45,247 bases of DNA. Origin: Pseudomonadota bacterium. Its GTDB lineage: Bacteria; Pseudomonadota; Gammaproteobacteria; Xanthomonadales; Rhodanobacteraceae. The stretch covers positions 1-45,247 of the forward strand of contig JAFEFR010000044.1 of assembly GCA_018240485.1 (NCBI GenBank), written 5' to 3'. The notes below the pieces were generated by a model, which saw nothing but the letters and a program-made list of their open reading frames with translations, had not been told where the DNA came from and did no database searches. The position numbers were made by a program, and so were the translations under genes. Below, piece by piece: positions 1 through 45,247 of the stretch. Positions within the stretch are counted from its first letter, which is position 1. Every line of letters begins with the position of its first letter.

Positions 1-21
1 CACGACCGCATCTAAGTTATC

Positions 22-147
22 GGTGCACGCAACGGCACCTCGGCTGGCCTGACCTCCCTCAGGCCCAGCCCTCGAAGGCCGGTCCCTCCCCAGATCCGCC
101 TTCGAACCCGGCCCCGGAAGCTCCCCCTAGGCTTCCGGGGCTTTTTT
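22..147 (+). ncRNA. Probable small RNA with tandem stem-loops exposing C-rich loops (sX13-like)
   Basis: Hairpins GGCTGGCCTGA-CCTCCC-TCAGGCCCAGCC, TCGAAGGC..CCCTCCCC..GCCTTCGA and GCCCCGGAAGC-TCCCCCTAG-GCTTCCGGGGC followed by a T6 run. Possible -10 TAAGTT at 13-18. No plausible ORF. Confidence 0.7.
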
Positions 148-221
148 ATGCTTGGATTTCCAAGGCCACGACGTGTGTGCCGACGCAGCGGGACTTCGAC
201 AAGCGTACGCTGCCCCGCCGG

Positions 222-250
222 AAAAACAGGGTGCATCAAAGCGCACCCCG
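222..250 (-). terminator. Intrinsic terminator of icd
   Basis: Minus strand reads CGGGGTGCG-CTTTGA-TGCACCCTG-TTTTT, about 10 nt after the icd stop. Confidence 0.65.
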
Positions 251-259
251 CTGGCCGCA

Positions 260-1627
260 CTACAGGTTCTTGATCAACTCATCGCCGAACTGCGAGCACT
301 TCACTTCGGTCGCGCCATCCATCAGGCGGGCGAAGTCGTAGGTCACCTTCTTGTTGGCGATGGCCTTGTCCATGGCCGCGATGATCGCGTCAGCCGCCTC
401 GGTCCAGCCCATGTAGCGCAGCATCATCTCGCCGGACAGGATCACCGAGCCCGGATTGACCTTGTCGAGACCGGCGTACTTCGGCGCGGTGCCGTGGGTA
501 GCTTCGAACACGGCGTGGCCGGTCAGGTAGTTGACGTTGCCGCCCGGCGCGATACCGATCCCGCCGACCTGTGCTGCGAGCGCGTCCGACAAATAGTCAC
601 CGTTGAGGTTGAGCGTGGCGATCACGTCGAACTCGTCCGGGCGGGTCAGCACCTGCTGCAGGGTGATGTCGGCAATCGCATCCTTGATCAGCACCTTGCC
701 CGCGGCGAGCGCGGCCTTCTGCTCGGTGTTGGCGGCGGCTTCGCCCTGCGCGGCCTTGGTCTTCTCCCAGGTCTCCCAGGTGTAGGTTTGGTTGCCGAAG
801 AATTTCTCGGCGACCTCGTAGCCCCAGTTGCGGAACGCGCCTTCGGTGAACTTCATGATGTTGCCCTTGTGGACAATCGTCACCGACTTGCGCTTGTTCG
901 CAATCGCGTAGCTGATCGCGCTGTGCACGAGGCGCTCGGTGCCGAGCTGGCTGACCGGCTTGATGCCGATGCCGACTTCCACGCCCACCTCGCGATGCGG
1001 CATGCCGATACCCTCGAGCTGCTTCTGCCACGCTTGCGCCTTCGCAGCCGTGCCGAAACGGATCTTGTCGAACGCTTTCGGGTCGTTCTGGGCGATGAAG
1101 TCGAGCAGCTTCTGCGCGCCCTCGCTGCCCGCCGCGTATTCGATGCCGGCGTAGATGTCCTCGGTGTTCTCGCGGAAGATCACCATGTCGACCGATTCCG
1201 GTTTTTTCACCGGCGAGGGCACGCCCTTGAACCAGCGCACCGGGCGCAGGCAGACGTACAAATCCAGCATCTGGCGCAGGGCGACGTTGAGCGAACGGAT
1301 GCCACCGCCGACCGGCGTGGTCAGCGGGCCCTTGATCGAGACCAGATACTCGCGGCAGGCGTCGACGGTCGAGTTCGGCAACCAGGTGCCGAATTGATTG
1401 TTCGACTTCTCGCCCGCAAACACTTCCAACCAGTGAATTTTGCGCTGGCCGCCATAGGCTTTGGCCACCGCCGCATCGAGCACGCGCACCGAAGCGCGCC
1501 AGATGTCAGCGCCAGTGCCGTCGCCCTCGATGAACGGGATGATCGGATTGTTCGGCACATTGAGCTTGCCGTTCTGGATCGAAATCTTGGCGCCGCCGGC
1601 GGGCGCAGTGTAGGTGGGTTCGCTCAA
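260..1627 (-). CDS. icd: NADP-dependent isocitrate dehydrogenase (dimeric, E. coli type)
   Basis: Motifs [66 protein letters not shown] start with GGAG RBS. Confidence 0.97.
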
Positions 1628-1853
1628 GGGAATCTCCGCAGTGCTGGTGAAGGAAGACGGGATCGAAAGTCGTTTAGTCTAACCGATGGGCGCAGCGGCG
1701 GGCATTCCGCCATCATCGATGGCGCTCCCAACCCGCCTTGTTTCACAACGACGGCATCGGACGCGGGCCGTCGCAAAACGCGAATTGCATCACGCTCGCG
1801 TTCGGCGCATGATCGCCGCGCCATAGCGTTCGGATCGTCGGTCGGGAGGGACC

Positions 1854-3274
1854 ATGGTCTTCAATTCGCTCACGTTCGTCGTGTTCTTCGCCTGCGTGCT
1901 GGTGTTGCACAACCTGCCGCTGTCCTGGACCACGAAAAAGGTCAACCTGCTGATCGCGAGTTACCTGTTCTACTCGGCGTGGAACCCGCCGTTCGTGATC
2001 CTGCTGTGGGTGTCGACCGTGGTCGACTGGTATGCCGCGCAAGGCCTGGTCAAGGCGCGGCGCGAACCCGCGCGCCATGCCTGGATGCTGCTCTCGGTCG
2101 TCGCCAACCTCGGCATGCTCGGCTACTTCAAGTACGGCCAGTTCCTGCTCGACAACTTCGGCGCGCTGCTGGGCACGCTCGGCATCGCCTGGCAGCCGGC
2201 GCATTACGACATCGTGCTGCCGGTCGGCATCTCGTTCTACACGTTCGCGACGATGTCGTACACGCTCGATGTGTATCTGCGCCGCGCCGCGCCCGCGAAC
2301 AACCTGCTCGACTACGCGCTGTTCGTGACCTTCTTCCCGCACCTGGTCGCCGGGCCGATCATGCGCCCGACCGAACTCGTGCCGCAGTTCGAGCAGCCGC
2401 GCAAGGCGAGCGGCGACCAGCTGCGTTTCGGCCTCGCGCTGATGACGCTGGGCCTGTTCAACAAGATCGTGCTCGCCGACAGCTTTCTCTCGCGCGTCGC
2501 CGAGCGCGTCTACGACGGCGACAAGGTTCCCGGCATGCTCGACGCATGGGCGGCGACGCTCGCATTCAGCGGCCAGATTTTCTGCGACTTCGCCGGCTAT
2601 TCGACCACCGCGATCGGCGCCGCGCTCTGCCTCGGCTTCGCGATGCCGGACAACTTCCGTTTCCCGTATGCGGCGATCGGCTTTTCCGACTTCTGGCGAC
2701 GCTGGCACATCACGCTGTCGTCGTGGCTGCGCGACTATCTTTACATCCCGCTCGGCGGCAATCGCCACGGCGAGCGCCGCACCTATGCCGCGCTGATGAC
2801 GACGATGTTGCTCGGCGGTCTCTGGCACGGCGCGAGCTGGACCTTCGTCGTCTGGGGCGGACTGCATGGGCTCTACCTCGCCATCGAACGCTTCCTGCGT
2901 GCGCGCTTCACCGCCTACCGGCCCGGCCCGGCCCGGCCATGCTCGCGGCGTTGGGCCTGCTGACGTTCGCGCTGGTCAACGTCACCTGGGTATTCTTCCG
3001 CGCCAAGACCTTCGACAAAGCCTGGAGCGTGTTGCGCGGCATGCTCGGCACCAATGCGGCGAGCAAACCGATCCTGCCGATGTTCGGCCTGCTCGTCGTC
3101 GCCGTGATCGTCGGCAGCATCGTGCTCACGCACTGGTACATGCGCGGCCGCACGCTCGAGTCCGTCGTCGCGCGCGCGCACCCGGCGACGGTGGGCACGG
3201 TATGGGCGCTGCTCGCGTTCGCCATCGTCATCGCGCAGGGATCCGGCGCCGCATTCATCTACTTCCAGTTCTGA
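1854..3274 (+). pseudogene. MBOAT family O-acyltransferase (AlgI/DltB/PatA-like), frameshifted at a (CCGGC)4 repeat
   Basis: LPVGISFYTF, FFPHLVAGPI, DFWRRWHITLSSWLRDYLYIPLGG and LGGLWHGA lie in ORF 1854..2963. The C-terminus (LTFALVNVTWVFFRA...FIYFQF) continues in another frame to 3274. Confidence 0.85.
2918..2938 (+). repeat. Pentanucleotide tandem repeat (CCGGC)4 at the frameshift
   Basis: CCGGC at 2918, 2923, 2928 and 2933. Removing one unit restores the frame (YRPGPAMLAALG). Confidence 0.85.
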
Positions 3275-3283
3275 GGTGCGCGC

Positions 3284-4429
3284 ATGAGCCTCGATTCGCG
3301 AACCCAACCCGGCGGCGCCGACGGCTATGCGCGCCAGACCGCCGCCGACCGGCCGGGCGTGGCGCAGCCCGTACCCGTGCGCCCGCTGCCGGCACAGCCG
3401 TGGAGCCGGATCCTGCCGTTCGCCATCGTCCTGTTCGCGCTGATGCTCGCGGCCTGGGAGTGGCACTGGCGCGCGTTCGGTGTGACGCCGGGCATGCGCA
3501 ACACCGACGGCCTGTGGGCGATCCAGCGCCGCCGCATCGACCACGGCGAAGGCAACGCCACCGTGTTGACCGGCGCGTCGCGCGTGTACTTCGACGTGCA
3601 GTTGCCGGTCTGGGAAAAGCTCGCCGGAGAACGGCCGATCCAGCTCGCGTATGAAGGCACGACGCCGCTGGTCTATCTGGACGATCTCGCCGCCGATGCG
3701 AACTTCACCGGTCGCGTGCTGATCGGCGTCGCGCCCGATGTGTTTTTCACCGGCTTCGCCTATCGCGGCACGGCGGCGAAGTACGCGCACAAGGAGTCGC
3801 CATCGCAACGCATTGGCCAGTGGCTGTCGATGCGTTTCGTCGAGCCCTATTTTGCGTTCTACGATCCCGACTACGCGCTCGAGACCGTGCTCGCGCGCCA
3901 GCCATGGCCGCAACGGCCCGGCCGACCCGCCCGTCTCGACGTGCGCAAGCTGTCCGAGACCGCCGCGGACCGCAACACGCATCTGTGGAGCAAGGTCGAC
4001 ACCGACCCGGCGTATCGCGCGCTCGCGCGCCAGATCTGGCGCCAGGATTTCGTGCCGTCCGAGGACGATCCGCCGCCGCAAAAACTCAAACAGATGATCG
4101 CGGACGAAATCGCCCGCGCGGCGAAGGACGTGGCGGCGCTGCGCGCACGCGGCGTCAAGGTATTGTTCGTACGCTCGCCGAGCGATGGCGAATATCTGGA
4201 GTTCGAGAACAAACTGTTTCCGCGCGAGCAAACCTGGGACGCGCTGCGCGGCGACCGGCGCGCCGGGCATCCATTTCCAGGACTACCCGGAACTCATCAC
4301 CAAAACTGGAACCTGCCGGAATGGTCGCATCTGGCGCCGGCCGATGCCGAGCGTTACACCGCCGCGCTGTACACGATCATCGAACGCGATTTCTGGCCGC
4401 GGCACGACCAGCGCCAGACCGAACGCTAG
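3284..4429 (+). CDS. MBOAT partner protein, putative SGNH-like (AlgJ/DltD-type) membrane-anchored acyltransferase
   Basis: N-terminal TM helix, TGASR (GxS) block-I-like motif and a C-terminal EWSHL motif. Starts 9 nt after the MBOAT gene. Confidence 0.65.
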   Translation: MSLDSRTQPGGADGYARQTAADRPGVAQPVPVRPLPAQPWSRILPFAIVLFALMLAAWEWHWRAFGVTPGMRNTDGLWAIQRRRIDHGEGNATVLTGASRVYFDVQLPVWEKLAGERPIQLAYEGTTPLVYLDDLAADANFTGRVLIGVAPDVFFTGFAYRGTAAKYAHKESPSQRIGQWLSMRFVEPYFAFYDPDYALETVLARQPWPQRPGRPARLDVRKLSETAADRNTHLWSKVDTDPAYRALARQIWRQDFVPSEDDPPPQKLKQMIADEIARAAKDVAALRARGVKVLFVRSPSDGEYLEFENKLFPREQTWDALRGDRRAGHPFPGLPGTHHQNWNLPEWSHLAPADAERYTAALYTIIERDFWPRHDQRQTER

Positions 4430-4457
4430 ATCGCGTCGGCGCTGCCATCGCGCTTGC

Positions 4458-7400
4458 TCAACTGTGACCGCTCGCATCAAGTTCGGCTTGCGTCTCCTCG
4501 GGAGATTCGAGTTTGTCGCCGAGCAGGCGGCGCACGAATACGTAGAAAATCGGGATGAACAGCAGGCCGAAGAACGTGGCGAACAGCATGCCGCCGATCA
4601 CGCCGGTGCCGATCGCGTGGCGCGAGTTGGCGCCGGCGCCGGTCGAGATCGCGAGCGGAAACACGCCGAGGATGAAGGCGAACGAGGTCATCAGGATCGG
4701 CCGCAGGCGCAGGCGTGCCGCATCGATCACCGCCGCAGCGAGGTGCCGGCCGGCCTTCTGCTCGGCCACGGCGAACTCGACGATCAGGATCGCGTTCTTC
4801 GCCGCCAGACCGATGATGGTGATAATGCCGATCTTGAAGTACACGTCGTTGGTCAAGCCGCGCGCCCAGGTGAACAGCACCGCTCCGAGCACGCCGAGCG
4901 GCACGACCAGCAACACCGACACCGGAATCGACCAGCTCTCGTAGAGTGCGGCGAGGCACAGGAACACGATCAGGATCGACAGCGCGTACAGGATCGGCGC
5001 CTGGTTGCCCGAGATGATTTCCTGCAACGACTGGCCGGCCCAGTCGTAGCCGAAGCCCGCCGGCAGATCGTTCTTGATGATGTCCTGCATCACGGTCATG
5101 GCTTCGCCCGAGCTGCGCCCCGTCGCTGGCGAACCGACGATCTCGATCGCCGAGTAGCCGTTGTAGCGCACCAGATTGGGCGAACCCTGCATCCATTGCG
5201 TGGAGACGACGTTCGACAGGGGAATCATCGCCGGCAAAGTGGCCGTGCCGGTACCAGTCGTCACGGTCTCGGTCTGCGTTGAACTCGGCACATAGAAGCG
5301 GTTGAGTGCGTCGGGGCTCATGCGGAACGGTGCATCGGCCTGCATGTTCACGCGCTGCACGCGCCCCTGGTAGAAAAAGTCGTTGACGTAGACCGGCGCG
5401 AGCATGAGCTGGATGGCCGTATAGACGTCCGTCAACGACAAACCCATCGCCTGCGCCTGGATACGATCGACCTTCATGTTCAACTGCGTGGTATCAGGCA
5501 GGCCATTGGCGCGCACGCCGGTCAGCAGACTCGCTTCCGTGGCAGCCTTGGCGATCAGGGTGTTTTGCGCCTTCACGAGTGCGTCGTGACCTTCGCCGCC
5601 GCGGTCCTGCAGATACATGTCGAAGCCGCCGAACTGACCCAGACCCTGGATCGTCGGCAAGTTGACGACGAAGGCCTGTGCGTCCGGCATGCTCACGAAC
5701 AGCGCGCCGTTGAGCTGCTGGATCAGCTGCGCCGCCGTGTCTTTGCGTTGGTCCCACGGTTTGAAACGAATGAAGGCCATGCCAACGTTTTCGCCGCTGC
5801 CGACAAAGCTGAACCCCGATATCGCCACTATGCCGTCGACCTCGGGGTTCTTGCGCACCGTCGCATCGAGCTGCGCCATGACCTTGTTCGTGCGTTCGAT
5901 GCTGGCGCCGTTCGGCAGGGTCACGATCGCCATCGCATAACCCTGGTCCTCCTCGGGCACGAAACTCGACGGCAACGCGACGAAGCGCCAGGCGCAGAAG
6001 ATCGCAACCACCGCGAACAGCAGCATCCAGCGCGGCATGTGCCGCACCGCGGCGAACACATGCCCGCTGTAGGTGTTCTGCACCCGTTCGAACGTGCGGT
6101 TGAACCAGCGGAAGAAAGCGTTTTTCTTCGTCTCGTGCGCGGGCGCGAGCAGGCTGGCACACAGCGCCGGCGTGAACGCGAGCGCGAGGAACGCGGAGAA
6201 CGCGGTGGACAAGGCGATGGTCAGACAGAACTGGCGGTAGATCGCGCCGACCGAGCCGGACTGCAACGCGCTCGGGATGAACACCGCCATCAGCACGACC
6301 GCGATCGCGACGACCGCGCCGGAAATCTGTTCCATCGCCTTGCGTGTCGCCTCCTTCGGCGACAGGCGCTCCTCGTCCATGATGCGTTCGACGTTCTCGA
6401 TGACCACGATCGCGTCGTCGACGACGATGCCGATGACCAGCACCATGCCGAACAGCGAGAGCTGGTTGATCGTGAACCCGACCATCCACATGCCGAGAAA
6501 GCCGCCCATCAGCGCCACCGGAATGACCAGCAGGGCGATGATGGTCATGCGCAGGTTCTGCAGGAACACGAGCATGACCAGAAACACGAGAATGATCGCC
6601 TCGATCAGGGTCTGCACGACCTCCTCGACCGAGATCTGGATGAACTGCGTCGTATCGTACGGGCTGAACCACGACACGCCATGCGGAAAACTGGCCTGCA
6701 ATTCGTTCATGCGGTTTTTCACCGCCTTGGCCACGGCCAGCGCATTCGCTCCGGTCAGGAGCTGCACGGCGAAGCCGGCGACCGGCTGCCCGTTGTAGCT
6801 GACGTTGTGGCCGTAGGCGAACGGGCCGAGCTCGACCCGGGCGACATCCTTCAAGCGAACGGCGCTGCCGTCGCCATTGACGCGCAGCACGATGTTCTCG
6901 AACTCCGCGGGCGAGGTGAATCGCCCCTCGGCGATCACGGTGGCGGAGAACCCGTTGCCGGGTACGGCCGGTTCCGCGCCGAGCGAGCCGGCGGCGATCT
7001 GCACGTTCTGGCCCTGCACTGCGGCCATGGCCTGCGCGGCGGAGAGATGGTAGCCGCGCAGCTTGTCGGCGTTGAGCCAGATGCGCATCGCGTATTCGCT
7101 GCCGAACTGCATGACGCTGCCGACGCCTTCGACGCGCTGGATCTGCGGCAGCACCTGCGCGGCGAGCAGGTTGTTCAGCGCATAGGAATCGTTGCTGCCA
7201 TCGTCGGACTTGAGCATGCCGACCATCAGAAAGCCCGAGTTTGCCTTGGACACGACAATGCCCTGCTGGGTCACCTCGCTGGGCAGGCGCGGTGTCGCCA
7301 GCGAGACCTTGTTCTGCGTCTGCACCTGGGCGATGTCGGGATCGGTACCGGGATCGAAGGTCAGCGTGATCTGTGCCGAGCCGCTCGAACTCGACGACGA

Positions 7401-7637
7401 GCTGAAGTAGGTCAGATGGTCGATGCCGGTCAGCTGCTGCTCGATGACCTGGGTCACGGTCTTTTCCACCGTGCTCGCGTCGGCGCCCTGGTAGGTGGCG
7501 CTGACGACGACCTGCGGCGGAGCGATCGCCGGATACGATTCGATGCCGAGATTGTTGATCGCGACGATGCCGCCGAGCGTGATCAGGATGGCGACGACCC
7601 AGGCGAAAATCGGCCGGTCAATGAAGAAATTGGGCAT
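4458..7637 (-). CDS. acrB: RND multidrug efflux permease (AcrB/MexB family)
   Basis: MPNFFIDRPIFAWV start, GIVVDDAIVVIENVER, GLAAKNAILIVEFA, RLRLRPILMTS. Confidence 0.95.
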   Translation of the reverse strand: MPNFFIDRPIFAWVVAILITLGGIVAINNLGIESYPAIAPPQVVVSATYQGADASTVEKTVTQVIEQQLTGIDHLTYFSSSSSSSGSAQITLTFDPGTDPDIAQVQTQNKVSLATPRLPSEVTQQGIVVSKANSGFLMVGMLKSDDGSNDSYALNNLLAAQVLPQIQRVEGVGSVMQFGSEYAMRIWLNADKLRGYHLSAAQAMAAVQGQNVQIAAGSLGAEPAVPGNGFSATVIAEGRFTSPAEFENIVLRVNGDGSAVRLKDVARVELGPFAYGHNVSYNGQPVAGFAVQLLTGANALAVAKAVKNRMNELQASFPHGVSWFSPYDTTQFIQISVEEVVQTLIEAIILVFLVMLVFLQNLRMTIIALLVIPVALMGGFLGMWMVGFTINQLSLFGMVLVIGIVVDDAIVVIENVERIMDEERLSPKEATRKAMEQISGAVVAIAVVLMAVFIPSALQSGSVGAIYRQFCLTIALSTAFSAFLALAFTPALCASLLAPAHETKKNAFFRWFNRTFERVQNTYSGHVFAAVRHMPRWMLLFAVVAIFCAWRFVALPSSFVPEEDQGYAMAIVTLPNGASIERTNKVMAQLDATVRKNPEVDGIVAISGFSFVGSGENVGMAFIRFKPWDQRKDTAAQLIQQLNGALFVSMPDAQAFVVNLPTIQGLGQFGGFDMYLQDRGGEGHDALVKAQNTLIAKAATEASLLTGVRANGLPDTTQLNMKVDRIQAQAMGLSLTDVYTAIQLMLAPVYVNDFFYQGRVQRVNMQADAPFRMSPDALNRFYVPSSTQTETVTTGTGTATLPAMIPLSNVVSTQWMQGSPNLVRYNGYSAIEIVGSPATGRSSGEAMTVMQDIIKNDLPAGFGYDWAGQSLQEIISGNQAPILYALSILIVFLCLAALYESWSIPVSVLLVVPLGVLGAVLFTWARGLTNDVYFKIGIITIIGLAAKNAILIVEFAVAEQKAGRHLAAAVIDAARLRLRPILMTSFAFILGVFPLAISTGAGANSRHAIGTGVIGGMLFATFFGLLFIPIFYVFVRRLLGDKLESPEETQAELDASGHS

Positions 7638-7721
7638 GGAAAGTGTTTCCTTTTGCGCTCGTCCCGGATCGCGAAGCTCGCTGACGGCCATCCCTGGTCG
7701 CCCGATTCGATGAATGCTCGA

Positions 7722-8885
7722 TCAGTGCGCTGCCGCCGCAACACCACTGGCGGGCGCCGGCTGCCACGGCGTGGCCTTGGCGGGCTTGCCGGGCGTCACC
7801 TTCTGCAGGCCGCTGACGATGATCTGGTCACCATCGGCCAGCCCATCGGTCACGATCCAGTTGTCGCCGCGCAAGGTATCCGCCTTGATCCGCTTCTGCG
7901 CCACCTTGCCGTCCGCACCGACGACAAGCAGGTACGCACCATTGGTATCGCGTTGCAATGCACTTTGCGACACCAGCCAAACGTGCTTGAGCGTGCCCAA
8001 GGTCAGGCGGACATTGACGAACTGACCCGGCAACAGGCGATGCTGCGGATTCGGCACGATTCCGCGCAGGCTCACCGCACCGGTCGCGGCATCGACCATC
8101 TGGTCGGAGAAGTCGAGTGTGCCCGAAACGGCGTAGGCGCTTCCGTCGGGCAACAGCAGGTCGATCTTCGCCTTGTTCTGCTCGGAAAGGTCGACGCTGC
8201 CGGCCGCAGCCGCGGCACGCAGGCTGTCGAGTTCGCCGACCGCCTGGGTGAAATTCACGTAGAGCGGGTCGATCTGGTCGACGCGGGCCAGCAGGGTCGC
8301 CTCGCTCTGGCCGACCAACGCGCCCTCGGTCACCTGCTGTTGGCCCGAGCGGCCGGAAATCGGCGCGGTGACGTTGGCGTAGCCGAGGTTGATCTTGGCC
8401 GTCTCGACATTGGCCCGCGCCTGCTGCACGGCGGCGGCGGCGGTGCGCTCGGCGGCGATCGCGTTGTCGACGTCGCTCTTCGACAGCAGTCCCTTGGCGC
8501 CGACCGAGCGCGCGCGCTCCGCGGCGACATGGTTGTTCGTGTACGTCGCTTGCGCCGAGGCGAGATTGGCCAGCTGTACGTTGAGCGCGGCGCGCAGCGG
8601 CGCCGGGTCGATTTCGAACATGGCCTGGCCCTCCTTGACGTCGCTGCCTTCGGTATAAACACGTTTGAGCAGCACGCCGGCGACGCGCGCACGCACGTCG
8701 GCGCTGCGCGTGGCGGACAGGCGCCCGACCAGATCTTGCGTCAACGGCACGCTTCCGGACTTAGCTTCAACCACGCCGACTTCGGGCGGTGGCACAGTCT
8801 GTTGCGGCTGCAGGGAGCTGCCGCAGCCGGTAACGAGAAGGGTGGCGGCAACAACCGCCAGGGAACGCACAGAGATCAGGGGCAT
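7722..8885 (-). CDS. acrA: RND periplasmic adaptor (membrane fusion lipoprotein)
   Basis: Lipobox LVTGC, VRARVAGVL, VTAPISGRSG, LLPGQFV. Lies directly upstream of the RND permease. Confidence 0.93.
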   Translation of the reverse strand: MPLISVRSLAVVAATLLVTGCGSSLQPQQTVPPPEVGVVEAKSGSVPLTQDLVGRLSATRSADVRARVAGVLLKRVYTEGSDVKEGQAMFEIDPAPLRAALNVQLANLASAQATYTNNHVAAERARSVGAKGLLSKSDVDNAIAAERTAAAAVQQARANVETAKINLGYANVTAPISGRSGQQQVTEGALVGQSEATLLARVDQIDPLYVNFTQAVGELDSLRAAAAAGSVDLSEQNKAKIDLLLPDGSAYAVSGTLDFSDQMVDAATGAVSLRGIVPNPQHRLLPGQFVNVRLTLGTLKHVWLVSQSALQRDTNGAYLLVVGADGKVAQKRIKADTLRGDNWIVTDGLADGDQIIVSGLQKVTPGKPAKATPWQPAPASGVAAAAH

Positions 8886-8976
8886 GGGAGCCTCGTTACG
8901 GTGTGGAACGGCAGAAGACCTGCCATGAAACTCACGTGAATTCGGTGAGATGGCAAGTCTACAAACGCCATTATTG

Positions 8977-8988
8977 TACCTGCCGGTA
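8977..8988. promoter_or_regulatory. Possible TetR-type operator upstream of the efflux operon
   Basis: Short palindrome TACC-TGCC-GGTA in an AT-rich patch about 90 nt upstream of the adaptor gene. Weak evidence. Confidence 0.3.
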
Positions 8989-9071
8989 TGCAAAAAAGCA
9001 CTTTCCCCGTGTCTTCGACCCGATGTGGCGATCAGGGCGATTGCGCCATTTTCTCAGCGTAGAGGTTGCCG

Positions 9072-10190
9072 TCAATGGCGATGGCCGCTGGCGAGGTATT
9101 CGCGACTCTGCATTTCGATCAGGCGGCTTTCGGTGCGCGCGAACTCGAACTTCAGGCGCCGGCCGCGATACAGCTCGGCGATCTCCACCGCGGCCGAGAG
9201 CACGAGGTTGACGCCGCGGTCGTAGAACTCGTCGACGAGATTGACGAAGCGCCTTGCGGCGTCTTCGCTCGCGGAAAAATCGACGAACTGCGGCACGTTC
9301 GACACGAGCACGGTATGGAAGCTTTCGCCGATTTCGATGTAGTCGGCGACCGCGCGCGGGCCCTCGCACAGCGCGGCGAATTCGAACCAGACTGCGCCAT
9401 CGCTGACACGCTTGAGCGCAATGTCGCGACCGTTGATGTCCAGCGACTCGGGGCCGGCGGCCGCAGGCGCGGCGGCTCGGGCAACCTCGGCGAACACCGA
9501 AGCGAGGCGTGCTTCCGCCGCGTCGCCGAGCGGCGTGAAGTAGACGCCGGCCTGGGTCAATGCGCGCAGGCGATAGTCCTGTTGCGCATCGAGGCCGACG
9601 ATCTCGCAGTGGTTCTCGAGCAGTTCGATCGCGGGCAGGAAGCGTTCGCGTTGCAGACCGTCCTTGTAGAGCTGCTTCGGTACGATGTTCGAGGTGGTGA
9701 CCAGGGTGACGCCGCGCGCGAACAGATGCTTCAACAAACTGCCGAGGATCATCGCGTCGCCGATGTCGGTGACGAAGAACTCGTCGAGGCAGAACACGCG
9801 CGCCTCGGCAGCGAAGTGCGCGGCGACCGCGACGAGCGGATCCTCGTGGCCCTTGAGCTTGTTCAATTCCGCATGCACTTCCTGCATGAAGCGATGGAAG
9901 TGCCGGCGCAGTTTGGCCTCGATCGGCAGCGCCTCGAAGAACAGGTCGACGAGAAAGGTCTTGCCGCGCCCGACCGCGCCGTACAGATAGAGTCCGCGCA
10001 CCGGCGGCGTCGCGCGCAGGCGTTGCCACCAGCGTGTATTTTCCGCGGCGATGAGTTCGGCGTGGATACGATCCAGATGCTCGAGCACCACGCGCTGCGC
10101 CGGATCGTCCTGCCAGTGTCCGGCCGCAACACCGAGCGCATACCGCATGCCGGGCGTTGCGCCCGAAATGTCATCGGCCCGTGTGCTCAT
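9072..10190 (-). CDS. zapE: Cell division ATPase ZapE (AFG1 family)
   Basis: GLYLYGAVGRGKT Walker A, HFHRFM, CLDEFFVTDIGDAMIL, RTESRLIEMQS. Confidence 0.95.
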   Translation of the reverse strand: MSTRADDISGATPGMRYALGVAAGHWQDDPAQRVVLEHLDRIHAELIAAENTRWWQRLRATPPVRGLYLYGAVGRGKTFLVDLFFEALPIEAKLRRHFHRFMQEVHAELNKLKGHEDPLVAVAAHFAAEARVFCLDEFFVTDIGDAMILGSLLKHLFARGVTLVTTSNIVPKQLYKDGLQRERFLPAIELLENHCEIVGLDAQQDYRLRALTQAGVYFTPLGDAAEARLASVFAEVARAAAPAAAGPESLDINGRDIALKRVSDGAVWFEFAALCEGPRAVADYIEIGESFHTVLVSNVPQFVDFSASEDAARRFVNLVDEFYDRGVNLVLSAAVEIAELYRGRRLKFEFARTESRLIEMQSREYLASGHRH

Positions 10191-10882
10191 GTGTGTGGGT
10201 GAGTTGCCAACGGCGGCAGATTCGCCCGCAGCCGATCCTGCACCGTGTTGCGCAATTCGATCAGCCGCCCGTGGAAAAAGTGGCCCGTATCGGCAAAGCG
10301 CACGAGGTCGGGCGGCGGTTGCATCGAGGCGGCGAAGGCATACACCGCGCTCGGGTCGACCACTTCATCGGCTTCGCCCTGAACCACGAGCCAAGGGCAG
10401 GTCGGCAATGTCATCGCGTGGAAATCCCATTTCGTCACCGCCGGCGCAATGGCGATCAATTGGCGTACGGGCCGTTGGCCGGCAACGCGTGTGGCGACGT
10501 AGCTGCCGAAGGAAAACCCGCCCATCCACAACGCATCGTGCGGACGCACGCTTTGCACCCAGCGCACGACGGCGAGCGCGTCCTCGGTCTCGCCGACACC
10601 GTCATCGAACGTGCCTTGCGAAGTGCCGACGCCGCGAAAATTGAAGCGCACCGTCGCAAGCCCGATCTCCCGCAGCGCGCGTTCGAGCGTGGTCACGACT
10701 TTGTTCGTCATCGTGCCGCCCTGCAGCGGATGCGGATGACAGAGGACAGCCACGCCCGCCCGCGCCACATCGACCGCCGGCACATCGCACGCCACATCAA
10801 GTGCGCCCGCGGGGCCGGGCAAACTGAAACACGAAGCGGTGGCGGGAAACCGGTCGGGTGCCGACGTGGGAAAAATACTCAT
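10187..10882 (-). CDS. Alpha/beta hydrolase
   Basis: CHPHPLQGGTM, RFNFRGVG, GFSFG nucleophile elbow, GHFFHG. 4-nt overlap with zapE. Confidence 0.9.
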   Translation of the reverse strand: MSIFPTSAPDRFPATASCFSLPGPAGALDVACDVPAVDVARAGVAVLCHPHPLQGGTMTNKVVTTLERALREIGLATVRFNFRGVGTSQGTFDDGVGETEDALAVVRWVQSVRPHDALWMGGFSFGSYVATRVAGQRPVRQLIAIAPAVTKWDFHAMTLPTCPWLVVQGEADEVVDPSAVYAFAASMQPPPDLVRFADTGHFFHGRLIELRNTVQDRLRANLPPLATHPHT

Positions 10883-10961
10883 GGGTGCGCGCATGATAGC
10901 CGATGCCTGTGGCGCATCGGCACGCGAACGAGTGCAAGTGAGCGGTGCCCGATGGCCTTCG

Positions 10962-11594
10962 CTACGTTCGTCGATCCAAATCCGCGCGCAACGCCTTGGC
11001 CTGAGCGGTCAGGTTGCGAGTGGCTGCGAGCAGGTCGCGAAGGCGATCGACGTAAGCGGCAAACATGGGGCGAAGCTGGCCGGCTTCGTCGTAAAAAACC
11101 GCGGGATCGGCGCCCAGCGGAAAAATCTGCGTTTCGGTATAGGCCGCATATCGAACGTAGCGTTCGCCGAGGGATTCCTGGCGGTTGTAGAACCTCGCCA
11201 GCTGAAAAAGCAGATCCGGCTTCAGCGCGCGCGCGGCGCCGGTGGCGATGACGCTGTCCCAGATACGGGTGGGCGGTCGTTCGGCGTTGTCTTCGCGAAA
11301 TATCGGCAGGGCGGGGCGTTCATGCCGTGCGATCGCCGCATCGAAAGCGGCCAACTTCGCCTGCGCTTCGTTCTCGAATGCCGCGTTGTGTCGCAGCACA
11401 TCGTCGAGAGTGGGGGCGAGCGCGGCGAGGATACTGGATCGATAGTCGGCTTCTTCCCGGTCCCGGCGCACGCTCTCCAGCGCGAATGCCGCGGTGACAC
11501 CGATGAAGACGATGACGATCTCGAATACGAGCTTGTGGATCGAGGCGCGGTGCCGGGAGTATTTTTCCACGATCCACATTCGCAACGATGCCAT
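10962..11594 (-). CDS. Hypothetical membrane-anchored protein
   Basis: 210-aa ORF with one N-terminal TM (EIVIVFIGVTAAFAL) followed by a helical region. Confidence 0.7.
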   Translation of the reverse strand: MASLRMWIVEKYSRHRASIHKLVFEIVIVFIGVTAAFALESVRRDREEADYRSSILAALAPTLDDVLRHNAAFENEAQAKLAAFDAAIARHERPALPIFREDNAERPPTRIWDSVIATGAARALKPDLLFQLARFYNRQESLGERYVRYAAYTETQIFPLGADPAVFYDEAGQLRPMFAAYVDRLRDLLAATRNLTAQAKALRADLDRRT

Positions 11595-11660
11595 CGTCGG
11601 CCCCCGGTGTGCGACGGTTGCCGGCAGTCAACCTGCCGGCCAAACACTCACTTCACGCCC

Positions 11661-12191
11661 TCACTTCACTTGCGACATCATCCACTCGACCGTGGCCTTG
11701 ACCTGGGCATCGTTCAGCGAGGGATTGCCGCCGCGTGCCGGCATCACGCCCTTTTTGCCCGTGAAGCCGTCGATCGCATGCTTGAGCAGGGTGTCTTCGC
11801 CTTGAGCGAGGCGCGGCGCCCATTCGGCCTTGTTGCTGATGACCGGTGCGCCCGTCGCCGCATTTTCGTGGCAGGTGTGGCAGAGATTGCCGAAGATGGT
11901 CTTGCCGTCGGTGGTGCCGCCGTAGGCCACTTGCGATGCGGCAGCCTTGGCCGCCGCTTCCTGCGCTGCCGCGAGCGCGGCACGACCGGTGTCGCCGGCA
12001 TACACGCCGGCAACCGGGGCGATGCGCTGTTCCACTTCTTCGGTGTGCGCCGGATTGATCGGCGGCGGATTTTTCGAATACAGATACAGCGCCACGCCGA
12101 TCAAAAAGAACATGACCAGCACGAGAAAGCCGATCACCATCGAGAAATGCTTGAGGAAGGTACGGTCGGTGTCGGTAACGGGATTGGTCAC
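11661..12191 (-). CDS. Cytochrome c5 family protein
   Basis: N-terminal TM, CHTCH heme motif, HAIDGF..MPARGG. GTG start. Confidence 0.93.
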   Translation of the reverse strand: MTNPVTDTDRTFLKHFSMVIGFLVLVMFFLIGVALYLYSKNPPPINPAHTEEVEQRIAPVAGVYAGDTGRAALAAAQEAAAKAAASQVAYGGTTDGKTIFGNLCHTCHENAATGAPVISNKAEWAPRLAQGEDTLLKHAIDGFTGKKGVMPARGGNPSLNDAQVKATVEWMMSQVK

Positions 12192-12465
12192 GGGTCAGCA
12201 CCTGTAGAAACCGGCCATCGCAGGCCGGAGGGGTCGATTCGCGCAGCAATGAGCCACGTACAAGGCCGCAAAGTATAGCGACGCGGCGCTTCATGCGAAA
12301 GACGCACGGACATCGATGCTGGTACCGAGGCCCGTAGCTCCCGACATCGTCGAATGCGCAAGGCAAGCAGCCGGCCGCAGCCGGTCACGTGATGGTGGCG
12401 AATCGGTCGCCGGGCATGCTGTACGTGGGATATAAACTAAGTCCAACTCGTCGCTGGAGACGGTT

Positions 12466-13380
12466 TTGCCTTCCTTCCTCGTTTTTGGTGCCAGTGGCAT
12501 GGTCGGCGATTTTTTGTTGCCGCCGCTGGGCAAACACGGCCCCGTGCTTGCCATCAGCCGCAATGCGCGGGTAACAGTTCAAGCCGAAGCGGGAATTCAA
12601 TGGCAGTGCGGCGATCTGGGCGGCGAAATGCCGCCGCTGCCGGCATGCGACGTCGTGTTCAGTCTGGGCCCCCTTGATGCCTTTTCGGCATGGTTCGCGC
12701 GCGCCGCCCCCGCGAGCGTGCGGCGAGTCGTCGCACTGGGCTCGATGAGCGCGGAAAGCAAGCGCGATTCGGTCGACGCAACCGAGCGAGCCTTGAGCGA
12801 GCGCTTGTGCCACGCCGAGACTCAGTTGATGGAAGCCGCGCGTGCGCGTCGCGTCGGCTGCACGATTTTCCGCTCGACCCTCATCTACGGCAGTGGCCGC
12901 GATCGCAGCCTGGCGCCGATCGCGCGCTGGGCGCGGCGCTGGCGCGTCCTGCCGATCCCGCGCGGTGCGGCGGGGTTGCGCCAACCCGTGCATGCCCGCG
13001 ATCTCGCCGCCGCCTGTCTTGCCGTGGCCGACAATGAATCCACATATGGAAAAATATACCCAATGGGTGGTGGCGAGCGACTGCGTTTCGACGACATGCT
13101 CCGGCGAATCGCGCTCGGGCCACCGCGCCTGGCCTGGCCTTTGCCGATACCACTGCCTCTTCTGCGCGCGCTCGCGCGTGGGCGCGTGGGGGCCGGTGCG
13201 CTCGCGCGCCTGACCGCACCGCTGATTGCCGACAATTCGGCGGCAGCGCGCGATTTCGGCTACGCGCCATGCGCTTTCCGCGCACAAGATGCGCTCGTCG
13301 CGCAAAGCTGTCGTCGTCCGATTGACGACGGCGAAAGCAAAGGAGAAGATGCCTGCGGGGACGAAGGGGACGCCGCATGA
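12466..13380 (+). CDS. NAD-dependent epimerase/dehydratase family protein
   Basis: VFGASGMVG Rossmann motif, RSTLIYG, LRQPVHARDLA. Confidence 0.85.
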   Translation: MPSFLVFGASGMVGDFLLPPLGKHGPVLAISRNARVTVQAEAGIQWQCGDLGGEMPPLPACDVVFSLGPLDAFSAWFARAAPASVRRVVALGSMSAESKRDSVDATERALSERLCHAETQLMEAARARRVGCTIFRSTLIYGSGRDRSLAPIARWARRWRVLPIPRGAAGLRQPVHARDLAAACLAVADNESTYGKIYPMGGGERLRFDDMLRRIALGPPRLAWPLPIPLPLLRALARGRVGAGALARLTAPLIADNSAAARDFGYAPCAFRAQDALVAQSCRRPIDDGESKGEDACGDEGDAA

Positions 13381-13573
13381 TCAATCGAATCTCATCGTGG
13401 ATTGACGTGGAAAGTTCCACTCGCACGTTCGATACAGGAAGAAGCCCGCCGCCATGCCGGCGTTTGTTGCGTCGCGGCAAGCCGAGCCGTGAAGTTATCG
13501 GCATAATCGTCAAAACAAGCGTTTGAATTTTCGCCACCAGCCCAGCATGCCGCTTTGTGCGGAGGAGGAGACC

Positions 13574-15787
13574 ATGCACAGATTCCATTTTCGCCCCTTG
13601 ATTCTGCCGTCCCTGTTGTTGACGGTTTTCGCGGGTACGAGCGCGCACGCTTACGACTACACCGCGCCGGTGCCGCTGCACACAACGGCAAAATTCGACC
13701 CCACCACGAGCACGGTGCCGTTCCCTACGGATTTGTTGCGTCAGGGTTCGTTGGATTTGTCGCTGAACATCCCGATCGCGACGGGCACGTCGGCGGGGCA
13801 GACGGCGGTCTACAACGCCTTGAATTCGCTCGATGGCTTCAGCACAACGGCCCCCTGGAGCACGACATTCGCTTCAGCGCTGACTGCCGCCAGCGTCATC
13901 GGTGGCAAGAGCGTACATCTGTATGAAGTCAAGACCGATCCGAAAACCGGCGCCGTTCTCGGCATCATTCGCGAGCTCGCCTCGCCCCAGGAATACGTCG
14001 CCGCGCTGCCCGCGAACGCGGCCACCGGCGCGACGCTCGCCCTCGTGCCGACGCGGCCACTCAAGCAACTGACCTCGTACATGGCCGTGTTGACCAATGG
14101 CATCACCGATGCCGGCGGCGCGCCAACGCGTCAGTCGCTGATCTACGGCTTCGCCAAGCGCACCAGCCCGCTGTGCCAGAACGGCGTATCGGTATTCCCC
14201 GCGCTGGCCGACGCCCAGGCGTGCGCGCTCGAGCCGCTGCGCCAGTTGACCAACCTGCAGGAAGCCGCCGCCAAAACCGCGGGTGTCGATCCGTCGACGA
14301 TCGTGCTGTCGTGGACCGCCACGACCCAGGCAACCACGGTAACGATGCAATCCATCGCCGGTTTGGTCGATGCCGCGCCAGACAAGAACATTGCCGTGGT
14401 TCCCATTGGCAAGACCTTGGGCGATCTCATTCCTGGTCAGCCGCCGATTGCCGATATCTACGTCGGCACCCTGACCGTGCCGTACTATTTGTCGGCACCG
14501 AGCAAAACCAACCCGGTCGCGCCATTGACAAACTACTGGACGGCGCCGCCGTGCGGTCAGGTGGCGTCGTGCAAGGCCTTGGGGCTTGATCCGACCTCGA
14601 CCAAAGTCACTGTGGCCAATCCGTTGCCGGTGGCAACCTCGCAGCAGACCGTGCCGGTGCTGATGAGCGTGCCGAACGCCAACTCTGGCAAGGCCATGCC
14701 GTCGGCCGGTTGGCCGGTCGTGATCTACGAGCATGGCATCACCAGCGATCGTACCTCGATGCTGGCCGCCGTGGGTGCGTTGTCCCAAGCCGGTTTCGCC
14801 GTAATCTCCATCGACCTGCCACTGCATGGCCTTGCGCCAACCAATCCGTTCTACGGCAACCAGTTGCTCGCAGGCACACCCGCAGCCGCACTGATGACCG
14901 GCGAACGTACTTTCAATTTGCCGCAGATCGATTCGGTGTCCGGCCAACCGGTGGCGGGTTCGATTGCCTCCTCGGGTTCGTATTTCATCAACTTGAGCAG
15001 CTTGCGCACCTCGCGCGACAACCTGCGCCAAGGCGTGTCCGACCTGCTTGCGCTGCGGAGTGCAATTCCCTATGTCAAGGCCATGAACGGCACACCGCTA
15101 TTCGATGCCTCGCGGGTCGCTTTCCTCGGCATATCGCTCGGCAGCATCGAAGGTACCACCTTCATGGCGCTAGCGGCGACGCCGAACACGGCGGTGCAGA
15201 ATGCAGTGCTCAACGTGCCGGGTGGTGGTGTCACCAATCTGTTGATCGGCTCACCAACGTTCGGCCCGACCATTCTGGCCGGCTTGGCGACGAATGGCAT
15301 CCTGCCGGGCACGTCCGACTTCAACACGTTCGTTGTTGCGACCCAAAGCGTGATCGACTCGGGCGACCCGATCAACTACGCAGGCGATGCAGGCACCGGC
15401 GCTGTGCTGGCGAAGAAAAACTTGCTCGCTCAGGTGGTCGTTGGCGGCAGTGCGCCACTGGTCGGCGACACGAAGAATCCGAAGGCTTATGACGCCAATG
15501 GCAAATGGTTGCCCGACCAGGTGATCACCAACACCGTGCCGAATGCCCCGCTGTCTGGCGGATTGCCGATCGTGTCTCTGCTCGGTCTCGCGCCGATCGG
15601 CGCGACCACGCAATCGCCGACCGGCATTCACAACTCGGTGCTGTTCGTCAGCGGCGTGCATTCCTCGCTGCTCGATCCATCCGCCTCGCCACAGACCACG
15701 GTCGAAATGCAAGGTGAGGCAGCGAGCTTTTTTGCGACTAATGGTGCCGCCGTGCAGGTCACGAACGGCGCGGTCGTCAAACATTGA
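13574..15787 (+). CDS. Secreted lipase/phospholipase, Pla-1/VolA-like
   Basis: Signal peptide ending AHA, PFPTDL..LNSLDGFSTTAP, WPVVIYEHGIT, IDLPLHG, RDNLRQGVSDLL, GISLG nucleophile, DSGDPINY. Strong GGAGG RBS. Confidence 0.88.
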   Translation: MHRFHFRPLILPSLLLTVFAGTSAHAYDYTAPVPLHTTAKFDPTTSTVPFPTDLLRQGSLDLSLNIPIATGTSAGQTAVYNALNSLDGFSTTAPWSTTFASALTAASVIGGKSVHLYEVKTDPKTGAVLGIIRELASPQEYVAALPANAATGATLALVPTRPLKQLTSYMAVLTNGITDAGGAPTRQSLIYGFAKRTSPLCQNGVSVFPALADAQACALEPLRQLTNLQEAAAKTAGVDPSTIVLSWTATTQATTVTMQSIAGLVDAAPDKNIAVVPIGKTLGDLIPGQPPIADIYVGTLTVPYYLSAPSKTNPVAPLTNYWTAPPCGQVASCKALGLDPTSTKVTVANPLPVATSQQTVPVLMSVPNANSGKAMPSAGWPVVIYEHGITSDRTSMLAAVGALSQAGFAVISIDLPLHGLAPTNPFYGNQLLAGTPAAALMTGERTFNLPQIDSVSGQPVAGSIASSGSYFINLSSLRTSRDNLRQGVSDLLALRSAIPYVKAMNGTPLFDASRVAFLGISLGSIEGTTFMALAATPNTAVQNAVLNVPGGGVTNLLIGSPTFGPTILAGLATNGILPGTSDFNTFVVATQSVIDSGDPINYAGDAGTGAVLAKKNLLAQVVVGGSAPLVGDTKNPKAYDANGKWLPDQVITNTVPNAPLSGGLPIVSLLGLAPIGATTQSPTGIHNSVLFVSGVHSSLLDPSASPQTTVEMQGEAASFFATNGAAVQVTNGAVVKH

Positions 15788-15816
15788 ACATCCGGAACCC
15801 AGAAGGACATCTCGCC

Positions 15817-17148
15817 ATGACACCTATCCAACCCAACAAGCGAATCGTTCCGGCCCTGACCGCTTTGAGTTTCGCCGTCGCGGCGGCCATTGTTAGCCAA
15901 GGCGCATTCGCCAGCGCCTTCCAGCTCAGCGAGGACACGGCACAAGGCACCGGGCGTGCGCATGCCGGTGGTCCGGCCGCCCCGAATGACTGCGCGGTCG
16001 TCGCCAACAACCCGGCGGCGATGAGCGACTTTACGACGTCGTGCCTCACCGGCAACGTGTCCGCAATCAATTTCAGCGCCAAGTTCAGCGGCAGCGGTCA
16101 GGACGTATTCGGTCAACCGCTCACCGGAGGCAACGGCGGCGATGCCGGCACAACCAAGGCGATTCCGTCCGCCTTCTACATCCGTCCGATCAATGAGCAG
16201 TTGGTGCTCGGCGTCGGTATGTCCGCGCCATTCGGGTTCCAGACCGAGTACAACGACCGCTGGGTCGGTCGCTACCAAGGCGTGAAAACCAAGCTTCAAT
16301 CGCCGGCATTGACCTTCGCCGGTTCGTGGAAACTCAACGATCAATTGTCGCTCGGCGCCAGCTTGATCGTGCAGCGCACATCGGCCACGCTGGTGCAGGA
16401 CATCGACTTCGGTGCGATTCTCGCCGGCCCGACCGGTGGGGCGTTGCTGCCGCAGGAGGCCGATGGCCAGGGCGGCTTGAAGGGTGATGATCTAAGTTAT
16501 GGTTTCGGTCTCGGCGCACTGTGGAAGCCGACCGCGAACGATCGCTTCGGCGTCAACTTCCACTCCCAGATCGACCATACCTTGAGCGGCAATGGCACCT
16601 TCCTCGTGCCGTCCAATTTGGTTCCCTTGCTGGGCGGTGCTTTCGTCAACACCAAGGGCAAGGCGGATCTGAACACGCCGTGGTTCGTCAACCTTGGCTG
16701 GTGGCACACGGTCGATGAGCGGTTCAGTTTCGGCGTCAACGCGAGCTACACGAACTGGTCGAGCTTCAAGACTCTGCAAATCGTCTACGACAACCCCAAA
16801 CAGCCGACCTCGACCCAGGACTTCAGCTACAAGAGCACCTGGTTCACATCGGTCGGTGGCGACTACAAACTCGACAACCAGTGGACTCTGCGTGGTGGCG
16901 TGGCTTGGGATGCAACTCCTACCTCGGATGTACATCGCGATCCGAAGGTGCCGGATAATTCGCGCTTTTGGTTGTCGCTTGGAGCGAGTTATCAGTACAG
17001 CGCCAACTTGCGCATCGACGCCTCGTTCACCCATCTGTTCGTCAACGACGCGAAGATCAACGACATTTCCGCGTTCAAGAGTACGCTCAATGGTGCGTTC
17101 AAGGTCGATGGCAATATCCTCGCCGTCGGCGCGCAGTACACGTTCTGA
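15817..17148 (+). CDS. fadL: Outer-membrane long-chain fatty acid transporter, FadL/OmpP1 family
   Basis: Signal peptide, SAFQLSE..GRAHAG, NNPAAM hatch motif, PFGFQTEY, C-terminal YTF. Confidence 0.93.
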   Translation: MTPIQPNKRIVPALTALSFAVAAAIVSQGAFASAFQLSEDTAQGTGRAHAGGPAAPNDCAVVANNPAAMSDFTTSCLTGNVSAINFSAKFSGSGQDVFGQPLTGGNGGDAGTTKAIPSAFYIRPINEQLVLGVGMSAPFGFQTEYNDRWVGRYQGVKTKLQSPALTFAGSWKLNDQLSLGASLIVQRTSATLVQDIDFGAILAGPTGGALLPQEADGQGGLKGDDLSYGFGLGALWKPTANDRFGVNFHSQIDHTLSGNGTFLVPSNLVPLLGGAFVNTKGKADLNTPWFVNLGWWHTVDERFSFGVNASYTNWSSFKTLQIVYDNPKQPTSTQDFSYKSTWFTSVGGDYKLDNQWTLRGGVAWDATPTSDVHRDPKVPDNSRFWLSLGASYQYSANLRIDASFTHLFVNDAKINDISAFKSTLNGAFKVDGNILAVGAQYTF

Positions 17149-17170
17149 TCGCAAGGTATCGCAACACTCG

Positions 17171-17200
17171 AAGACCGGCTTCGCGCCGGTCTTTTTTTTT
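17171..17200 (+). terminator. Intrinsic terminator after fadL
   Basis: AAGACCGGC-TTCGC-GCCGGTCTT followed by a T-run. Confidence 0.9.
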
Positions 17201-17312
17201 GCTGAAGTTCTGAATAAGCACGACGAAGACCGGTCGTAAATGAGGATTCCGGGCATGACCGGCGCGCGAGTTACCGAGCGCAGCAGTCTATTCGGGGGTA
17301 TCTTTTGTCCAG

Positions 17313-17789
17313 TCAATAGATCTTTGCGACAAGCCACGCCGGGCCGATCAACAGGTAGGCCAGATCGGTCAGAAACGAGGGCTTGCGTCCTTCGATCTTG
17401 TGGCCGATGAACTGGCCGATCCACGCGATCACGAACATCGCGACCGCCAGCCACAGCAGGGATGATGGCCCCAACGAGCGATACAGTCCTTCGGTGACGA
17501 GGCCGAATGCGACGAATACGCCAAGCATGGCGAACGCGAGCGGGCGCGACAAACGCAGATAGAACGCGAAGGCCAGCACCATCGCTACCGCAGCCCAGAG
17601 TCCGGCGCGCCCGATCATCGCTGGCACGGGCACGACCCAGAGCAGGGCAATCACGGCCCACAGGATCATCGGTACGCAAATCCAGTGAACGAGGATATTG
17701 GTCGGGTGGCGATGGTCGTCGCTGTAATTGCCGAGCCAGCGGTCGATATCACGGCGCGCATCGGCGACGTTGCAAGCGACTCCGCTCAT
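17313..17789 (-). CDS. DUF962 / Mpo1-like membrane protein
   Basis: YSDDHRHPTNILVHWICVP, WIGQFIGHKIEGRKPSF, LLIGPAW. Confidence 0.9.
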   Translation of the reverse strand: MSGVACNVADARRDIDRWLGNYSDDHRHPTNILVHWICVPMILWAVIALLWVVPVPAMIGRAGLWAAVAMVLAFAFYLRLSRPLAFAMLGVFVAFGLVTEGLYRSLGPSSLLWLAVAMFVIAWIGQFIGHKIEGRKPSFLTDLAYLLIGPAWLVAKIY

Positions 17790-17876
17790 GACGATCCTCG
17801 CCCGGCTATTTTTGTTGTGCCGAGCATAGCGCACGCCACATGCGGTGCAAGGGCGTCGCCGCCGGTAGGGGACCGC

Positions 17877-18746
17877 TCAGGCCATCGTCGAGCGCCACAG
17901 ATGCATGACGGCATAGGCGCGATAGGGCCGCCATGCCTGCGACATTTCCTCGAGCGCGCGTGTCGCCACCGGCTTGCCGTCGCGCGCCACCGCGTTGCGC
18001 AGGACGATATCGCCGGCCGGAAACGCATCGGCGTGAGCGAGGCCGCGCATCGCGAGATAGTGCGCCGTCCAGTCGCCGATGCCGGGCAGCGCGGTCCACA
18101 TGCGCACGAGTTCGGCGAGCGGGCGTTCGGCGCGGAAGTCGATGCGACCATCGCGCACTGCCGCTGCGACCACACGCAATGTGGCGATGCGCGCACCGGT
18201 GATGCCGATGCCGCTCAAATCCGCATTCGACAGCGTTCCTGGCGTCGGGAACAAATATACTTTTCCACTGCTCGGCGTGTCGGCTTCGCAGCCGAACTTG
18301 CGCACGACGCGCTCGGTCAGAGTGCGCGCAGCGGCGATCGTCACTTGTTGGCCGAGCACGGCGCGAATCGCGATTTCGAACCCGTCCCATCCGCCGGGCA
18401 AACGCTGGCCGGGGTGGCGCGCAACGCAAGCCTTCAGATGCCGGCGGCGACCGAGGTGCGCGTTGATCGCGGCGATGTCGGCATCGAGATCGAACATGCG
18501 GCGTACGCGCGCCACGATGTCGGGGATGTGCGTCGCGTCGGCGCCGTCGATGTGCAGGTCGAGCGCGTGACCGCGCGCTGCCGGCGCGACGGTGAATTCA
18601 CCGACCTCGCCGCCGAGGGTGAAGATGCGTCGATAACTTTTCTCGTCGACGTGTTCGACGCCCGGTATCGCGCGCTTGGCGAAGAAGCCGAGCAGGTTGG
18701 CGAAATCGTGGGGCGGTTGGTAGGCGAGGCGCATTTTTTTCCTCAC
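17877..18746 (-). CDS. alkA: DNA-3-methyladenine glycosylase II (AlkA family, no Ada zinc domain)
   Basis: RAIPGVE AlkA N-domain, RAVLGQQVT, HhH LPGIGDWTAHY, DAFPAGD, WRPYRAYA. Confidence 0.9.
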   Translation of the reverse strand: MRKKMRLAYQPPHDFANLLGFFAKRAIPGVEHVDEKSYRRIFTLGGEVGEFTVAPAARGHALDLHIDGADATHIPDIVARVRRMFDLDADIAAINAHLGRRRHLKACVARHPGQRLPGGWDGFEIAIRAVLGQQVTIAAARTLTERVVRKFGCEADTPSSGKVYLFPTPGTLSNADLSGIGITGARIATLRVVAAAVRDGRIDFRAERPLAELVRMWTALPGIGDWTAHYLAMRGLAHADAFPAGDIVLRNAVARDGKPVATRALEEMSQAWRPYRAYAVMHLWRSTMA

Positions 18747-18749
18747 GCG

Positions 18750-19532
18750 TCAAAATCCGTAGCGCAGGAAACCGCCGTCGACGGCGATGCACTCGCCGGT
18801 GATGTACGCCGCTGCCGGCAAACACAGAAAGGCGATCGCGGCAGCCACTTCTTCGGGCTCGCCGACGCGCCGCATGGGCGTGCGTTCGAGCACCTCGTCG
18901 AGATACTCCTCGTTGGCAAGTTTGGCTGCGGTGCGCTGGGTGCGGATGTACCACGGCGCCACGGCGTTGACGCGGATGCCGTCCTCGGCCCATTCGCAGG
19001 CGAGGTTTTTCGTCAGTTGCGCGAGTGCGGCCTTGGTCATGCCGTAGGGCGAGCCGGTGCGCACGTGGGTCAGCCCCGACACCGAGCTGACATTGACGAT
19101 CGCCGCATTGCCGTGTTCGGCGAGTTGTGGATGGGCGAGGCGGCACATCTCGAACGCGCTCATCACATTGGTTTCGATCAGCGCGCGTACATCGGCTTCG
19201 GCGTAGTCGAGCGTCGGCTTGCTCGTGTTGCCGCCGGCGTTGTTGACGAGGATGGATAGCGACAGGTCGAGATCGGCGATCCAGTCGAATACTTCGCGAC
19301 GTTGTTCGGCGTCGGCGACGTCGGCGGCGAAAGCAAGGATATCGGCCTGCGGGAATTCCTCGATCAACTCCACGCGCGCCGACTCCAAATGCGCTTCGTC
19401 GCGCGCGACCATCAACACGCTGGCGCCGAGCAGGGCGAACTCGCGCGCGCTCGCAAAGCCGATGCCGCGGCTCGCGCCGGTGATCAGTGCAACCTGCCCG
19501 TCCAGGCGCCAGCGTGCGGTATTCGTGGTCAT
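18750..19532 (-). CDS. SDR oxidoreductase (tropinone reductase-like)
   Basis: [17 protein letters not shown] catalytic motif, [22 protein letters not shown]. Confidence 0.92.
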
Positions 19533-19620
19533 GGCGGTCTCCGTCGCAGAAAACGACCGCCGCGCTTGTCCGCGCCGGGCGTCGAGGCGCAAACTTTAGC
19601 GACACCTTCGGGAGTTCGCC

Positions 19621-19854
19621 ATGCGCACCGCCATTCTGCCGATTCTCGCCATCGTTCCCGCGCTGCTCTGCGTTGCCTGCGCGGGCAAACCGCCGCAGGC
19701 GACACCGGCCGCCGCGCAAGCGGCTGCGCCGGAGAGGCAGAAGACCGTGATCGACGCCCAACTCAAGGCACTCGACAAGGCCAAGAAGGTGGAGGGCACG
19801 CTGGAGCAAGACAAAAAAGCCATGGACAAGCAACTGCAAGATGCCGGCGGCTGA
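19621..19854 (+). CDS. Small lipoprotein
   Basis: GGGAG RBS, hydrophobic signal with a CVACAG lipobox-like site, charged helical C-terminus. Confidence 0.7.
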   Translation: MRTAILPILAIVPALLCVACAGKPPQATPAAAQAAAPERQKTVIDAQLKALDKAKKVEGTLEQDKKAMDKQLQDAGG

Positions 19855-19916
19855 CAGACCCTGTTGCGACGAAGCCGGTCCGCTGCCGGCTCCGCGCCAT
19901 CGAAGACGTCGTCGCG

Positions 19917-21767
19917 TCAGCGGATCTCGCAGAAACAGTAGGCAAACACGCCGACTTTGTTTGCATCGAGTGAGCGCAACAGCTTCAACTGGCTTTGCAC
20001 GTCGGGCTGGGCGATGAGGGTACGCACCGATTCGGGCAACAAGCTTTGGGCGAAACGCGCCGAGTTGTCGTTGGACAGGCCGACGATGAATTTTTCCCAC
20101 GGCGACAGCGATTTCTCGACGTAGCGTACCTGATAGTTGTCGCCGAGATTGGCCGACTTCGCGGCCGCCGCCGTGGCTTCGCGCAAGCCGCCGAGCTGGT
20201 CGACGAGGCCGCGTTCTTTCGCCTGCGCGCCGCTCCACACGCGACCGCGCGCGATCGCATCGATGTCTTCGGGTTTCTTCTTGCGCGCCGCGGCCACTTT
20301 GCCGATGAAATTCCGATAGCCTTTGTCGATGATGCTTTGGATCACCTCGCCCACTTTCGGGTCGAGGGCGCGGCGCGGATCGAGCGCACCTGCCAGCGCG
20401 GTCGTGCCGACGCCGTCGGTATGCACGTTGATTTTCGCCAGCGCCTTGGGGAAATCCAGGAACAGGCCGAAGATGCCGATCGAGCCGGTGATCGTGGTGG
20501 GATCGGCGAAGATCGTCTCGCCGTCCATCGAAATCCAATAACCGCCCGAGGCGGCGACGTCGCCCATCGAAACGACGACCGGCTTGCCGGCGGCGCGAGT
20601 CAACTCCACTTCGCGGCGAATCAGTTCGGATGCGAACGCGCTGCCGCCCGGCGATGCGACGCGCAGCACCACGGCCTTGACGTTCTTGTTCTCACGCGCC
20701 CGGCGCAGCAGTTTGGCGGTCGATTCGCCGCCGACCGAACCCGCAGGCTGATCGCCGTCGAGAATTTCGCCCTGTGCGACGACGATGCCGATTTGCGGCC
20801 GCGCATCCACGGGATGCTCGCGCTGCACGAGATCGACGTAGTCGCGAAAATCGATCTTGCGATAACTGTTGTCCTGTTTGACGCCTTTGTCGATCAACAG
20901 CCGCTCCGCCTCGTCGTGTGTGGCGAGTTGGTCGACGAGGTGGCTGTCGAGCGCGAGTTTGGCCAGATCGCCGTTCGCGGATTTGAGCGCCGACGGAAAG
21001 GCGTCGATCTGCGCTGCGAGCTGTTTCGCATCGAGTTTGCGTGCGGTGGCGACTTCGGCGAGATAGTCGTTCCATACGCCATTCATCCAGAACAAATCGG
21101 CTTCCTTCGATTCCGGCGAAGCGTCGTTGCGGATGTACGGTTCGGCATAGGATTTGTACTCGCCGACGCGGAACAAATGCACATCGACGCCGAGCCAATC
21201 CAGCGCGTCCTTGTAGTAGGTGCGATAGCGGCCGAGGCCTTCGAGCAGCAGGTCGCCGTCGGGATGCAGGAGAATCCGATTGGCGTGCGCCGCGAGCAGG
21301 TATTGGCCCTGACTCATGGAATTGGAAACGGCAACGACATCCTTGCCGGCTGCCTTGAAACGTTCGATCGCAGCGCCGATCTCATGCAAGGTGGCCATGC
21401 CGGCCGAGGCGATGCCGTCGGGTTCGATGACCAGGCGCTCGATGCGCTTGTCCGCTGCGGCGTCGTCGATCGCACGCAGGATGTCGCGCAACTGCACTTC
21501 GCGGGTTTTCTGTCCGGCAACCGAAGCGAGCGCACGCTGCGCGGGATCGGAACTGTATTGTTCGACGATGCTGCCCCTGGGATCGAGCACGAGTGCGGTG
21601 CGCTCTTCGAGCGTGCCGCTGCCGCCGCCACCCAGGCGCCAGGCCATCAGAAAAACGAGCAGCAGAAACAGAGCGATGGTGCCGAACACGAGGCGGCGCA
21701 CGAAATTGAACAAGCTCCAAGCCCAGACAAGCAAGGTAGCGAACACGCCGCGGGGTTTTTCAGCCAT
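19917..21767 (-). CDS. sppA: Signal peptide peptidase SppA (protease IV, 67K type)
   Basis: RVGEYKS, VASPGGSAFASELIR, SMGDVAASGGYWIS, TITGSIGIFG. Confidence 0.96.
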   Translation of the reverse strand: MAEKPRGVFATLLVWAWSLFNFVRRLVFGTIALFLLLVFLMAWRLGGGGSGTLEERTALVLDPRGSIVEQYSSDPAQRALASVAGQKTREVQLRDILRAIDDAAADKRIERLVIEPDGIASAGMATLHEIGAAIERFKAAGKDVVAVSNSMSQGQYLLAAHANRILLHPDGDLLLEGLGRYRTYYKDALDWLGVDVHLFRVGEYKSYAEPYIRNDASPESKEADLFWMNGVWNDYLAEVATARKLDAKQLAAQIDAFPSALKSANGDLAKLALDSHLVDQLATHDEAERLLIDKGVKQDNSYRKIDFRDYVDLVQREHPVDARPQIGIVVAQGEILDGDQPAGSVGGESTAKLLRRARENKNVKAVVLRVASPGGSAFASELIRREVELTRAAGKPVVVSMGDVAASGGYWISMDGETIFADPTTITGSIGIFGLFLDFPKALAKINVHTDGVGTTALAGALDPRRALDPKVGEVIQSIIDKGYRNFIGKVAAARKKKPEDIDAIARGRVWSGAQAKERGLVDQLGGLREATAAAAKSANLGDNYQVRYVEKSLSPWEKFIVGLSNDNSARFAQSLLPESVRTLIAQPDVQSQLKLLRSLDANKVGVFAYCFCEIR

Positions 21768-21875
21768 GGATCATCCTCATCGAAACCGTTGTCGCTCATC
21801 ACACCGTGGCATTGGCGCAATGCGTGGTATGCCGAAAGCGTAGCGCAATAACCGACGCTGCGCATGCGCCGCAGG

Positions 21876-23255
21876 TCATGCCTTCGTCGTGCGACTTGCG
21901 CGCAGGAAACGCAAGGTCAGCAGCACGGCAGCGGCGGTCAATCCGGCGACCAGCCCCATCCACATGCCGCGCGCGCCGAAGCCCTGTCTGAATGCCAACC
22001 AGTAACCCAGCGGCATGCCGATCGCCCAGTAGGCGAGCACGGTGATGATCATCGGCATGGTCGTGTCCTTGAGTCCGCGCAGCGCACCGCCGGCGGTGAC
22101 CTGGATACCGTCGGAAAACTGGAACACCGCAGCGAGTATCAACAATTGCGCGGCCAGCGTCGCAACCGCCGCGTCGTCGGTGTAGGCGTGCGCGATCGCC
22201 CGCGGGAACAGCGCCATGGCGGAGGAGGCGATGAATTGCGTGCCGAGCGAGAGCGCCATGCCGGCGAGCCCGGCGGCGCGAATGCCATGCGCATCGCCAC
22301 GACCGACCGCATTGCCGACGCGCACCGTCGTCGCCATGGCCAGACCCAGCGGCACCATGAACGTGATCGAGGCGACGTTGATCGCCACCTGGTGACTGGC
22401 CACGGTGATCGCACCCAGCGAGGCGATCAAGAGCGCGGTGCAGACGAACAGACCGGCTTCCATCATCAGGGCAATGCCCATCGGCACGCCGAGACGCAGC
22501 AATGCACCGATCTCGCGCCAACGCGGTGCTTCCAGATGCGCGAACGGAGCAATGTCGCGATAGTTGCGATGCCGGTTCAGATACAGCGCGAACGCGATCA
22601 CCTCGACCCAGAGCACGAACGCCGTCGCCTCGCCCGAGCCTTCGGCGCCGCGCGGCGCAAAGCCGAGTTTGCCGTACATCAGGGTGTAGCCGATCGGGGC
22701 GAGTACGACGAGGCCGAGCAGGCCGAAGTACATCGTCGGTCGAGTCAGAGACAAACCTTCGGACAAACCACGCATGGCGAAGTACAGGGTCAGCGCTGGT
22801 GCGCCCCAGGCCACGGCGCGAATGAATTTCGTCGTGTCCGCCACGATGCCCTGATCGACACCGAACCTGCCGAGCAGGTGTGGCCCGACAAAGCGAATGA
22901 ACATCAACAAGCCGAGGCCGAGCAGCAAGGCCATCCACAGCGCCTGGCGAAACAGCGGGCCGATTTCCGCACGGCGGGCCGCGCCATGCAGTTGGGCCAC
23001 GCTCGGCGGCACCGACATCATCACGCCGATGCCGGTCACGATCGCGATTGACCAGATGCTGGCGCCGACCGCGACAGCAGCGAGTGTGTGCGCGTTGTAG
23101 TGTCCGGCGAGCAGTGTGTCGACGACATTCATGCCGATCGCCGAGAGCTGGCCTGCGATCAACGGCAAGGCGAGGATCAGCGTGTCGCGCAACTCGCGGC
23201 GGAACGGCGTCGGCACGGAGCCAGCCGCAATGGCTGCGGCAGGAGAGAGGGTCAT
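21876..23255 (-). CDS. norM: MATE family efflux transporter
   Basis: VVDTLLAG, LGVPMG..EAGLF, RVGNAVG, FQFSDGIQV..GALRGLKDT. About 12 TMs. Confidence 0.92.
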   Translation of the reverse strand: MTLSPAAAIAAGSVPTPFRRELRDTLILALPLIAGQLSAIGMNVVDTLLAGHYNAHTLAAVAVGASIWSIAIVTGIGVMMSVPPSVAQLHGAARRAEIGPLFRQALWMALLLGLGLLMFIRFVGPHLLGRFGVDQGIVADTTKFIRAVAWGAPALTLYFAMRGLSEGLSLTRPTMYFGLLGLVVLAPIGYTLMYGKLGFAPRGAEGSGEATAFVLWVEVIAFALYLNRHRNYRDIAPFAHLEAPRWREIGALLRLGVPMGIALMMEAGLFVCTALLIASLGAITVASHQVAINVASITFMVPLGLAMATTVRVGNAVGRGDAHGIRAAGLAGMALSLGTQFIASSAMALFPRAIAHAYTDDAAVATLAAQLLILAAVFQFSDGIQVTAGGALRGLKDTTMPMIITVLAYWAIGMPLGYWLAFRQGFGARGMWMGLVAGLTAAAVLLTLRFLRASRTTKA

Positions 23256-23366
23256 GAGTGGGAATGGCGGACGACGGAGGCCTAGTCTAGCCCATGCGCA
23301 ACCACAAGGATCGAGCCGCGCTCCGGCGTTGCCATTCGGATGACAATCCGCGCTAGCATGCGCGCC

Positions 23367-24635
23367 ATGACGAATCCGCCGCCCGAAGACGCCGCACCGA
23401 TCACCCCCCTACCACCCGTGCCATTGATGCCCGCGGGCACCGAGAAGGCCGAAGCCTCGCGCGACGCAGAATTTTCCGCAGAAGCCGAAGGCAGTCAGTC
23501 CGCAGCGGCGAAGAGCCTCTGCGCGAATTGTGGCGCCGAACTGCTTGGCCCGCACTGCTACGTCTGTGGGCAACCGGTCAAGGGCATGGTGCGGCACTTG
23601 TCGAGCATTCTTGCCGATGCCGCCGACACCATTCTCAACATCGACTCGCGCATCTTCCGCACGATCGTGCCGCTGTATCTGCGCCCCGGTTTCCTCACCA
23701 ATGAATATTTCGACGGGCGCCGGGTGCGCTACGTCACGCCGTTTCGGCTGTATTTTTTCTTCAGCATCCTCGCGTTTTTTCTGATGCAGTTCGCCATCGG
23801 CGATGTCGACCTTGGCGTGAAAGCGGATGCGGTCGATGCGATCGGCAAGGCAATGAGCGTGGAAGATCTCGCCAAACAGCGCGATGTGGCGTTGGCCGCG
23901 TTGCAAAAAGCGAGATCGACGAGCCCCGACCTCGCCGGAAAAGGGTTCGAAAAAGCCACGCGGAAAATCCAGAAGCAAGCCGACAAACGGCTGGAGTACC
24001 TGGAAAAAGTCGAGCAAGCAAAAACCAACGGAACGCCCGTGCCGCCAGACCCGGAGAGCGATAACTTCAATCTGAAAGTGGCAGGCAAGACCTGGGATTC
24101 GAAAAGCAATCCGGTGCACCTCGGCGGGCCGAAATTCTTCGACGACAAGGCCAATCAACTGCTCGTCCATACCCAGGACAATCTGGCCAAACTCGGCAAA
24201 GACCCCAAGCCGCTGATCGTTGGCGCAATCGGAACCCTGCCGCAAACGCTGTTCGTGCTGATGCCGGTATTCGCCCTGATGCTGAAGATTTTCTACATTT
24301 TCAAGCGCCGGTTGTACATGGAACACATGATCGTCGCGCTGCACAGTCACGCTTTCATCTTTCAGTCTTTGTTCCTGATCGTGCTCGTCGCCATGGCGAA
24401 AGAATGGGCGATGGGAACGACGGGCGCCGCAATGTGGCTGGCCACGCCGTTGAACTGGATGCTGTTCGCGATGGGCTGGTGGGTGCCGATTTACCTGTTG
24501 ATCATGCAGAAGCGGGTGTATCGGCAAGGGTGGACGATGACGCTCGTCAAGTACGCGATGATCGGCTTTGGCTACACGATCCTGATCGGGTTCTGCGCGG
24601 CAGCGGCATTTCTGGTGAGTCTGGCGACGGTATAA
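23367..24635 (+). CDS. DUF3667 domain membrane protein
   Basis: Zinc-ribbon CANCG..HCYVCGQ, RPGFLT..GRRVRYVTPFRLY, several C-terminal TMs. Start codon uncertain (23340, 23358 or 23367). Confidence 0.85.
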   Translation: MTNPPPEDAAPITPLPPVPLMPAGTEKAEASRDAEFSAEAEGSQSAAAKSLCANCGAELLGPHCYVCGQPVKGMVRHLSSILADAADTILNIDSRIFRTIVPLYLRPGFLTNEYFDGRRVRYVTPFRLYFFFSILAFFLMQFAIGDVDLGVKADAVDAIGKAMSVEDLAKQRDVALAALQKARSTSPDLAGKGFEKATRKIQKQADKRLEYLEKVEQAKTNGTPVPPDPESDNFNLKVAGKTWDSKSNPVHLGGPKFFDDKANQLLVHTQDNLAKLGKDPKPLIVGAIGTLPQTLFVLMPVFALMLKIFYIFKRRLYMEHMIVALHSHAFIFQSLFLIVLVAMAKEWAMGTTGAAMWLATPLNWMLFAMGWWVPIYLLIMQKRVYRQGWTMTLVKYAMIGFGYTILIGFCAAAAFLVSLATV

Positions 24636-24677
24636 CCGTTGCGATACGGGTGGGCACCGACCGCGCCGTATACGACG

Positions 24678-26369
24678 TCAGTCGGGTTTCGTCGTTGCGA
24701 AGTCGACTTTGAGTTCGCCGTTGCGCACGGCGGCACTGACATCGACGAATGCGCCGTCGCGATAGTCGAGAAACATCGCAGTCGCGGGAATCGCATTGGC
24801 GATATCCGCACCCATGGTCAGGTAGATCGCCTCGACATCACCGATGGCAAGGGTGGGAAAGCGTTTGCCGGCGAATGCGAGCGGATGCAATGGACGATAG
24901 TCGGCGGGCGATACGCTTTCGGCACGAATGAAGTACACGTAGGGCGGTCGTTCGGTGGCGATCAGGCAGTGAGCCAGACGCTCGGGTTGCGCCGCCAGTC
25001 CTTTGGCGATGGCATCGCTGTAACCGTCGAAACCCCACAGCGAGGCGGTGTGCAGAAAATAGATCTGGCAACCGTGAGTGGGGATGGCGCTGCGATCGAG
25101 CGCGCGCTCGACCGCCGCGAGTGCGGCGGCATCCTTGCGCGTGCCGCTGGCATAGTCGTGCGCGAGGCGGTGCGATAGCGGCGCGCAGGCGAGCAGTGCC
25201 AGCGCAAGCCCGCTCGCGCCAAGGCGCAAAGGCCAAACCGATCCGGTGCGCGACCGTGGCGTTGTGAGCAACGCCAACGTGCAGACAAGGGCGGCAAAAC
25301 TCAAATGAAAGAACCGCGAAGGCACGATGAGGTGGAAAAAAAAGGCATCCGCGCCGAGCGTGCCTGCGAGATGTTTGTAGGCCACGGGTGCCTGTACGAG
25401 ACCGGGCAACAAAATCAGCGTAAACAAAGCGACGGCAACGTGGAGCCGCGGCGTGCCGGCGCCCCGGATTTTCGCGATGGCGAGCCCGGCAACACTCCAC
25501 GCGGCTCCGGCGCAGGCCAGCGCAATCGCGCTCCATCGCGCGGCGCGTGGATCCGCGAACAGATACGCGGCACCGGTGCGCAGCCAGTTGCAGAAGCCGT
25601 CGAGGAAGACGGCGGTGGCGGGCAAGCGCAAGCCGCCGCCGAGCGGCGTCGCCAGCATCACGTGCCGGTAAGCGAGCCAGCCCAGGGTCACTGCGAGGAT
25701 CGCGCCGAGCGCTCCCACGCGCTGGCGCAGGGGGAGTTGTACGCGCGGCGCCAATGCGACGGCCGCGAAGAGGGCGGCGGCGGCGACGACGCCGAGTTCT
25801 TTGCTCAACAAGGCGAGCAGCAGCACAGCGAGCATCGCCGTCAGGGTCGTGGCACGCGGACGTTCGACGTGTGCGAGCGCCGCGCTGAGGGCGATGAGGG
25901 AAAACAGTGTGGTCAGCAGATCGAAACGGTCCGACAGCCATAGCGCCGTGCCGATCGCGAGCGGATGCGCGGCATAGAGCGCTGCCCAGACGGGGTTGAG
26001 TGGGGCGTTGTGCCGCAGGCGTTGCAGCAAAGTATACAATGCGGCAACGCAGGCAAGATGCAAAACGAGATTGGTTGCGTACTGCGGCAAAGCGGCACTG
26101 CCCGCGACGGCGGCGACCGACCACCAAATCAGCACGCCGAGTGGACGAAAATAAGCGTAGTCCGGGAAATGGTTGTGGATGAACAGCAACCACGGTTGAT
26201 GCAGCAAGCGCACCAGAGCGAGAAAGGCGAAGTCGTCCTGGGCGAAAAACGCGCGCAGCCCGGGGGCAAAACAGCCGACTCCGAGCGCAAACGCGAACGC
26301 GAGGCCGGCGATGCGCCAGCGGCGCGGGGTATCGAATGCCGAAGCGGCAGCAGCAACGGCGTTGGACAT
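24678..26369 (-). CDS. Polytopic membrane protein, putative GT-C type glycosyltransferase
   Basis: QDD after TM1, YFRPL, NLVLH, AAHPL, R..LL and LLSKE motifs typical of PMT/TMTC-like proteins. Confidence 0.7.
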   Translation of the reverse strand: MSNAVAAAASAFDTPRRWRIAGLAFAFALGVGCFAPGLRAFFAQDDFAFLALVRLLHQPWLLFIHNHFPDYAYFRPLGVLIWWSVAAVAGSAALPQYATNLVLHLACVAALYTLLQRLRHNAPLNPVWAALYAAHPLAIGTALWLSDRFDLLTTLFSLIALSAALAHVERPRATTLTAMLAVLLLALLSKELGVVAAAALFAAVALAPRVQLPLRQRVGALGAILAVTLGWLAYRHVMLATPLGGGLRLPATAVFLDGFCNWLRTGAAYLFADPRAARWSAIALACAGAAWSVAGLAIAKIRGAGTPRLHVAVALFTLILLPGLVQAPVAYKHLAGTLGADAFFFHLIVPSRFFHLSFAALVCTLALLTTPRSRTGSVWPLRLGASGLALALLACAPLSHRLAHDYASGTRKDAAALAAVERALDRSAIPTHGCQIYFLHTASLWGFDGYSDAIAKGLAAQPERLAHCLIATERPPYVYFIRAESVSPADYRPLHPLAFAGKRFPTLAIGDVEAIYLTMGADIANAIPATAMFLDYRDGAFVDVSAAVRNGELKVDFATTKPD

Positions 26370-26437
26370 GTGCGACCGGAAGAAATGAGCCAGGCGCGAC
26401 TATAGCGGCATCGACGCATGTGCGCGACGCGACGCGA

Positions 26438-27187
26438 TCAATGCTTGACGCGTGGAGCCTGGTTGATGTGAGGAGTCGGAATGCTGTGCGGCGCAGGAAT
26501 GCTGTGTGGCGCGGACGCTTCCTTCAACATCTGGCGACGAAAATCCTCGCGTTGCGTCTCGGGCAGGCTGTGCCAGCGCTTGATGAATTCCTGTCGTTGT
26601 TCGGGGGAGAGACTTTCGAGTTTTTCGCGCATGGCCTTGCGCTCGGCGGGTGGAGCCGATTGCATGACATCGCGAATACCACCCGCGCGGCCTTGTACGC
26701 TGGCGCCGGCGAGAAACGCGTTGCGTTCGGCCGGACTCATGCGCTCGAAGCGTTCGCGCAACTGAGCGCGTTCTGCGGCAGGCAGCGCGTCGAAGCGCTT
26801 GAAGGCATTGATCAGACGCGCTTGTTGTTCGGGGGGTAAATCGTGGAACTGCTGATAGCGTTCGCGCAGTTTGGTGCGTTGCGCGGGGGGCATGTCGACC
26901 CATTTGTTCAGGCGTTTGCTGAACTGCTCACGTTGCGCATCGTTCCATTTCGGCCAATGTTGCGCGCTTTGGGCGAGGCGCGCTTGCACATCGGGCGTGA
27001 GCTCGTCCCAGATGCCGTGCGCGGAGTCGAGCACGGCCTGCTGTGAGGCGGTCAAGTTCGCCCAGGGTTTTGGCGCCAGCGGAGCCTGCGCTGGCGCTGG
27101 CGATGGCACAGCCGTCGACGGCTGTGCCATCGCACCGGTACTGCATGCGAAGGCGACGGCCAGGATGAGGGCACGCGATGCGTTCAA
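26438..27187 (-). CDS. DUF3106 domain periplasmic protein
   Basis: Signal peptide and repeated W/F-xx-L-(T/P/S)-P-x-(Q/E)-R helices. Third gene of the ECF operon. Confidence 0.85.
   Translation of the reverse strand: MNASRALILAVAFACSTGAMAQPSTAVPSPAPAQAPLAPKPWANLTASQQAVLDSAHGIWDELTPDVQARLAQSAQHWPKWNDAQREQFSKRLNKWVDMPPAQRTKLRERYQQFHDLPPEQQARLINAFKRFDALPAAERAQLRERFERMSPAERNAFLAGASVQGRAGGIRDVMQSAPPAERKAMREKLESLSPEQRQEFIKRWHSLPETQREDFRRQMLKEASAPHSIPAPHSIPTPHINQAPRVKH
26478..26513. repeat. 18-bp tandem duplication encoding APHSIP twice
   Basis: GGAATGCTGTGCGGCGCA followed by GGAATGCTGTGTGGCGCG. Confidence 0.7.
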
Positions 27188-27558
27188 CCGTCACCGCCCT
27201 TTTGAGCATCGAGCCAAGCGTAGAAATCGAGATCCTGATAGAACTCCGGCGTAGCGTCCTCGCTGGCGACTTCGGTATCGCTCAGCGTCGCAACCGCCGT
27301 TGTCGTGGCTGCCGAGGCGGGCGAATCGTGGCGAGAGTGCGGCTGCCAGAACGACACCGCAAGCAAAAGCATGCAGGCACTGACCAGTCCGGCCGGCAGC
27401 AACCAGATGCCCGCAGTGCGTGGCCGACGATGTTGTTCCAGCGCTGTCTGGCGCGCGCGATTGAGTCGCGAGAGCGTCGCCGCATCGAGATCGCGAGCGG
27501 ATTCGTCGAGCAGGTTCGTGGCCTGATCGACCCAGTTCAGGGGATGTTTGTCGTTCAT
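27184..27558 (-). CDS. Putative anti-sigma factor (DUF3619-like)
   Basis: LDAATLSRLNRARQTAL, single TM, DLDFYAWL. 4-nt overlaps with both neighbours. Confidence 0.8.
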   Translation of the reverse strand: MNDKHPLNWVDQATNLLDESARDLDAATLSRLNRARQTALEQHRRPRTAGIWLLPAGLVSACMLLLAVSFWQPHSRHDSPASAATTTAVATLSDTEVASEDATPEFYQDLDFYAWLDAQKGGDG

Positions 27559-28163
27559 TGGTGATCCTCCAGTGCGCGCCGCAGAGCGGTCAGCGCACGC
27601 GACAGATGCGTTTTCACGCTGCCTTCGCTGCAAGCCATGGTTTGCGCCGTCGTTGCCACATCGAAGCCTTCCCACATGCGCAAGAGAAATGCCTGACGTT
27701 GGCGCAGCGGCAATGCTTTCAGCGCGGCATCCAGCGCCTTGCCGGCTTCGTTGCCGGCAAGGCGCAGCATCGGACCAGGTTCTTGCGCATCCTCGGCTTG
27801 TTCGACCGGATCGAAAGCATCGTCGTCATTGTCGTGCTTGCGATCGAATACCGCCAGCCAGCGGCTGCGCACGTTGCGGCGACGATGAAAATCGTTGAAT
27901 CGACTGTCGAGCACGCGATGGAACAGCGGCGCCCACTCGGTTTGCGGTTTGGCGGCATAATTCTTGACGAAAGCGCACATCGCATCCTGAACCAGATCGA
28001 GGGCGTCGTCGCGATTGCCGCAGGCGAACTCGGCCATGCGCAAGGCGCGCCGTTCGATACCGCGCAGGAACAGGTCGAGTGCGCGCTGATTCGTGTCGGT
28101 CGCATCCACGCGGAGTACGAGATCCGAAGAAGGGGCTGCCATTGTGCCAGCGATCGCGGTCAT
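27555..28163 (-). CDS. ECF RNA polymerase sigma factor
   Basis: Region 2 DDALDLVQDAM and region 4 LPLRQRQAFLLR..SEGSVKTHLSRA. Start uncertain. Confidence 0.92.
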   Translation of the reverse strand: MTAIAGTMAAPSSDLVLRVDATDTNQRALDLFLRGIERRALRMAEFACGNRDDALDLVQDAMCAFVKNYAAKPQTEWAPLFHRVLDSRFNDFHRRRNVRSRWLAVFDRKHDNDDDAFDPVEQAEDAQEPGPMLRLAGNEAGKALDAALKALPLRQRQAFLLRMWEGFDVATTAQTMACSEGSVKTHLSRALTALRRALEDHQ

Positions 28164-28255
28164 GATTTCCACCTTGCATGCGTCACGGGGGGAACAACGC
28201 GCAGAGTCGAAAGCGGTTGACTGCGACAGCCATCCTGTGCCTGTCTTGGCGAGGC

Positions 28256-28468
28256 TTATACACAAGCGAGCGTATTCGAGCCATGTTGCAACGCAGTCCA
28301 CTTCGGCTCAAATTTTAGTCCAAAATAATATTGCAAGCATTTGATTTATAGAAATTATTACAAATTGGTCAAAGATTCGCCAAGACGAAGAATGGCGCAG
28401 TACCATGCGCTTTTCGCTGGTCGATTCATGGGCTCTTCCACAGGGTTATCCACAAGCACTGTGGATAA
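28256..28468. promoter_or_regulatory. DnaA-box cluster with IHF site (DARS-like element)
   Basis: TCTTCCACA (28434-42), TTATCCACA (28446-54), TGTGGATAA (28460-68) and an extra box TTATACACA (28256-64). IHF consensus AATCAA-ATGC-TTG on the minus strand at 28334-46. AT-rich. Confidence 0.8.
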
Positions 28469-28586
28469 GACAAATTTTTCAATAAAGACGATGGGTTGGC
28501 CATCAAAGTTGAGGCTGAAATCAGCATTGTGTCCCAACCGATGATCCCGCATTGAAAGCGTCGTTCCCATCACGGAAAATTGCGCC

Positions 28587-30767
28587 ATGCAAACGGTGCT
28601 TCAGGTAGCGGTGCCGGTGCCGTTGGCGCAGTGTTTCGACTATCTGCCGCCATGGGGCGTCGACGCCGAGACGGTGGCGATCGGCACGCGTCTCGCCGTG
28701 CCGTTCGCCGGGCGCATGCGAGTCGGCGTCGTGCTTGGCCGTGCGGGCGACAGCGCGGTCGATGCACGCAAACTCAAGCGGGCCTCGCGCCTGCTCGATG
28801 AAACGGCGCTGATCACCCCCGAGCTGACGGCAACGTTGGTGTGGGCGGCACGTTATTACCAGCACCCGCTCGGCGAAGTGTTCGACACGGCCTTGCCGGT
28901 CGGCTTGCGCACGGCGCGACCTGTCCCGGTCGCGCCGACCGAGCGCGCCGTGATGCGGGTCGATGGCGCTGCGCAAAACCGTCCTCGCGCGGGGTCGCGG
29001 GCGGCGACGTTGCTCGATCTGCTCGATGCCGGCCCCCTTCGCCATGCGGAACTCGATGCGCGCCTGCCGGGTTGGCGCAGCGCAGCGGCGAACCTGCGCC
29101 AACGCGGCCTCATTACGATGACGACGTTGGCCGTGCGCACACTGCGGCAGGCTTCGATCCCCGGGCCGGCGCCGAATGCGGAGCAGGCGGCGGCGATCGC
29201 CGAGATCGCCGCCTGTTTCGGGCGCTTCGCGCCAACGTTGCTCGAAGGCATTACCGGCAGCGGCAAAACCGAGGTCTATCTCGCTCTGATCGAACAGGTC
29301 GTGGCGCGTGGCGGGCAGGCGCTGGTGCTCGTGCCCGAAATCGGTTTGACGCCCCAGACCTTGCGTCGTTTTCGCGAACGCCTCGCTGCGCGCATCGAGG
29401 TGCTGCACTCCGGCCTTGCCGACGGCGAGCGCACGCGCGCCTGGCTGGCCGCCGCACGCGGCGAGGCCGATGTCGTGATCGGCACGCGCTCGGCCGTGTT
29501 CGCGCCGCTGCCGCGTGCCGCATTGATCGTCGTCGACGAAGAGCACGATGGCTCGTACAAGCAACAGGAAGGTTGGCGTTATTCCGCACGCGATCTCGCC
29601 CTCGTGCGGGCCCGCGCGCTGGGAGTGCCCGTTGTGCTCGGCACGGCAACGCCGTCGCTGGAGACGTTGGCCAATGTCGAGTCCGGGCGCTATCGGAAGC
29701 TGCACCTCGGCGCGCGCCCGGGCGCGGCGCGTCTGCCGCAGTTCCATCTCGTCGATCTGCGCGGCAAACCGCTGCAACATGGGCTTGCGCAGGAGACGGT
29801 TGCCGCGCTGCGAGCTTGCCTCGAACGCGGCGAGCAGGCGCTGGTGTTTCGCAACCGCCGCGGCTATGCACCTGTTTTGACCTGCCGCCAATGCGGCTGG
29901 CATGCAGCCTGTGGGCGCTGCGACAAGCCGCTGACCTGGCATCGCGGCGCCGCGCAGTTACGCTGCCATCATTGCGCGGCCGAGCAACGCGTTCCATCCA
30001 CTTGTCCACAATGCGGCAATGTACACTTGACTGCGCAAGGTTTCGGCACCGAGCGCATCGAGGCGGCGCTTGCGCAATTGTTCCCATCCACGCCATTGGT
30101 GCGCATCGATCGCGAGACGACGCGACGCAAACACGCTTTCGGCGCGCTGCTCGACGCGCTCACTCCCGATCGTTCCGCATTGATCGTCGGCACGCAAATG
30201 CTGGCGAAAGGCCACGACTTGCCGAACCTCACGCTGGTCGTCATCGTCGGTGTCGACGAGGGCCTGTTCAGCGTCGACTTTCGTGCCGAGGAACGTCTGG
30301 CGCAACTCGTCGTGCAGGTTGCAGGCCGCGCAGGTCGCGCGCTGAAGCCGGGGCAGGTCTGGCTGCAAACGCACCATCCCGATCATCCTCTGTTGCGCAC
30401 CTTGCTCAGCCATGGCTATGCCGCTGCCGCTCAAGCCATGCTGCGCGAACGTCAGGCGGCGGAGTTGCCGCCGTACGCACATTTCGCGTTATTGCGTGCC
30501 GAGGCGCAGCAGCAGGGGCGAGTCGACGAATTCCTTCTCATCGCCGCTCGCCAAGCGGGCAACCCCGACGGCGTCAGCCTGCTCGGCCCGATGCCCGCAC
30601 CGATGCCGCGCCGCGCCGGTTTGCAGCGCGGCCAATTGCTGCTCGGCGCGACCGAGCGCGCGCATCTGCATGCGTTCCTGCCCAACTGGATTTCGAACGT
30701 GCGTGCGCTGCGCGAGGCGCGACGCGTGCGCTGGTCGCTCGATGTCGATCCCGTGGATTTGTACTGA
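28587..30767 (+). CDS. priA: Primosomal protein N' (replication restart helicase)
   Basis: GITGSGKTEVYL, VDEEHD, NRRGYAP, four CxxC pairs, GTQMLAKGHD, QVAGRAGR, DVDPVDLY. Confidence 0.98.
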   Translation: MQTVLQVAVPVPLAQCFDYLPPWGVDAETVAIGTRLAVPFAGRMRVGVVLGRAGDSAVDARKLKRASRLLDETALITPELTATLVWAARYYQHPLGEVFDTALPVGLRTARPVPVAPTERAVMRVDGAAQNRPRAGSRAATLLDLLDAGPLRHAELDARLPGWRSAAANLRQRGLITMTTLAVRTLRQASIPGPAPNAEQAAAIAEIAACFGRFAPTLLEGITGSGKTEVYLALIEQVVARGGQALVLVPEIGLTPQTLRRFRERLAARIEVLHSGLADGERTRAWLAAARGEADVVIGTRSAVFAPLPRAALIVVDEEHDGSYKQQEGWRYSARDLALVRARALGVPVVLGTATPSLETLANVESGRYRKLHLGARPGAARLPQFHLVDLRGKPLQHGLAQETVAALRACLERGEQALVFRNRRGYAPVLTCRQCGWHAACGRCDKPLTWHRGAAQLRCHHCAAEQRVPSTCPQCGNVHLTAQGFGTERIEAALAQLFPSTPLVRIDRETTRRKHAFGALLDALTPDRSALIVGTQMLAKGHDLPNLTLVVIVGVDEGLFSVDFRAEERLAQLVVQVAGRAGRALKPGQVWLQTHHPDHPLLRTLLSHGYAAAAQAMLRERQAAELPPYAHFALLRAEAQQQGRVDEFLLIAARQAGNPDGVSLLGPMPAPMPRRAGLQRGQLLLGATERAHLHAFLPNWISNVRALREARRVRWSLDVDPVDLY

Positions 30768-30813
30768 GCCCGAAGCGCTTTCTTGCGCCGCAGCAAAACG
30801 CTAGGATGCATGC

Positions 30814-32103
30814 ATGGCAACGGCATCCCCTCGGATCGTCATCGTCGGCGGCGGTTTCGCCGGACTCTGGGCCGCGCGTGCGCTGCGCTCCGCGCCCGTC
30901 AGCATTCTGTTGATCGACCGTGCCAATCATCACCTGTTCCAACCGTTGCTGTATCAGGTCGCCACGGCGGGGCTGTCCTCACCCGACATCGCCGCGCCAC
31001 TGCGACATATCTTGCGCAAGCAAGGCAATGTCGAGGTGCGCATGGCCCGCGTCGAGCGCGTCGATGTCGCCGCGCGGCGTGTGCATTGCGACGACGGTGG
31101 CAGCGCCGAATACGACACCTTGTTGCTCGCAAGCGGAGCGACGCATGCCTATTTCGGCCACGACGACTGGGCGCCGTTCGCGCCGGGCCTGAAAACGCTG
31201 GACGATGCTCTGCTGCTGCGCCGGCGCCTGCTGCTCGCATTCGAGCGCGCCGAGGCGGAAATCGATCCGACCAAACGCGCGGCGTGGCTCAGCTTCGCGA
31301 TTGTCGGCGGCGGCCCGACCGGGGTCGAATTGGCCGGCACCCTGGCCGAGATCGCACGGCACACATTGAAACGCGAGTTTCGGCACATCGATCCCGCGGC
31401 GGCGCGGGTGCGTCTGATCGAAGCCGGACCACGCATTCTGTCGAGCTTTCCGGAATCGCTGTCGGCGAAAGCGCGTGCGCAACTCGAACGTCTTGGCGTC
31501 GAGGTCATGACCGGCATGCCCGTCGAGGCGATCGATGCGCAAGGCTATCGTTCGGGCGGCGTTTTCGTGCCGGCGCGTACCGTCATCTGGGCTGCGGGCG
31601 TTGCGGCATCGACGCTGGCGCGCTCGCTCGACGTCGAACTCGATCGCGCGGGGCGCGTGCGCGTGCTGCCCGATCTTTCCGTGCCCGGGCACCCGGAGAT
31701 TTTTGTTGCCGGCGATCTCGCCACCGTCGTACAGGATGGCAAGCCCGTGCCCGGCGTCGCGCCGGCGGCGAAGCAGATGGGTAAACACGTCGCACGAGCG
31801 ATTCGCGACCGTCTGGCGGGACGCACGCCACCGCCATTTCGCTACCGCGACGACGGCAACCTGGCCACGATCGGGCGCATGGCGGCGGTCGTCGATGTGT
31901 ACGGCTTGAAACTGTCCGGTGTGCTTGCCTGGTGGTTCTGGCTGGCCGCGCACGTGTTTTTTCTGATTGGCTTCCGCAACCGGCTTGTCGTGTTGCTCAA
32001 TTGGGCGGTGGCGTATTGGAGTTACCAGCGTGCCGCGCGGATCATCATCGGCCATCCCCAGTTGGGAGCGTCTGGCGGCGAAGACGAGCCGGAAGCCGGT
32101 TGA
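30814..32103 (+). CDS. ndh: Type II NADH dehydrogenase family FAD oxidoreductase
   Basis: GGGFAG, HHLFQPLLYQVAT, GGGPTGVELAG, FVAGD. Confidence 0.92.
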   Translation: MATASPRIVIVGGGFAGLWAARALRSAPVSILLIDRANHHLFQPLLYQVATAGLSSPDIAAPLRHILRKQGNVEVRMARVERVDVAARRVHCDDGGSAEYDTLLLASGATHAYFGHDDWAPFAPGLKTLDDALLLRRRLLLAFERAEAEIDPTKRAAWLSFAIVGGGPTGVELAGTLAEIARHTLKREFRHIDPAAARVRLIEAGPRILSSFPESLSAKARAQLERLGVEVMTGMPVEAIDAQGYRSGGVFVPARTVIWAAGVAASTLARSLDVELDRAGRVRVLPDLSVPGHPEIFVAGDLATVVQDGKPVPGVAPAAKQMGKHVARAIRDRLAGRTPPPFRYRDDGNLATIGRMAAVVDVYGLKLSGVLAWWFWLAAHVFFLIGFRNRLVVLLNWAVAYWSYQRAARIIIGHPQLGASGGEDEPEAG

Positions 32104-32214
32104 GCCTTGCCGAGTGCGGATGAGCAAACGGCCCAGACAATTTCCGGGCCGTTCGAGGCAGAGATGGAACGATGTTTTTGTCGAAAGCGGCAGCCAACGA
32201 CCAGCGCACCCGAC

Positions 32215-33078
32215 TTACGCGAACAACGCGCGCATCTTTTTCATCGCACCGACTTCGATCTGGCGGATGCGCTCGGCCGACACCTTGTACTCGTCGGCCA
32301 ATTCCTGCAGGGTTGCCTTGTCGCCGTCCTTGAGCCAGCGGCGCTGGATGATGTCGCGCGAGCGCGCATCGAGTTTGGCCAGACCGTTTTTCAGCGTGCC
32401 GAGATCGGCGTCTTCCTGGTTCTCGTTTTCGAGCGCATGGTATGGATCGGCGTGGTCGTCGACGAGGTAGGCGACGGGTGCGGGCTTGGCGTCCTCGTCG
32501 GCATCGGCGGGCGCTTCGAAAGCGATATCGTGTCCCGACAAGCGGGCTTCCATTTCGAGCACGTCGGCCGTGGTCACGCCAAGATCCTTGGCCACCGCTT
32601 GCACTTCGGCGTTGTTCATCCAGCCCAGGCGCTTCTTCGACTTGCGCAGATTGAAGAACAACTTGCGCTGCGCCTTGGTCGTGGCGACCTTGACGATGCG
32701 CCAGTTGCGCAGGATGAACTCGTGCATCTCGGCGCGAATCCAATGCACGGCGAACGAGACCAGACGCACGCCCATGTCCGGGTCGAAGCGCTTGACCGCC
32801 TTCATCAGGCCGATGTTGCCTTCCTGGATCAAATCGCCGATCTGAAGACCATAGCCCGAGTAGCCGCGCGCGACGTGGACGACGAAGCGCAGGTGCGCCA
32901 TGACCAGTTTCTTCGCCGCGGCGAGATCCTCGCTCGCGCGATAGCTTTTGGCGAGTGACTGTTCTTCTTCCACACTGAGCACCGGAAAACGATGCACGGC
33001 GGTGATGTACGAATCCAGACTGCCGAGCGCATTCGGAATCGGCAGGTTGTTGGCAACCAAAGCGGTAGCGTGGGACAT
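32215..33078 (-). CDS. rpoH: RNA polymerase sigma-32 factor
   Basis: [19 protein letters not shown], RpoH box [19 protein letters not shown]. Confidence 0.98.
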
Positions 33079-33101
33079 TTTCGCCTCCATTGGGGTGCAG
33101 T

Positions 33102-33128
33102 TTAGCACTCTGGATATGAGAGTGCTAA
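33102..33128. promoter_or_regulatory. CIRCE element (HrcA operator) upstream of rpoH
   Basis: Perfect TTAGCACTC-N9-GAGTGCTAA, 23 nt upstream of the rpoH ATG. Confidence 0.97.
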
Positions 33129-33313
33129 GACAGATAAAAAGTTCAAAAACCCAGCACTCCACTTTTAATGCACCATATAGTACACGAATTATTCGGGATG
33201 GATCAACCCGATCCATCACCAAGCCCAAAGCAGGCTGCGGCAAATGCGAGCAACAACAAACCGCGTCGTGGCGCGGTTTGTTGGCTATTCCGGTAGATCG
33301 GGGGAAGTGTGTT

Positions 33314-33641
33314 TGGTGGGCCCACCAGGATTCGAACCTGGAACCAAAGGATTCGCGTGGCCCGGATGTTTCCATCCGGCGCGGACTATCTCTTCACCCG
33401 CAACGTGACGTTGCTGGGGTGCGGGACGCTCGATGCCTGTGATCAAGGGCGCTGAAGCCCTCAGGTAGTCTCTGCACCTTCCGACGGTGTACCGCCGGCT
33501 TGGCTCAGGATTGCCGCCGGCCAGCTCTTGATCCAAGCTGCCGCTGCGGTTTCCCTGAATTCATCCCGTTCCCGTCCGCACGTTTCCGCACGGCGGCACC
33601 TTTCGATGAGTCCTCTGCTCTAACCGTTGAGCTATAGGCCC
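33314..33641 (-). tRNA. ileX: tRNA-Ile2 (CAU anticodon, lysidine type), interrupted; exons 33606-33641 and 33314-33353
   Basis: Joined exons give the 76-nt GGGCCTATAGCTCAACGGTTAGAGCAGAGGACTCAT/AATCCTTTGGTTCCAGGTTCGAATCCTGGTGGGCCCACCA. Cloverleaf, encoded CCA, A73, C4:G69 and C5:G68. -10 TACCAT at 33653-58. Confidence 0.95.
33354..33605 (-). ncRNA. Group I self-splicing intron (IC3-like, Azoarcus tRNA-Ile type), 252 nt, ORF-less
   Basis: Inserted right after CAU. P1 CAU/C-GAAA-G-GUG with a U.G pair at the splice site. P AAUUCAGGGAAA, Q AAUCCUGAGC, R GCAGAGACUA, S GAAGAGAUAGUCC. P3 CGGGAUG/CGUCCCG. P9 CCGGAUG-GAAA-CAUCCGG. Terminal G. Confidence 0.95.
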
Positions 33642-33678
33642 GGACGGCGGGCATGGTAGGCGAAGTGCCCGCGCGTGC

Positions 33679-34983
33679 CTAGTGTTTGTGCGCTGCACGT
33701 TGATCTGGCGCGTAGCTCACGCGCCAGATCGATCCCGAGCCATCGTCGGTGACCAGCAACGCGCCATCCGCGGCCACCGCGACGCCAACCGGGCGACCCC
33801 AGACCGTGCCATCGTCGAGGACGAAGCCGGTCAGGAAATCCTGATATTCCCCACTCGCTCGCGCGTTGCCGTGGCGCGGTATGCGGATGAGTTCGTACCC
33901 CGTGCGCACCGCTCGGTTCCAGGAGCCGTGCTCGGCGGCAAAAAGATCGCCACGATACTCGGCGGGAAACTGCGCGCCATCGTAAAACGTGAGGCCCAGT
34001 GAGGCATTGTGCGGCTGGATCAACACGTCTGGCACGATGACTTTGTCCCTGAGTTCGGGATGCTTGCCGGCATGACGCGGATCCTGATTCGCGCCGATGT
34101 ACCACCATGGCCAGCCGTAGAAACCGCCTTCCTGCACGCGGGTGATGTAGTCGGGCACGAGGTTGTCGCCGAGCATGTCGCGCTCGTTGACGCTGGTCCA
34201 CAACTCATCGGATTGCGGATCGACCGCGAGGCCGACCGGGTTGCGGATGCCGGCGGCGAATATTTTTTTATCGCTGCCATCGGGTTTGACGACGAGGATG
34301 TTCGCGCGACCGCGCTCGGCTGGCGTCGTATCCGGATCATCGACATTGGAAGCCGAGCCGATGGCCACGAACAAGCGCTTTCCGTCGACGGAGAAGGCGA
34401 GATCGCGCGTCGTGTGACCGCCATCTGGCAGGTCGAGAAGCGTTTCCGGGTGGCCATGCGCGGTGAGGTCGCCATTGCGATACGGCAGACGCACCACCGC
34501 ATTGACATTGCCGACATACAGCCACTGCGGGTCGCTGCCGGGCGGGTAGAACGCCATCCCGAACGGGGCGTCGAGGCCGCTGGCGAAAACTTCCACCTGC
34601 TTCGGCTTGCCGTCGGCGTCGGTGCCTCGAAACAGGCGAATGCGACCGGCCGCCGTTTCGGCGACGAAGATGTCGCCATTCGGTGCCCGCCGGATCTGAC
34701 GGGGATTCTTCAAGGTCGATGCGAACAACTCGACCTTGAATCCCGGCGGCGCTTTGGGCCACGCATCGACGGGACGCGTCACCATGTGCGGCCCGTTGCC
34801 GACGGCGCGCGTCGCGAATGGCGCGGGAAGATCCTGCGCACGGATTCTGTGCGTGACACCGGGCGATTGCTGACGAAAGTCGGTGAACGGCGAGGCTGGC
34901 ATCGGTGCATCGAATCGCGCCGCGAACGCCGTCGTGGCGAGAACCAACGTTGCGAATATCGGAAAAAACGCGTTGCGCATCAT
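33679..34983 (-). CDS. Sorbosone dehydrogenase family / PQQ-dependent sugar dehydrogenase-like beta-propeller
   Basis: Signal peptide, GGHTTR, GIRNPVGL, VNERDMLGDNLVPDY, HGSWNR, GRPVGV. Confidence 0.9.
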   Translation of the reverse strand: MMRNAFFPIFATLVLATTAFAARFDAPMPASPFTDFRQQSPGVTHRIRAQDLPAPFATRAVGNGPHMVTRPVDAWPKAPPGFKVELFASTLKNPRQIRRAPNGDIFVAETAAGRIRLFRGTDADGKPKQVEVFASGLDAPFGMAFYPPGSDPQWLYVGNVNAVVRLPYRNGDLTAHGHPETLLDLPDGGHTTRDLAFSVDGKRLFVAIGSASNVDDPDTTPAERGRANILVVKPDGSDKKIFAAGIRNPVGLAVDPQSDELWTSVNERDMLGDNLVPDYITRVQEGGFYGWPWWYIGANQDPRHAGKHPELRDKVIVPDVLIQPHNASLGLTFYDGAQFPAEYRGDLFAAEHGSWNRAVRTGYELIRIPRHGNARASGEYQDFLTGFVLDDGTVWGRPVGVAVAADGALLVTDDGSGSIWRVSYAPDQRAAHKH

Positions 34984-35140
34984 GCGGACCTGGAGGAGTG
35001 CGAGGATGTGCGATCGAATCGCCGTACGCGGGCTATTCTGCAACGATTCGCGCCCGTCGGCATTCGTTATGCACCGCTAACAGATGCTGCGCAGTTTGCC
35101 GGTATACTCGCACCGATTTCCACAGCGCAGACGGATGGCA

Positions 35141-38100
35141 ATGTCGAAACCTCGCCGAGGGCGCCCGCAAAACCTGCTCGTCGATCTTGCTTGCTTCCTA
35201 CCCGCCCTGGTTGCGTATGCGCTGGCGGTATTGGTTCGCCACCCTACGATCGTGCTCGTGCTGATCCTCGGCAACGCCTTGACCATGGCGGCAATCATCC
35301 ACGCCATGCGCCCCGCCAGTCGCAGCGGATTCGCCGCGCGCCTTGCCCCCGGCGGCGTCGCCTGCTTCCTCTTGAGCGGGGTCTATGCCGGAGTTTTTGC
35401 GATCGTGGCATTCTTTCCGGTGCGGCTTGCGCTTGCCGATGCCTCGCTGGTCACGGCGTTGCTGTTGTCGGCGGCGGCATTCGTTCTGCTGCTTGCACCG
35501 TGGCGCGCATGGCCTGCCTTCGGACTTGCCGCAGCGTTCGACCTGTTACCCCTCGCACGCACGCGGCTTGGCGCGATCGCCACGGTCGAACGCAGCGTCG
35601 ATCTCGCCCATCGCTTGACGGCGCGCGAAGAGTTGTTCTTCCCGCAAGGACTGATCGTGTCGTTGGCGCTGTTCTCGTTGACCTTCGGTGCGTTCGCCCT
35701 GGGCGATATCGCCGTGGCGCTACCCGACATCGATCGCCGCATCGCCCTCGGCATTTACGCGCTGTTGCTCGCGCCGATCGCGCAATGGTTCATCGCCCGG
35801 GCAGGCCTCAGGGCGATCGTCGAACAGCGCGATCTGTTGCTGCGACGCGAGCCCGCGGAGGCCGAACCGGCGCCCGCACCGACGACACGCGAAGACATTC
35901 TTCCGCCGAGTCTGTCGATCGAGCCCGCGCCATCGGCGCCGCCACCGGCAGCGCAACCGGATGCCGCCGAACTCGACGCGCGCTTGTTGCGTTGCGCGCG
36001 GGCGGGCGACGGTGCGGGCGCACTCCTCATGCTCGAGCAGGGCGCCAACCCGAATTCCGTGCCGGGGCCGGGTGATCGCGATCAACGCTCGGTCGTCGTT
36101 CTCGCCTGCGTCGCCCGCGACCTGGCCTTGCTGCGTGCGCTCATCGGCAAGGGCGCCGATCTCAATCGCTCTCATGCCGGGCTGGCGCCGTTGATCGCGG
36201 CGACGCGCGACAGCTACCTCGGTCGGCCCGATGTGGTCACGACGTTGCTGACCAACGGTGCCGATCCGAACTGCACGGACGCCGACGGCAACACGCCCCT
36301 GCATTTCGCCGTGCGTGTGGCCGAGCCGACCGTCGCCGCTCTGCTTTGCGACGCATCGGCGCCGATCGATGCCGTGAATCGCGAAGGCTACACGGCGCTC
36401 GGCGTCGCCTGTGCTGCGGGGCGCGTCGACCTCGTGCGCTTCCTGCTCGAACGTCGCGCCGGCATTGAAATCGCCCACGCCGTGCCGGCCTTGATCGCCG
36501 CCGCCGCCACGCCCGACGACGACACCGACATCGTCAAGCTGCTGCTCAAACGCGGTGCGCGCGTCGACATCGTCGATCGCCACGGACGCGCACCGCTCGC
36601 GATCGCCGCGCAACACGACAACGCGCATATCGCCGCGCTGTTGCTCAAATCCGGTGCTGTCATCGATGCCGCCGACTCTCTTGGCGTCACCGCCCTCATG
36701 GAGGCGGCGCTTGCCGGTGCGACCGAATCCCTCGACGTGCTCGGGGCACACGCGCCTGCGCTGGAACAAACCGATCACGTCGGCCGTACCGCGTTGATGT
36801 TTGCGGCCGAATCGATCCATGCCGACGACGATGGCGTTGCGCGCCTGCTTGCCCTTGGCGCATCACCAGCGACCGCCACGCCGGAAGGAAAGCGCGCGGT
36901 CGACTTTGCCGCTGCGGCAGGGCGTTGGCGCAGCGTCGCCTTGCTCGATCCGGAGTACGCATTGCCGGCCAGCGTCGATGCACCGGCGGCGCCGACGGCG
37001 CTCGCGCGCCCGGATTCGCCCGCTCACTTGCTCGATGCATTGCGGTTCGGCCATTGGCAGATCGCCGAGGATTTCGCCGACGTGCAACACGGCTGGCCGA
37101 TGACGCAACGCGCGCAGATGTTCGTCGATCTCGCCGCGCACGGCAACCCGACCGCGCGGTTGTGGCTGCTCGATCACGGACTGGATACAAATGCACGCCT
37201 GTCCGGCGGCGCCACGCTCGTCGGCGCCTTGCTCATGCAATTGCCGACCAGTCTGACGGCGCTGCGCGAAGCGCTCGATGCCGGCGCGCAAGTCACTGGC
37301 GTTGGCGTGCTCGATCCCATTCTCGACGCGCTCGTGCGTCATCCCGAGCGTCGCGAAGAACTCGAAACGCTCGCTCTGGCGATGATCGATCGCGGCGCGG
37401 ATATCTTCGCCGCCGACGCGAACCGGCAGACGCTGCTGGTACGCAGCATTGGCGCGGGCAGCGTGCGCACGACGCTGGCCTTGCTTGCGCGCGGCGTCGA
37501 CCCGAACGCGCGCGACCGGCGCGGTCGCTCGCCTTTGTTCGCTGCCTTCGCTTTGCCCTCGGGCATGGCCGAGACGATGACGCGTGCGCTGATCCGCGCG
37601 GGTGCCGATCCCGAGCTTGCCGCCGCCAACGGCGAAACCCCGCTCGGCATTGCCCTGGCTTCACCACATACCGGCCTGCGGCACTGGCTCGATTGGGCAC
37701 CGTGGAAGCTACCGCTGCGCCCGCTGCGCGAGACGGATCTGCATGCCGCCGCACAACGGGGCGACACGGCCGCCGTGGTGAAGCTGATCGAGCTTGGTCT
37801 GCCGATCGACGCACCCGATGCGAAGGGCGCCAGCGCCCTGATGCGCGCCGCCGGTGCGGGCAACGTGGAAATGCTTTCCCTGTTGCTCGAGCGCGGTGCC
37901 GACCTTGCGCAAACGGCGGCGAACGGTGCAACACCCCTGTCTGCGGCGATCACCGCACACCGCCCGAACATCGTCGAATTGCTGCTCGATCGCGGCCTGC
38001 CCGTCGACCAGCGCGTGCCGGGTGGCGGTACGCTGCTGATGATTGCGGCGGCCCTGGGTTATTCCGACATCGCCTCGATTCTGCTGGCTCGCGGCGCGGA

Positions 38101-38593
38101 TGCAAACGCGCACGACGAGCGGGGTACGCGCCCGTTGCATGCCGCTGCGCAATTCGCTTTCTCCCAGCGCGACACCGCACGCGCGCGGCAAGTGCTCGAA
38201 CTGCTCATCGCCAAGGGCGCGCAGCTCGATGCCTGCGACGAGCGCGGCACCAGTGCCTTGCATGTGCTGCTCGGCGCGCGCGCGGAACCGCGTAGCGTCG
38301 GCGATCAACAGCACCTGCAATCGCTGCTCTCGCTGTTTCTCGTCGGCCGCGCCAACGTCAATGGCCAGGACAATCGCGGCGTCTCGCCATTGCATGCCTG
38401 CGCGATGCACGGTTTGATGCTGCCTGCTCGCGCCTTGCTCGCCGCGCATGCCGATCCGGAAGCCATCGATTCGCTGGGCCGTACGCCACGCGAAGTCGCC
38501 GAACTGCTCGGCTTCATCGACGTCGCCGCCGAGCTGACCGTGCGCGTGCCGACGTCGATGCCGCTGCCCGGCAAACCGGCGGCGCAACGCTAG
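35141..38593 (+). CDS. Membrane-anchored ankyrin repeat protein
   Basis: Several N-terminal TMs, a Pro-rich linker and many ankyrin repeats (GNTPLHFA, GYTALGVA, GVTALMEA, GATPLSAA, GVSPLHAC). Confidence 0.92.
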   Translation: MSKPRRGRPQNLLVDLACFLPALVAYALAVLVRHPTIVLVLILGNALTMAAIIHAMRPASRSGFAARLAPGGVACFLLSGVYAGVFAIVAFFPVRLALADASLVTALLLSAAAFVLLLAPWRAWPAFGLAAAFDLLPLARTRLGAIATVERSVDLAHRLTAREELFFPQGLIVSLALFSLTFGAFALGDIAVALPDIDRRIALGIYALLLAPIAQWFIARAGLRAIVEQRDLLLRREPAEAEPAPAPTTREDILPPSLSIEPAPSAPPPAAQPDAAELDARLLRCARAGDGAGALLMLEQGANPNSVPGPGDRDQRSVVVLACVARDLALLRALIGKGADLNRSHAGLAPLIAATRDSYLGRPDVVTTLLTNGADPNCTDADGNTPLHFAVRVAEPTVAALLCDASAPIDAVNREGYTALGVACAAGRVDLVRFLLERRAGIEIAHAVPALIAAAATPDDDTDIVKLLLKRGARVDIVDRHGRAPLAIAAQHDNAHIAALLLKSGAVIDAADSLGVTALMEAALAGATESLDVLGAHAPALEQTDHVGRTALMFAAESIHADDDGVARLLALGASPATATPEGKRAVDFAAAAGRWRSVALLDPEYALPASVDAPAAPTALARPDSPAHLLDALRFGHWQIAEDFADVQHGWPMTQRAQMFVDLAAHGNPTARLWLLDHGLDTNARLSGGATLVGALLMQLPTSLTALREALDAGAQVTGVGVLDPILDALVRHPERREELETLALAMIDRGADIFAADANRQTLLVRSIGAGSVRTTLALLARGVDPNARDRRGRSPLFAAFALPSGMAETMTRALIRAGADPELAAANGETPLGIALASPHTGLRHWLDWAPWKLPLRPLRETDLHAAAQRGDTAAVVKLIELGLPIDAPDAKGASALMRAAGAGNVEMLSLLLERGADLAQTAANGATPLSAAITAHRPNIVELLLDRGLPVDQRVPGGGTLLMIAAALGYSDIASILLARGADANAHDERGTRPLHAAAQFAFSQRDTARARQVLELLIAKGAQLDACDERGTSALHVLLGARAEPRSVGDQQHLQSLLSLFLVGRANVNGQDNRGVSPLHACAMHGLMLPARALLAAHADPEAIDSLGRTPREVAELLGFIDVAAELTVRVPTSMPLPGKPAAQR

Positions 38594-38601
38594 AGTTTTT
38601 G

Positions 38602-38691
38602 CCTCTCCCCTCGCGGGAGAGGGGGGGCGCCAGACAGGTTATTGAACTCAGACTCACCCTCTCCCCAACCCTCGCCCATCGAGGGCGAGGG
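38602..38691. repeat. Inverted pair of BoxC/REP-like palindromic repeats
   Basis: CCTCTCCC-CTCGC-GGGAGAGG(GGGGG) and CCCTCTCCCCAA-CCCTCGCCC-ATCGA-GGGCGAGGG between convergent genes. Confidence 0.7.
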
Positions 38692-38719
38692 GCTTAAGCG
38701 CACTTCTCTTGAGAACACG

Positions 38720-39202
38720 CTAGTCGCGAAAATTCTCGTACTGCAACGGCATTTTCCACTCCGCCGCGCGCAGCAGCGCGATGGCCGCTTGCAGGTCGTC
38801 GCGTTTCTTGCCGGTCACGCGCAGCTTGTCGCCCTGAATCTGCGCTTCGACTTTCAACTTCGCGCCCTTGATCACCGCCACGATCTCCTTCGCCAGCGGC
38901 TGCTCGATGCCTTGCTTGAGCGTCACTTTCTGTTTCGCACTGGCGAGATTGGTTTCGGCATCGTCCACCTCCATGCAGCGGATGTCGATCTGCCGGCTGG
39001 CGAGGCGTTGCTTCAAAATATCGAGCATCTGCTTCAACTGGAACTCGGCCTTCGCCTTCATCGTCACCACGGTTTCCTCACGCTCGTAGACCGCGCCCGT
39101 GCCCTTGAAGTCGAAGCGATTGGTCAATTCGCGATTGGCTTGATCGACCGCGTTGGTCAACTCGTGCAGGTCGAGCTTGGAGACGATGTCGAAGGAAGGC
39201 AT
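38720..39202 (-). CDS. yajQ: YajQ family nucleotide / c-di-GMP-binding protein
   Basis: MPSFDIVS, NAVDQANREL..RFDFKG, RVTGKKRDDLQ, ENFRD. Confidence 0.96.
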   Translation of the reverse strand: MPSFDIVSKLDLHELTNAVDQANRELTNRFDFKGTGAVYEREETVVTMKAKAEFQLKQMLDILKQRLASRQIDIRCMEVDDAETNLASAKQKVTLKQGIEQPLAKEIVAVIKGAKLKVEAQIQGDKLRVTGKKRDDLQAAIALLRAAEWKMPLQYENFRD

Positions 39203-39957
39203 GGCGAATTCCGCGGGAGTCGCGTGGATTGTATACCGAGCGCATCGAGCCAGCCGAAGCGCGCCAGCACTCGCCGCCACGCCTCGTCCAGCGGCGCCTC
39301 GATGCACAATGCCGCGCCGCTGCGCGGATGCACGAACTCCAATCGCCACGCATGCAACAACATGCGCTGCAAGCCGAAGTGCATGCGCCACAGCCGGTTG
39401 TGATCGCCGCGGCCATGACTCGTGTCGCCGAGGATGTGATGCGAGACGTGATGGAAGTGCTTGCGAATCTGCCGATAGCGCCCGGTCTCCGGCGACGCTT
39501 CGACGAGTGCGTAGCGCTGCTCGGGATAACGCCCCATCTCGATCGGCACCGTCGTCGTCGCGAGCGTGCGCCAGCGCGTCAGTGCCGGCTTGCGCGGCCC
39601 GTGCTCGCGCACGCCGGGCAGCGCATAGTCGATCTCGCCCTCGGCCGCCGGCCAGCCGCGCACGACCGCGAGATATTTCTTCGTCACCTCACGCGCCATG
39701 AACGCGCGGCCGATTTCGCCCGCGATCTCGCGCGACGTCGCCAACAGCAGCACGCCCGAGGTCGCGCGGTCGAGTCGATGCGCGAGATACAGATTCGCAC
39801 CGGCCTGTTGCCTGATCCGGTCGATCAAAAAATCGGTTTCGTCGTTGGCGATTTTGCTGCGGTGGACGAGCAAGCCCGCCGGCTTGTTCACCGCCAGCAG
39901 GTCGGCATCGTCAAAGATGATTTCGATGGCTTCGGGCACTGTCGTTGCGGACACCAA
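39157..39957 (-). CDS. truC: RluA-family pseudouridine synthase (TruC-like)
   Basis: VNKPAGLLVHRS, HRLDRATSG catalytic Asp, TGRYRQIRKHF, ILGDTSHG. Start uncertain. Confidence 0.9.
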   Translation of the reverse strand: MVSATTVPEAIEIIFDDADLLAVNKPAGLLVHRSKIANDETDFLIDRIRQQAGANLYLAHRLDRATSGVLLLATSREIAGEIGRAFMAREVTKKYLAVVRGWPAAEGEIDYALPGVREHGPRKPALTRWRTLATTTVPIEMGRYPEQRYALVEASPETGRYRQIRKHFHHVSHHILGDTSHGRGDHNRLWRMHFGLQRMLLHAWRLEFVHPRSGAALCIEAPLDEAWRRVLARFGWLDALGIQSTRLPRNSPCLPSTSSPSSTCTS

Positions 39958-39960
39958 GAC

Positions 39961-40380
39961 TCAGCGCCGTCGGTGTTCGAGAAAATCCGCAGGCGTCATG
40001 ATCGCGACGCCGCGAAATGGATGCAGGTCGAGCAAATCATGATCGCTGCTGACCAAAACGACGGCCGCGCAGGAAACGGCCAGCGCTAGGAATTTGTCGT
40101 CCTTGGGATCGCGGCACGCCTTGGCGCTTTCGCGCACGTCACAAGACGTCGTGACTTTCCGATACAGATCGAGAAACGCACTACGCTCGCTGCGATCGAG
40201 ATAGCGGTCGAACTTCGCGCGCAACAACACGTTTTCGAGTTTTCGCAACGTGTCGGGCGACGTACAGATTTCATGGCCGGCGAGCGCCTTGCGAAAAGCC
40301 TGCGCCGGCGTCGATTCGACACGCAATGCCGCGCTGACCAGCGTGCTCGTGTCGAATACGACACGCTCAACGAAGCGCAT
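39961..40380 (-). CDS. PIN-domain toxin (VapC-like)
   Basis: VVFDTSTLVSA, CRDPKDDKFLALA, LVSSDHDLL. Overlaps the antitoxin. Confidence 0.9.
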   Translation of the reverse strand: MRFVERVVFDTSTLVSAALRVESTPAQAFRKALAGHEICTSPDTLRKLENVLLRAKFDRYLDRSERSAFLDLYRKVTTSCDVRESAKACRDPKDDKFLALAVSCAAVVLVSSDHDLLDLHPFRGVAIMTPADFLEHRRR

Positions 40381-40642
40381 CGACCATCCGGCTCACGTCG
40401 GCATCCGTCAGTTTTTTCGCCGCAGCGGACACCTTGCCAGCCACGCGCGCTCGATAGGCGTCATAGGCTTTCACGGCGGCGGCGCGGCGATCGCGCCCTT
40501 CGATCAACTCCTGCATGTCCGCTGGTGAAACAAGAAAGGCGACAGGGCGGCCGCGGCGAGTGATGGTCACCGGCTCGCGCTGCGCGGTGTCCAGCAATTC
40601 ACCAAAGCGGTTTTGCGCTTCAACCGACGACAAGGTTTTCAT
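40367..40642 (-). CDS. Phd/YefM family antitoxin
   Basis: MKTLSSVEAQNRFGELLD..EPVTITRRGRPVA. GAGG RBS. Confidence 0.92.
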   Translation of the reverse strand: MKTLSSVEAQNRFGELLDTAQREPVTITRRGRPVAFLVSPADMQELIEGRDRRAAAVKAYDAYRARVAGKVSAAAKKLTDADVSRMVDALR

Positions 40643-40664
40643 GCGACACCTCGCCAAACAAGCC

Positions 40665-40685
40665 AATATGGAGATATTAGCTAAT
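40665..40685. promoter_or_regulatory. Probable toxin-antitoxin autoregulatory operator
   Basis: Overlapping palindromes AATAT-GGAG-ATATT and ATTAGCTAAT just upstream of the antitoxin. Confidence 0.45.
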
Positions 40686-40720
40686 CCAAGGACTTTGCGC
40701 CACCGCTTCAGGCACTCATA

Positions 40721-40754
40721 TTGACAAGCCGATTCCTGCGACGCAGATTGTCGC
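40721..40754 (+). promoter_or_regulatory. Sigma70 promoter of the WYL gene overlapped by putative WYL operator 1
   Basis: TTGACA-N17-CAGATT. The palindrome TGCGAC-GCAGATT-GTCGC (40737-54) straddles the -10. Confidence 0.7.
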
Positions 40755-40827
40755 CTTTTCATGCGACAAGGCGCACAACGAAGCACAGCGCCCGCGCATG
40801 CCATCCTCGCCCTACCGGATTGCGACC

Positions 40828-41859
40828 ATGTCCAAGCATCAGGATGCCTTGCTGCGCCAATGGAGCATGTTGCGCCGCGTGCCGCGCTATCCGGCCAAGG
40901 TCACCGTGCAAGCGTTGCGGGAGAAACTGGCCGACGATGGTTTCGAGATCACGCAGCGATCGCTGCAACGCGACCTCAACGAATTGTCGGGCGCGTTCGC
41001 CATCGTCTGCGACGACCGCGAGAAGCCCTACGGCTGGAGCTGGCAGAAGGACGCGCCGAGCCTCGACCTGCCCGGCCTCACGCCCGCACAGGCGCTGACG
41101 CTCGCGATGGCCGAGCAGCACCTGCAAAACCTGCTGCCCGCACCGATGCTCGAACAACTGCGCCCGTACTTCCTCGCCGCGCGCCAACGCCTCGACGCCG
41201 AACCTGCGCCACGCCGCAGCCGCCGCTGGCTCGACAAAGTTCGCTCGGTGCCGGCAACGCAGGCCTTGCTCGCGCCGTCCATCGACGCCGGCGTGCAGGA
41301 CGCGGTGACCGAGGCCCTGCTGCACGAACGCCAACTCGACATCTGCTACCGCCGCCGCGGCGAGCGCACGGATGCGCAGGCGCGCGTGCATCCACTCGCG
41401 CTGGTGCAGCGCGGGCCGGTGCTGTACCTGTCCTGCCGCTTCTACGACTACGAGGACGTGCGCATGCTGCCGCTGCATCGCATCTCGTTCGCGCAAGTGC
41501 GCGATGAGGCCGCCCGCTACCCGAAACACTTCTCGCTCGACGAGCAGATCGAACAAGGCGAATGGGCGTTCGGCTCCGGCAAGAAGATCAAACTGGTCGC
41601 GCTTTTCGAAGCCGAACACGGCGAGCATCTCTACGAAACGCCGCTGTCGAAGGATCAGAAGATCGACGTGTTGCCGGATGGCAAGCTGCGCGTCACCGCG
41701 ACGGTGGCCGATACTCCGCAGTTGGTGTGGTGGTTGTTGGGGTTTGGTTGCGGGATCGAAGTACAAAATACGAAGGCGCTTCGAACTCGCCTTCGTGAAG
41801 CTGCGATTGGAATGGCGAGTTTGTACCGAGAGAAGCGACGAGGAACGCCTAGACTGTAA
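40828..41859 (+). CDS. HTH-WYL-WCX transcriptional regulator
   Basis: wHTH ITQRSLQRDLNEL, WYL VHPLALVQRGPVLYL..LPLHRI, WCX ETPLSKDQ..QLVWWLLGFG. Confidence 0.95.
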   Translation: MSKHQDALLRQWSMLRRVPRYPAKVTVQALREKLADDGFEITQRSLQRDLNELSGAFAIVCDDREKPYGWSWQKDAPSLDLPGLTPAQALTLAMAEQHLQNLLPAPMLEQLRPYFLAARQRLDAEPAPRRSRRWLDKVRSVPATQALLAPSIDAGVQDAVTEALLHERQLDICYRRRGERTDAQARVHPLALVQRGPVLYLSCRFYDYEDVRMLPLHRISFAQVRDEAARYPKHFSLDEQIEQGEWAFGSGKKIKLVALFEAEHGEHLYETPLSKDQKIDVLPDGKLRVTATVADTPQLVWWLLGFGCGIEVQNTKALRTRLREAAIGMASLYREKRRGTPRL

Positions 41860-42508
41860 GCGGTTGTAGTGTTTGAAAATCCGTCGTCCACGTCCAGCTA
41901 GGCAAGCCATCTGACCTGTCTTGTCGGCCAACTAGGATGAGATATTCAGAGTTGTCCTTGGCGGAATAGCAAGCATCAACCTTGTTGCGCATATCGAGCA
42001 GCCGTTTTAATTGCTCTCGGCATCGTTTCGATGGCTCCAATCCCGGTCGATCGTATGTAACGATGACTTTGAGTGGCGCACGCCAGAACAGGAGCTTCCA
42101 CATTTCTTCCTGGATGAGATTGATCTTGTTCTCATGTTCGATGACGACGGCTAGGTGCGACGCGTACCCCCAGTGCGGATCGTTCTCATTCCCGCCAAAT
42201 AGACTCACGCCATTTACAAACATCATGTCAATCCGATTCTCCTCCTTACGGATTTGCTTCGGCTCAAAACGAAGATCTTGCCCACAAAGACCAAGAAGCC
42301 CTTTTTTCCCCATCCATTCAGCGAGATCTACTGGCACTTTTTTTTCGTTTGCGTCTCCTAGCATCCACGCGGTCCACTGGCTCCCATCCTCATAAGCGCC
42401 AAAGACTGCTCGCTGCTCCATGCGGCTCAAGAGCTCTTCCCACCGCAACCCGAATACTTTCAGAAAGTCCTGTGAGGAAATTATCCTTGCGTTTGATGTG
42501 TCGTTCAT
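41849..42508 (-). CDS. Hypothetical protein, putative PD-(D/E)XK-like nuclease
   Basis: Lower-GC ORF with the pattern E..RID...IEHEN...EEMWKL..LKVIVTY. Confidence 0.6.
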   Translation of the reverse strand: MNDTSNARIISSQDFLKVFGLRWEELLSRMEQRAVFGAYEDGSQWTAWMLGDANEKKVPVDLAEWMGKKGLLGLCGQDLRFEPKQIRKEENRIDMMFVNGVSLFGGNENDPHWGYASHLAVVIEHENKINLIQEEMWKLLFWRAPLKVIVTYDRPGLEPSKRCREQLKRLLDMRNKVDACYSAKDNSEYLILVGRQDRSDGLPSWTWTTDFQTLQPLTV

Positions 42509-42570
42509 AGCGATTGCACGGTTCGCATTGCGGCTGACGATAGTAGTCAGACGATGTAGCTGCAAAAGGT

Positions 42571-42604
42571 TGCGACCCAATTTGTCGCATGTATGTTGCA
42601 TATT
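42571..42604 (+). promoter_or_regulatory. Putative WYL operator 2 with downstream -10
   Basis: Perfect TGCGAC-CCAATTT-GTCGCA (42571-89). CATATT lies 10 nt after TGTCGC. Confidence 0.7.
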
Positions 42605-42638
42605 GCAGTGTACCAGAAGCGATGAATGCTGCTATCAC

Positions 42639-43058
42639 ATGCCGAGACGCATGAGACGCGAGAGACTGTACGTCCCTTTTGAGTCGCTGACGACCAAAGA
42701 TCAGGAACGCCGCCGACAGCTCAACCTGCGCCTGCGCGAAATCGAGGCATGGGCGCATGCGCGTACTCCGGCGGTCGATACCATGAAATCGATGACGAAA
42801 TTTGCGCCGCGCCTGTTGCTGGCGGCGTGTATTCAAACTGCATTTCTGCCGGCGCTGGTCCCTGGCGCACCGCACGGGAGCGCGAATGTCGTGTCCGAAT
42901 ACCGCGTCGAGTACAAGCTGCGAAACCTCGGGACCGGGGCAATTGGCGAATCGCACGTTGCCTACGTGCGCGCGCCGAGCGAGGCCAACGTCGTGGCCGA
43001 ACTGCGTCGGCAGAACCCCGGCAAGGACGTAGTGATTCTTTCGTTGGTCGGGAAGTAG
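42639..43058 (+). CDS. Hypothetical protein (alternative start 42783 gives a signal-peptide-like N-terminus)
   Basis: First ATG after operator 2. Compact C-terminal domain EYRVEYKL..VRAPSEANVVAELRRQNPGKDVVILSL. 15 nt from the next gene. Confidence 0.55.
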   Translation: MPRRMRRERLYVPFESLTTKDQERRRQLNLRLREIEAWAHARTPAVDTMKSMTKFAPRLLLAACIQTAFLPALVPGAPHGSANVVSEYRVEYKLRNLGTGAIGESHVAYVRAPSEANVVAELRRQNPGKDVVILSLVGK

Positions 43059-43073
43059 GCACGGCAGCGCTGA

Positions 43074-43895
43074 ATGCAAACGCATGTCCCGAACGGTTGG
43101 GATCATCCAAGACTGGCGCTGCTGACCGACAACGGCATGGCGTGGCGCTTCCGTGCGCAACTCGCCACCAGGGATTACGCCGTGATCGATTGCCGTGGCG
43201 CATCCCCATCGGCAGTCTATGACGAGCTGGTGCGCCTGCAGCCCTATGTGATCGCCGTTTCCCTGCGTGATCCGCAACGGTATGCGACCACGGTTCTCGA
43301 TTATGCGAGTGCAAAACGATGCGCCGACTACTGCCTGTTTTGGGCAGGCCCGCAACAATGGCTGCGCGGCCTCGATCCGCAGTTGCTCGAGCACCTTGGG
43401 GAAAGCCATCTCCCGGAATATAACGAACGCTCGGCGCTGCAGGATGCGATCGCGCTTGCGCGCCTGTTGTTCATGACCGGCCATCCGGGCCTGATCAGCG
43501 TTGATCTTGTGGATATTCGCACGTGTTTGGCCAGTGGTGGACAGAATGCGCGCTTCGCCGTGGAGTCCATCTACATTCCCAATCCGCCACGCCGCCGCTC
43601 CTGTCACAAGCAGCTGCGCCGCCTGCGGCGGAAATTCGCCGATGTGCGCGGAGCAGGTATCTGCTTTGAACTGCAACATGGCTTTCGCCTGTCAGATTTG
43701 GATGTGGTTTTTGGAGCGATGCACGATTCCGTTTCTGAATCCACGCTCATTGTTGCCGGAGCTCCGAGCCATGTCCTGAGACCATGCGGACTGAAAATGC
43801 GCCTGCTGATCGGATTTGTTTGGCTACCGCCAGACAGCCGCGCAGCGACCATCGACAGTGACCTGCCCGGTTTTTTCAGACCACGGATAGGTTGA
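43074..43895 (+). CDS. Degenerate FtsZ-like protein (T7 loop, C-terminal domain and C-terminal peptide; no GTP-binding signature)
   Basis: PGLISVDLVDIRTCL resembles FtsZ PGL(I/M)NVDFADVRTVM. VRGAGICFELQHGFRLSDLDVVFGAMHDSVSESTLIVAG resembles ARGVLVNITAGFDLRLDEFETVGNTIRAFASDNATVVIG. The tail DLPGFFR resembles DIPAFLR. No GGGTGTG. Confidence 0.75.
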   Translation: MQTHVPNGWDHPRLALLTDNGMAWRFRAQLATRDYAVIDCRGASPSAVYDELVRLQPYVIAVSLRDPQRYATTVLDYASAKRCADYCLFWAGPQQWLRGLDPQLLEHLGESHLPEYNERSALQDAIALARLLFMTGHPGLISVDLVDIRTCLASGGQNARFAVESIYIPNPPRRRSCHKQLRRLRRKFADVRGAGICFELQHGFRLSDLDVVFGAMHDSVSESTLIVAGAPSHVLRPCGLKMRLLIGFVWLPPDSRAATIDSDLPGFFRPRIG

Positions 43896-43972
43896 GGACG
43901 GCTTCCGGTTGACGTTGACCGGAATTTCGAACACTTCAAAACCAGAGGCAGGTCAACCGCTAACCTCAAGTC

Positions 43973-44006
43973 ATACGACATTGTTTGTCGCAGGCATCAA
44001 GACAAT
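43973..44006 (+). promoter_or_regulatory. Putative WYL operator 3 with downstream -10
   Basis: ATACGAC-ATTGTTT-GTCGCA (43973-92). GACAAT lies 9 nt after TGTCGC. Confidence 0.7.
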
Positions 44007-44037
44007 GGGCGGCATTCCAAACCCATTGCATGCCACC

Positions 44038-44994
44038 ATGTCCGAACGCGACACCTTGCGCAGGCTGATCGACGCTTGTGCGCAAACACTCAACGCTGCC
44101 ATTCGCAGCGGAGACTATTCGACGCAGCATGTGCGGGAAATCGTCTCTGCCGCCAACCAAAAGATACAGATCATTGCGGACGAAACCGAGTGGCGCAGTT
44201 CTTCCGCCGCGGTGGGATTGCGTTCTTCGGTCAAGGATGCGTTCCAGGTCATTCATCATCGCCATGAAAGGAAGGGGGCCGCTCCCGGCCTGCCGACAGG
44301 CTTTGTCAAACTCGATGAATTGATGGGCGGATTCATGCCCGGCAGCCTGATTGCCCTGGCATCGGAGGCTTGTGCCGGCAAGTCCGCTCTGGCAGCGCAG
44401 ATCGCCGCGCATCGCGCCGTGGAGGACAAACAACCCGTTTGCGTGTTCTCGATGAAACGATCGGCCACGGAATACACGCTGCGCTTGATCGCGGCGTTGG
44501 GCTCGGTCGATCGGCAACACCTGCGCGATGGCAACTTTGAGGAAGATGACTGGCCCAGCGTGACGAAAGCGATCACGCAACTCAGCGATGCAAAAATTCT
44601 TGTTGATGCCACGACCACGCAGTCCATTCTCACCCTGCGCTCGCGCATGCGTGCCACGCTGCGCATGCATAAGGCGAAGCTGGTCGTGATCGACAGTCTG
44701 GAGCTGATGGACAAACCCGACTGCGCGGCTGACCTGCGCGGCATAGCCCGAGAATTCGATGCCGCCGTGCTGGTACTTGCCCAATCGCGCGGCGCAGTCG
44801 ATGTGTACGCACGCCTGCGTGATCATTCGCTCGAAGATCATGCCGATGCGATCCTGCTGCTGGACCGCAATCAAACCGATTCCCCCGAAAGCGCGCGGCT
44901 CATCGTCGCGCGCAATCGCAATGGCCGCACGGGCGAGGTGAAGCTGCGCTATTTCCCGCAATTCGCATGGTTTGAGGAGGCTCGAACGGCATGA
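44038..44994 (+). CDS. DnaB-like helicase paralog, N-terminally truncated and degenerate
   Basis: GLPTGFVKLDELMGGF..GSLI, AGKS Walker A, FSMK in place of FSLE, VIDSLELM, SLEDHADAILLLDR, ARNRNGRTG. Confidence 0.88.
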   Translation: MSERDTLRRLIDACAQTLNAAIRSGDYSTQHVREIVSAANQKIQIIADETEWRSSSAAVGLRSSVKDAFQVIHHRHERKGAAPGLPTGFVKLDELMGGFMPGSLIALASEACAGKSALAAQIAAHRAVEDKQPVCVFSMKRSATEYTLRLIAALGSVDRQHLRDGNFEEDDWPSVTKAITQLSDAKILVDATTTQSILTLRSRMRATLRMHKAKLVVIDSLELMDKPDCAADLRGIAREFDAAVLVLAQSRGAVDVYARLRDHSLEDHADAILLLDRNQTDSPESARLIVARNRNGRTGEVKLRYFPQFAWFEEARTA

Positions 44995-45128
44995 GCGATG
45001 AAGTCAACGCGAATCCCGAGACTTCGCAGTCGCATGGCCGCACGCTGTTCTGCGGACTCGTGATGATCGTTGCTCTTGTTTTTGCATTGCACACGATCTT
45101 TTCGCTACGTCCGCGCGTCATTCCTTGA
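44991..45128 (+). CDS. 45-aa single-TM peptide translationally coupled to the DnaB paralog
   Basis: ATGA start/stop overlap and GAGGAGG RBS upstream. Sequence MSDEVNANPETSQSHGRTLFCGLVMIVALVFALHTIFSLRPRVIP. Confidence 0.6.
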   Translation: MSDEVNANPETSQSHGRTLFCGLVMIVALVFALHTIFSLRPRVIP

Positions 45129-45150
45129 AATCGAAGCTTGGCTCGCAGGA

Positions 45151-45247
45151 TCAGTGCGTGCGCCGCCACACGACGAAAAACGCCACCGCACTGACCGCCA
45201 GCGCAATCCACGCCGACACGGGCACATGCAGCCATTGCGCGCCATGC
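45151..45247 (-). CDS. 3' end of a membrane protein gene running off the window
   Basis: ...WLHVPVSAWIALAVSAVAFFVVWRRTH-stop on the minus strand. Confidence 0.45.
   Translation of the reverse strand, partial: HGAQWLHVPVSAWIALAVSAVAFFVVWRRTH

Follow-up and report, generated by a model that had tools for sequence, protein, structure and literature searches.

The window analysed here, a stretch of 45,247 nt, carries near its end a plus-strand gene group with a WYL regulator, three palindromic boxes, an FtsZ-like gene, a DnaB paralogue and a gene for a small membrane peptide. An earlier note made from the letters of this DNA had named all of these parts, and all were found where it placed them. 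The group lies on an island at the truC-ubiB junction, which is the insertion site in 3 of 55 genomes of the genus and where the cargo varies.

Several neighbouring genes appear to be passengers. Upstream lies a toxin-antitoxin pair on the minus strand, consisting of a Phd/YefM antitoxin (40367-40642, Pfam) and a PIN-domain toxin (39961-40380, profile matches). An ORF of about 219 aa (41849-42508, minus strand, 50% GC) is convergent on the regulator. The latter had been called a putative nuclease; the ORF exists, but it has no match in Pfam, NCBIfam, PADLOC or PHROG, and its structural model (pLDDT 43) gave no fold match, so the nuclease call is backed by neither approach. In the islands of G003 and G039, the position of the toxin-antitoxin pair is taken by a different gene pair and the slot of the 219-aa ORF by unrelated genes.

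The "small unknown protein" of the earlier note is the in-frame product of a deletion that fused two genes. This 139-aa ORF (42639-43058, plus strand) consists of the first 46 codons of a longer gene joined to a 91-aa protein, as its counterpart in G039 is two separate ORFs. The 91-aa part, which is also present in G003, has a hydrophobic leader and a second start at 42783; its dN/dS was not used, as the window row is out of frame. Last in the group is a single-pass membrane peptide of 45 aa (44991-45128, plus strand, hydropathy 2.57), which in G000 and G003 shares its box with the DnaB copy.

The regulator and its boxes

The regulator (40828-41859, plus strand, 343 aa) has a wHTH-WYL-WCX architecture with Pfam matches to WYL and WCX. 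It is 38% identical to A. baumannii DdaA over 308 aa (E 1e-72, pairwise), and a tblastn search of a plasmid collection gave E 1e-60 for the regulator against DdaA, the sequence of which was located by means of the primers given in the DdaA paper (PMC12392091). With the family defined by a wHTH-WYL-WCX architecture, a length of 260-400 aa and homology to A. baumannii DdaA, the window regulator is by sequence a DdaA-family WYL protein. Its first ssDNA-binding arginine is replaced by proline; DdaA and 26 of 33 pattern-matching clade proteins have alanine there.

Palindrome copies starting at 40738, 42572 and 43975 were confirmed. The exact pattern [GA]CGAC-N7-GTCG[CT], which was fixed after the boxes had been seen and whose core is the published DriD consensus, occurs three times in 4.6 kb, a number reached in 0 of 5000 dinucleotide shuffles; none of 448 host tiles held at least two exact matches. 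When one mismatch was allowed over the whole window, three matches were no more than chance would give (26 of 100 shuffles). The consensus of boxes in the regulator family is GCGACA-N5-TGTCGC. The DdaA motif CGWCA-N5-TGWCG is matched fully by box 3 and with one base off by boxes 1 and 2, while the core equals that of DriD (CGAC-N7-GTCG) and the left arm of box 3 matches the DriD site ATACGAC.

Box 2 (42572-42588, plus strand) is followed after 11 nt by the -10-like hexamer CATATT (starting at 42599), and box 3 (43975-43991, plus strand) after 10 nt by GACAAT (44001). Such a hexamer at +10/+11 accompanies 80 of 122 distinct boxes; at seven pairs of control offsets the number was 2-9. It is present in 20 of the 27 regulator clusters that have boxes, a control offset giving 4, and in none of 59 chance boxes in the host genome. 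The didA promoter (sequence from PMC13004042) fits the same box-to--10 spacing in an alignment made here. Boxes 2 and 3 are therefore predicted from sequence to occupy the -35 position of two activator-dependent promoters, at the fixed distance from the -10 that characterizes activator geometry.

Box 1 (40738-40754, GCGAC-N7-GTCGC) is arranged differently. The regulator's own predicted promoter has a -35 hexamer, TTGACA (40721-40726, plus strand), which is conserved in 4/4 close orthologues, as is the 17-bp distance to a hexamer within box 1. The box overlaps this predicted -10 (40744-40749) and is a likely autorepression site.

A repressor of the BrxR/CapW type, with the boxes as operators released by ssDNA, seems a most improbable identity for the regulator. 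Box 1, downstream of a perfect -35 and overlapping the predicted -10, would suit such a repressor, and the BrxR target likewise consists of inverted repeats with a 5-bp spacer. However, an operator blocking a complete promoter is seen only at box 1 and not at the cargo boxes, where the box stands in for the -35 element (boxes 2 and 3, and likewise 80 of the 122 related boxes). The regulator is moreover a DdaA homologue, and BrxR and CapW are placed in a separate clade in the DdaA paper (PMC12392091). A geometry with the -10 inside every box was also considered and rejected, as it fails outside the four close orthologues.

The control by the WYL protein proposed in the earlier note can accordingly be specified as predicted activation of the DdaA/DriD type for the plus-strand cargo. 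It probably does not extend to the toxin-antitoxin pair and the supposed nuclease, which face away from the activated promoters. No -10 was found at +10/+11 on the antitoxin side of box 1. The Phd/PIN identity of the pair is confirmed; both it and the 219-aa ORF are probably outside the regulon.

Reduced copies of FtsZ and DnaB

The FtsZ-fold protein (43074-43895, plus strand, 273 aa) has no Pfam match. Its top Foldseek matches were all FtsZ (E 3.7e-8), and structural alignment placed model residues 11-251 on FtsZ residues 11-316 (Z 11.1, rmsd 4.1, 217 aligned). Identity to FtsZ is 12-13%, and among 14,888 host ORFs its best other match is host FtsZ. The glycine-rich GTP loops T1 and T4 are missing in 9/9 family rows, and PF00091 gave no match in a scan of seven rows. 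The claim that the protein lacks the GTP site was thus borne out, but "FtsZ_C-only" was wrong, as the whole two-domain fold is present with a shrunken GTPase domain.

The family alignment indicates that the T7-loop aspartates D144 and D147 are kept. In the T7 loop (GxxNxDxxD), the first Asp is present in 9/9 family rows and the second in 8/9, and the Asn is lost in all nine; the model is poor in this region (pLDDT under 50 at 137-156). An FtsZ-like tail peptide is found only in the window protein among the nine rows.

Relatives are few: separate searches returned three and six, and four were found among 1.84 billion representatives. None was confirmed in metagenome contigs, viral contigs or plasmids. 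A search of 401 genomes of the order gave only the window and two weak matches (T7/C-terminal region, longer frames), which we read as ordinary FtsZ. PF12327 matched twice in 8 of 400 class genomes (the one result here that draws on the unpublished G494), mostly reflecting split or duplicated ordinary ftsZ, and no match to the regulator was found near two divergent second copies that were retrieved. The ESM Atlas holds many unnamed clusters of look-alikes, given with neither sequences nor context.

The DnaB paralogue (44038-44994, plus strand, 318 aa) begins at about host residue 118, so that the first ~117 residues, the N-terminal domain, are gone, and two loops are deleted. Glu253, which we take to be the catalytic residue by correspondence to E. 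coli E262, is replaced by Lys140, with Lys in 10/10 aligned rows. The alignment thereby confirms both losses described in the earlier note, and none of the three features used here to define a functional replicative DnaB (N-terminal domain, catalytic Glu, full ssDNA loops) is present in the copy. It scores 179 bits against TIGR00665 (cut-off 385). Still present are the Walker A Lys, the Walker B Asp and a motif resembling an Arg finger. In the tree the copy groups with the genus's own DnaB (92/86), on a long branch and with a placement below the starred threshold.

It could be argued that the island is a gene graveyard, in which a hotspot of normally silent activator-dependent promoters tolerates duplicates of host genes that erode without function. 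Deletion scars are clear, as in the fused 139-aa ORF seen here and, in L014, a fusion of the regulator with an AAA protein, and cargo turnover is fast, branches are long and ribosome-binding sites are weak for most genes at the locus. Against such erosion, the DnaB copy has a dN/dS of 0.19-0.25, similar to those of the regulator and truC and far from the neutral decay for which the earlier note had suggested looking; the gene is under purifying selection. Its orthologues (58-78% identical) have intact frames and share the start, the substitution and the loop deletions. The FtsZ-like frame is open in members just 23-65% identical to the window protein; dN/dS for the FtsZ-like pair is saturated (pS 0.74) and was not used. 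We therefore consider a graveyard quite improbable.

Cargo turnover and recurrence in other lineages

The FtsZ-like gene is carried by two of the three orthologous islands and is missing from that of G039. In the G003 island, three boxes lie upstream of the same genes despite an inverted DnaB copy, so the co-occurrence of WYL, box, FtsZ-like and DnaB-copy genes that the earlier note proposed to search for does exist elsewhere, in related islands. Two FtsZ-like orthologues from another genus (G963, G952) have no WYL gene, DnaB copy or box within ~8 kb. Because the FtsZ-like gene occurs in only two of three islands and also stands alone, and the toxin-antitoxin pair and "nuclease" ORF are swapped between genomes, the locus is not the fixed system that had been claimed; the cargo is modular rather than a fixed operon.

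For eight proteins checked with PADLOC (2023 library), matches were confined to generic WYL models and a weak one to PIN, with none for the FtsZ-like or DnaB-copy protein. No description of this cargo was found in a literature search covering titles, abstract openings and few subscription papers. The switch is already known; its outputs are undescribed.

Captured cell-cycle paralogues beside such a regulator were seen again in 7 of 37 other lineages. Extra paralogues in the 37 regulator clusters comprise FtsZ (n = 3), DnaB (n = 5), DnaA (n = 1) and DnaQ (n = 2), numbers for which the enrichment null is housekeeping density and not island DNA. Mobile elements commonly carry DnaB homologues. The remaining 30 clusters have no such paralogue in the DNA covered, and most cargo is ordinary defence-island material, including McrBC, GmrSD, MmeI, PvuRts1I and SIR2. 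The captured copies are mostly degraded, with mostly damaged active sites; two linked DnaBs are intact (L069/L070, L109). Placing the regulator-linked DnaBs in one clade was rejected (p-AU 0.018), and so is a single origin. This recurrence is a stronger result than the window locus alone.

In neighbouring loci, an FtsK-gamma-like stretch, below Pfam's cut-off, is fused to SIR2. Copies in other lineages (L011, L033, L064, L069, L079) bear twin-arginine-like leaders, with no Pfam Tat-signal match at E 0.001.

One reading of the recurrence, which we offer tentatively, is that DdaA-family islands are a route by which bacteria repeatedly capture their own ftsZ, dnaB, dnaA, dnaQ and an ftsK fragment, inactivate these copies and put an activator that senses damage in control of them, so as to form inducible dominant-negative checkpoints. 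The leaders seen elsewhere could then tether or export an oligomerizing host partner.

The induced paralogues might instead be decoys that soak up inhibitors of FtsZ and DnaB encoded by phages or plasmids, or serve as bait for an effector that acts with them, thereby shielding division and replication. Loss of catalysis with retention of the fold suits a decoy equally well, the cargo of the regulator family is full of defence genes, restriction-modification and CRISPR genes are activated by DdaA (PMC12392091), and the FtsK-gamma-like/SIR2 fusion resembles bait plus effector. Yet at 12-13% identity to FtsZ few of the surfaces that inhibitors bind would be preserved, the three islands share no effector next to the two genes, and neither gene was matched in PADLOC. 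We find decoys unlikely.

Neofunctionalization is also rather improbable. On this view the DnaB copy would bind ATP as a scaffold or sensor for damage repair or the restart of forks, the FtsZ fold would have an unrelated job, and adjacency would reflect only a shared inducible promoter. This would agree with the retained Walker and Arg-finger-like motifs under purifying selection, with the intact linked DnaBs, with the FtsZ-fold genes found without the others and with the repair and replication genes (dnaG, recJ, recA) in the DriD and DdaA regulons. Were the jobs unrelated, however, one would not expect FtsZ, DnaA, DnaB and DnaQ in particular to be captured again and again, in most cases with a damaged active site.

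Proposed mechanism and known systems

We favour, at a little under even chances, a proposal in which the island's DdaA-family protein turns on the stripped-down FtsZ and DnaB copies and the membrane peptide from two box-dependent promoters, as dominant-negative brakes on division and replication upon DNA damage or replication of foreign DNA. Very probably, a regulator dimer on the boxes would replace the -35 element and recruit RNA polymerase as DriD and DdaA do, with box 1 limiting its own expression. The signal is probably ssDNA, or else a product of damage akin to it. In the DnaB copy the helical hairpin, linker and RecA domain remain, and for this reason it would enter host hexamers; that it does so, contributing neither a catalytic Glu nor a primase-binding domain and only shortened ssDNA loops, is close to an even call. 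Since the FtsZ copy keeps the T7/C-terminal face and has no GTP face, it might, with less confidence, cap the GTP-bearing end of protofilaments. More doubtfully, the membrane peptide may behave like DidA or SidA.

To our knowledge, the known damage-induced brakes on division or replication are unrelated small proteins. If the proposal is true, brakes or decoys derived from inactivated versions of their own target, and acquired repeatedly by a single family of sensors, would amount to a novel way of building a checkpoint or an abortive-infection response, and would be a source of natural single-face FtsZ inhibitors and pseudo-DnaB inhibitors. MciZ is an FtsZ inhibitor of unrelated fold that blocks polymerization by binding one subunit face.

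Extra DnaB genes on acquired DNA are also known from phages, as in P1 Ban, and from ICEs. The homologues described by TIGR03600 and NF040583 are full-length helicases, whereas the window copy is far below those cut-offs, truncated, without the catalytic Glu and grouped with the host genus's DnaB.

SulA shares the proposed outcome, blocking FtsZ polymerization via one subunit face (PMC9186387), but its fold is unrelated, in contrast to the FtsZ-fold candidate here. FtsZl1 and FtsZl2 are likewise divergent FtsZ-family proteins beside a normal ftsZ (PMC2875224). In both, the T1/T4 nucleotide loops are retained and the C-terminal domain is of another kind, whereas the window protein has lost the loops and kept the FtsZ C-terminal domain; the features that define them (T1/T4 loops, non-FtsZ C-terminal domain, a vWA operon for FtsZl1) are not those of the window protein.

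BrxR/CapW repressors (PMC9122601, PMC13622015) are likewise island-borne, with inverted repeats and variable defence-type cargo, but they belong to another clade and their operator lies downstream of the promoter, not in the -35 place. DriD-didA of Caulobacter crescentus shares the box core, the box-to--10 spacing and a box at its own promoter (PMC9186387, PMC13004042). A small membrane peptide is among its targets and among the predicted targets here, a likeness of peptide type. The DriD targets given there are native dnaG, recJ, recA and bapE plus the FtsN inhibitor DidA, not degenerate paralogues.

Closest is DdaA of Moraxellaceae (PMC12392091), a homologous wHTH-WYL-WCX protein of 335-343 aa with the same palindromic motif and with self-regulation, which basal lineages also show and which is predicted here; at the first ssDNA-binding Arg it has Ala where the window regulator has Pro. 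Neither dnaB nor ftsZ was found as a target in the accessible portion of that paper and its supplement. The window differs in having a local island regulon in a Xanthomonadales-type host, the predicted targets of which are disarmed copies of FtsZ and DnaB. If the proposal is true, it would answer the question raised in the DdaA paper of what ancestral, local DdaA regulons do.

Island layout and insertion site

The gene cluster is an insertion, because in the two of five compared genomes that yielded a truC match, truC either adjoins ubiB (G044) or is separated from it by about 0.8 kb (G019). A close orthologue of the regulator (a wHTH-WYL-WCX protein, 40828-41859) and the truncated DnaB paralogue (44038-44994) each occur in the same three of 55 genus genomes, 26 of which are at least 90% complete. 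These three, the window's own genome (G000), G003, and G039, carry both genes at one common site. In the window, a Phd/PIN pair lies on the minus strand beside the regulator and an unassigned ORF is convergent with it; a 139-aa ORF, a 273-aa FtsZ-like ORF (43074-43895), the DnaB paralogue, and a 45-aa membrane peptide (44991-45128) are also present. The genome's own ftsZ and dnaB sit on other contigs. Elsewhere in the window (35084-38593), a 1169-aa protein has N-terminal membrane segments, many ankyrin-like repeats, and a 75% counterpart upstream of yajQ in G003.

The island is modular. In the three islands, unrelated genes occupy the slot behind the regulator, a UDG-like one in G039, and the window's ORF there (50% GC), called a putative nuclease in the earlier note, had neither a family nor a fold match. 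As slot genes differ among islands and neither this ORF nor the Phd/PIN pair faces an activator-type promoter, both are predicted not to be part of the local regulon; the toxin-antitoxin pair noticed earlier is in place, but probably apart from that control. The small protein noted with it exists as the 139-aa ORF, but arose when a deletion fused two genes that are separate in G039. A double AAA ATPase encoded in G039 has no counterpart at the corresponding place in the window. The membrane peptide, found in all three islands and in L014 (dN/dS 0.19), resembles DidA/SidA in size and hydrophobicity only. L014 is a deletion derivative, a collapsed island located elsewhere, in which the regulator N-terminus is fused in frame to the AAA ATPase end and followed by the membrane peptide (L014:7001-7928).

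Boxes and promoter geometry

A pattern search of the window placed box palindromes, the three copies first noticed, at 40738, 42572, and 43975 (boxes 1 to 3). A loose pattern over the whole window was no more frequent than chance (26 of 100 shuffles); for the exact pattern [GA]CGAC-N7-GTCG[CT], there are three occurrences in 4.6 kb, a number reached in 0 of 5000 shuffles, and none of 448 host genome tiles held two. G003 and G039 have three boxes apiece, the third in G003 having travelled with the inverted DnaB copy. Among 91 loci with related regulators, 120 boxes fell in 69 loci, compared with 0-10 in 20 base shuffles. The box core is the DriD site as given in the available part of PMC12041258, and it fits the DdaA motif in that of PMC12392091.

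A -10-like hexamer starts exactly 10 or 11 nt past the box in 80 of 122 distinct boxes, against 2-9 for seven control offset pairs and none of 59 boxes that occur by chance in the host genome. When 97 loci were grouped by regulator at 70% identity into 37 clusters, this spacing was present in 20 of the 27 clusters that had boxes, versus 4 at a control offset. By our own alignment, the didA promoter (sequence from the accessible text of PMC13004042) has the same spacing, and DriD sites overlap the -35 position according to that text. Because of this fixed spacing, the regulator is predicted to act at boxes 2 and 3 as an activator, not a repressor; repression is very improbable given that these two boxes and the 80 above share the activator geometry. 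Box 1 lacks it and covers a hexamer 17 bp past a perfect TTGACA (kept in 4/4 close orthologues), which suggests an autorepression site, as also proposed for driD in the part of PMC9186387 available.

The FtsZ and DnaB copies

The FtsZ-like protein had no Pfam match. Every top Foldseek row for its AlphaFold2 model (pLDDT 71, from 9 sequences) was FtsZ, and a structural alignment to FtsZ gave Z 11.1 over 217 residues (model 11-251 on FtsZ 11-316); as modelled, the protein matches FtsZ over its whole length. In 14,888 host frames, its family profile ranked host FtsZ first after the protein itself (14.4 bits; best of 500 shuffles 8.4), across the T7 loop and C-terminal domain, and hhalign gave a probability of 79. 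The claimed lack of a GTP site is borne out by the glycine-rich loops, present in 0/9 family rows; in the T7 loop, the first Asp is kept in 9/9, the second in 8/9, and the Asn in 0/9.

In FtsZ filaments, a subunit with the T7/C-terminal face and without the GTP face could join the GTP-bearing end and stop it. The FtsZ-like protein may act in this way. Against such capping stand its 12-13% identity to FtsZ, the poorly modelled T7 region, the absence of the gene from the G039 island, and two orthologues in another genus (among four matches in 301 family genomes) with neither a regulator nor a DnaB copy nor a box in the surrounding 8 kb or so. The co-occurrence proposed as a check holds for the DnaB copy with the regulator in all three islands and for the FtsZ-like gene in two of them. 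Two Logan FtsZ-like proteins come from contigs of the same size as those of DnaB-copy proteins (4834, 17642), which hints at further co-location.

The DnaB copy starts at host residue ~118 and retains the Walker A Lys, Walker B Asp, and an Arg-finger-like motif; Glu253 is Lys in 10/10 rows, some of them near-duplicates, and two loops are gone in the nine rows long enough to show them. The N-terminal domain and catalytic Glu are thus missing, as first read. Its clade (seven rows) falls among the genus's housekeeping DnaBs, and this placement is probable, not firm, because support is 92/86 on a long branch. Decay of the two copies is quite improbable: dN/dS of the DnaB copy (Nei-Gojobori, dS 0.9-1.8) is 0.19-0.25 over three genome pairs, not near 1, and is close to that of the regulator (0.19-0.24) and truC (0.18-0.23). 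Judged by sequence, the DnaB copy is a pseudo-helicase that is being maintained rather than decaying. The best mechanism, tentatively held, is that both copies would be dominant-negative brakes on their host counterparts; it is placed ahead of a decoy role for the copies and of unrelated new jobs, both of which seem unlikely, and of decay and repression.

Paralogues beside related regulators and known systems

Outside the three islands, regulator clusters contained extra genes for FtsZ (3/37), DnaB (5/37), DnaA (1/37), and DnaQ (2/37), with any of these in 7/37. Against housekeeping density, Poisson p was 2e-4 for FtsZ and 2e-7 for DnaB, under a null that ignores the commoner DnaB on islands. 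A single clade for all eight tested regulator-linked DnaBs was rejected (p-AU 0.018), with six long or redundant rows excluded and the hypothesis tested after the first tree had been seen.

An independent locus (L064:251-3575) has, beside a regulator of the family, a DnaB whose catalytic and Walker B motifs are altered, together with an FtsZ that has a leader but lacks the C-terminal tail. At L033:2387-5862, an activator-type box precedes a DnaA ATPase region that has lost its N-terminal domains; two degenerate FtsZs follow, and both have a leader that is twin-arginine-like or Arg-rich. At L079:2846-3604 and L069:2250-5958, FtsZ copies consist of the GTPase domain only, behind twin-arginine-like leaders, mirroring the window's protein; L069 also has an intact DnaB straight after a box. 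At L011:962-3406, dnaQ stands twice in tandem, each gene with a box and such a leader; one of the two units is degenerate. An FtsK-gamma-like stretch is fused to a SIR2 domain behind a box (L057:2435-3568; weak Pfam match), stands alone with a twin-arginine-like leader (L043:1376-1732), or is fused to a DnaB copy (P0015). A 558-aa fusion (L010:2492-4168) joins an unassigned N-terminal region, free-standing in L013, L074, and L075, to a DnaB C-terminal domain that has Asp instead of Glu. These leaders begin many regulator-linked paralogues, though not the window's copies; the pattern occurs in 9 of 576 picked ORFs, five being cell-cycle paralogues, plus the FtsK-gamma one. FtsZ_C has a second, divergent match at L029 (G796:C189:17381-17677; 47 bits, 304-aa frame), with no regulator match nearby.

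In a Pfam scan of 72 neighbour proteins, picked from the 576 ORFs and the island genes by family size, post-box position, or interest, named neighbours were mostly defence-island types. The commonest regulator partners (L005:8669-10774 and about 12 other loci) are genes for a ~700-aa double AAA ATPase, DUF2779, and 5'-nucleotidase; our literature search returned no paper with both WYL and DUF2779.

Because disarmed cell-cycle genes have been captured repeatedly beside one sensor family, the observation is a strong and cheaply testable lead. The island outputs, the FtsZ and DnaB copies, are not described in the literature searched, including the available parts of papers on BrxR (PMC9122601, PMC13622015) and FtsZl (PMC2875224). 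The switch is known in kind, being a local DdaA/DriD-type regulon: over 308 aa, the regulator shares 38% identity with A. baumannii DdaA, itself picked out via exact matches to three primers in the PMC12392091 supplement, and according to the available part of that paper, ancestral DdaA controlled nearby genes of unknown function.

Follow-up and report, generated by a model that had tools for sequence, protein, structure and literature searches.

A predicted FtsZ-fold protein without GTP-binding motifs, encoded beside a WYL regulator and DriD/DdaA-type boxes in a Rhodanobacteraceae genome islet

In a stretch of 45,247 nucleotides of DNA from a bacterium of the Rhodanobacteraceae (the window), an open reading frame encodes an FtsZ-like protein that lacks the GTP-binding motifs. 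What is new here is its setting: the gene is part of an inserted islet that also holds three DriD/DdaA-type boxes and the gene of a WYL regulator (Table 1). That the protein derives from FtsZ is very likely. As to its role, we tentatively favour, short of calling it probable, that the islet is switched on by single-stranded DNA and that its FtsZ copy attaches to the GTP face of host FtsZ, which would delay division.

Table 1. Features of the FtsZ-like gene and of the surrounding islet (positions refer to the window)
Feature	Position	Strand	Basis or remark
Phd/PIN toxin-antitoxin pair, left edge of the islet	39961..40642	-	ParE-type pair in G003 and G064
DriD/DdaA-type candidate box before the WYL gene (self-regulation, as in driD)	40739..40753	.	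same in G003 and G064
wHTH-WYL-WCX regulator	40798..41859	+	Pfam WYL and WCX over cut-off; PafC match, E 3.6e-6
Variable cargo gene, matching no known family and divergent from the 42573 box	41849..42508	-	family searches
CGAC-N7-GTCG candidate box ahead of co-oriented genes including the FtsZ-like gene	42573..42587	.	also faces the divergent minus-strand gene
139-aa ORF, 15 nt gap to the FtsZ-like gene	42639..43058	+	fusion, from comparison with G064
FtsZ-fold protein gene (predicted) without GTP-binding motifs, P0001	43074..43895	+	273 aa; predicted models, profile match, codon-position identity
Family motif L-T-[DN]-x4-W-R-F in the slot of the FtsZ glycine-rich T1 loop	43119..43151	+	placement by eye from secondary structure
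T7-loop/helix H8 relic GHPGLISVDLVDIR	43479..43520	+	D144 and D147 kept; Asn replaced by S142; pLDDT <50
Relic of helix H10 and strand S9, the remainder of the polymer-forming face	43680..43763	+	profile-profile match
Tail IDSDLPGFFRPRIG, with a faint likeness to the FtsZ C-terminal peptide and confined to this lineage	43851..43895	+	matrix score; relatives
Candidate box ATACGAC-N7-GTCGCA before the DnaB-like gene	43976..43990	.	outer bases as in the DriD operator probe (PMC9186387)
Second DnaB	44038..44994	+	also L010 14795-15784 (-) in G003 and L042 10787-11752 (+) in G064

A rare gene family with a predicted FtsZ fold

The reading frame is a real coding gene of a rare, fast-diverging family. 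All of its 273 codons are open, identity to the ortholog in G003 amounts to 0.41/0.55/0.33 at the three codon positions, and no indel is listed for four sequencing runs mapped to the locus. The family comprises eight distinct sequences including the query, which are 250-305 aa long and share 23-65% identity; these counts leave out P0010, which falls into the same cluster as P0008, and P0002, which is 99% identical to P0001. The source listing places the G003 protein under Rudaea sp. and P0005 under Rhodanobacteraceae. A strong match to the protein was found in two of the 55 genomes of the genus and in none of 400 further genomes of the order, with six candidates scored per genome. Four weak genome matches (E of about 5e-4 to 1e-3) were dropped, and the one inspected was antisense to another gene. 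A prophage origin is unsupported because searches of viral contigs, metagenome contigs, phages and plasmids yielded no relative; the window was also searched for tRNA genes and contains none. The host possesses one normal ftsZ, which adjoins ftsA on contig C381.

Sequence searches gave little indication of this relationship. Single-sequence searches of Pfam, PDB, NCBIfam, PADLOC and PHROG with the 273-aa protein returned no FtsZ match, and no score over cut-off was reached for PF00091, PF12327 or NCBIfam. The models of known anti-phage systems in PADLOC and PHROG likewise left the protein unmatched, and among the other window genes tested PADLOC recognized the WYL gene only. With a profile of seven family sequences, FtsZ occupied ten of the 19 rows returned from the PDB, at E values of only 0.7-1.8. 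Alignment by sequence reaches the C-terminal half only, where profile-profile comparison with 21 FtsZs gave a probability of 77.7 and an E value of 1.9e-5, in agreement with the C-terminal subdomain proposed in the initial annotation. The N-domain could not be aligned with FtsZ by sequence, and a global profile alignment was unsuccessful.

The fold became apparent in a structure model built from nine alignment rows (mean pLDDT 71, pTM 0.71). Its best-modelled part is an N-terminal alpha/beta domain of about 135 aa, with pLDDT values of about 80-94 over residues 11-100, while residues 137-156 and 257-273, the T7 stretch included, are below 50. All 42 matches listed by Foldseek are FtsZ, the best with an E value of 3.7e-8, which bears out the structural relationship to FtsZ claimed initially. 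In VIA-align the best match was FtsZ 2VAW (Z 11.1, rmsd 4.1, 217 aligned residues, model residues 11-251 on residues 11-316 of the chain); the top nine rows consisted of FtsZ, CetZ, PhuZ and TubZ, and unrelated folds appeared from Z 7.8 downwards. As the superposition on 2VAW extends over both domains, the model describes a whole, shrunken FtsZ rather than a C-domain with a stub. The predicted models contain a Rossmann-type N-domain, helix H7 and an alpha/beta C-domain in one chain, as is characteristic of the FtsZ/tubulin superfamily. The N-terminus, originally described as short and devoid of GGGTGTG, is indeed shortened, by about 65 residues relative to FtsZ, and lacks this motif, but it is no stub: it is modelled as a well-folded domain that superposes on the FtsZ N-domain. 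By eye, a receiver domain was considered for this part, and no receiver domain was prominent in the VIA-align results.

In the Atlas, TM values to FtsZ were 0.70 for P0001 and 0.71 for P0008; a separate model of P0008, built from three sequences, had a pLDDT of 47. The two Atlas queries retrieved 28 and 29 unnamed look-alike clusters, which indicate resemblance only and not kinship; the three displayed per query are 234-287 aa long, and one cluster per query is FtsZ_C.

Retained and lost features of FtsZ

With FtsZ (PF00091 and PF12327; PDB 2VAW, 6UMK) the protein shares the predicted two-domain fold, the T7-H8 and H10-S9 relics and both T7 aspartates, whereas the T1/T4 glycine motifs, the T7 asparagine, the conserved tail and the location in the dcw cluster are missing. 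Neither GGG nor GxG[TS]G occurs in any of the eight family sequences, and with them the GGGTG[TS]G signature and the glycine-rich T1 loop are absent. The T7-like stretch GHPGLISVDLVDIR aligns with the T7 loop of host FtsZ, PGLINVDFADVR, at 10 of 19 identical positions (pairwise E 5e-4), so the likeness pointed out earlier holds, as does the retention of both aspartates, but the preceding asparagine is a serine. On a T7 matrix derived from real FtsZs GHPGLISVDLVDIR scores 19.2 bits, compared with at least 50 bits for real loops, and this score is attained by two of the 2266 ORFs of the genome, presumably FtsZ and this ORF. Across the family the first aspartate (equivalent to D209) is found in eight of eight sequences, the second (equivalent to D212) in seven and the asparagine in none, and hence the N-x-D-x-x-D motif of FtsZ is incomplete in all of them.

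The family spans 23-65% identity, and its columns of highest confidence in the profile match to FtsZ are those of T7-H8 and of H10-S9. Structure alone may explain part of their retention, since helix H8 is also capped by D-x-x-D and both H10 and S9 are core elements. T7, H8, H10 and S9 are four elements that together make up one subunit's share of the contacts in the filament interface (PMC8936486). In Staphylococcus aureus FtsZ each of the substitutions N208L, D210N and D213N was reported to suppress assembly, and mutation of the T7 asparagine to abolish polymerisation (PMC8936486). It is therefore doubtful that the protein triggers GTP hydrolysis, as had been suggested, given that this asparagine is absent from all eight sequences.

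Where FtsZ has its glycine-rich T1 loop, the family motif is placed, and in alignment A4 L16, T18, W24, R25 and F26 are invariant. Family-wide, the most invariant residues are T18, W24, R25, F26, L88, F89, W96, P102 and R130. They lie mostly in the N-domain and are not FtsZ residues; as a sequence pattern, they point to another ligand or partner.

The protein ends in IDSDLPGFFRPRIG, which had been likened to the FtsZ peptide that binds FtsA, ZipA and MinC. Such a stretch is present (43851-43892), but on a matrix of 15 real FtsZ tails it scores 0.6 bits, whereas the real tails score at least 26.3, and 27 of 2266 ORF ends score as high. Glycine and proline occupy positions at which real tails have A/T and R/Q/K/M, and the tail is absent from all seven distinct relatives, including those at 65% and 60% identity. 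The linker before it measures about 10 residues, compared with about 68 in host FtsZ, and the combination of long linker and conserved C-terminal peptide typical of FtsZ is not found. The tail is probably not needed, and the postulated competition for FtsA, ZipA and MinC can hardly be maintained for a tail that is confined to this lineage and lies marginally above chance.

The truC-ubiB islet and its candidate boxes

The FtsZ-like gene is housed in an islet between truC and ubiB. These two genes are 5-7 kb apart in G000, G003 and G064. Among five other genomes of the genus that were tested, a truC match was found in three, with ubiB within about 60 nt (two genomes) or about 790 nt (one genome). 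A close WYL ortholog and the second DnaB occur in G000, G003 and G064 only among the 55 genomes of the genus. The islet is arranged in the order toxin-antitoxin pair, WYL gene, variable cargo, small gene, slot and DnaB-like gene, and the slot is occupied by the FtsZ-like gene in G000 and G003 and by a 701-aa AAA ATPase in G064. Between G000 and G003 the FtsZ-like proteins are 30% identical and their neighbours 62-94%. In the 139-aa ORF, the opening ~48 residues of a gene that is ~334 aa long in G064 are joined in frame to the ~90-aa small gene (from 42783), which has a signal-peptide-like start; this fusion is a deletion footprint. The small gene lies upstream of the FtsZ-like gene in G000 and G003, and G064 has retained it too.

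The second DnaB lacks the N-terminal domain, carries SMKR in place of SMEM, which we take to be the loss of the catalytic glutamate, has its Walker A motif changed from RPSMGKT to EACAGKS and is missing two loops. The arginine of K-x-R-N-G, presumably the arginine finger, is kept, and the same changes are seen in all three genomes. The gene is inverted in G003, and in both G000 and G003 it is preceded by a box of its own. Judged from these motifs, the second DnaB resembles the FtsZ copy in that its own site appears to be lost and the part acting on a neighbour to be kept.

Several further genes were observed in and near the islets. The low-GC cargo gene of the window contains RIDM and IEHEN stretches that by eye resemble a PD-(D/E)xK nuclease. 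Directly behind the WYL gene, uracil-DNA-glycosylase-like cargo is encoded at L010 12747-13478 (G003) and at L042 6330-7265 (G064), the two being mutually unlike. The occupant of the G064 slot (L042 8669-10774) is a double AAA ATPase whose matches to IetA-like proteins stay below cut-off and whose gene has its own box 14 nt upstream. At 35084-38593 the window encodes a 1169-aa protein with N-terminal hydrophobic helices and, by eye, many ankyrin-like repeats, which is 69% identical in G003.

A terminator scan revealed two palindromes matching CGAC-N7-GTCG, the motif of DriD and DdaA (PMC9186387, PMC13010146, PMC10853764, PMC12392091). Within the 3674 bases surrounding the gene, this pattern from the literature is found two times where 0.14 occurrences are expected (1 of 200 shuffles); a pattern drawn after the sites had been seen (three matches, 0 of 100 shuffles) was not counted. 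The bare motif without position and spacer says little, because it occurs 253 times in the genome and six times in the window. Each of the three islets carries three boxes before genes, and G003 has a fourth match inside a cargo gene. With a matrix made from G003 and G064 alone, the three sites of the window rank first to third in the 3-Mb genome (25.2, 24.3 and 21.4 bits; next site 19.1 bits), the WYL-gene box being shared by descent among the islets and not an independent match. Boxes thus precede both the putative target genes and the regulator gene, as in DriD and DdaA; for driD, a box before its own gene and self-regulation were reported (PMC10853764). The regulator has the wHTH-WYL-WCX architecture of DriD and DdaA, and its recognition helix, RSLQR, resembles by eye R37-x-x-E40-R41 of DriD (PMC10853764) and conforms to R-x-x-[EQ]-R, while CapW-type WYL repressors use other sites (PMC11662680). 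Three other WYL paralogs (L077, L078 and L080) have two, three and three perfect boxes within about 4 kb. Two of these paralogs adjoin a gene starting with an RLSKSR motif.

In G003 the same pair of small gene and FtsZ-like gene follows a box (L010 13499), and the preceding same-strand gene ends 21 nt before this box, which can therefore serve only these two genes. In the window, the 42573 box is 486 nt away from the start codon of the FtsZ-like gene and could serve the divergent gene; no sigma-70-type promoter was found. At the P0005 locus (L043), one of three loci with context, a WYL gene of this kind is missing from 16.8 kb, and the sole box, about 170 nt upstream of the FtsZ-like gene, has one mismatch; the genome has a match to the WYL protein elsewhere (E 3e-56). 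Taken together, we regard it as likely that the FtsZ-like gene belongs to the WYL regulon. In Caulobacter DriD activates didA and in Acinetobacter DdaA activates aciT, each a division inhibitor gene, via CGAC-N7-GTCG (PMC9186387, PMC13010146), and DdaA also governs defence genes (PMC12392091). By analogy we infer that the WYL regulator is activated by single-stranded DNA here as well, and this regulatory context, insofar as the analogy holds, independently favours a division inhibitor. In contrast to the DriD and DdaA systems, this one has its best sites only within a single 5-kb islet and a copy of FtsZ as its candidate effector, while DidA and AciT are not described as FtsZ homologs in the literature cited here.

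A possible brake on division and alternative functions

In the favoured reading, the neighbouring WYL protein would sense single-stranded DNA and turn the boxes on, and the retained T7/H8/H10/S9 face of the FtsZ copy would dock on the GTP-bearing face of host FtsZ. The growing end of a filament exposes T7, and arriving monomers add via their GTP face (PMC8936486; bioRxiv 10.1101/2020.02.25.965095). The protein would mimic such an end and either sequester GTP-FtsZ monomers or obstruct the shrinking end, and its dead top face would allow no further subunit to add. A subunit with the T7 face only cannot cap the growing end because it can bind only where a GTP face is exposed, i.e., at the shrinking end or on a free monomer. 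The block of growth envisaged at the outset is therefore doubtful, all the more as such mutants are described as weak inhibitors. T7-face mutations of FtsZ were found to be toxic and top-face mutations not (PMC8936486; bioRxiv 10.1101/2020.02.25.965095, citing Redick 2005, Du 2018), and top-face-dead mutants inhibit weakly (bioRxiv 10.1101/2020.02.25.965095, citing the same work). The engineered top-face mutants combine a T7 face with a dead top face like the protein described here, but they are point mutants that have the tail and the asparagine, whereas this is a natural, deeply diverged gene. A brake of this kind would require abundant protein, which an inducible promoter permits.

The predicted fold, the retained interface elements, the boxes and the keeping of a normal host ftsZ count in favour of such a brake. 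Against it stand the missing T7 asparagine, the low pLDDT of the T7 stretch, the possibility that D-x-x-D is a mere helix cap, the weakness of top-face-dead mutants, invariant residues unlike those of FtsZ, a divergence more rapid than a protein that binds a conserved target should show, the lack of a WYL gene at L043, the AAA ATPase in the G064 slot and the distance of the box. A complex prediction of the protein with host FtsZ and GTP scored 0.08, which counts neither for nor against.

The crippled DnaB next door would act likewise on replication. An extension of the brake, which we consider rather unlikely, is that the islet constitutes a mobile checkpoint cassette of hollowed-out FtsZ and DnaB triggered by single-stranded DNA, with one WYL sensor halting division and replication together. 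FtsZ would then keep only the trans-acting T7 aspartates and DnaB only the trans-acting arginine, and each copy would dock on the host polymer, discharge or stall it and be unable to continue it. Owing to the DnaB pairing, the idea of a poison-subunit checkpoint is directly testable in a 5-kb cassette. If true, division would be stopped in a new way, by a natural inhibitor that derives from FtsZ and presents the T7 face; such a protein would also be a tool to probe treadmilling polarity and would give access to the many unnamed short FtsZ-like clusters. In titles and abstract beginnings of the largely open-access literature, no description of an FtsZ copy without GTP site in a WYL regulon was found. 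None of SulA, DidA and AciT, the inhibitors of division known to be induced by damage, is known to be a copy of FtsZ. SulA, MciZ, T7 Gp0.4 and lambda Kil are FtsZ inhibitors with folds unrelated to the FtsZ-like protein; known FtsZ binders, namely SulA, MciZ and by prediction Gp0.4, cover the T7 face (PMC13423816), which the FtsZ-like protein would itself present.

The same face allows another reading, which has a modest chance of being right: the protein could be a bait that displays its T7 face and is bound by Gp0.4- or Kil-like phage inhibitors in place of FtsZ, or a sensor, in which inhibitor binding triggers another islet gene. SulA and MciZ were shown, and T7 Gp0.4 predicted, to bind the synergy-loop face (PMC13423816), the face retained here, and the Gp0.4-FtsZ complex is reported to trigger CapRel immunity (PMC13423816). 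Fast divergence and slot swapping fit an arms race, and DdaA control extends to defence genes (PMC12392091). However, a bait should closely resemble the host surface, while identity to solved FtsZs is only about 13%, an effector domain is not attached, and PADLOC recognized neither the protein nor any other tested window gene except the WYL gene.

We think it unlikely that the family has taken up a new function on the FtsZ scaffold, with the T7 relic being structural and the T-D-x4-WRF, CLF and W-x5-P motifs binding a different ligand or partner, such as another nucleotide, nucleic acid or the product of the small upstream gene. The invariant columns, which lie mostly in the N-domain and are unlike FtsZ, the superior modelling of this domain and the small gene upstream in G000 and G003 would agree with it, but it would be left unexplained why the second aspartate and H10-S9 match FtsZ better than the rest of the C-domain, and G064 keeps the small gene without an FtsZ-like gene. 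That a spare ftsZ copy without current function is decaying is very unlikely: its rarity in genus and order and the upstream gene broken by fusion would be expected, but not eight open, divergent sequences with invariant columns, nor the codon-position identities and the lack of indels. Least credible, and highly improbable, is a filament capper that also competes for FtsA/ZipA via its tail, which is positioned like that of FtsZ, ranks among the best-scoring ORF ends and may be a relic, given that P0003 ends right before the equivalent stretch, but which fails on score, residues, linker and occurrence in relatives as described above.

Outside division, the FtsZ/tubulin superfamily is represented by CetZ, TubZ and PhuZ, as well as by FtsZl1 and FtsZl2; the first three are nucleotide-binding filament formers, and the nucleotide-binding motif is lost in the FtsZ-like family. 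In other conflict systems, rare FtsZ/tubulin domains and inactive MinD/FtsK domains are described as effectors (PMC7159879).
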